NCBI GenBank assembly: GCA_031291235.1
Contig: JARLJL010000022.1
Span: forward strand, 458,355 to 482,354
Source: Sulfuriferula sp.
GTDB taxonomy: Bacteria > Pseudomonadota > Gammaproteobacteria > Burkholderiales > Sulfuriferulaceae
DNA: 24,000 nucleotides
Reading direction: 5' to 3'
In this document: positions 1 through 24,000 of the stretch, piece by piece
Position numbering within the stretch: the stretch's first letter is position 1
Layout of the letters: each line of letters starts with the position of its first letter
Made by a program: the position numbers and the translations under genes
Notes under the pieces: generated by a model
The model's input: only the letters and a program-made list of their open reading frames with translations
Database searches by the model: none
Told to the model about the DNA's origin: nothing

Positions 1-138
1 TTCAAACGCTTGTACAGCATTTCAAACCCCGTTTGCCTATCCCTCATTATTCGTTTCCTGCTGCCCGAATAAAATCAGGCAAGGCCTGCGCGCCCGGCCC
101 CATTCCGCGTTAAGCCCGCATCACGCAATCAATGGCAT

Positions 139-165
139 TGCACAAAATTAGCGCACGAACTGCGC
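139..165 (+). promoter_or_regulatory. Putative NtrC-type enhancer (UAS) upstream of glnK
   Basis: TGCAC-N7-GCGCA (139-155) resembles the NtrC dyad TGCACC-N5-GGTGCA. An overlapping dyad GCGCA-N5-TGCGC lies at 151-165. Both sit about 85-100 bp upstream of a -24/-12 element. Confidence 0.4.
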
Positions 166-237
166 CAAAATAGCGTTATTCGGTACGCTGCCACTGCGCC
201 AGCCCTGTTTCCTCAGGCATTCCGCCGATTATCGCCA

Positions 238-253
238 TGGAATGGGTCTTGCT
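238..253 (+). promoter_or_regulatory. sigma54 (RpoN) -24/-12 promoter for glnK-amtB
   Basis: TGGaatgggtcTTGCT has GG (239-240) and GC (251-252) separated by 10 nt, as in the consensus TGGCAC-N5-TTGCW. It lies about 100 bp upstream of the glnK ATG. Confidence 0.55.
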
Positions 254-256
254 TAG

Positions 257-694
<438 letters not shown>

Positions 695-706
695 AGGAAT
701 TTCGAT

Positions 707-2128
707 ATGAAAAAATGGCTCATTGCGCTAAGTATATTATGCATCACCGGTATCTCCGGCGCGAGTATCGCCGACGATACCGCCCCAGCGCCCACACCTG
801 TGGATGCAACCGCCCCGGCACCCGAAGCAGCACCGCCAGCTCCGGCCCCAACAGCAACGCCACCGGTAACGCCGGTCGCTGCTGCGCCAGCTGCGGCACC
901 CGCCCCATCGGCATTCATCAATTCCGGCGACAATGCCTGGATGCTAACATCGACCGCGCTGGTATTGATGATGACCATCCCCGGCCTGGGGCTATTTTAC
1001 GGCGGTATGGTACGCAAGAAAAATGTGCTGGCTACGCTGATGCAGGTATTTGCCATCACCTGTCTGGTGACCGTACTGTGGATGATAGTCGGCTACAGTC
1101 TGGCATTTACGCCAGGCAATAGCTTCATCGGCGGTTTTAGCAGAGTCCTGCTGGCAGACATGGGGCTGGACAGCGCGAACCCGCTGGCACCGACCATACC
1201 GGAAAGCACTTACATGACATTCCAGATGACATTCGCCATCATCACGCCTGCCCTGATCGTCGGTGCATTCGCCGACCGGATGAAATTTTCCGCGCTTATC
1301 GTGTTTATGGCTGCCTGGTTGCTTGCCGTCTATGCACCGATTGCGCACATGGTCTGGGGACCCGGCGGCTGGCTAGGCGCTGACGGCGTACTCGATTACG
1401 CCGGCGGCACAGTGGTGCACACCAATGCCGGGATAGCCGGTTTGGTAGCTGCGCTGGTCATCGGTAAACGCATCGGTTACGGCACGGAGCCGATGCCGCC
1501 GCACAATCTGGTGCTGGCCATGATCGGCGCCTCGCTATTGTGGGTAGGCTGGTTCGGTTTCAACGCCGGATCGGCAGGTGCTGCCAGCGATCGCGCTGGC
1601 ATGGCCATGGCTGTCACCCAGATCGCGACTGCCACAGCCGCGCTCAGCTGGATGTTTGTCGAGTGGATGGGGCGAGGCAAGCCTAGCCTGCTGGGCATCT
1701 GTTCGGGCGCAGTGGCCGGGCTGGTTGCCATTACCCCGGCATCGGGTTTCGTCGCGCCTACCGGCGCACTGATTATCGGCCTGGCTGCAGGCAGCGCATG
1801 CTACTGGGGAGCCGTCTATCTGAAACGCATCATCGGCTACGACGATTCGCTGGATGCATTCGGCGTGCATGCCATCGGCGGTATCGTGGGGGCGTTACTG
1901 ACTGGGGTATTCGCGGTCAAGGCCATAGGCGGCACCGCCGGCGTACTCGAAGGCAACACCGACCAGTTATTGATTCAGGCAACCGGCGTCGGCGTTACCA
2001 TCGTCTACGATGCGGTAGTAACTTATATCATCCTCAAGCTGGTTGATGCATTTATAGGCCTGCGGGTAAGCGAGAGTCAGGAAGCGGAAGGGCTGGATAT
2101 CAGCCTGCACGGCGAACGGCTCGAATAA
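707..2128 (+). CDS. amtB: Ammonium transporter AmtB
   Basis: 473-aa polytopic membrane protein with Amt family motifs (AFADRMKF, VVHTNAGIAGLV, GWFGFNAGS, LDAFGVHAIGGIVG). It starts 12 nt after the glnK stop. It has a signal peptide followed by a Pro/Ala-rich stretch. Confidence 0.95.
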   Translation: MKKWLIALSILCITGISGASIADDTAPAPTPVDATAPAPEAAPPAPAPTATPPVTPVAAAPAAAPAPSAFINSGDNAWMLTSTALVLMMTIPGLGLFYGGMVRKKNVLATLMQVFAITCLVTVLWMIVGYSLAFTPGNSFIGGFSRVLLADMGLDSANPLAPTIPESTYMTFQMTFAIITPALIVGAFADRMKFSALIVFMAAWLLAVYAPIAHMVWGPGGWLGADGVLDYAGGTVVHTNAGIAGLVAALVIGKRIGYGTEPMPPHNLVLAMIGASLLWVGWFGFNAGSAGAASDRAGMAMAVTQIATATAALSWMFVEWMGRGKPSLLGICSGAVAGLVAITPASGFVAPTGALIIGLAAGSACYWGAVYLKRIIGYDDSLDAFGVHAIGGIVGALLTGVFAVKAIGGTAGVLEGNTDQLLIQATGVGVTIVYDAVVTYIILKLVDAFIGLRVSESQEAEGLDISLHGERLE

Positions 2129-2144
2129 CCGAACAGCCCGGCAA

Positions 2145-2183
2145 GCCGCTTATAACGCACCGACACATGGCGTTATAAGCGGC
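2145..2183 (+). terminator. Hairpin terminator after amtB
   Basis: Perfect 14-bp stem GCCGCTTATAACGC (2145-2158) pairs with GCGTTATAAGCGGC (2170-2183) around an 11-nt loop, 17 nt after the amtB stop. The T-tract is weak (ttaaagctt). Confidence 0.6.
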
Positions 2184-2305
2184 TTAAAGCTTGAGGCCGC
2201 ACAAAATTGGGCTTGCGCTTCATGATTTCGCCCCGTTTTATGTCATCGCCCAGAATCCGGCAACGCCAAACCAAATTCAAAATATCATACAAACCATTGA
2301 TTAGT

Positions 2306-2334
2306 TTGGCAAAACATTAGCAGTCTGCTATATA
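2306..2334 (+). promoter_or_regulatory. sigma70-like promoter (TTGGCA-N17-TATATA)
   Basis: -35 TTGGCA (2306-2311), a 17-nt spacer, and -10 TATATA (2329-2334) in an AT-rich intergenic region. It lies about 75 nt upstream of the GTG at 2410. Confidence 0.4.
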
Positions 2335-2409
2335 ACGAAATAATAATATATATGGTATGGTTTTTGCTGAATTAGTACTGTGACCAATAGAACCTAGTGA
2401 GGTGCTCAA

Positions 2410-2730
2410 GTGGATACGGACTTTGTACAATTACAATTAATGACCCGTCTCAAGCTGCAGTTAAAGCGGCGTCTCGATATCAAAATGGATATCCATCAAT
2501 TCCTTGCCGACCGCAGCTATGCAAAAGAGATGCTGCAGATTGCAGATCAATCCGAGGATGAGGACCTGATTATGTACTCGCTGCAGCTCTCAGGTCACTT
2601 AGGCTGGCTGGGTGCCAAATCCCTTGCAGCCAAAAAAGCGGCCTACGAACCACAAAGACTTGCTGCGGAACCCAAACCCCTGCATGCCGACGAAGCAACG
2701 AGCAGTTATATTTACGGTACTCGCGGTTAG
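2410..2730 (+). CDS. Hypothetical small protein (106 aa, GTG start)
   Basis: ORF with GAGGTG 7 nt upstream of GTG 2410, a promoter-like element upstream and a hairpin downstream. I recognise no family. Confidence 0.4.
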   Translation: MDTDFVQLQLMTRLKLQLKRRLDIKMDIHQFLADRSYAKEMLQIADQSEDEDLIMYSLQLSGHLGWLGAKSLAAKKAAYEPQRLAAEPKPLHADEATSSYIYGTRG

Positions 2731-2749
2731 CAAACATATCCGGCCCTGA

Positions 2750-2768
2750 CAGGGAGCAACGCTCCCTG
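2750..2768. terminator. Possible bidirectional hairpin between convergent genes
   Basis: CAGGGAGC-aac-GCTCCCTG forms an 8-bp stem with a 3-nt loop. It sits between the + ORF ending at 2730 and the - ORF ending at 2830. Confidence 0.45.
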
Positions 2769-2829
2769 CATTGCGGGTTACTGCAGTACGCTTCGCCTAT
2801 TTTCGTTGCCAACGGTTCCTGCTACTCCC

Positions 2830-3366
2830 TTATTTCATCTTCGAATCCAGTTTGATCCTCTCCCCGGCAACCATGAAATTACCGTAACCGAGATGATGAA
2901 TAGTGCGGGGATTTTCGACTGCGGGATCTATCCATGCCTGCACTACCCTGACGACAAACAGACCGTATTTGTTCACCATATCCGTATCGTGAATTCTGCA
3001 TTCCAGATTGGCATAACACTCCCCGATCAACGGCGCCGCAACCTGCGCGGCGAGCTCGGGCGTCAGGCCGAACATCGCAAACTTGTCCGTATCCGCACCG
3101 CTGGTATTGCCGCATCCCGCTACCTTGTCGGCAATCTCCACTGTGGGAATATTAATGACGCATTCGCCCGATGCCTGCAACATCCCGAAGGAATGATCGC
3201 GATTACTGAGCACGAGCCCCACCAGTGGCGGCTCAAATTCGATCATGGTATGCCACGACAGAGTCATGACATTGCGCTGCCCGCTATGCGCCGTCGTGAG
3301 CAGCACGACAGGCCCCGGCTCAAGCAAGCCGTAAACCCGTGACAAAGGAAAGGATTGCCGAGACAT
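2830..3366 (-). CDS. Flavin reductase family protein (FMN-binding split barrel)
   Basis: 178 aa with the flavin reductase-like pattern (GPVVLLTT..NVMTLSWHT..PPLVGLVL..SGECVINIP). AGGAGG lies upstream. It starts 11 nt after the stop of the upstream gene, so it is operonic. Confidence 0.85.
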   Translation of the reverse strand: MSRQSFPLSRVYGLLEPGPVVLLTTAHSGQRNVMTLSWHTMIEFEPPLVGLVLSNRDHSFGMLQASGECVINIPTVEIADKVAGCGNTSGADTDKFAMFGLTPELAAQVAAPLIGECYANLECRIHDTDMVNKYGLFVVRVVQAWIDPAVENPRTIHHLGYGNFMVAGERIKLDSKMK

Positions 3367-3377
3367 ATAAACGCCTC

Positions 3378-4127
3378 CTATTTCGCAGCTTTCCGCAAAA
3401 AAATGTAAATACCCGATACGATCAGTAACAGCAGCGTCGCCGATGCCGAAAAGCGGCTTAACTCCAGCCCGCCCTGACTGACCGGCTTATCCAGAAAATC
3501 GCCGACCACCGCCCCGAGCGGCCGCGTCAGGATGAATGCAGCCCAGAAAAGCACCGTATGCGAAATTCTGGTTCGATAGTACATCAATGCAATCACCGCC
3601 AGCATGGCGCCGAACAATATCGCCCCGCCCTCATATCCGAGCCCTGCCGTATCGGCAGTCCAATCGCCCAGTGCAGTACCGAGCGTCTGGGAAAACATGA
3701 TGGTAACCCAGTAAAACATCTCGGATTTCGGCGAGCTTACCGTATCCACCGCTACCGAACCCAGCGCGTAATACCAGACCAGCAGCGATGCCATAAGCAA
3801 AGTAAACAGGATGTCCGTGCCGCCAGCATAGCCGATACCCAGCGAACGATCGGCGAAATCCGCCATGGTAGTGCCGACTGTGGTGGTCGCAATGATTGTC
3901 GTCCAGTAAATGACCGGATGAAATTTCTTTGCAGAAATTTGCGCAATCACCGCGGCAATAAATATGGCCGCAAATATCCCTGTACTGACGAGATAGCCGA
4001 GCTGCATCGACATGGATACGGCATCGCCGCCGGTCTCGCCCAGCGTGGTGGCAAAAATCTTGATAACCCAGAAAGCAAGCGTTACCTCGGGGACCTTGCT
4101 TAGCGCTTGTTGCTGCATTGCGTTCAT
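3378..4127 (-). CDS. COG4705-like membrane-anchored protein
   Basis: The start is taken at MNAMQQQ (GAGGAA SD); the track ORF extends to 4178 and overlaps the upstream gene. It is polytopic, with four repeats of a TM segment followed by an xLGxxxGD motif (TTLGETGGD, GTTMADFAD, QTLGTALGD, RPLGAVVGD). Confidence 0.75.
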   Translation of the reverse strand: MNAMQQQALSKVPEVTLAFWVIKIFATTLGETGGDAVSMSMQLGYLVSTGIFAAIFIAAVIAQISAKKFHPVIYWTTIIATTTVGTTMADFADRSLGIGYAGGTDILFTLLMASLLVWYYALGSVAVDTVSSPKSEMFYWVTIMFSQTLGTALGDWTADTAGLGYEGGAILFGAMLAVIALMYYRTRISHTVLFWAAFILTRPLGAVVGDFLDKPVSQGGLELSRFSASATLLLLIVSGIYIFLRKAAK

Positions 4128-4146
4128 CTTTTCCGTTCCTCGATTA

Positions 4147-4488
4147 TTAGTTACCGCCGGCGTCCGGCTCCACCACAACCGCCGTGCCGTAGCACAGCAC
4201 CTCGGTAAGCCCCGCCATCAGCTCCGTGGCATCATAACGCATGGATATGACCGCATTTGCGCCCAACTGTTCAGCATGACGGCACATCAGCAAATAAGTC
4301 TCCAGACGCGCCTGCTCGCAAAGATTGGTATAGATGGTGATATTGCCGCCGAAGATCGTCTGCAGCCCGCCAAAAATATTTCCTACAATGGAGCGCGAAC
4401 GGACGGTAATGCCGCGAACGACGCCGAGACTACGTACCACCTTGTAACCCGGTAACGTGAGCGCTGTTGTGACCATAGCGTTTTGCAT
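4147..4488 (-). CDS. YbjQ/UPF0145 family protein
   Basis: 113 aa. The pattern TT..LPGY.V....G.V.G..VRSR....NI.GGLQ..FGG.I..Y..LCE.AR......M...A...GANAV...RYD is typical of the YbjQ family. Confidence 0.85.
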
Positions 4489-4596
4489 GCTATCTCCCGA
4501 TTGATGACAGAGTTAAAATTAAAATAAGTATATTTTAGAGATACATCGCATCTGGCACCCTGTCCTACTATAGAAAACCAGCGCCACATCATGCTA

Positions 4597-5184
4597 TTAA
4601 CACAAAGTTAATCCCACGTTCCGCAAATACTGAATAGCAATATTCAAGGTAATATCGTACTGATTTAGCTCGCAAACGAGGCTTAACTCGGAAGACGCGC
4701 CCATGCGCGTGTTCACAAGAGGAAAACCAATGTTATGAAACATCTTGTTAGGCAAGAGATTGGATGCCTTTGGTTCACACTTGATAGTTTTGAGTTTAAA
4801 TTCGTTATAAAAATTCAGCGTGGATAAGCAAAAGAGAATCGCACCATATCCCTTCCTCCTAAAGGAAGAGTCCCACATATGAAGGTGAATTTCGCCACAC
4901 TCCCCGAACCGAATGTTTTTCAAACTGGAAAAACCGATAGGCATGTCATTAACCAACCAGATTAAATAGGCAACTTCGGCATCTTGTTGCGTTTGTGCAA
5001 GCATACTTTTAAGGCTCATCTCGAATTGCTCCGCAGTCGGCATTTTCGACGCATCCGCCCCCATACGAAGCAAATCTTCAGGCGAAGATTTCAACCAATA
5101 ATCTACGATATGCGGAATATCACTCAAATCCAACCCCCGCACTGCGAAATTAACATCGGATGCCAACAGTTTTCCCTCTATCAT
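4597..5184 (-). CDS. GNAT family N-acetyltransferase
   Basis: 195 aa with an acetyl-CoA binding motif A-like FRRKGYGAILF and overall GNAT layout. Its composition is AT-richer than the flanks. Confidence 0.75.
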   Translation of the reverse strand: MIEGKLLASDVNFAVRGLDLSDIPHIVDYWLKSSPEDLLRMGADASKMPTAEQFEMSLKSMLAQTQQDAEVAYLIWLVNDMPIGFSSLKNIRFGECGEIHLHMWDSSFRRKGYGAILFCLSTLNFYNEFKLKTIKCEPKASNLLPNKMFHNIGFPLVNTRMGASSELSLVCELNQYDITLNIAIQYLRNVGLTLC

Positions 5185-5207
5185 GCAAGATTCGCTGAAA
5201 TAACTTG

Positions 5208-5546
5208 TTAAGCAGATATTTTGCCATAGGCGCGTTCAACTTTCGCCACGCGAACCTCGTAGTGTTGGTACCATGCCGTTTTTCCCGATTGCTGGGCGGC
5301 GAGATGTTCCAGATTGGCTTTCCAGTCGGCAACAGCTTCCGCAGATGCCCAATATGAGACCGTAATACCAAAGCCATCTTCACCGCGAGCACTCTCAACG
5401 CCGAGGAAACCGGGTTGCCGGGATGCAAGCTCGACCATGCGCTCGGCTATTTGAGCGTAACCGTTATCCCCGGGAGTTCTAAGAGAGGAAAAAATCACTG
5501 CGTAGTACGGTGGCTGTGGCGTTATCGGGAATGCAGAGATACTCAT
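5208..5546 (-). CDS. Antibiotic biosynthesis monooxygenase (ABM) domain protein
   Basis: The start is taken at MSISAF; the track ORF extends to 5612. The pattern YYAVIFSS.R...D.GY..IAERM.ELA..QPGFLGVESAR...G.GITVSYW.S.EA...WK is typical of the ABM/Dabb fold family. Confidence 0.7.
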   Translation of the reverse strand: MSISAFPITPQPPYYAVIFSSLRTPGDNGYAQIAERMVELASRQPGFLGVESARGEDGFGITVSYWASAEAVADWKANLEHLAAQQSGKTAWYQHYEVRVAKVERAYGKISA

Positions 5547-5590
5547 TGGGATACCTATCCAGGGCGATAAAAAATGAACTCGCAAGTCAT

Positions 5591-5620
5591 ATCGTGCCGT
5601 GCTGCCGATCAAATATCAAG
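5591..5620 (-). promoter_or_regulatory. Conserved 30-nt upstream motif, copy 1 (ATCGTGCCGTG-N9-AAATATCAAG)
   Basis: 25/30 identical to 8759-8788, with both flanking blocks identical (11/11 and 10/10). It lies 45-75 nt upstream of the ABM gene start. The minus strand reads TTGATA-N17-CACGAT. Confidence 0.45.
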
Positions 5621-5684
5621 CTTGCCATATAGACCAATTACTTAAGTTATATCTCATGAAAGCCCGTTCATTCTGATGGGCGAG

Positions 5685-5927
5685 CTAAACCACTGAAATG
5701 ACAATACGCGCATCGTCTTTGTGATCCGTAATATCAAGAATATTGCCGGACACCTCGCCTGATTTGGCGGCATTGATTATTTCCTGAACGTTTAATCCTT
5801 TGGCTTCAATGGCGGCGATTGCCTGACGGGGCATTAACTTTGAGGCAATTTGCAGAACAAGCAGAGGAATTTTTACAGTAGTTTCGTGCACGCTATTTGC
5901 GAAAACCTCGATAACCAGATTTGACAT
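5685..5927 (-). CDS. Hypothetical protein (80 aa)
   Basis: Clean ORF with AAGGAG 6 nt upstream of the ATG. I recognise no family. Confidence 0.55.
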   Translation of the reverse strand: MSNLVIEVFANSVHETTVKIPLLVLQIASKLMPRQAIAAIEAKGLNVQEIINAAKSGEVSGNILDITDHKDDARIVISVV

Positions 5928-6175
5928 GTAAGCTCCTTTAGGACAATAAGTGGCGCTCTATACGTATGAAAAAGACGCGCCTCACGTAAAAGTGAATGAC
6001 TCGCCGAACACGAAAAGTGATCGCAGTTCAGGCCATGTAACCTATCACAAGCCATGAAACAAGCGCCACCTTTTGACCAGCCCACTCAACTGACAGATTT
6101 GACATTGTTAAAACACCAGTGCGATGGTTCATATTGATGCCCCCCAAGGATTGCCGCTGGGAGAAGAAAGATAGT

Positions 6176-6189
6176 AGCCGAATTCGGCT
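6176..6189 (-). terminator. Hairpin terminator after the glycosylase gene
   Basis: Perfect palindrome AGCCGAATTCGGCT lies 7 nt after the stop. On the minus strand it is followed by actatctttcttctc, which is T-rich. Confidence 0.5.
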
Positions 6190-6195
6190 GCGTGC

Positions 6196-6624
6196 TCATA
6201 GACGCTCCCATGATTCAACCTCACCTGGATATACATTAAACACCGGATGAGGTTCTGGCCCTGCTATATTTCGCCAGGTCTCATGCAGCGCAGGGCTGCG
6301 CGCCTGCAATTTCGTTAGAAGGTGCTGCCACTCGTACGCCATCTGGCCGGAAGTAACGGTAAGCGACACTACCTGTCCGGCCGGCTTGATTTTGCTTTTA
6401 TCAAAGGCATACCCCCGCACCTGTGCCTCCGCATGAATGCCATTCAAATACAGCGAAATCGCTGTCAGTGGCGCAGAATGATTTTTGAAACGATCCAACT
6501 GCGGATGGTTACGATAGCCACGCGTTTCCCCATGCAGAACAGCCTGCGCCAGAAGTGATTCCCGCCACAGCGCGGTCAACCCTTGGGAATCAAGATACTT
6601 GGGATGTATCGACCAGAGACGCAT
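6196..6624 (-). CDS. Pyrimidine dimer DNA glycosylase / endonuclease V (DenV-like)
   Basis: 142 aa. The N-terminus MRLWSIHPKYLDSQGLTALWRESLLAQAVL..GYRNHPQL.RF is the signature of the Pyr_excise (T4 endo V-like) family. Confidence 0.85.
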   Translation of the reverse strand: MRLWSIHPKYLDSQGLTALWRESLLAQAVLHGETRGYRNHPQLDRFKNHSAPLTAISLYLNGIHAEAQVRGYAFDKSKIKPAGQVVSLTVTSGQMAYEWQHLLTKLQARSPALHETWRNIAGPEPHPVFNVYPGEVESWERL

Positions 6625-6721
6625 GATTTATCACCTTCAATACCTGAGCTAATACGCCCCGCTGCAGGGTCGACTTACACGAATTGTCAGGCCTATGACT
6701 GACCGGCCAAGCTATTGCGGA

Positions 6722-7039
6722 TTAGTGATTGTCGAGCTTGCCTAATTCACTTTCCAGCAGGCTCACCATCTTGTGGGCAGCGCGTGTACCGCTTGCTCAA
6801 TTGTGAGCGCCTCATCGCTTACCGATGTCGGCTCACGCCCCGCGAGCCGCGCCTCAAGCAAGCATCGCTTGTCAATGACACCGGGCTTCGAAGCGCTGTT
6901 CTCGTCACTCAGATGCACTTCCAGTCTGGTAATTATGACCAGCGAAGCGCGCTAGAACGTGATTAAGAGTTGCCTCGATACTATGAACCAGTGCCTCGCG
7001 CCCAGAGATATTCTTGTCTGAATTTACTTGGATATACAT
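6722..7039 (-). pseudogene. HPF/RaiA-family (S30AE-like) ribosome-associated protein, disrupted by two frameshifts
   Basis: Three family-like segments sit in two frames. MYIQVNSDKNISGREALVHSIEATLNHVLARFAGH is in frame 0. ITRLEVHLSDENSASKPGVIDKRCLLEARLAGREPTSVSDEALTIEQAVHA is in frame +1. AAHKMVSLLESELGKLDNH* is back in frame 0. The shifts fall near 6933 (an extra A) and near 6782 (a missing nt). Confidence 0.6.
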
Positions 7040-7072
7040 GTCGGTTGTCTCCAGTGAGAATGGGGGTTGTAG

Positions 7073-7135
7073 GCCTAACGTGAAATCAAGATGCGCCGCG
7101 CGTTTCGGCGTCCTTTTTGAATACCAAGGTAGGGC
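7073..7135 (-). repeat. attC-like site (relic or solitary)
   Basis: GCCTAAC (7073-7079) is followed by gtgaa-ATCAAG, a GC hairpin (gcgccg/cggcgt), TTGAAT, ccaag and GTAGGGC (7129-7135). This is the same R/spacer/L architecture and orientation as the confirmed attC sites at 12.8-16 kb. The stop codon of the upstream ORF abuts the right core. Confidence 0.45.
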
Positions 7136-7464
7136 TACGTATTTGGTAAAAACCGCGATACTTTGGATTTCAATAACCGTACAAGAACGGGATCCATAAA
7201 CTCATAGTCATCTGGAATATCAAGGCAAACCACCCGCTTATTCAACATACTCGACTTGAATTTTGATGATAACTTATTACGATGAACCTTTTCCATTACA
7301 AATATAACATCGGCCCATTCAACTAGCTCAGCCGTTATAGGGTTTTCAGCATCATGATTCAAACCAGCAGATGAGCACTCAATGCCGGGGTAAGTTGAGA
7401 AGATTTGCTCAGCAGTCGGACTTCTGAGGCGATTTTGACTGCAAATAAACAATACTCGTTTCAT
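7135..7464 (-). CDS. Low-molecular-weight phosphotyrosine phosphatase-like protein
   Basis: 109 aa. The N-terminal MKRVLFICSQNRLRSPTAE contains the CX5R(S/T) P-loop of LMW-PTP/ArsC-like enzymes. Confidence 0.8.
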   Translation of the reverse strand: MKRVLFICSQNRLRSPTAEQIFSTYPGIECSSAGLNHDAENPITAELVEWADVIFVMEKVHRNKLSSKFKSSMLNKRVVCLDIPDDYEFMDPVLVRLLKSKVSRFLPNT

Positions 7465-7494
7465 AGTGAAAGACCTGACAGTGATTAGGCCGCA

Positions 7495-7752
7495 TTATGT
7501 CGGGTCCAAGTCGTGAGGGAACTGACTTGCGGTAACCCACTCGGGTTCAGAAATATCCTCAGCCTTGTCCCTGCGATGCCAGGCACGATTTAGATGAGCG
7601 TAAACATGGCCAGGATCTATACGGAAATTAGCCTCTTCATATTCTGTGTCATGCTGAATTTCCGAAATAAGCTGACTCAAATGCTCCCTTGCATCTTCAA
7701 GCTCGGACACCAACATTGCCCAGCCAACGGGGTTTTGATCTTTGTTTATCAT
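7495..7752 (-). CDS. Hypothetical protein (85 aa)
   Basis: ORF from ATG 7752 (the GTG at 7755 is also possible). It is acidic and helical-looking. It starts 30 nt upstream of the LMW-PTP-like gene. I recognise no family. Confidence 0.5.
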   Translation of the reverse strand: MINKDQNPVGWAMLVSELEDAREHLSQLISEIQHDTEYEEANFRIDPGHVYAHLNRAWHRRDKAEDISEPEWVTASQFPHDLDPT

Positions 7753-7796
7753 CACCGAAATTGTATTAAGCCTAGCGTAAAGGTAAAGCGCGCAAA

Positions 7797-8192
7797 CTAC
7801 ACCTCAACCTTGAAACCCAGTTCAACATCACACCCTGCTTGCCCCCCACGAATACCCCAATTTTCTTTCGCAATTTCTCTGAGGAGAATTTTCACGTGGT
7901 CTTTGGGTATGCCGAAGGGTTCCAGGTTGTTCACGATGGCCCTATACAAATTTCGCTTCGCATCAAGTGAGCGACCAGCAAATGCATCAATACTGATGTG
8001 CGTATAAAAATCCGGTTTCTCACGAGCAGGCGGGTATGCGAAGCGGTGCGGCTCGTGCACGATGAGACGAACATTTTTATCACCAGGGACGATTTTGAAT
8101 GCTTCGCGCAAAGCCATGTGAACAGCCTCCATGAGCGCGATTTCTTGCTCTTGCGTGTATTGCCGCCGCACTTCGATTAAGACACTTGGCAT
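7797..8192 (-). CDS. Tautomerase family protein (4-OT superfamily, long form)
   Basis: The start is taken at MPSVLIEV, giving Pro1 after Met removal, with AAAGGAG upstream; the track ORF extends to 8240. The pattern P.V.IE........E....L.EAVH.AL.EAFK.P..D...R is typical of the tautomerase family. Confidence 0.8.
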   Translation of the reverse strand: MPSVLIEVRRQYTQEQEIALMEAVHMALREAFKIVPGDKNVRLIVHEPHRFAYPPAREKPDFYTHISIDAFAGRSLDAKRNLYRAIVNNLEPFGIPKDHVKILLREIAKENWGIRGGQAGCDVELGFKVEV

Positions 8193-8284
8193 TCCTGCTC
8201 CTTTGATGATTTGCGCGGGCTGACTGCACCCTACACACAACGAAACTCAGAAAACAAAACAATACCACAAGCCCAATCGAAGCA

Positions 8285-8321
8285 GCATAACGACCAGCCC
8301 TGTTTAATTGCAAGGTTAGGC
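8285..8321 (-). repeat. Short attC-like core pair (probable deletion derivative)
   Basis: GCATAAC (8285-8291) and GTTAGGC (8315-8321) lie only 23 nt apart, in the same orientation as the confirmed attC ends. That is too short (37 bp) to be a functional attC. Confidence 0.3.
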
Positions 8322-8328
8322 AACAGCG

Positions 8329-8434
8329 GAGGCGGGAGGCGAAGGTCAGGCCTTATTTTTCACATAAACACAAAGCTTAGAATGTCAAATATAAGGCCTG
8401 ACCCCGGGCTGGAAATCCTCGCCTTCCGCCTCCA
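8329..8434. repeat. Long imperfect palindrome at the truncation point of the nitrilase-family fragment
   Basis: The perfect 13-bp inner arms are GGTCAGGCCTTAT (8344-8356) and ATAAGGCCTGACC (8391-8403). The outer arms are ggaggcgggaggcgaagg (8329-8346) and the reverse complement of 8416-8434, about 15/18 matched. The right outer arm lies within the coding remnant. Confidence 0.6.
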
Positions 8435-8695
8435 GGAAACTAAAACAGAGATAAATACCAAAACGCTTGGCGGTGCTTAACAACCACTTGACCGAATTGC
8501 CATTGATGGTTTCCGCTAAATCCCATATTTCTTCTGTTGCTATATAACCGCTGGGCATCAACTCGGGCAGTAAAACCAGCTTCGCTCCTTTTCTACCGCG
8601 TCACCAACTAATTTTTCTGCGTGTGCCAAGTTACGATCAACCTTGCCAGGATCGCAATTCATTTGCATAGCCGCAACTTTGACTGCTTTCGACAT
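8385..8695 (-). pseudogene. Carbon-nitrogen hydrolase (nitrilase superfamily) N-terminal fragment, frameshifted and truncated
   Basis: The remnant starts MSKAVKVAAMQMNCDPGKVDRNLAHAEKLVGDAVEK. A -1 shift in the T4/A4 run at 8589-8592 then continues it as GAKLVLLPELMPSGYIATEEIWDLAETINGNSVKWLLSTAKRFGIYLCFSFLEAEGEDF. Homology ends near 8412, so only about 100 of the expected 260 or more residues remain. Confidence 0.65.
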
Positions 8696-8758
8696 ACTGC
8701 AAATCCTTGGCGATTTTAACCGTAACGAAACTCTAGAAAAAGTAAACTCATAAGCCGC

Positions 8759-8788
8759 ATCGTGCCGTGAACCCAATAAAATATCAAG
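8759..8788 (-). promoter_or_regulatory. Conserved 30-nt upstream motif, copy 2
   Basis: ATCGTGCCGTG-N9-AAATATCAAG, 25/30 identical to 5591-5620. It lies 64-93 nt upstream of the nitrilase-fragment ATG. Confidence 0.45.
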
Positions 8789-8933
8789 GACCAAAACGGC
8801 AGACTGATGATATACGGCATGCATAACTATCCGGTAAATAGGCATTGGCTCACTCGGAAATGCTGGATTCAACCTCGGCACTCGTTTCTCGGCGTTGAGT
8901 TGAGGTGAATCGCACCCACTTTGCAGACACACA

Positions 8934-9019
8934 ACGTAACCGCCCCGCTACCTGCAACAAATGTCGCTACGCTCGCATACCTAATCAAGTCCTGTTGTAT
9001 AGCGAGTGCACGGTTATCT
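8934..9019 (-). repeat. Possible degenerate attC-like site
   Basis: ACGTAAC (8934-8940) and GTTATCT (9013-9019) could act as ends. Complementary inner boxes are CCCGCTA (8944-8950) and TAGCGAG (9000-9006). Orientation matches the confirmed attC sites, and the left part (cgccccgct) recurs at 6655-6663. The match is weak. Confidence 0.3.
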
Positions 9020-9046
9020 CATATCCATCAGCCAATACTCGCCAAT

Positions 9047-9063
9047 GTTAAGCATACGTTAAG
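9047..9063 (+). promoter_or_regulatory. Direct repeat GTTAAG-N5-GTTAAG (OmpR/PhoB-family, PmrA-box-like) with a downstream -10
   Basis: Hexamers at 9047-9052 and 9058-9063 have 11-bp periodicity and match the PmrA/BasR-type YTTAAK-N5-YTTAAK box. TAGATT (9074-9079) lies 10 bp downstream. The site is about 55-70 bp upstream of the cytochrome b ATG. Confidence 0.45.
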
Positions 9064-9116
9064 AATGCGGGCGTAGATTCCATCTCCAGCAAGCACCTTG
9101 TTAAAGGAGGAAGAAG

Positions 9117-9746
9117 ATGGAAACCATTACCTATGAACGCCGCAAAATATATGACGGTATATTGCGGCTGATCCACGCCTGGAACGGCATCGCGATTCTG
9201 TTCATGATTATCACCGTGTTGATCTCCGGATTATTCGAGCACGGCCCCGGCGAAAAGACCGTGTGGCTGATACATATCTACGGCGGTTATGCCCTGGTCA
9301 CAGGACTGGTCGCGCGACTGGTGTGGGGTTTTGTCGGGCCCGCCCACGCACGATTTTCCGATATGTGGCACCCCAAAAACTGGTGGCAGGCACTGCGCTC
9401 GTTCAATCTGCGTAGCATGCCGCGCTTTGGTCACGACACACTGGCCAGCGCTGCCTATCTGACGATTTACGCCGTGCTGCTGATGATGGCGGCTACCGGA
9501 CTGTCCTTGGCCGCCGTTGAACACAGCATCGGCCCACTTGCGCCCTGGCTGGCTGATAGCATCTGGCTCAAAGACCTGTTCAAGGAACCCCATGAGTTCG
9601 GCTACAACGTGATTATCGCTTTTGTGGTCATACATATCGCCGCCTTGATCTGGCATGAATGGAAAGACAGAACGCCCACTGCACAGTCCATGGTGAGTGG
9701 TTACCAGTATCGCATCCAACCAACCGAGGAGAAACATCATGACTAA
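9117..9746 (+). CDS. Cytochrome b561 family / Ni-Fe-hydrogenase-type b cytochrome membrane subunit
   Basis: 209 aa with four TM helices. Conserved His residues fall in TM segments (LIHAWNG, WLIHIYGGY, VVIHIAALIWHEW). A strong SD AAAGGAGG lies upstream. Confidence 0.85.
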   Translation: METITYERRKIYDGILRLIHAWNGIAILFMIITVLISGLFEHGPGEKTVWLIHIYGGYALVTGLVARLVWGFVGPAHARFSDMWHPKNWWQALRSFNLRSMPRFGHDTLASAAYLTIYAVLLMMAATGLSLAAVEHSIGPLAPWLADSIWLKDLFKEPHEFGYNVIIAFVVIHIAALIWHEWKDRTPTAQSMVSGYQYRIQPTEEKHHD

Positions 9747-10146
9747 AACATTCTGGCTGATCTTGTTAATACTCAGCGCTAATGCGCAGGCGGCAAGCCC
9801 TGCCGAAGCACTGCAAGGCTACACCGCGCAGGCCAAACAGGAGAACCCAGCCTACAAGGCGCCGTCGGCGAGTAAAGGCGACGTGTTTTTCCACGCCACC
9901 CACCAGCTCGGCAACGGCACCAGCGTCAGCTGCGCCACTTGCCATACTGCCAATCCGAGACAGCCCGGCAAAACCCGCGCCAACAAGGAAATTCTGCCGA
10001 TGGCGCCCAGCGCCAATACGCAGCGCTTCACCGATGCGGCGAAGACGGAAAAGTGGTTCCGTCGCAATTGTCAGGACGTACTGGAACGCACCTGCACTGC
10101 GCAGGAAAAAAGCGATTTCATTGCTTACCTACTCTCGGTTAAATAA
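9739..10146 (+). CDS. DUF1924-type monoheme c-type cytochrome (periplasmic)
   Basis: The start is taken at ATG 9739 (GAGGAG upstream), overlapping the previous gene by 8 nt. It has a signal peptide MTKTFWLILLILSANAQA and a single CATCH heme motif. ...KWFRRNC..V..R.CT..EK.D...YL is typical of DUF1924. Confidence 0.85.
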   Translation: MTKTFWLILLILSANAQAASPAEALQGYTAQAKQENPAYKAPSASKGDVFFHATHQLGNGTSVSCATCHTANPRQPGKTRANKEILPMAPSANTQRFTDAAKTEKWFRRNCQDVLERTCTAQEKSDFIAYLLSVK

Positions 10147-10158
10147 CAAGGAGCGATC

Positions 10159-10677
10159 ATGTTTACACGCAAACTACTACAAGCAGGCCTGTTATTCGGC
10201 GCAATTTTTACCACCGGTTATTTGCTGGCAGACGACCACGAAGGCGGCGGCAGCCGTTCTCTTGCCCCAGTCACCCAACCCAAGTGGCAGGCCGAATGCG
10301 CCAGTTGCCACATGCTCTATCACCCAGGACTGCTGCCAGAACGCTCCTGGCGCAAGCTGATGGGCGGACTGGATAAGCATTTCGGCGAGAATGCCAGCCT
10401 GGACAAACTGACGCAGCAGGAGATACTGCAGTTTCTGGTGGCCAATAGTGCCGACCACAACGGCTCGCGACGCTCGGAAAAAATCGCCAGCTCGATCCCG
10501 GCGCAAGCCACGCCGTTGCGCATTACAGAAACCGCGTATTTCCAGCACAAGCATGACGAGATCAGTGCATCAGTATGGAAACGCCCGAAAATCGGCAGTC
10601 AGTCCAATTGCATCGCCTGTCACAGCGGTGCGGAAAAGGGTAATTTTTCCGAGGACTATGTACGCATTCCGCGCTAA
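10159..10677 (+). CDS. Diheme cytochrome c (DHC family)
   Basis: 172 aa with a signal peptide and two CxxCH motifs (CASCH, CIACH). ...ERSWRKLMGGLDKHFGENASL is typical of the DHC family. AAGGAG SD. Confidence 0.85.
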   Translation: MFTRKLLQAGLLFGAIFTTGYLLADDHEGGGSRSLAPVTQPKWQAECASCHMLYHPGLLPERSWRKLMGGLDKHFGENASLDKLTQQEILQFLVANSADHNGSRRSEKIASSIPAQATPLRITETAYFQHKHDEISASVWKRPKIGSQSNCIACHSGAEKGNFSEDYVRIPR

Positions 10678-10717
10678 CGCTGGTAATCTACCCGGATAAA
10701 CCGCCAACGGAATCCAA

Positions 10718-11386
10718 ATGCGCTTACTACTGGTTGAAGACGATGCGATGCTGGGCGACGGAGTACGCGCCGGACTCACTCAAGAAGGCTTTACCGTCGA
10801 CTGGGTGCAGGACGGCGCGGCAGCGCAGCTCGCCATCCGCACGGAACCCTACGCGCTGACGATACTGGATCTGGGCCTGCCCAAGCTGGCTGGACTGGAT
10901 CTGCTCAAACAGTTGCGGCATGCCGGTAACACCATGCCCGTACTCATCCTCACCGCCCGCGACACCGTAGTGGATCGCGTCCTGGGGCTGGACAGCGGCG
11001 CGGACGACTACCTCATCAAACCCTTCGACCTGGACGAACTGGCCGCACGCATCCGCGCCCTGCTGCGCCGCAATACCGGCCGCGCCACGCCGCAAATCCG
11101 GCATGGCGATATCGTACTCGACCCTGCCGCCCATGCCGTCACTGCATCCGGTATGCCGGTTGAATTATCCACCCGCGAATTCGCAGTGTTGCAGACCTTG
11201 CTCGAAAGTGCCGGCCGCGTGCTGTCCCGCGAGCAACTGGAGCAGCAGCTCTATGGCTGGAACGAGGAAGTGGAAAGCAATACGATAGAAGTCCACATCC
11301 ACCACCTGCGCAAAAAACTCGGTTCGGATTTAATCCGCACAGTGCGCGGTGTAGGTTACATGGTAGACAAGCCGCATGAACATTGA
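10718..11386 (+). CDS. OmpR/PhoB-family response regulator (QseB/PmrA-like)
   Basis: 222 aa. The receiver domain shows MRLLLVEDD, a phospho-acceptor Asp in ILDLGLP, and KPF. The winged-helix output domain shows LS.REF.VL..L....GRVLSRE.L......G......SNTIEVHIHHLRKKLG...I.TVRGVGY. Confidence 0.95.
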   Translation: MRLLLVEDDAMLGDGVRAGLTQEGFTVDWVQDGAAAQLAIRTEPYALTILDLGLPKLAGLDLLKQLRHAGNTMPVLILTARDTVVDRVLGLDSGADDYLIKPFDLDELAARIRALLRRNTGRATPQIRHGDIVLDPAAHAVTASGMPVELSTREFAVLQTLLESAGRVLSREQLEQQLYGWNEEVESNTIEVHIHHLRKKLGSDLIRTVRGVGYMVDKPHEH

Positions 11387-12728
11387 AACCAAATCCGTCT
11401 CCATCCGCCGCCGCCTGCTGGTACTGATAATGGCGACCGTCGTCGGGCTCTGGGCAATCACTGCAGTGATGAGCTACATCACCACACATCACGAAATCGA
11501 CGAACTGTTTGACGCACAACTGGTGCAGTCCGCGCGCGTACTGCTTGCCCAGACAACGCATGACACTGAAGAAACTGAAATCGAGTACGACGATCAGTAC
11601 CACAAATACGAGAAAAAACTTGCGTTTCAGATATGGAATAGAGATAACGAATTACTGCTACGCTCCGACAGCGCGCCCTTATCGCCCTTATCCACAAACA
11701 CTGACGGATTTAGCGATGTCCATATTAACGGCCAGCCCTGGCGCATTTTCTCGCGCTGGGATGCCCATCATGAATTGCAGATACAAGTGGGGGAACGCCA
11801 CGACGTACGTAACGAACTGGTACAGGGTATTGCACTGCAACTGCTCTACCCCATGCTGTTCGCTCTACCAGTGTTGGCTTTCCTGATCTGGATCAGCATC
11901 GGTCGGGGACTGTCTCCGCTGAAACGGGTAGCGCACGATGTCGCGCAAAGAGCACCGCAGCATTTAACCACGCTGGACACCACCAGCATTCCAGCAGAAA
12001 TCCAGCCACTGACCGATGCGTTGAATGGTCTGTTTGAGCGATTGCAACAAGCATTCGAACATGAACGCCAGTTTACCGCTGATGCCGCCCATGAACTACG
12101 TACACCACTAGCTGCATTAAAAATCCAGGCACAGGTCGCCCAGCGCGCTACTGACGACACTACCCGTCAGCGCGCGCTGGAGCAACTGGTCCTGGGCACT
12201 GACCGCGCCACCCATCTGGTGGGACAACTGCTGACTCTGGCGCGACTGGACCCGGAACAAGGTCTGGTCAAACGTGAACCGGTCGACCTGCAAAGTCTGG
12301 CGGTAAGCGTATTGGGGCAACTGGCACCCGAAGCCATTGCCAAAGACATAGATTTGAGCCTGGTGCCTGGATCACCGATCAAGGTAGCCGGAGACAGCGA
12401 CGCATTAGGCGTGCTCCTGCGCAACCTAGTGGATAACGCTATCCGCTACACCCCGCAAAACGGCAAGGTAAGCGTAGAAATCGCGCAACAGGACAGCCAT
12501 ATTCTGTTGCGCATATCCGACTCCGGGCCTGGTATTTCCGAATTGGAACGCCAACACGTGTTCAAGCGCTTTTACAGGGGTTTAGGCACTAGTGCTACTG
12601 GCAGTGGGCTGGGGCTGTCTATCGCGCAGCGAATTGCCGAACTACATGACGCCGTTATTGCATTTGACACCCCGAAAAACGGCACGGGCTTATGTGTCTC
12701 GGTGAATTTTCAGCAAAACACGATATAA
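11376..12728 (+). CDS. Sensor histidine kinase (QseC/PmrB-like, periplasmic sensing domain)
   Basis: 450 aa, overlapping the regulator gene by 11 nt. Two TM helices flank a periplasmic domain of about 115 aa. H-box AAHELRTPLAAL, N-box LLRNLVDNAIRYTP, G1 DSGPGI, G2 GSGLGLSIA. Confidence 0.95.
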   Translation: MNIETKSVSIRRRLLVLIMATVVGLWAITAVMSYITTHHEIDELFDAQLVQSARVLLAQTTHDTEETEIEYDDQYHKYEKKLAFQIWNRDNELLLRSDSAPLSPLSTNTDGFSDVHINGQPWRIFSRWDAHHELQIQVGERHDVRNELVQGIALQLLYPMLFALPVLAFLIWISIGRGLSPLKRVAHDVAQRAPQHLTTLDTTSIPAEIQPLTDALNGLFERLQQAFEHERQFTADAAHELRTPLAALKIQAQVAQRATDDTTRQRALEQLVLGTDRATHLVGQLLTLARLDPEQGLVKREPVDLQSLAVSVLGQLAPEAIAKDIDLSLVPGSPIKVAGDSDALGVLLRNLVDNAIRYTPQNGKVSVEIAQQDSHILLRISDSGPGISELERQHVFKRFYRGLGTSATGSGLGLSIAQRIAELHDAVIAFDTPKNGTGLCVSVNFQQNTI

Positions 12729-12843
12729 AACCCAACGCAATTACCGTGCGTGCTTCATCAGCTTTCCCCTCATAATGAAGGCAGGTCCAGCAAAGATGCG
12801 CCAATCGCGGCAATGCTGCATTGCTAGCACCCTGTTTTCAAAA

Positions 12844-12922
12844 GCCGTAACGTGAAGCTAAGGGGCGCGCCAAAGGCGCGTCCCAGCGACCAAAGGGAGC
12901 GAACTTGAGCGTAGGGTTAGCC
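12844..12922 (-). repeat. attC of cassette 6 (distal end of array)
   Basis: gccgtaac-gtgaa-gctaagg-ggcgcgccaaaggcgcgtcc...cttgagc-gtagg-gttagcc. It resembles the attC at 13411-13470 but carries a 19-nt insertion and degenerate cores. The TAA stop of the cassette ORF lies inside the GTTA core. Confidence 0.7.
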
Positions 12923-13405
12923 CACACGTTTTCGGACCCCAGCATAGGAAAATATGGGTACGCAGACAAGCACCAATAATAAACCAGCCAAGCGTTCGCC
13001 AAGATACTCACTTGCATTTCCCCAAACATGAACACTAGGTTCACTGGGAATATATGTGACAAGCCCTGAATCTCCCGCCTTTATTGCCTCGCACGTTGGA
13101 TTGCCATATCCATCAGAGCCTAGCTCATTAACGATAGTGGTGCCGACCGAGAACTGATAGCGAATATGGTGCTTTTCACCTTGCCGACAATCAACTTCGA
13201 CTACTCGTGCGGGAGCACTAATGCCTGAAGTTGTTAACCAGAGGTAAGGCAGCATGTTGCCAAGAAACATGGCGAACACAGATGCCGTAGTGACGATTGC
13301 AATTGCGAGGGGTGAATGTTGCCGATAGTACCAATACAACCCTAACGCCACGCCAACAGAGCCCAAGGAAAATAGGAGAATCTGAAATACGTTCAGGATG
13401 TTCAT
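12917..13405 (-). CDS. DUF3592-like membrane protein (cassette 6)
   Basis: 162 aa with N-terminal TM helices, a beta-rich segment (ARVVEVDCRQGEKHHIRYQFSVGTT...) and a C-terminal TM helix, which is the DUF3592 layout. It fills the cassette 12851-13416. Confidence 0.65.
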   Translation of the reverse strand: MNILNVFQILLFSLGSVGVALGLYWYYRQHSPLAIAIVTTASVFAMFLGNMLPYLWLTTSGISAPARVVEVDCRQGEKHHIRYQFSVGTTIVNELGSDGYGNPTCEAIKAGDSGLVTYIPSEPSVHVWGNASEYLGERLAGLLLVLVCVPIFSYAGVRKRVG

Positions 13406-13410
13406 GTGGG

Positions 13411-13470
13411 GGCTAACGTGGAGCTAAGGGGCGCCGCTTCGCGGCGTCCCGCTTGAGCGTAGGGTTAGGC
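13411..13470 (-). repeat. attC of cassette 5
   Basis: GGCTAAC-gtgga-GCTAAG-gggcgccgcttcgcggcgtccc-gCTTGAGC-gtagg-GTTAGGC. This is the canonical R/L box structure with one extrahelical base in the L box pair. Confidence 0.85.
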
Positions 13471-13488
13471 AGACGTTGATGCATACGA

Positions 13489-13782
13489 TTACTCTCCATA
13501 TGTATTGAGAGCCAAGAATACACCAATGTAAAGCGAAACGAACGTAGCCAAACCTGCGCAGAATACCCACAACCCCTCTCGATATAAAGCCGAAGCTAAC
13601 CATTTTGTTTTTAGAAGAACCAAGAGATATGCAGCAAACGCAAGAATCGAAGAAACACCAAGCCAGAGAGCCATCAAAAAACCAGAAGGCAAGTTGAGGC
13701 CAAAGAATTTAGTGCCATATGCCGTAAAGAGGAAAGCGACATGAATGCAGGCGACCAAAACGATTTGCGCAATCAACTTCAT
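13489..13782 (-). CDS. Hypothetical polytopic membrane protein (97 aa, cassette 5)
   Basis: ORF with 3-4 hydrophobic helices that fills the cassette 13417-13796. Its ATG lies 8 nt after the GTTAGGC core. I recognise no family. Confidence 0.55.
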   Translation of the reverse strand: MKLIAQIVLVACIHVAFLFTAYGTKFFGLNLPSGFLMALWLGVSSILAFAAYLLVLLKTKWLASALYREGLWVFCAGLATFVSLYIGVFLALNTYGE

Positions 13783-13790
13783 GGGGGTAT

Positions 13791-13857
13791 GCCTAACGTT
13801 TGAATTGAGCGGCCTGCGCGGCTTTTCGCGCAGGTCCGCTCGAATGATGGGTTGGGC
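13791..13857 (-). repeat. attC of cassette 4
   Basis: GCCTAAC ... cctgcgcggcttttcgcgcagg ... GTTGGGC. The central hairpin is shared with the attC sites at 14194, 15062 and 15913. Confidence 0.85.
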
Positions 13858-13890
13858 ACATGGTCTCTCAGTTTCCTTTTCGCTTGGCTT

Positions 13891-14118
13891 TCACAAGCTC
13901 ATCAGCGGGCTAAGCCCGGAAGGGAGGTGGCGCTCCCAAAACACGATGACGTGGTTGATGATACGTTTTGCATATGCCATTACCTCACAAACTGCCTTCT
14001 TGACCATAAGCAAACCCTCCTTTCGAGTTGAAGATAGACGAGCAATTACTTCCGTGATTACAAATCCTAGCCAGAAGCTGGTAGGGCCAATAACTACATG
14101 AATAAAGCCTGCCATCAT
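13891..14118 (-). CDS. Possible small membrane protein (75 aa, cassette 4)
   Basis: This is the only minus-strand ORF fully inside cassette 13797-14199 besides a TTG-started 62-aa ORF. It has an N-terminal hydrophobic helix. An internal AAGGAGG-N8-ATG could instead give a 38-aa product. Support is weak. Confidence 0.3.
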   Translation of the reverse strand: MMAGFIHVVIGPTSFWLGFVITEVIARLSSTRKEGLLMVKKAVCEVMAYAKRIINHVIVFWERHLPSGLSPLMSL

Positions 14119-14193
14119 CAGTCTCAGGAGGCCACCTCTGAGAGACGCACGATTGTGCGTTTCGGCATTTCAAAACGGTACGGCGAGTAATGT

Positions 14194-14259
14194 GCCCAAC
14201 GTGGAGCTAACCCGCCTGCGCGGCTTTTTGCGCAGGTCGGGTTGAGCGCAGGGTTAGGC
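14194..14259 (-). repeat. attC of cassette 3
   Basis: GCCCAAC-gtgga-gctaac-ccgcctgcgcggctttttgcgcaggtcgg-gttgagc-gcagg-GTTAGGC. Confidence 0.85.
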
Positions 14260-14286
14260 GAATGTGGCTCCGAAAGTAAGGCACTT

Positions 14287-15027
14287 TTAACCAACCAGTT
14301 TGTGTTGGAAGGCGTAATGTCTTCCTTTGTCGGTTAGGTAAAGGCTCTTAATAATGTCTTGCTTAACTAGCCCAAGAGCTACGGCTTCTTTGATAGTGAT
14401 ATCAAGCAGAAGCCTTGACGCTTTCGAATTGCGAACGATTTTATCGTAGGAGATGTAGTCCAATGTGTGCGACTCAAAGTCTCGAATTATCAGTGTCATC
14501 AATTCGAGAACAGCGTCTGCGGATTTTTCGGCTGGTGTTTCTTGTGGCGGCGTGAAAGGATTATTCCCAATTGGGGGCTTTTTGAAAAGCGGAGAGCCCA
14601 CCAAAGTTCGAACTAGTTCATCGAATGAGAATTCTGCTTCATCATCCTTGGAAAAATCGACGAATAGCTTCGTTTTGAGAAAAGTGGGTACGTTTCTTGT
14701 GCCAGCTTGCCTGATGATCGGAATGACCTTATTGGAGTCAATTGACTTTAACAGGTCTGAAGTGACGATCATTTTTTCATATCCAACGCCACCGACTCCT
14801 GAATTTGCCTTTTCAACATACTTGTCAGTGCAAATCATTAGAACTCTGTTGGCAGCTGCCAAATTTTGCTCCATAAAGTGTGTCAAGTCGTCTCCAGGCT
14901 GGAGTTCCCACTGATCTAGGATTGCATCGATACCAGAGTTTCTAAGCCTGATGGCGAAGTCCATCACCCATTTTTTGTGGACTTGCGAGTCGTGTGAATA
15001 CGAAATAAAAACTCGTGGGATTGTCAT
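14287..15027 (-). CDS. TIR/SEFIR-like (STIR superfamily) domain protein with a C-terminal winged-helix-like region (cassette 3)
   Basis: 246 aa. The N-terminal 150 aa or so read RVFISYSHDSQVHKKWVMDFAIRLRNSGIDAILDQWELQPGDDL..FMEQNL..ANRVLMICTDKYVEKANSGVGGVGYE, the pattern of bacterial TIR/SEFIR domains. A Pro-rich linker follows, then about 85 aa ending ..LVKQD..SLYLTDKGRHYA, which looks like a wHTH wing. Confidence 0.8.
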   Translation of the reverse strand: MTIPRVFISYSHDSQVHKKWVMDFAIRLRNSGIDAILDQWELQPGDDLTHFMEQNLAAANRVLMICTDKYVEKANSGVGGVGYEKMIVTSDLLKSIDSNKVIPIIRQAGTRNVPTFLKTKLFVDFSKDDEAEFSFDELVRTLVGSPLFKKPPIGNNPFTPPQETPAEKSADAVLELMTLIIRDFESHTLDYISYDKIVRNSKASRLLLDITIKEAVALGLVKQDIIKSLYLTDKGRHYAFQHKLVG

Positions 15028-15061
15028 GTGTAAGTACTTTCAGAAACCTGTATCTGAGATT

Positions 15062-15129
15062 TCCTAACGACTGAATTCACCGGACCTGCGCGGCTTTTCG
15101 CGCAGGTCCGGTGGAATGAGGGGTTAGTC
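15062..15129 (-). repeat. attC of cassette 2
   Basis: TCCTAAC ... ggacctgcgcggcttttcgcgcaggtcc ... GTTAGTC. The TAA stop of the two-TM ORF lies inside the GTTA core. Confidence 0.85.
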
Positions 15130-15633
15130 TTTTGGAGAAGGACCGTCATTGACGCCACCGGCTTTATCGGCCATGGAAGCGGGTTCATCCCCCCCTTCAT
15201 CCCCCCCTTCATCCCCCCCTTCATCCTCCCCTTCATCCTCCTCTTCAAGCGACAGAACATCAGGTGGGATGCGTTGACGGATTTTCTTGCACAACTCCTT
15301 AACCTCGCTTCTGGCTCGCCACCACGCAATCATGAGGTACGCGCCAAGCAAGATTCCTACCACGGCAATAATGATGAACGTAGTTTCGATAGACCGGTTT
15401 GCAAAGGTGGCTGTTTCAAGAGACGCGATTGCTGAGAATGCGAGCGATAGAAGAAAAATGGCGAAGTTCAGCTGTAGGTCTGCTGGAGTTCCTTTTTCCA
15501 GCGCGTCAAGCTCAGTGTCCTTGATCTCATAGAGATCGACCGATTCGACTCTACCCCTTCGCACACGAAGGGGTGTGCTGTCGTCAAGTTGTTTGTTGTT
15601 CTGGGCCATGGCTATAGGTTCTTCTTCAGCCAT
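15124..15633 (-). CDS. Two-TM membrane protein with acidic (DEGG)n tail (cassette 2, distal gene)
   Basis: 169 aa from ATG 15633, or 161 aa from ATG 15609. It has a charged N-terminus and two hydrophobic helices (LQLNFAIFLLSLAFSAIASL, TTFIIIAVVGILLGAYLMIAWW). A basic helix follows, then the tail EEEDEGEDEGGDEGGDEGGDE. I recognise no family. Confidence 0.65.
   Translation of the reverse strand: MAEEEPIAMAQNNKQLDDSTPLRVRRGRVESVDLYEIKDTELDALEKGTPADLQLNFAIFLLSLAFSAIASLETATFANRSIETTFIIIAVVGILLGAYLMIAWWRARSEVKELCKKIRQRIPPDVLSLEEEDEGEDEGGDEGGDEGGDEPASMADKAGGVNDGPSPKD
15184..15243. repeat. 12-bp tandem repeat (5 units, 3 perfect) containing C7/G7 tracts
   Basis: ttcatccccccc occurs three times (15184-15219), followed by ttcatcctcccc and ttcatcctcctc. 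This encodes the (GGDE)n acidic tail of the two-TM ORF. Confidence 0.9.
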
Positions 15634-15881
15634 TCGCTATGTTTGGAACTGATAGCACTACGCCACGCTGCTTCAGTCCCGGAGCGGATAACGAACAATC
15701 TATCTCCAGAAGCCAACACCTCTTTTAGGTGGTCGCGAATTTCAGCAGCTTTTTGGTCCGTGACGATCGCCCAACAGGTGTTATTAATCGGACAGTACTT
15801 CGGGTACGTCTTAAGACGCTCCCGTAAGCTCTGCCGAACAGCAAGCTGTTTTGCTTGAAAAGAAACGATGTAACAGGTCAT
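15612..15881 (-). CDS. Hypothetical small soluble protein (89 aa, cassette 2, proximal gene)
   Basis: Clean ORF inside cassette 15068-15918. Its stop is at 15612-15614, overlapping or abutting the start of the two-TM ORF. It opens MTCYIVSF and looks like alternating strands and helices. I recognise no family. Confidence 0.6.
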   Translation of the reverse strand: MTCYIVSFQAKQLAVRQSLRERLKTYPKYCPINNTCWAIVTDQKAAEIRDHLKEVLASGDRLFVIRSGTEAAWRSAISSKHSEWLKKNL

Positions 15882-15912
15882 TGTATAAATGTACCGTGTA
15901 TTTTGTACATAA

Positions 15913-15982
15913 GGCTAACGTGGTGGTAACCGGCGCTGCGCGGCTTTATCGCGCAGCGTCCGTGTTGACCGCAGGGTTAGAC
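15913..15982 (-). repeat. attC of cassette 1
   Basis: GGCTAAC-gtggt-ggtaacc-ggcgctgcgcggctttatcgcgcagcgtcc-gtgttgacc-gcagg-GTTAGAC. Confidence 0.85.
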
Positions 15983-16048
15983 CTCTGGCGGCCGCAAAGA
16001 AAGCGTTGCGCCTGCGCGATGAAGCTAGAGAGCCGATAAGTTTGCGCA

Positions 16049-16348
16049 CTAGCTCTCCTCGGTTCCCGCAACCAAGCGTTCAACCGTAGCCAAGAAGGCA
16101 GGCATTTCACTGAAACTCCCACCAAACCGTTCTCGAACCAAAGGCCCTTGATCCTTCCATTGGCCGGGAGCGCTTTCCACTTGAAGGAGACCGTGCCTCT
16201 CCTTTCCATCCCACACCAGGCGGAATCTCGGACCGCGCCCGGCAAATACGGCATAGGCAGAACCAAACGCCTCGGGGTTCAAGTGTTCTTCCACCAAGGT
16301 TCCACCTGCGCCACGGACAACTTCGCGGAGAGACGAGTACGCGTGCAT
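16049..16348 (-). CDS. Hypothetical protein (99 aa, cassette 1, attI-proximal)
   Basis: ORF starting 5 nt after the attI crossover core. It is visibly more GC-rich than the neighbouring cassettes. I recognise no family. Confidence 0.55.
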   Translation of the reverse strand: MHAYSSLREVVRGAGGTLVEEHLNPEAFGSAYAVFAGRGPRFRLVWDGKERHGLLQVESAPGQWKDQGPLVRERFGGSFSEMPAFLATVERLVAGTEES

Positions 16349-16353
16349 AAGAG

Positions 16354-16411
16354 GTCTAACGTGAAATATACACCGATTCGGTGTATATTAAATTCTCAAA
16401 ATCGGTGTATA
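16354..16411 (-). other. attI region: crossover core GTTAGAC (minus strand) plus three copies of a 10-12-bp box
   Basis: gtctaac (16354-16360) is the boundary of the first cassette. A perfect 25-bp palindrome AATATACACCGA-t-TCGGTGTATATT lies at 16365-16389. A third copy, TCGGTGTATA, lies at 16402-16411. Confidence 0.65.
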
Positions 16412-16564
16412 ACACGAATTCTCCCAACAAATTTCACGACCACATATCATAGACACTAGATCAGAAAATATTTAAAAAATAATTATTATCAATAATATAA
16501 ATAACAAACCAATAATTTTTTATGAATTCTGTTTTACGTTGATTAAGCTAGATAGGCACCTATA

Positions 16565-17551
16565 TTGGAAAATACAAACACACCTATTTTTACCTCTCCA
16601 AAACTACTCGATCAGGTACGCAATCTCATTAGGGTCAAGCATTACAGCATCCGTACAGAAACGCAATATGTGCAGTGGATAAAACGTTACATTTTATTTC
16701 ATAACAAGCGCCACCCGAGCGAAATGGGTGCAACGGAAGTTGCATCATTTTTGACTCATCTGGCGGTATCGGGGCATGTCTCATCCTCTACCCAGAACCA
16801 GGCGTTGTCTGCGATACTGTTTCTATATCGGGATGTACTGGGGGTGGACCTTCCCTGGTTAAAAGACGTGGTACGAGCCAAACAGCCGCAGCGTTTACCG
16901 GTGGTATTGACGCGTACAGAAGTGAGGGCAATTCTCGCCCGGATAAAAGGTGCACATGGTTTGATGGCACATTTACTATACGGTACTGGCATGCGTTTAA
17001 TGGAATGTGTGCGTCTGCGAGTGAAAGATGTGGATTTTGAACGCCTTGAAATTTTAATCCGCGATGGCAAGGGAGCGAAAGACCGCATCACCATGCTGCC
17101 GGATTCTATTGCGCCCCTACTGCAGGCGCATTTGGTACAACGGCGTGTATTATTTGACGACGATGCGCGCATGGGTAAGGTTTCAGTTTATTTGCCCGAT
17201 GCACTGGCGGTCAAATATCCTAACGCACCTCAAGAATGGGGCTGGCAATACATTTTTCCATCCGGCAGCTTTTCTGTTGATCCGCGTAGCGGCGTGGAAC
17301 GGCGACACCATATTGATGAGAAACTATTACAACGCGCGATGAAAAAAGCCGTGCAGGAAACTGGCATACCCAAGCCGGCAACGCCCCATACTTTGCGCCA
17401 CTCATTTGCTACACATCTACTGGAATCAGGTTACGATATTCGCACCATACAAGAGCTCCTGGGACATGCAGACGTGGCTACGACAATGATTTACACGCAT
17501 GTACTGAACAAAGGCGGGCGCGGTGTGACTAGCCCGCTGGATCAATTATAA
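16565..17551 (+). CDS. intI: Integron integrase IntI (tyrosine recombinase)
   Basis: 328 aa, collinear with IntI1 by eye (LLDQVR..IR..HYS.RTE..YV.WI; [19 protein letters not shown]; GKGAKDR; [12 protein letters not shown]; LLGH; IYTHV). It carries the IntI-specific insertion [21 protein letters not shown]. All catalytic R-K-H-R-H-Y positions are present. It has a TTG start with no clear SD. Confidence 0.95.
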
Positions 17552-17590
17552 CGACGATACCTGCCATCCACGAACGAATGACTGCTTCGA

Positions 17591-17914
17591 TCAAACCACA
17601 CCCAGAAACACCGCCAGCGCCCTGCTCACTGCCAGCATGTCTTCTTCTGCCATATGCCCGAATATCTCACCGATTTTTTCACGAGGAACGGTTTGCACCT
17701 TATCTACCATGATTTGGGATGTCTTACGCAGTCCGTTTGTCTCATTTGGTTCAACCGAAATGCGAAATAACGGTGTATCGCGCAAGTCACCCGTCACTGG
17801 CAAGATAGTCACGGATGGGTGCTCGGCAAATAGATCGGATTGGATAATCAGCGCGGGTCTTGGTTTGCCATAGGTGCCTTGCAAAGCAATTGTGACCAGA
17901 TCGCCGCGCCTCAT
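17591..17914 (-). CDS. mazF: Type II toxin, PemK/MazF family
   Basis: MRRGDLVTIALQGTYGKPRPALIIQSD...ILPVT....TPLFRI.V.P...NGL.K.SQIMVDK..TV.R.KIG is the PemK/MazF pattern. An ATGA overlap with the antitoxin stop favours a start at 17914; the track start is 17920. Confidence 0.85.
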   Translation of the reverse strand: MRRGDLVTIALQGTYGKPRPALIIQSDLFAEHPSVTILPVTGDLRDTPLFRISVEPNETNGLRKTSQIMVDKVQTVPREKIGEIFGHMAEEDMLAVSRALAVFLGVV

Positions 17915-18123
17915 TCCCACCCCTCGGTATCTGCAGCCGCTTCAAGCCAGCCCAACACATCAGTCTCTTGCGCGTCGTCGCGCAGCATTAGCGACTGACG
18001 ACGACATTCCGCTGCAAAATCGCTGCGGCGTGTATCCGGCACCCAAATCTGCACTGGGCGTAAGCCCGCCGCGCGTAATCCGGCACGGTGTTTTTGTACT
18101 CGTTCAGTCACATTTTTCCTCAT
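17911..18123 (-). CDS. Antitoxin, MazE-like (DUF3018 type)
   Basis: 70 aa. RVQKHRAGLRAAGLRPVQIWVPDTRRSDFAAECRRQS is the DUF3018/MazE-like antitoxin signature. It lies immediately upstream of the toxin and overlaps it. Confidence 0.8.
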   Translation of the reverse strand: MRKNVTERVQKHRAGLRAAGLRPVQIWVPDTRRSDFAAECRRQSLMLRDDAQETDVLGWLEAAADTEGWE

Positions 18124-18142
18124 CAGGTTCTCCTTTCAATTT

Positions 18143-18179
18143 GTTACATGTAACATCATAATGCAGCGTTACATGTAAC
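18143..18179 (-). promoter_or_regulatory. Twin palindromic operators GTTACATGTAAC x2 in the TA promoter region
   Basis: Perfect 12-bp palindromes lie at 18143-18154 and 18168-18179, centres 25 bp apart. They sit 20-56 bp upstream of the antitoxin ATG and bracket a TATGAT-like -10 on the minus strand. Confidence 0.55.
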
Positions 18180-18282
18180 ACAATCGACAAGCCGAGCCAG
18201 CGCCTCACCAGTGCATTATTCTTGCCTTTGCAGGCTAAATCTCGTTATCATCGACCGATACTTTTGATAATCGCCAACCGCA

Positions 18283-19587
18283 ATGACCATTCCCGACCAG
18301 ACCCGCGCTCAGGCGCAAGACCTCCTCAACTTTATCGACGCCAGCCCCAGCCCGTGGCATGCGGTGCAAAGCGTGGTGCAGCGCCTGCTGGCACAGGGTT
18401 ACAGCGAGCTGAAAGAAGCCGAACGCTGGTCGCTGGCAGCGGGCGGACGATATTTCGTGGTCCGCGGCGGCGCGTCGGTGATTGCGTTTCATCTGGGACA
18501 ACGCAGTCTGACTGAAGCCGGTTTTCGCATGATAGGTGCGCATACCGATTCGCCGGGACTGCGCCTGAAAACGCATACCGCCCAGGCCAGCGATGGCGTG
18601 GTCAGACTGGGCGTGGAAGTGTACGGCGGGCCTATCCTGGCGACCTTTACCGACCGCGACCTGAGCCTGGCCGGCCGCGTTAATATCCGCACTGCGGATG
18701 GCTTTGTCACCCGCCTGCTGAAATTCGACGCCCCGCTCGTGCGCTTGCCCAATCTGGCGATCCACATGAACCGCGAGGTCAATGAACAGGGCCTGAAACT
18801 GAACAAACAGACCGAGCTGCCGCTGATCTTCGGGTTGGCTGGCGACAAGCAGGATGCGCGCGAACAATTTCTCGGCCATATTGCAAGCGCGCTGGCGGTG
18901 AATGCCAGCGATATTCTGACCTACGAGCTGAATGTATTTGACACCCAGCGCGGCAGCTTCTGGGGTGCGGAGCAGGAATTCATCGCCGACAGCCAGCTCG
19001 ACAATCTGGCTTCATGCCATGCTGCGTTGACCGCCATGCTGGCATGCGAAACTACTGATGCGACCAATATCTGTGCGTTTTTCGACCATGAGGAAGTCGG
19101 CAGCGAGAGCGCCACCGGCGCGGGCGGCAGCTTTGCCCAGGATATGATTCAGCGCATTTCGGCGACTTTGGGACTGGATGAAGAGTCGCGGCACCGCGCG
19201 CTGGCGCAGAGCTTCTTTATCAGCGCTGACATGGCGCATGCCTACCACCCCAATTTCCCCAATGCTTACGAACCCAGCCATAGGGTAATGGTCAATGGCG
19301 GCCCGGTGATCAAAACCAACGCCAACCAACGTTACACCACCAATGCCGATACTGCGGCGCGCTTCATGACGCTGTGCGAAGCTGCGGGCGTGCCGGTGCA
19401 GCATTACACGCACCGTACCGACCTCGGCTGCGGCAGCACCATAGGGCCTATCATTGCGTCGCGTTTGGGGATAGCCAGTGTCGATGTGGGTTGCCCGATG
19501 TGGGCGATGCACAGCTTGCGCGAAAGCGCGGGAGTGCTCGATCACGGCTACATGATAGCAGCCATGCAGGCGGCGTTTAAGAGCTGA
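18283..19587 (+). CDS. apeB: M18 family aminopeptidase (aspartyl aminopeptidase-like)
   Basis: 434 aa. F..F...SPSPWHAV, IGAHTDSPGL.LK, FDHEEVGS.S..GA, ISADMAHA.HPN and GCPMWAMHS.RE are M18 signatures. Confidence 0.9.
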   Translation: MTIPDQTRAQAQDLLNFIDASPSPWHAVQSVVQRLLAQGYSELKEAERWSLAAGGRYFVVRGGASVIAFHLGQRSLTEAGFRMIGAHTDSPGLRLKTHTAQASDGVVRLGVEVYGGPILATFTDRDLSLAGRVNIRTADGFVTRLLKFDAPLVRLPNLAIHMNREVNEQGLKLNKQTELPLIFGLAGDKQDAREQFLGHIASALAVNASDILTYELNVFDTQRGSFWGAEQEFIADSQLDNLASCHAALTAMLACETTDATNICAFFDHEEVGSESATGAGGSFAQDMIQRISATLGLDEESRHRALAQSFFISADMAHAYHPNFPNAYEPSHRVMVNGGPVIKTNANQRYTTNADTAARFMTLCEAAGVPVQHYTHRTDLGCGSTIGPIIASRLGIASVDVGCPMWAMHSLRESAGVLDHGYMIAAMQAAFKS

Positions 19588-19593
19588 AGCGAT

Positions 19594-21464
<1,871 letters not shown>

Positions 21465-21465
<1 letters not shown>

Positions 21466-22454
21466 CAAGCCTTGTACTGTTTATATAATGCATCGACATA
21501 ACTTGCCATGCCTTGTTCCGCTTCGATCATGGGTGCGTCAAAGCCTGCCTGCCGCAACGCGCTGATATCCGCCCGGGTAAACGACTGGCGCCTGGCAGGA
21601 AAATCGACGTACTCGATCATGCCTTGCGCTTGCAGCCAGGCCAATTCCAATGCAGTCTTGCCGTCGAGTTGGCGACATTGGTTGATCACCGCGACAGCAA
21701 CATCGTTGGCGCTCAACGCACGCCCGGTACCGATATTGAAAATGCCGGATACCGCAGGATGATCGAGGAACCACATATTCGCCTGCACCACGTCATCGAC
21801 AGCCACGAAATCCCGGCACTGTTCCCCATTTGCCGTGCTTGCCGCACCTTTGAACAAGGTGACCTTGCCAGTTGTCATGAACTGATAAAAATACTGATAA
21901 ACGAATGAAGCTGCGTCAGCCTTGTGTTGCTCGCCCTGCCCGTATACATCGAAATAGCGCAATCCGACAATTTGCGCCGTTCTGTCGTCCCAAATGCGGC
22001 GCACGGCCTGATCGAACAGAAATTTGGAATAGGCATTGATATTCAGCGGCGATTCGTTCTGGCGCAATTCTGCAAAATCGTCACCCGCCCCGTAAACCTC
22101 GGCCGACGATGCATACAGAAATGCCGCCTGATTTTCCTGACAAAAATCCAGCATATCCATGGAGTAGCGGTAATTGTTTTCCATCACATAGCGCCCGTCG
22201 TCAGCCTGCGCATCGGTACAGGCGCCATGATGAAAAATGGCGGCTATTGCGCCGTCCAGCGCATTTTTGTGCATCAGTTGCAGAAAATCGGTTTTATCTA
22301 TGTAATCGGCCAGCTCGCAATCGACCAGATTGCGAAATTTATCGGCCCGGGTAAGGTTATCGACGGCAATGATATCGGTAACGCCCCGCGCATTCAGCGC
22401 CTTGACGATATTGGAGCCTATAAATCCTGCTGCACCGGTGACTACATAATACAT
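21465..22454 (-). CDS. hldD: ADP-L-glycero-D-manno-heptose 6-epimerase
   Basis: 329 aa. The N-terminal Rossmann motif is VTGAAGFIGSN. DNL....KF.NL, the YS/YxxxK region and overall length match HldD/RfaD. Confidence 0.9.
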
Positions 22455-22480
22455 GGCGTCTTTCCTGAAAATTGGTCGGA

Positions 22481-23410
22481 TTATTTGATGTGATAAAAAC
22501 GGTTTGCCAGCTCCTTACCGGGCGGCAAATTATCCAGCCTGTCGCCGACCGCTTCGCTCAGCATGCTGAAACGCACGTCGGGTGCCGGATGCGTCTTGAA
22601 TAGCAATGCCACACTGCTGTCGCCCGGCGCGACGTGACCGATTTCTTCCAGCACGGCAGGCAACCCATAAGCGTCGTAACCGGCACGGGCAGCCAGTACC
22701 AGCCCCATGCGATCGGCTTCGAATTCGGCATTCTTGTCCAGTTTGCGCGACATGATTTCGGCGCCGCTACCAATCAGGTTCTGTATGGTTTGCTGTCCGT
22801 TTACCTCGCGCCCCAGCGCCTGTGCACCTAAACCGATAAACTGGCTTTGCTGCATGATTTTAAGCTGATGCTTGCGTACTACGTGGGCAATTTCGTGTCC
22901 CAGCACGCCCGCAAGCTCAGATTCATTATTAAGTTTTCTGTACAAGCCTTTGGTTATAAATACATAACCGCCCGGTGCAGAGAACGCATTAATATCGTTG
23001 CTTTCGATTACGCCAAACTGCCAGGGCAGATCGGGACGTTCGCTTTGCAGCGCTACCCAGCGCCCGACTTCATTCACGTAATGTTGCAACCTGGCATCCT
23101 TGACCAGCGGCGAAGCGCCCAGCAGATTGCCGGCAAGCTGACGCCCGATCTGTACTTCGTCATCTACCGAATTCTGTTTCAAGGCACCCAGCAATACCGT
23201 GGCCGGGTCGATTTTCGTATCGCCTGCATTATTGCTGCCGGCCTTATCTGTGGTATTTGTCGTATTCTGATTCACCACATTGGCAGGCAATTGCTTGATC
23301 ACATTATTCAGATCGTTGAGATCGAATGCATTTGCCGCAGGCACAGCCGTCACGCTTGCCAATACCGCTATCAATATCATCTTCATCGTCATGACTTTAT
23401 CCCCGCTCAT
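22481..23410 (-). CDS. M48 family zinc metalloprotease (periplasmic)
   Basis: 309 aa with a signal peptide. The HEIAHV zinc motif (GVLGHEIAHVVRKH) and downstream E..AD are present. Alternative starts lie at 23392 and 23386. Confidence 0.85.
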   Translation of the reverse strand: MSGDKVMTMKMILIAVLASVTAVPAANAFDLNDLNNVIKQLPANVVNQNTTNTTDKAGSNNAGDTKIDPATVLLGALKQNSVDDEVQIGRQLAGNLLGASPLVKDARLQHYVNEVGRWVALQSERPDLPWQFGVIESNDINAFSAPGGYVFITKGLYRKLNNESELAGVLGHEIAHVVRKHQLKIMQQSQFIGLGAQALGREVNGQQTIQNLIGSGAEIMSRKLDKNAEFEADRMGLVLAARAGYDAYGLPAVLEEIGHVAPGDSSVALLFKTHPAPDVRFSMLSEAVGDRLDNLPPGKELANRFYHIK

Positions 23411-23925
23411 TCGTTATTGGCATTAGGATCGGGAAAATAGGCAACAGACTGCTTCACCAGCTTCCCTTGCCGGGCAAAGCTCTGCGCGGATGCCGCGCTT
23501 AACTTGTATCCGGCCAACTCTTTTATCCCTGCTTCGCTGAAATGCGCGGCTTTCAAATCCTCTTCGCTCAAGCCGCGTACACCGGCCGTCGCAACGATCT
23601 GCCCGGGCTGACGCTTTCCGGTCGCCATTTGCGCCACACCGGCTATATCGGACGCGGCACTACCGGTATAAGCTGCCGATGTGCGCACCGACAATATCCT
23701 TACCCAGCCTTGTGCTTTACCGCTGCTGATCTGTATCCAGCCGCTTTGTTTGGCGATAACATTCACCGTGCTGCCTTTAGCCAGGCTACCGACAATCGCG
23801 CTGCTGCTCGCCGGCTTGGCATGCATGGTTTCACTTTTGATTAACACGCCGTTTTGTGCCGCTGCCGCGGCGCTGCCAAACAACATCATGCAAAGCGCAA
23901 CGCTTATTCGTCGATTGAACATCAT
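23407..23925 (-). CDS. Secreted SH3 (SH3b)-domain protein
   Basis: The start is taken at MMFNRR (AGGAGA SD); the track ORF extends to 23982. It has a signal peptide, then an SH3b-like segment (..MHAKPASSSAIVGSLAKGSTVNVIAKQSGWIQISSGKAQGWVRI). ATGA coupling links it to the M48 gene. Confidence 0.65.
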   Translation of the reverse strand: MMFNRRISVALCMMLFGSAAAAAQNGVLIKSETMHAKPASSSAIVGSLAKGSTVNVIAKQSGWIQISSGKAQGWVRILSVRTSAAYTGSAASDIAGVAQMATGKRQPGQIVATAGVRGLSEEDLKAAHFSEAGIKELAGYKLSAASAQSFARQGKLVKQSVAYFPDPNANNE

Positions 23926-24000
23926 GGTCTCCTGCTGGGAAAGATAAATTATTCTACCCCGACTTGCGCATTGCGCGCTCACAATAGATACTTATCATCA

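Follow-up and report, generated by a model that had tools for sequence, protein, structure and literature searches.

A short bSEFIR-family gene that travels as a cassette, found in a small integron on the chromosome of a Sulfuriferula species

The window analysed here, a 24,000-nucleotide stretch of the Sulfuriferula sp. genome, contains a small integron in which the integrase gene diverges from an array of six cassettes (Table 1). The integrase scores 488.8 bits against the TIGR02249 model (cutoff 265), carries the Pfam domains Phage_integrase and SAM_4, and is identical to a protein entered at NCBI as 'integron integrase [Sulfuriferula sp.]'. The spacer in the attI and promoter region is AT-rich (27% GC) and includes, at 16492-16465, a Pc-like -35/-10 pair that is a consensus match only. 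Every cassette ORF, like the top strand of each attC site, is on the minus strand and points away from attI. Five of the cassettes gave no family match in Pfam or PADLOC; the third contains the gene with which we are concerned.

R'' and R' boxes are present in all six attC sites. A covariance model derived from these same sites gives them 55-84 bits, a circular measure that nevertheless places them in one family. At the two sites that delimit the third cassette, the DNA hairpins reach -20.7 kcal/mol for attC3 (z = -3.9; covariance model 83.8 bits) and -24.9 kcal/mol for attC2 (z = -8.1; 78.6 bits). It should be noted that a strict regular-expression scan for attC was dropped, as it missed even the covariance-model sites, and that a looser scan was noisy at about one match per 3 kb; sites were used only after individual inspection. 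A cassette had originally been predicted at 14200-15067 and this interval is exactly what lies between the G/TT crossovers, whose G is nucleotide 15068 in attC2 and nucleotide 14200 in attC3. The cassette structure is far beyond chance, and the SEFIR gene is a mobile single-gene cassette in a small chromosomal integron.

Table 1. Coordinates of the integron, of the SEFIR gene cassette and of the parts of its product, numbered from the first nucleotide of the window.
Feature	Position	Strand	Details
Whole array	12845..16359	minus	six cassettes; bounded by attC1-attC6
attC6	12845-12922		array bound
attC5	13411-13470		array bound
attC4	13791-13857		array bound
attC3, site of the SEFIR cassette	14194..14259	minus	R'' GCCTAAC ... 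R' GTTGGGC
SEFIR gene cassette	14200..15067	minus	868 nt; third of six; between crossover G at 15068 and 14200
bSEFIR-family gene	14287..15027	minus	246 aa plus stop codon; ATG start; sole ORF of its cassette
Winged-helix domain, predicted sensor/regulatory module	14290..14529	minus	aa 167-246; AlphaFold2 model
Pro-rich linker	14530..14592	minus	aa 146-166; motif PLFxKPxIGxNPF
SEFIR/TIR domain, predicted NADase effector	14593..15027	minus	aa 1-145; Pfam TIR_2 and SEFIR
E84 codon, candidate catalytic glutamate	14776..14778	minus	GGVGYE motif; codon read from sequence
attC2, site of the preceding cassette	15062..15129	minus	R' GTTAGGA delimits the SEFIR cassette on its 5' side
attC1	15913-15982		array bound
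attI/promoter region	16340..16564	minus	attI crossover GTTAGAC, G at 16360
intI, integron integrase	16565..17551	plus	divergent from array; TIGR02249

Comparison with copies elsewhere outlines the same unit. Nucleotide identity to the copy in a Thiobacillus MAG (92%) stops at 14199, the attC3 crossover, and identity to three related loci (L027-L029; 88%) begins at 15069, with an R' box (GTTAGGC) just upstream in L027; the flanks of the SEFIR cassette are unrelated between the compared copies. That homology ends at attC crossovers and gives way to unrelated flanks shows mobility as a discrete unit. In five or more further genomes, relatives are likewise flanked by attC sites. At all 24 related genome loci IntI was absent within 6 kb and hence, for relatives elsewhere, the data speak for flanking attC sites only and not for full integron membership.

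The ORF of the cassette specifies the 246-aa product that had been quoted in the original prediction. PADLOC calls this protein as bSEFIR (E=1.7e-79, 266.6 bits) and, judged by this profile match, it is a short member of the bSEFIR single-gene anti-phage family. Long-form relatives score 234-262 bits with the same model, so that the present protein equals or exceeds them. Its match comprises positions 35-241 of the 412 in the profile and leaves 242-412 unmatched; long relatives likewise match just the N-terminal 170-330 positions, indicating that the bSEFIR model barely constrains the C-terminus. Homologues number 2033, many of them full length at 244-248 aa, as compared to a median of 324 aa among the representatives. 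Because the PADLOC model and the published SEFIR system already cover such proteins, the architecture is not new in kind: bSEFIR is named and catalogued, which the original prediction had not noticed. A role as toxin-antitoxin stabiliser was considered and rejected, since the cassette has just the one ORF and a NADase free of regulation would kill the cell.

The gene could conceivably be a silent or decaying passenger, functionless in its present host. It is the third in the array and no promoter of its own is recognisable in the sequence, for which reason it may be poorly expressed, and its GC content (43.6%, with 44.9% for the cassette, vs 53.4% for the chromosome) suggests a recent foreign origin. 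However, the reading frame is intact, full length and identical on independent metagenome contigs, and the codon differences to the Thiobacillus copy, 38 synonymous vs 17 non-synonymous over the whole gene, show clear purifying selection. Moreover, unexpressed yet functional cassettes represent the normal storage mode of integrons according to the sedentary-integron paper, and we give very little credence to a functionless passenger.

For the N-terminal part of the protein a SEFIR/TIR-type domain had been claimed, and the claim is borne out for the first 145-150 residues by Pfam, PADLOC and PDB profile searches as well as by structure comparison. Over aa 5-138, Pfam reports both TIR_2 (1.4e-20; 74.4 bits, cutoff 28) and SEFIR (1.1e-13; 52.2 bits, cutoff 23), while the PDB search retrieves 5y8e, a 'Sefir domain protein', with E=2.2e-28 over aa 4-153 and the best TIR entry with 6.4e-4. 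When the AlphaFold model was compared by Foldseek, the SEFIR structures 5y8e/5y8f came out on top (40% identity) and TIR domains ranked next, among them those of SARM1, AbTir, SPARTA and MyD88; matches to TIR-domain structures had a probability of 1.0 and a TM to target of 0.65-0.79. The discoverers of the system took a SEFIR match stronger than the TIR match in HHsearch against PDB and Pfam as their criterion (Millman et al. 2022). Here, the PDB search favours SEFIR, whereas the Pfam hmmscan, which is not HHsearch, favours TIR_2, and TIR_2 likewise outscored SEFIR in Pfam for all long-form relatives tested.

Conservation within the domain is concentrated in a few near-invariant motifs, namely FISYSH, D38-x-W40 and G79-G80-x-G82-Y83-E84. 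Of 150 representatives sharing no more than 50% identity with each other, 149 have E84, whatever the C-terminus, and D38, within ILDxW, is kept in 144 of 146 diverse representatives. In the crystallised Bacillus SEFIR protein (5y8e) the glutamate of GGVGTE aligns with E84, and the Bacillus cereus crystal protein has an Asp aligned with D38; for the Bacillus sp. NIO-1130 protein, Millman et al. (2022) describe D40 as a conserved Asp required for defence. The original prediction equated E84 with the catalytic glutamate of TIR NADases. E84, some 80 residues into the domain, is a candidate on position alone, and the sequence alignments to TIR NADases cover residues 10-74 only and stop short of it. 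That E84 and its glycine-rich GGVGYE loop are near-invariant across unrelated C-termini points to catalysis. With the TIR NADases (Thoeris ThsB, SPARTA TIR-APAZ, AbTir, TIR-STING, retron-TIR, SARM1) the protein has in common a flavodoxin-like fold, the Pfam TIR_2 match of 74 bits and an invariant Glu at a similar depth, but this Glu lies in a loop specific to SEFIR and the gene comes without an Argonaute, STING, SAVED or ThsA partner.

An alternative is that the protein works as Thoeris ThsB does, as a TIR-type enzyme producing a signal: a cyclic-ADPR-like messenger whose effector would be encoded at another place in the genome. There is weak similarity to TIR models (NCBIfam ThcB4, E=0.021; PADLOC SAVED_TIR, 2.9e-5), and some homologues have ThsB-like proteins in their neighbourhood. 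The bSEFIR match is nonetheless far stronger (1.7e-79 vs 1e-5 or weaker), and the single-gene cassette moves between unrelated contexts, which a two-part system would not tolerate. The original prediction held that there is no partner gene in the cassette; this is correct, and no ThsA, SIR2, SLOG or SAVED partner is present in the 24-kb window either, unlike in Thoeris with its adjacent ThsA-type effector (SIR2/SLOG or Macro/TM). We therefore consider messenger production to be quite improbable.

The SEFIR domain is followed by a Pro-rich linker to which AlphaFold2 assigns a low pLDDT of 53-67. Its motif is conserved across representatives with different C-termini (P151 in 99% and G154 in 100%), suggesting a shared regulatory element that lies outside the winged helix. 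The remaining C-terminal part had been predicted to be a winged helix with LYLTDKGRHYA as its wing, and of this the fold is upheld while the wing has to be redrawn. AlphaFold2 modelling of aa 167-246 alone gave a pLDDT of 93.2 and a pTM of 0.84, with the elements in the order alpha1-beta1-alpha2-alpha3-beta2-beta3-alpha4, and every top Foldseek match is a winged helix, including YodB, IclR, Sso10a, HrcA, DtxR, SSV1 F-93 and AF1382 in the PDB (TM 0.6-0.72) in addition to cullin WHB and Rpa2 WH. The wing hairpin is formed by aa 221-231; LYL is its last strand, beta3, and DKGRHYAFQ forms an extra fourth helix.

A profile of the C-terminal domain finds PDB 1tbx with E=0.0037, the best PDB profile value, and a Pfam search of the region gave nothing meaningful, leaving it without an assigned family. 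The winged helices of MarR/HxlR, IclR, DtxR and Sso10a share with it the alpha1-beta1-alpha2-alpha3-beta2-beta3 topology at the TM values given above, but the present tail differs in its additional C-terminal helix, its neutral charge, the lack of a Pfam family and its fusion to an enzyme domain rather than to a ligand-binding regulator domain. In this winged-helix family the third (recognition) helix opens with an invariant Ser-Arg pair, and R205 and K/R236 are invariant. The pI of the domain is 7.1 in the query and 6.5 as the family median (8.75 for the HTH-plus-wing segment) and, with the domain being approximately neutral, its charge does not speak for the nucleic-acid trigger that had originally been considered possible. 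When an alignment profile of the winged helix was used for searching, the 17 short proteins retrieved were all truncated pieces of the same family with the SEFIR end and linker, and no second architecture for this winged helix was found in that search; the C-terminal 96 aa alone as query returned one fragment from six candidates, a yield that reflects a word-index limit and is not evidence of absence. JGI annotates one family fragment as 'predicted transcriptional regulator'.

Such a label, together with nearest winged-helix structures that are transcription factors, is compatible with a DNA-binding regulator or adaptor in which SEFIR would be an interaction module, as in IL-17R/Act1, and which would have neither an enzymatic nor a defence role; a general interaction role for bacterial SEFIR domains was first proposed, reportedly, by the crystal-structure authors. 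On the other hand, the winged helix is not basic overall, the near-absolute conservation around E84 points to an enzyme, and the family has been experimentally linked to defence and NAD+ depletion, all of which renders a purely regulatory function highly unlikely.

We propose instead that the gene probably encodes a short bSEFIR anti-phage protein, carried as a promoterless cassette and with NAD+ depletion as the proposed mechanism. SEFIR is a single-protein defence in which NAD+ is depleted via the N-terminal SEFIR domain (Millman et al. 2022, as given in citing papers), and later papers describe a phage NAD+ reconstitution pathway, NARP1, that counters it. A defence setting is also seen around non-integron homologues, whose neighbours include MADS mad2/mad3, PDC-S05, PDC-S66, a type II REase, AriA, LmuA and ThsB-like proteins. 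The stand-alone NAD+-consuming defence role put forward originally agrees with this published family function, and by analogy with the Bacillus homologue and the TIR NADases we infer that the present protein shares NADase chemistry, dependence on oligomerisation and a defence phenotype. Its resemblance to bSEFIR (Millman et al. 2022; Bacillus sp. NIO-1130; PADLOC PDLC03957) lies in an N-terminal SEFIR domain whose invariant residues are shared and which is 40% identical to the crystallised domain from Bacillus cereus, in the stand-alone gene and in the presumed depletion of NAD+. It differs in having 246 aa as opposed to a 412-position profile, in the 80-residue winged-helix C-terminus and in being borne on a cassette in a proteobacterial host.

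In an uninfected cell the protein would be made by read-through from the integron promoter region and remain inactive. Upon infection, a phage-derived cue might be sensed via the winged helix or the conserved linker, leading to SEFIR-SEFIR self-association, and the assembled domains would then convert NAD+ to ADP-ribose and nicotinamide, putatively via E84 of GGVGYE. The resulting depletion of NAD+ would halt phage replication, with an outcome of the abortive-infection type.

As for the trigger, the SEFIR module (aa 1-165) is fused to a wide variety of C-termini (partner lengths, 200-880 aa), which is the usual layout of an effector with a variable sensor. The short winged-helix architecture is found in 17 of the 151 representatives and the rest have different, mostly longer tails. 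Relative to the Thiobacillus copy, synonymous and non-synonymous differences stand at 11:11 in the winged helix and at 26:5 in the SEFIR domain, and a tail that changes faster than its effector fits the expectation for a sensor. We tentatively entertain the idea of a minimal sensor-effector, in which the winged helix would directly recognise phage nucleic acid or a DNA-binding protein of the phage and nucleate NAD+-hydrolysing SEFIR oligomers, and selection for carriage in integrons would have favoured the short form; taken as a whole, we regard this as possible but doubtful. The winged helix of a SEFIR NADase could also serve for dimerisation or auto-inhibition, and the trigger would then act on SEFIR or the linker. 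The retention of the linker motif across different C-termini would suit such an arrangement, as would the neutral charge of the domain and the fact that winged helices often mediate protein contacts, cullin WHB and Rpa2 WH being among the Foldseek matches. Against it, a C-terminus that is variable and evolves faster than the effector is the usual mark of a sensor that determines specificity, and we judge this option unlikely.

Compact single-gene defence systems bounded by attC sites are known from integrons (Darracq et al. 2024; Kieffer et al. 2024/2025), and like those the SEFIR gene is shorter than most of its non-integron relatives, as these authors describe generally. Unlike those cases, the host integron is small, with six cassettes, and resides in a sulfur-oxidising betaproteobacterium. 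The main text of the sedentary-integron paper and its available supplement make no mention of SEFIR/TIR cassettes, and in the searchable literature integron cassettes and SEFIR occur together only within a list in one review. What goes beyond the searchable literature is thus the short winged-helix sub-architecture and its carriage as an integron cassette. In the same literature we found no account of how bacterial SEFIR domains are activated, including the trigger of bSEFIR.

The present locus shows that genes of the bSEFIR type travel as integron cassettes, an incremental advance of a known kind. It adds a TIR-like, predicted NAD+-depleting effector to the compact defences stored in integrons, with an environmental sulfur oxidiser as the source rather than Vibrio or a clinical plasmid. 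It also draws attention to the combination of SEFIR, linker and winged helix in about 246 aa as a widespread, uncharacterised short sub-architecture, and to a linker motif that, being common to all C-terminal variants, may constitute a common regulatory element. Owing to its small size, the protein is an attractive minimal model for the activation of bacterial SEFIR domains and, if the minimal sensor-effector idea holds true, the triggering of SEFIR/TIR NADases would have in it the smallest model that is tractable.

Sequence and structure comparisons assign the 246-aa product of the third of six integron cassettes to a known, catalogued family, in support of the original prediction. Residues 5-138 match both Pfam TIR_2 (E=1.4e-20, 74.4 bits, cutoff 28) and Pfam SEFIR (E=1.1e-13, 52.2 bits, cutoff 23), and residues 1-196 match bSEFIR, the PADLOC model of the published single-gene SEFIR anti-phage family (E=1.7e-79, 266.6 bits; profile positions 35-241 of 412). 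The nearest solved structure by sequence is the Bacillus cereus 'Sefir domain protein' (5y8e/5y8f, E=2.2e-28), which also ranked first in a Foldseek search with the AlphaFold2 model (40% identity, TM to target 0.78-0.82), followed by TIR domains that include those of the NADases SARM1, AbTir and SPARTA. The proposed TIR/SEFIR-like N-terminus is thus recovered by every one of these comparisons. HMMER, run exhaustively against 1.84 billion representatives, returned 9317 relatives at E<=1e-3, in which the SEFIR module (aa 1 to ~165) is fused to many different C-termini (partner lengths 200-880 aa, median 324); the C-terminal domain type of the present protein occurs in 17 of 151 representatives, nearly all of ~250 aa. 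Clustered at 90%, the 246-aa family has many members of conserved length, with hosts including Pseudomonas, Lysobacter, Rhodanobacter, Limnohabitans and Oleispira, and these are annotated in databases only as 'TIR domain-containing protein'. Since long and short forms receive similar bSEFIR scores and the N-terminal part gives the entire score, the catalogued family is in effect defined by the SEFIR module.

[quoted passage not shown] Later accounts attribute to it a depletion of NAD+ by the N-terminal SEFIR domain, give ADPR and nicotinamide as the reaction products, and describe a phage NARP1 pathway that overcomes the defence. We propose that the cassette-encoded protein is probably a bSEFIR-type abortive-infection NADase. 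The winged helix, the conserved linker or both would sense a phage cue and so promote SEFIR-SEFIR assembly; the assembled domains would hydrolyse NAD+ with E84, and the loss of NAD+ would block phage replication. The chemistry, oligomerisation dependence and phenotype would be those of the Bacillus homologue and of TIR NADases, by analogy.

Among 150 representatives with mutual identity <=50%, 149 retain E84 and 144 of 146 retain D38; almost no variation is seen in the FISYSH strand, at W40 or in the G79-G80-x-G82-Y83-E84 loop. That the Glu-containing loop is invariant across unrelated architectures makes it improbable that the protein is a DNA-binding regulator with SEFIR as a mere adaptor. 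In the Bacillus crystal protein, the residue aligned to E84 is the Glu of GGVGTE; alignments to the TIR NADases BtTir, BtpA and AbTir stop at residue 73-74, short of E84, so that its rough correspondence to the TIR catalytic Glu is plausible on position. A proline-rich linker (aa 146-166) opens, directly after the SEFIR domain, with the motif PLFxKPxIGxNPF (aa 146-158, window 14554..14592), in which P151 (99%) and G154 (100%) are conserved across the representative relatives P0121-P0270, whatever C-terminal region follows. Near invariance in front of wholly different C-terminal regions suggests a hinge or regulatory element shared by the whole bSEFIR clade. Compared with a copy in a Thiobacillus MAG, codon differences are 38 synonymous and 17 non-synonymous, with ratios of 26:5 for the SEFIR domain and 11:11 for the tail; the effector is constrained, and evolution is faster at the C-terminus. 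A silent passenger cassette is accordingly very hard to credit, as purifying selection acts on the gene, which is intact.

The ~80 residues after the linker have no Pfam match. Modelled alone, they yielded a confident fold (pLDDT 93.2, pTM 0.84) with the order alpha1-beta1-alpha2-alpha3-beta2-beta3-alpha4, and the leading Foldseek PDB matches are all winged-helix domains (YodB, IclR, Sso10a, OhrR, HrcA, DtxR, SSV1 F-93, AF1382 and MarR; TM 0.6-0.72, with E-values of 0.013 or weaker, as is normal for an 84-residue query). Together with weak profile matches to SSV1 F-93 (1tbx, E=0.0037) and IdeR/DtxR, the model supports the predicted winged-helix C-terminus, the exception being the segment LYLTDKGRHYA, which was taken for the wing and instead covers strand beta3 and the first residues of an additional helix. 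With a median pI of 8.75 in the family, the HTH-plus-wing segment is mildly basic; S204-R205, where the third helix begins, and K/R236 are invariant. The entire domain is near neutral (pI 7.1 in the query, family median 6.5). A profile search found the domain in no other architecture, the matches being truncated fragments of the same family. It is conceivable, if rather unlikely, that the protein is indeed an NADase but that the winged helix serves for auto-inhibition or dimerisation instead of acting as the sensor.

Features of the integron and the SEFIR gene cassette (window positions)
Feature	Position	Strand	Basis
Integron integrase, 328-aa tyrosine recombinase	16565..17551	plus	NCBIfam TIGR02249, 488.8 bits (cutoff 265)
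attI-like GTTAGAC	G at 16360	minus (array lies leftwards)	sequence
attC1	15913-15982	minus	R''/R' boxes
attC2	15062-15129	minus	R''/R' boxes
SEFIR gene cassette	14200..15067	minus	two G|TT crossover points
SEFIR ORF	14287..15027	minus	246 codons
E84 codon, within GVGYE	14776..14778	minus	read from sequence
attC3	14194-14259	minus	R''/R' boxes
attC4	13791-13857	minus	R''/R' boxes
attC5	13411-13470	minus	R''/R' boxes
attC6	12845-12922	minus	R''/R' boxes

Next to the array lies an integrase whose identical protein is labelled 'integron integrase [Sulfuriferula sp.]' by NCBI, and the attI-intI spacer (27% GC) holds a Pc-like site. All six attC sites are imperfect palindromes of 60-78 nt with the pattern R''(RYYYAAC)...R'(GTTRRRY), and the two that bound the SEFIR gene form single-stranded DNA hairpins (z -3.9 to -8.1). 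The crossover points reproduce the cassette span originally proposed, and translation of the ORF returns the identical protein. The cassette is single-gene, as had been stated, with a leader of 40 nt, in which a promoter-site scan revealed no promoter-like site, and a gap of 27 nt from stop codon to attC3. The expected lack of a partner also held: no ThsA, SIR2, SAVED or other partner lies in the cassette or the 24-kb window. The ORF has 43.6% GC against 53.4% in the surrounding chromosome, and its cassette has the highest AT content among the array elements.

Cassette 2 (15068..15918) has two overlapping minus-strand ORFs and may be a two-gene module: an 89-aa ORF (15612..15881) with a faint PADLOC Cas2b-like match (E=0.007) and a 169-aa ORF (15124..15633) with an apparently hydrophobic middle section and an acidic (E/D-G)n tail from a 12-nt tandem repeat (15184-15247); neither matched a known family in Pfam or PADLOC. 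In cassette 4 (13797..14199) the ORFs, on both strands, are all short and ambiguous; it may contain no gene, or one for a peptide of <=75 aa. The small proteins of cassettes 5 and 6 (12851..13796; 97 and 162 aa) seem from their sequences to be hydrophobic and membrane-like, with no family match in Pfam or PADLOC. A weak attC-like element at 7073..7135 (minus; covariance model E=0.21), with the end CACGTTAGGCC as in the array sites, lies 5.7 kb past the last cassette, beyond two-component system and cytochrome b561 genes, and may be either an orphan attC or what is left of an earlier array. Outside the array, between intI and an M18 aminopeptidase gene (as annotated on metagenome contig L030, which is identical here), lies a pair of PemK toxin (17594..17920, minus) and MazE-like antitoxin, a small ORF immediately upstream (~17917-18130, minus). 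One window ORF matched the PADLOC candidate family PDC-M43B (E=7e-13).

Homology to the Thiobacillus copy (92% nucleotide identity, split across two contig ends) covers the window from 15043 down to 14199, ending at the attC3 crossover, and the sequences on either side are unrelated. A 91%-identical protein is encoded on three metagenome contigs, where homology starts at window 15069, <=1 base from the G|TT crossover 15068/15067; at locus L027, an R' box GTTAGGC lies directly upstream of the homology start. Hairpin attC-like sites with canonical boxes adjoin relatives in Amphibiibacter and Saccharospirillum (both sides in each), Pseudoalteromonas rubra and an Oleiphilaceae MAG, and possibly flank one in Flavobacterium. 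The detectors used found no attC sites near relatives in Acinetobacter, Vibrio, Luteimonas and some others, and an Aliarcobacter plasmid carries one full-length relative; the family is therefore recurrently, though not exclusively, cassette-borne. Because the gene moves alone, there is little reason to expect a ThsB-like signal producer acting on a remote effector. A defence context is seen around homologues outside integrons, which have among their neighbours MADS, PDC-S05, PDC-S66, a type II REase, AriA, LmuA and ThsB-like proteins. In Saccharospirillum alexandrii (L012, 356..6798), 11 hairpins with AAC...GTT ends, several with common GCATAAC...GTTATGC boxes, occupy 6.8 kb around the homologue, probably as a larger cassette array, with no integrase in the 6-kb flank. 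Conjugative plasmids of E. coli, Enterococcus and Bacillus often carry the SEFIR module alone (aa 1 to ~160; 35-47% identity), with 180 records among plasmids overall, and temperate phages of Klebsiella, E. coli and Clostridium have it as well.

Defence systems kept in integrons have been reported to be streamlined and shorter than usual; the text and examined supplement of that paper do not mention SEFIR. In the literature searchable here, we found SEFIR linked to cassettes only in a list in a review, and no mechanistic or structural follow-up on SEFIR C-terminal regions or the trigger. The present analysis directly established the family identity, the two folds, the conservation and selection, and the cassette biology, and it adds three modestly new elements to what is known of the family: a short winged-helix sub-architecture, a documented integron-cassette life of a SEFIR gene, and a linker conserved family-wide.

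Follow-up and report, generated by a model that had tools for sequence, protein, structure and literature searches.

A gene cassette of a chromosomal integron in Sulfuriferula sp. encodes a small soluble protein with a Cas2/GhoS-type ferredoxin fold (ORF-A), followed by a two-transmembrane (two-TM) protein (ORF-B), and, judging from its anatomy and context, it is most likely a self-contained toxin-antitoxin-like or phage-defense module. Our leading explanation, to which we assign a probability of about 0.4, is that ORF-B acts as an effector that damages the membrane unless it is restrained by ORF-A. The cassette lies in a 24,000-nucleotide stretch of DNA that was analyzed as a whole (the window), with the following elements:

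15068 to 15918, minus strand: integron gene cassette with ORF-A and ORF-B (from crossovers, attC pattern enrichment, hairpin folds and boundaries recurring in other loci)
15882 to 15918, minus strand: 37-nt leader from the crossover to the ORF-A ATG (from the sequence)
15612 to 15881, minus strand: ORF-A, 89 residues (ORF list, AF2, Foldseek, phrog_1090, hhalign)
15124 to 15609, minus strand: ORF-B, two-TM membrane protein, 161 residues (ORF list; start inferred from homologs)
15064 to 15127, minus strand: attC of the A-B cassette, whose R'' core includes the ORF-B TAA stop codon (pattern match, fold, stop register)
15915 to 15980, minus strand: attC of the preceding cassette, which gives the 5' boundary (pattern match, fold)
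16565 to 17551, plus strand: integron integrase gene intI, as context (Pfam Phage_integrase and Phage_int_SAM_4)

Direct reading of the sequence placed G|TT crossovers at 15919/15918 and 15068/15067 on the minus strand, with GTTAG cores at both ends (15919 to 15915 and 15068 to 15064), in agreement with the crossover points proposed in an earlier note on this DNA (15067/15068 and 15918/15919). Both flanking sites match the pattern CTAAC-N-GTTAG, which occurs four times in the window as compared to 0.24 expected occurrences, and both fold into long bulged hairpins (z = -8.0 for 15064–15127, z = -5.4 for 15915–15980). The cassette, about 0.85 kb in size, is the second of five counted from attI, whose crossover was located near 16360/16361 from the sequence. 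The array extends to 12848, and a neighboring cassette encodes bSEFIR, as detected by PADLOC.

Cassette boundaries were also sought around related gene pairs, using GTTAG/CTAAC as cores, because the sites read GTTAGCC here and the textbook GTTRRRY/RYYYAAC cores were therefore unsuitable. GTTAG(CC) was present within 70 nt upstream of ORF-A in 26 of 86 distinct pairs, mostly at 32–52 nt, while the ORF-B stop codon lay inside GGCTAAC, in a fixed register, in 22 of 79 other pairs; both features occurred together in 16 of 77. About a quarter of the distinct A-B pairs thus carry integron cassette boundaries. The attC sites, the intI/attI array and the boundaries shared with other arrays identify the A-B unit as a bona fide integron gene cassette.

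The two genes had been proposed to form a single, translationally coupled cassette, with ORF-B starting at 15633 or 15609. The flanking attC sites and the conserved start/stop arrangement uphold the first proposal: the A/B junction reads TAG-CC-ATG in the window, and in 18 of 20 related loci the ORF-B ATG overlaps the ORF-A stop codon or lies at most 8 nt from it (in the other two, L006 and L018, ORF-B starts about 22 nt upstream, inside ORF-A). An upstream ATG equivalent to 15633, which would yield a protein of 169 residues (15124–15633, minus strand), is not conserved among these 20 loci. On the basis of these comparisons, the coupling is real and, of the two proposed starts, the ATG at 15609 is the more likely one. 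The 37-nt leader shows no obvious Shine-Dalgarno sequence for ORF-A and contains an imperfect palindrome, TGTAC-N10-GTACA, at 15890–15909. A promoter scan did not yield a convincing promoter for the cassette; its sole σ70-like match was rejected for ORF-A, as its -10 hexamer overlaps the ORF-A ATG and could not serve this gene. Integron toxin-antitoxin cassettes usually have their own promoters.

A resemblance of ORF-A to small ferredoxin-fold proteins such as Cas2 and GhoS, previously a weak impression gained by eye, was substantiated by structure prediction and profile comparison. The AF2 model (pLDDT 94.3) shows the order β1-α1-β2-β3-α2-β4-α3, and its best PDB matches in Foldseek were Cas2 (3exc), GhoS (2llz) and BPSL1038 (7vxr). 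Many Cas2 structures matched the model with TM scores of 0.55–0.78; GhoS ranked second (E = 2e-3) and had the highest sequence identity among the top ten matches (21%). A Foldseek search of BFVD returned nothing significant. ORF-A matched phrog_1090 with E = 1.7e-13 and a Staphylococcus-phage Cas2-like protein with an hhalign probability of 98.7%, so that, by profile comparison, it is homologous to these phage proteins. The phage relatives score above the Pfam CRISPR_Cas2 (PF09827) threshold (25.8 and 35.9 bits versus 23.8); ORF-A of the window did not match this model at E ≤ 1, whereas 8 of 35 members of its family did (best E = 2.9e-5), and in PADLOC it gave only a weak match to Cas2b (E = 0.007). 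Comparison of the ORF-A family with GhoS in hhalign gave a probability of 56.7% and a pairwise E of 1.1e-4, with 27% identity over 64 columns, and none of the 35 family members matched the Pfam GhoS model at E ≤ 1.

The canonical metal-binding Asp of Cas2, at the end of β1, is replaced by Gln9 in ORF-A (YIVSFQ), and across the family this position is mostly Glu and sometimes Asp. This replacement leads us to favor a binding role for ORF-A over a nuclease role. ORF-A is basic (net charge +7; family mean +3.7). No Cas1 family was detected among the larger ORFs of the window that were scanned, and neither cas1 nor a CRISPR array lies beside ORF-A, either here or across about 100 loci, where its neighbor is ORF-B. 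Convergent small genes beside the Staphylococcus-phage Cas2-like genes were considered as possible membrane partners and rejected, since their products are soluble; these phage genes are therefore solo.

ORF-B comprises the following segments:

15490 to 15570, minus strand: residues 14–40, near-invariant cytoplasmic motif LRVRRGRVESVDLYEIKDxELDxLEKG (alignment)
15409 to 15477, minus strand: TM helix 1, residues 45–67 (hydropathy; AF2 helix 42–66, pLDDT >90)
15319 to 15384, minus strand: TM helix 2, residues 76–97 (hydropathy; AF2 helix 72–113)
15259 to 15318, minus strand: basic juxtamembrane helix, residues 98–117, with a conserved RIRxRIPP and a net charge of +4 (alignments)
15184 to 15247, minus strand: 5.3 tandem copies of a 12-nt repeat that codes for the (DEGG)n of the acidic tail (Tandem Repeats Finder)

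The predicted topology is an N-in/C-in hairpin of two helices, with both charged ends in the cytoplasm and a periplasmic loop of only about 8 residues; the basic stretch is followed by an acidic tail of net charge -15. Two TM segments, a basic stretch and an acidic tail had been recognized before; the charged N-terminal region, taken from the start at 15609, measures about 44 residues rather than the roughly 55 given at the time. The (DEGG)3 repeat that the earlier note had singled out is not a feature of the family. It is a local expansion of the 12-nt repeat, specific to the window and missing from close homologs, including one that is 88% identical. Conservation is instead concentrated on the cytoplasmic side: a 41-sequence alignment has 26 invariant columns, and 14 of them fall in residues 14–40. 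AF2 confidence was low for residues 18–27 despite this conservation. A conserved cytoplasmic part that is predicted to be unstructured on its own is what would be expected of a partner-binding or oligomerization segment.

The ORF-B family comprises 957 clusters at 50% identity, with no relatives in Pfam, PADLOC (0 matches) or the PDB. Weak Pfam matches (MciZ, DUF6085, TM7S3 and others) all fell below the cut-off and were dismissed as noise. Sequence searches of PDB chains with both family profiles gave nothing meaningful, Foldseek matched the ORF-B model only to generic helical hairpins in the PDB (E ≥ 0.5), and tblastn with ORF-B found no match in 50,697 phage records and 72,556 plasmids. As had been anticipated, neither ORF-A nor ORF-B belongs to a family curated by Pfam, NCBIfam or PADLOC-DB v2.0.0.

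In 16 of 18 B-anchored loci, and in about 95% of the A-anchored loci with room downstream, ORF-B follows ORF-A on the same strand; the two genes overlap by up to 11 nt or are separated by up to 27 nt. The distances of A and B are correlated (Mantel r = 0.50, p ≤ 0.001, 80 pairs). The taxa that carry the pair include Betaproteobacteria, Gammaproteobacteria, Alphaproteobacteria, Verrucomicrobiota, Nitrospira, Acidobacteriota and Bacteroidales, and environmental metagenomes show the family to be spread very widely. The co-occurrence check called for by the earlier note was thus strongly positive, and the synteny is near-obligate. The exceptions bear on the roles of the partners. ORF-A is intact in one locus that lacks ORF-B (L029), in one with a frameshifted ORF-B (L069) and in one with its TM region deleted (L088), which argues that ORF-A alone is not toxic; L020 and L111 were the only loci in which an intact ORF-B had no recognizable partner, and they raise the possibility that ORF-B is not lethal alone.

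In distant relatives of ORF-B, the upstream partner is a DUF1883 protein, encoded in an overlapping frame or within 11 nt. ORF-B is therefore the constant module, and the partner is exchangeable. The domain architectures listed for bacterial TIR proteins include DUF1883 (PMC9153377), and the domain has been described as PPC-like and predicted to bind ligands, rather than as a nuclease (bioRxiv 10.1101/2025.08.20.671228). Because a protein of this description fills the position of ORF-A, we favor a role of the partner at the protein level.

Homologs were found in integrons and prophages and beside defense or toxin-antitoxin genes; the earlier note had asked about integrons and defense islands. 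One pair resides in a P2-like prophage, between the repressor gene and gpD, and another on a phage contig. Elsewhere, genes for a restriction-modification methyltransferase-endonuclease and a PD-T7-4-like protein lie directly upstream, or the context includes a ScoMcrA-like HNH gene, Phd/ParE or, in L111, dnd genes; this evidence for a defense context comes from about 10 loci and is anecdotal. With two small, co-directional and coupled genes that are retained as a pair and are horizontally mobile, the module has the generic anatomy of toxin-antitoxin and abortive-infection systems. Toxin-antitoxin and defense modules also typically keep one effector while exchanging its partner.

From this anatomy and these contexts we infer how the module might operate. 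ORF-B would form an N-in/C-in helical hairpin in the inner membrane, and ORF-A, made just before it from the same mRNA, would keep it harmless. Most likely, ORF-A would do so by binding the invariant cytoplasmic N-terminal strand-helix segment of ORF-B (RGRVESVDLYEI), in a type II-like protein-protein neutralization; cleavage of the ORF-B mRNA in the manner of GhoS seems less likely. Once released, ORF-B would oligomerize and damage or depolarize the membrane, leading to growth arrest or death. Integrons, prophages and genomic islands would carry the module as a single unit, and the carrier of the module might benefit from stabilization of the element, from aborted phage infection or from both. 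Counting against an effector role are the two loci with unpartnered, intact ORF-B, the 37-nt leader without a convincing promoter, the uninformative ORF-B model and the failure of our searches to link either protein to a proven toxin, antitoxin or defense protein.

Alternatively, ORF-B might protect the membrane without being toxic, as a superinfection-exclusion or injection-blocking protein for which ORF-A serves as a chaperone or regulator, with no killing of the host. The pair occupies moron-like positions in prophages and phage contigs, and TM helices are present in about one third of experimentally found integron defense cassettes, of which one, Deva, blocks genome injection (bioRxiv 10.1101/2024.07.02.601719). 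In addition, the unpartnered ORF-B in L020 and L111 would fit a non-toxic protein, and the lack of an evident promoter would imply constitutive expression from Pc, as for an ordinary cassette. However, this alternative leaves unexplained why a coupled soluble partner is nearly obligatory, why DUF1883 can take its place, and why conservation is cytoplasmic with a periplasmic loop of about 8 residues, and we therefore consider it unlikely. A mobile accessory function outside conflict, such as that of a membrane protein that responds to stress and has a small regulator in the cytoplasm, would be in keeping with the spread of the family through environmental metagenomes and with our finding no homology of ORF-A or ORF-B to a proven toxin, antitoxin or defense protein. 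This explanation also strikes us as improbable, as integrons, prophages and islands consistently harbor the module next to genes for restriction, toxin-antitoxin and other defense functions, and as its partner-swapping architecture speaks against a non-conflict function.

In a strict type V arrangement, as in GhoST, ORF-A would be a sequence-specific endoribonuclease and would destroy the ORF-B portion of the bicistronic mRNA, and loss or inhibition of ORF-A would allow ORF-B to damage the membrane. The rank and identity of GhoS among the structural matches of ORF-A, the pairwise E of about 1e-4 between the families, the shared gene order and a basic charge compatible with RNA binding all point in this direction. 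The hhalign probability of only 57%, the lack of matches to the Pfam model and an ORF-B that is unrelated to GhoT and about three times longer point the other way; moreover, tight translational coupling would be odd if ORF-A destroyed the ORF-B message, and in other ORF-B modules an unrelated β-sandwich, DUF1883, which is not described as a nuclease, holds the position of ORF-A. On balance, we judge a strict type V arrangement to be quite improbable. That ORF-A is instead the toxin, a VapD/Cas2-like nuclease with ORF-B as antitoxin or immunity protein, or a genuine Cas2 of CRISPR adaptation, is hardly credible in spite of its Cas2/VapD fold, the type II toxins among VapD-like proteins (PMC11980593) and the Cas2 annotation of its phage relatives, given its persistence without functional ORF-B, the solo genes of Staphylococcus phages, the Asp-to-Gln replacement, the missing cas1 and CRISPR array beside it, and the lack of a membrane antitoxin among the reported VapD partners.

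We therefore retain the explanation that ORF-B is a membrane effector restrained by ORF-A. More tentatively, ORF-B may represent an extensive membrane-effector superfamily without a name, marked by the family-wide cytoplasmic segment RGRVxSVxLYEIxDxELxxLExG and with 957 or more clusters at 50% identity, that operates under exchangeable Cas2/GhoS-fold or DUF1883 partners and would constitute a new toxin-antitoxin or abortive-infection family spanning many phyla. If the partner in the Cas2-fold branch is a true relative of GhoS, this branch could be a second, far wider type V toxin-antitoxin family.

For most integron cassettes, no function is known, and recent screens have shown many to be phage-defense genes. 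The A-B pair is a clean, compact and widely spread candidate among them, and cultured carriers (Novosphingobium sp. KACC 22771 and Stenotrophomonas geniculata ATCC 19374, as well as Polystyrenella longa for the DUF1883 type) make it directly testable. Should ORF-B prove to be a membrane toxin under the control of a Cas2/GhoS-fold protein, the type V class, with its one member, would be extended or a new mode of neutralization would be added; it would also provide a further example of recruitment of the Cas2 fold outside CRISPR, and a function for stand-alone DUF1883 proteins paired with the same effector. In the literature on Cas2-like proteins with transmembrane partners, GhoS homologs, DUF1883 and integron defense cassettes, we found no description of the A-B pair.

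Among known systems, GhoS/GhoT of Escherichia coli shares the order of a gene for a Cas2-like ferredoxin-fold protein of about 90–100 residues and a gene for a two-TM protein on one strand. However, ORF-A does not match the GhoS family model, and ORF-B is not a member of the GhoT family (hhalign probability 0.1%), although GhoT-like logic had been suggested for it. With 161 residues as compared to 57 in GhoT, ORF-B has an acidic tail and, at its cytoplasmic N terminus, a conserved domain of about 44 residues, and its gene is translationally coupled to ORF-A, whereas ghoS and ghoT are spaced by 27 nt. With the Cas2/VapD superfamily, ORF-A shares the β-α-β-β-α-β ferredoxin-like fold, to which a C-terminal helix is added, but it differs in lacking an HMM match, the catalytic Asp and an adjacent cas1 or CRISPR array. 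Its partner is a membrane protein, while the reported partners of VapD are VapX, VapY and VapW (PMC11980593).

The two-TM effectors of the SLATT type, known from CBASS and retrons, and the class II holins resemble ORF-B in their N-in/C-in hairpins with charged cytoplasmic ends, and the A-B pair in their association with mobile elements and defense genes. The SLATT-like character suggested earlier did not extend to family membership: NCBIfam SLATT_6 matched ORF-B over the TM region only, at E = 0.077 and with 12.7 bits as compared to a cut-off of 100, and Pfam SLATT gave no match. In contrast to CBASS and retrons, no nucleotide-signaling or reverse-transcriptase partner was found for the pair, with no SMODS, SLOG or other nucleotide-signaling genes in the annotated neighborhoods examined, and, in contrast to holins, it lies outside lysis cassettes. 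DUF1883-TIR conflict proteins are connected to the family through the distant ORF-B relatives, in which DUF1883 occupies the upstream place of ORF-A, while the partner in the window has a Cas2 fold; the pairing of DUF1883 with ORF-B appears to be undescribed.

A Cas2-fold plus two-TM cassette is not mentioned in the parts consulted of two preprints on integron defense cassettes (10.1101/2024.07.02.601719 and 10.64898/2026.03.17.712381). The closest parallel in genomic setting is with integron defense cassettes (BRiCs) and the toxin-antitoxin cassettes of sedentary chromosomal integrons. Unlike the latter, the A-B cassette has no evident promoter of its own; like both, it is part of a cassette array, where it adjoins a bSEFIR defense cassette, and many integron cassettes of formerly unassigned function have proved to be defense genes (bioRxiv 10.1101/2024.07.02.601719).

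The window carries a small, complete chromosomal integron composed of intI, attI and five cassettes. The cassettes extend leftwards on the minus strand as far as the final attC (about 12848-12922); beyond it come a two-component system and further genes of the chromosome. The pattern CTAAC-N(40-70)-GTTAG occurs four times in the window against 0.24 expected, and the attC sites on either side of the A-B cassette, second from attI, fold into long bulged hairpins (z = -8.0 and -5.4). The GTTAG cores set crossovers, each between G and TT, on the minus strand at 15919/15918 and 15068/15067; the cassette therefore spans 15068-15918, the same limits as in the earlier note.

Integron features in the window
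16565-17551, plus strand: IntI tyrosine recombinase (domain pair Phage_integrase and Phage_int_SAM_4)
near 16360/16361: attI crossover
16049-16348: 99-aa ORF of cassette 1, no Pfam match
15612-15881, minus strand: ORF-A, 89 aa
15124-15633, minus strand: ORF-B, 169 aa (161 aa from the ATG at 15609)
about 14258-15067: cassette 3, adjoining the A-B cassette; 246-aa TIR/SEFIR protein at 14287-15027, minus strand
13469-14206, minus strand: cassette 4; ORFs 13891-14118 (75 aa) and 13489-13782 (97 aa), neither with a Pfam match
12917-13405: 162-aa ORF of cassette 5, no Pfam match

The cassette 3 protein matches PADLOC bSEFIR (E = 1.7e-79, covering only profile positions 35-241 of 412) as well as Pfam TIR_2 and SEFIR, and these matches mark a short bSEFIR-type defence gene borne as an integron cassette. 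Cassette 4, too, may hold two genes.

ORF-A and the downstream ORF-B meet at the junction TAG-CC-ATG. In 18 of 20 related loci the B ATG overlaps the A stop (ATGA, TGATG) or lies at most 8 nt away; in the other two (L006 and L018) B starts about 22 nt upstream, within A. An ATG corresponding to 15633 is not kept among the related loci, and ORF-B homologues are mostly 137-158 aa long. Judged from these sequences, the two genes are therefore translationally coupled, as the earlier note had proposed, and of the two B starts that it offered, 15609, whose position is kept in relatives, is likelier than the non-conserved 15633. The 37-nt leader between crossover and ORF-A ATG contains no clear Shine-Dalgarno sequence, and a promoter scan gave a single promoter-like match with its -10 hexamer over the ORF-A ATG; no promoter of its own was evident, and expression is probably by read-through from Pc. 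An imperfect palindrome in the leader (TGTAC-N10-GTACA, 15890-15909, minus strand), partly common to the closest relatives L008 and L009 (CACGGTACATTT), could serve as an operator or RNA element, or may just reflect common descent.

The A-B pair is a unit across genomes. Scanning GTDB species genomes and IMG/VR with B as anchor gave 18 loci, with ORF-A directly upstream on the same strand in 16. One exception, L023, holds an N-terminally truncated B remnant adjoining an integrase. In the other, an Acidobacteriaceae MAG (L020, 4113-4872), an intact B follows an overlapping, unrelated 104-aa ORF without Pfam match; this ORF is perhaps a third type of partner, or else spurious. A-anchored scans returned 83 loci, in which B, sought by six-frame HMM search, lies immediately downstream (11-nt overlap to 27-nt gap) everywhere except L029/L090, L069, L050 and a remnant in L088. 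Locus L050 lies at a contig edge; A is intact in L029, which has no B, and in L069 (100-503), where B is frameshifted after about 20 codons; in L088 (2922-3350) a deletion removes both TM helices, fusing an intact A to the B C-terminal tail. Pairwise distances of A and B are correlated (Mantel r = 0.50, p <= 0.001, 80 distinct pairs). Hosts include Rhodocyclaceae and Aromatoleum (94% and 75% identity), Bordetella, Stenotrophomonas, Novosphingobium, Prosthecobacter, Chthoniobacter, Nitrospira, Acidobacteriota and Bacteroidales. ORF-A is often missed by gene callers, for example in Novosphingobium sp. KACC 22771 and L006. The supposition that the two genes co-occur is thus borne out from both anchors.

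No significant match to ORF-A was found in Pfam, NCBIfam or PADLOC (best, PADLOC Cas2b, E = 0.007); it matches PHROG 1090, of unknown function (E = 1.7e-13). An AlphaFold2 model built from a 35-sequence alignment (mean pLDDT 94.3) shows the topology b1-a1-b2-b3-a2-b4 plus a C-terminal helix. Against the PDB, Foldseek ranked Cas2 SSO8090 (3exc), GhoS (2llz, 21% identity), Cas2 TT1823, PF1117 and the Cas2-like BPSL1038 (TM 0.78), followed by dozens more Cas2 chains; E-values are only about 1e-3, yet the match list is very consistent and upholds an initial impression of a Cas2/GhoS ferredoxin fold. Proteins 34-38% identical occur in 24 Staphylococcus temperate-phage records (tblastn), mostly annotated as Cas2 or CRISPR-associated; both of the two tested exceed the Pfam CRISPR_Cas2 gathering score, and one of these two matches the ORF-A profile with 98.7% probability. 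Within the ORF-A family, 8 of 35 members match CRISPR_Cas2 at E <= 1 (best 2.9e-5), and its profile aligns with E. coli GhoS at 27% identity over 64 columns (pairwise E = 1e-4, probability 57%), which hints at a relationship to GhoS but does not establish it. ORF-A is basic (net charge +7). Where Cas2 and VapD have their metal-binding Asp, at the end of strand b1, the window protein has Gln; most relatives carry Glu there and a few carry Asp. ORF-A belongs to the Cas2/GhoS-fold superfamily as a divergent branch and is no CRISPR Cas2, because no cas1 gene or CRISPR array lies beside it in the window or any compared locus.

In the phages phiSP44-1 (L026, 3001-3264) and StB20-like (L027, 3001-3264), a solo gene annotated Cas2, which falls with ORF-A in one superfamily branch (PHROG 1090), lies on the strand opposite to the surrounding early genes; cas1, CRISPR array and membrane partner are all absent nearby.

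For ORF-B, hydropathy and the AlphaFold2 model agree on the two-TM layout with basic helix and acidic tail that had been read by eye.

Layout of ORF-B
residues about 1-44: cytoplasmic N-terminal region, net charge -3
residues 45-67: TM helix 1, net charge -1
8 residues: connecting loop, net charge 0
residues 76-97: TM helix 2, net charge 0
residues 98-117: basic helix with RIRxRIPP, net charge +4
residues 118-161: variable acidic tail, net charge -15 in the window

ORF-B matches no curated family (Pfam, NCBIfam, PADLOC) and no PDB sequence or structure. The proposed likeness to SLATT or GhoT fails at sequence level: SLATT_6 reaches 12.7 bits where the cut-off is 100, in the TM region only, and GhoT is unrelated on profile comparison. 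The acidic (DEGG)n repeat, a coding 12-nt tandem repeat at 15184-15247 (TTCATCCCCCCC, 5.3 copies, 96% matches), is present in the window as first described but absent from close homologues; a recent expansion by slippage seems to have lengthened the tail, and copy number may vary between strains. The best-conserved part of the family is instead the cytoplasmic segment LRVRRGRVESVDLYEIKDxELDxLEKG, with 14 of 26 invariant columns. Despite this conservation, residues 18-27 have pLDDT below 50, as would be expected of a strand needing a partner or oligomer. The family is large and unnamed: when 1.84 billion cluster representatives were searched with its profile, 957 clusters matched at E <= 1e-3, of which 605 reached E <= 1e-10.

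In distant B relatives, ORF-A is replaced by an overlapping or closely abutting upstream DUF1883 protein of 85-90 aa (L112 2735-3381, L114 2735-3561, L117 55-941, L124 5001-5658); loci L112/L113 adjoin Phd/ParE. Starting from a Polystyrenella longa DUF1883 protein, the overlapping downstream gene is a B-family member (E = 3e-34); the island around it also carries ArdC, Toprim, HNH_5 and CHAT genes and one for a replication protein. A list of bacterial TIR-protein domain architectures includes DUF1883 (PMC9153377), which has been described as a PPC-like domain predicted to bind a ligand (bioRxiv 10.1101/2025.08.20.671228); a database search gave more than 1000 stand-alone clusters. The DUF1883-B pairing seems undescribed and may be the larger branch of the family. 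One divergent B retains a divergent ORF-A bearing a Cas2-like TYD motif, and in L111 (1139-1501) a divergent B lacks any partner ORF upstream and lies beside DNA phosphorothioation genes (a cysteine desulfurase-like Aminotran_5 gene, dndB and a dndC-like PAPS_reduct-domain gene). Since DUF1883 can take the place of ORF-A, B is the constant part, and the small soluble protein encoded upstream of it is exchangeable.

Cassette boundaries were counted among 88 distinct A-B pairs. In 26 of 86, GTTAG, usually GTTAGCC, precedes the ORF-A ATG by no more than 70 nt, mostly by 32-52 nt; the B stop falls within GGCTAAC, in a single fixed register, in 22 of 79; both coincide in 16 of 77. Such recurrent positions identify the whole pair as a recurrent single integron cassette. 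In the window, the last codon and TAA of ORF-B (15124-15130) lie inside the attC R'' core GGCTAAC, and 22 other loci share the register (e.g. L008, L009, L018, L031); the conserved C-terminal Gly of B therefore probably reflects the recombination site, not protein function. Other copies lie outside integrons. Integron settings and, for some copies, defence settings are found, and neighbourhood support for a conflict role is anecdotal.

Neighbourhoods of A-B and B-family loci
window: next cassette encodes the bSEFIR/TIR defence protein (PADLOC 1.7e-79)
L005, Novosphingobium: P2-like prophage, between S24 repressor and tail gene D
L024: phage contig, HTH regulator on one side, adaptor/portal/head genes on the other
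L025: adjoins a large methyltransferase-like gene
L001: adjoins an element with a 692-aa DNA methylase
L118: R-M methyltransferase-endonuclease; PD-T7-4-like DUF4145 gene directly upstream
L120: DUF4238
L122: ScoMcrA-like HNH, UPF0175, HTH_37

Anatomy, coupling, mobility, neighbourhoods, exchangeable partner and survival of A without B together favour a module of the toxin-antitoxin or abortive-infection kind, where B would be a toxic membrane effector that A restrains; we give this reading a probability of roughly 0.4. Against it count intact B alone in two loci, the lack of an evident own promoter, and the finding of no homology of A or B to proven toxins. A non-toxic exclusion function is unlikely, and we consider an unrelated accessory function doubtful to the same degree. 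Less probable still is a strict type V mechanism with GhoS-like mRNA cleavage by A, given that its nuclease Asp is not conserved and that the structurally unrelated DUF1883 fills its position. For a toxic B neutralised by A, we therefore favour action at the protein level: two unrelated partners, both beta-sheet based, occupy the same position before B, whose invariant segment resembles an orphan beta-strand plus helix. The partner would cap this N-terminal segment and so prevent B oligomerisation.

In the literature searched, neither a Cas2-fold plus two-TM pair nor a DUF1883 plus two-TM pair was found to be described. ORF-A has the Cas2 superfamily fold without the defining context or catalytic residue of Cas2, and ORF-B groups by sequence with neither SLATT nor GhoT. 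In its presumed way of working, the closest system would be GhoS/GhoT.
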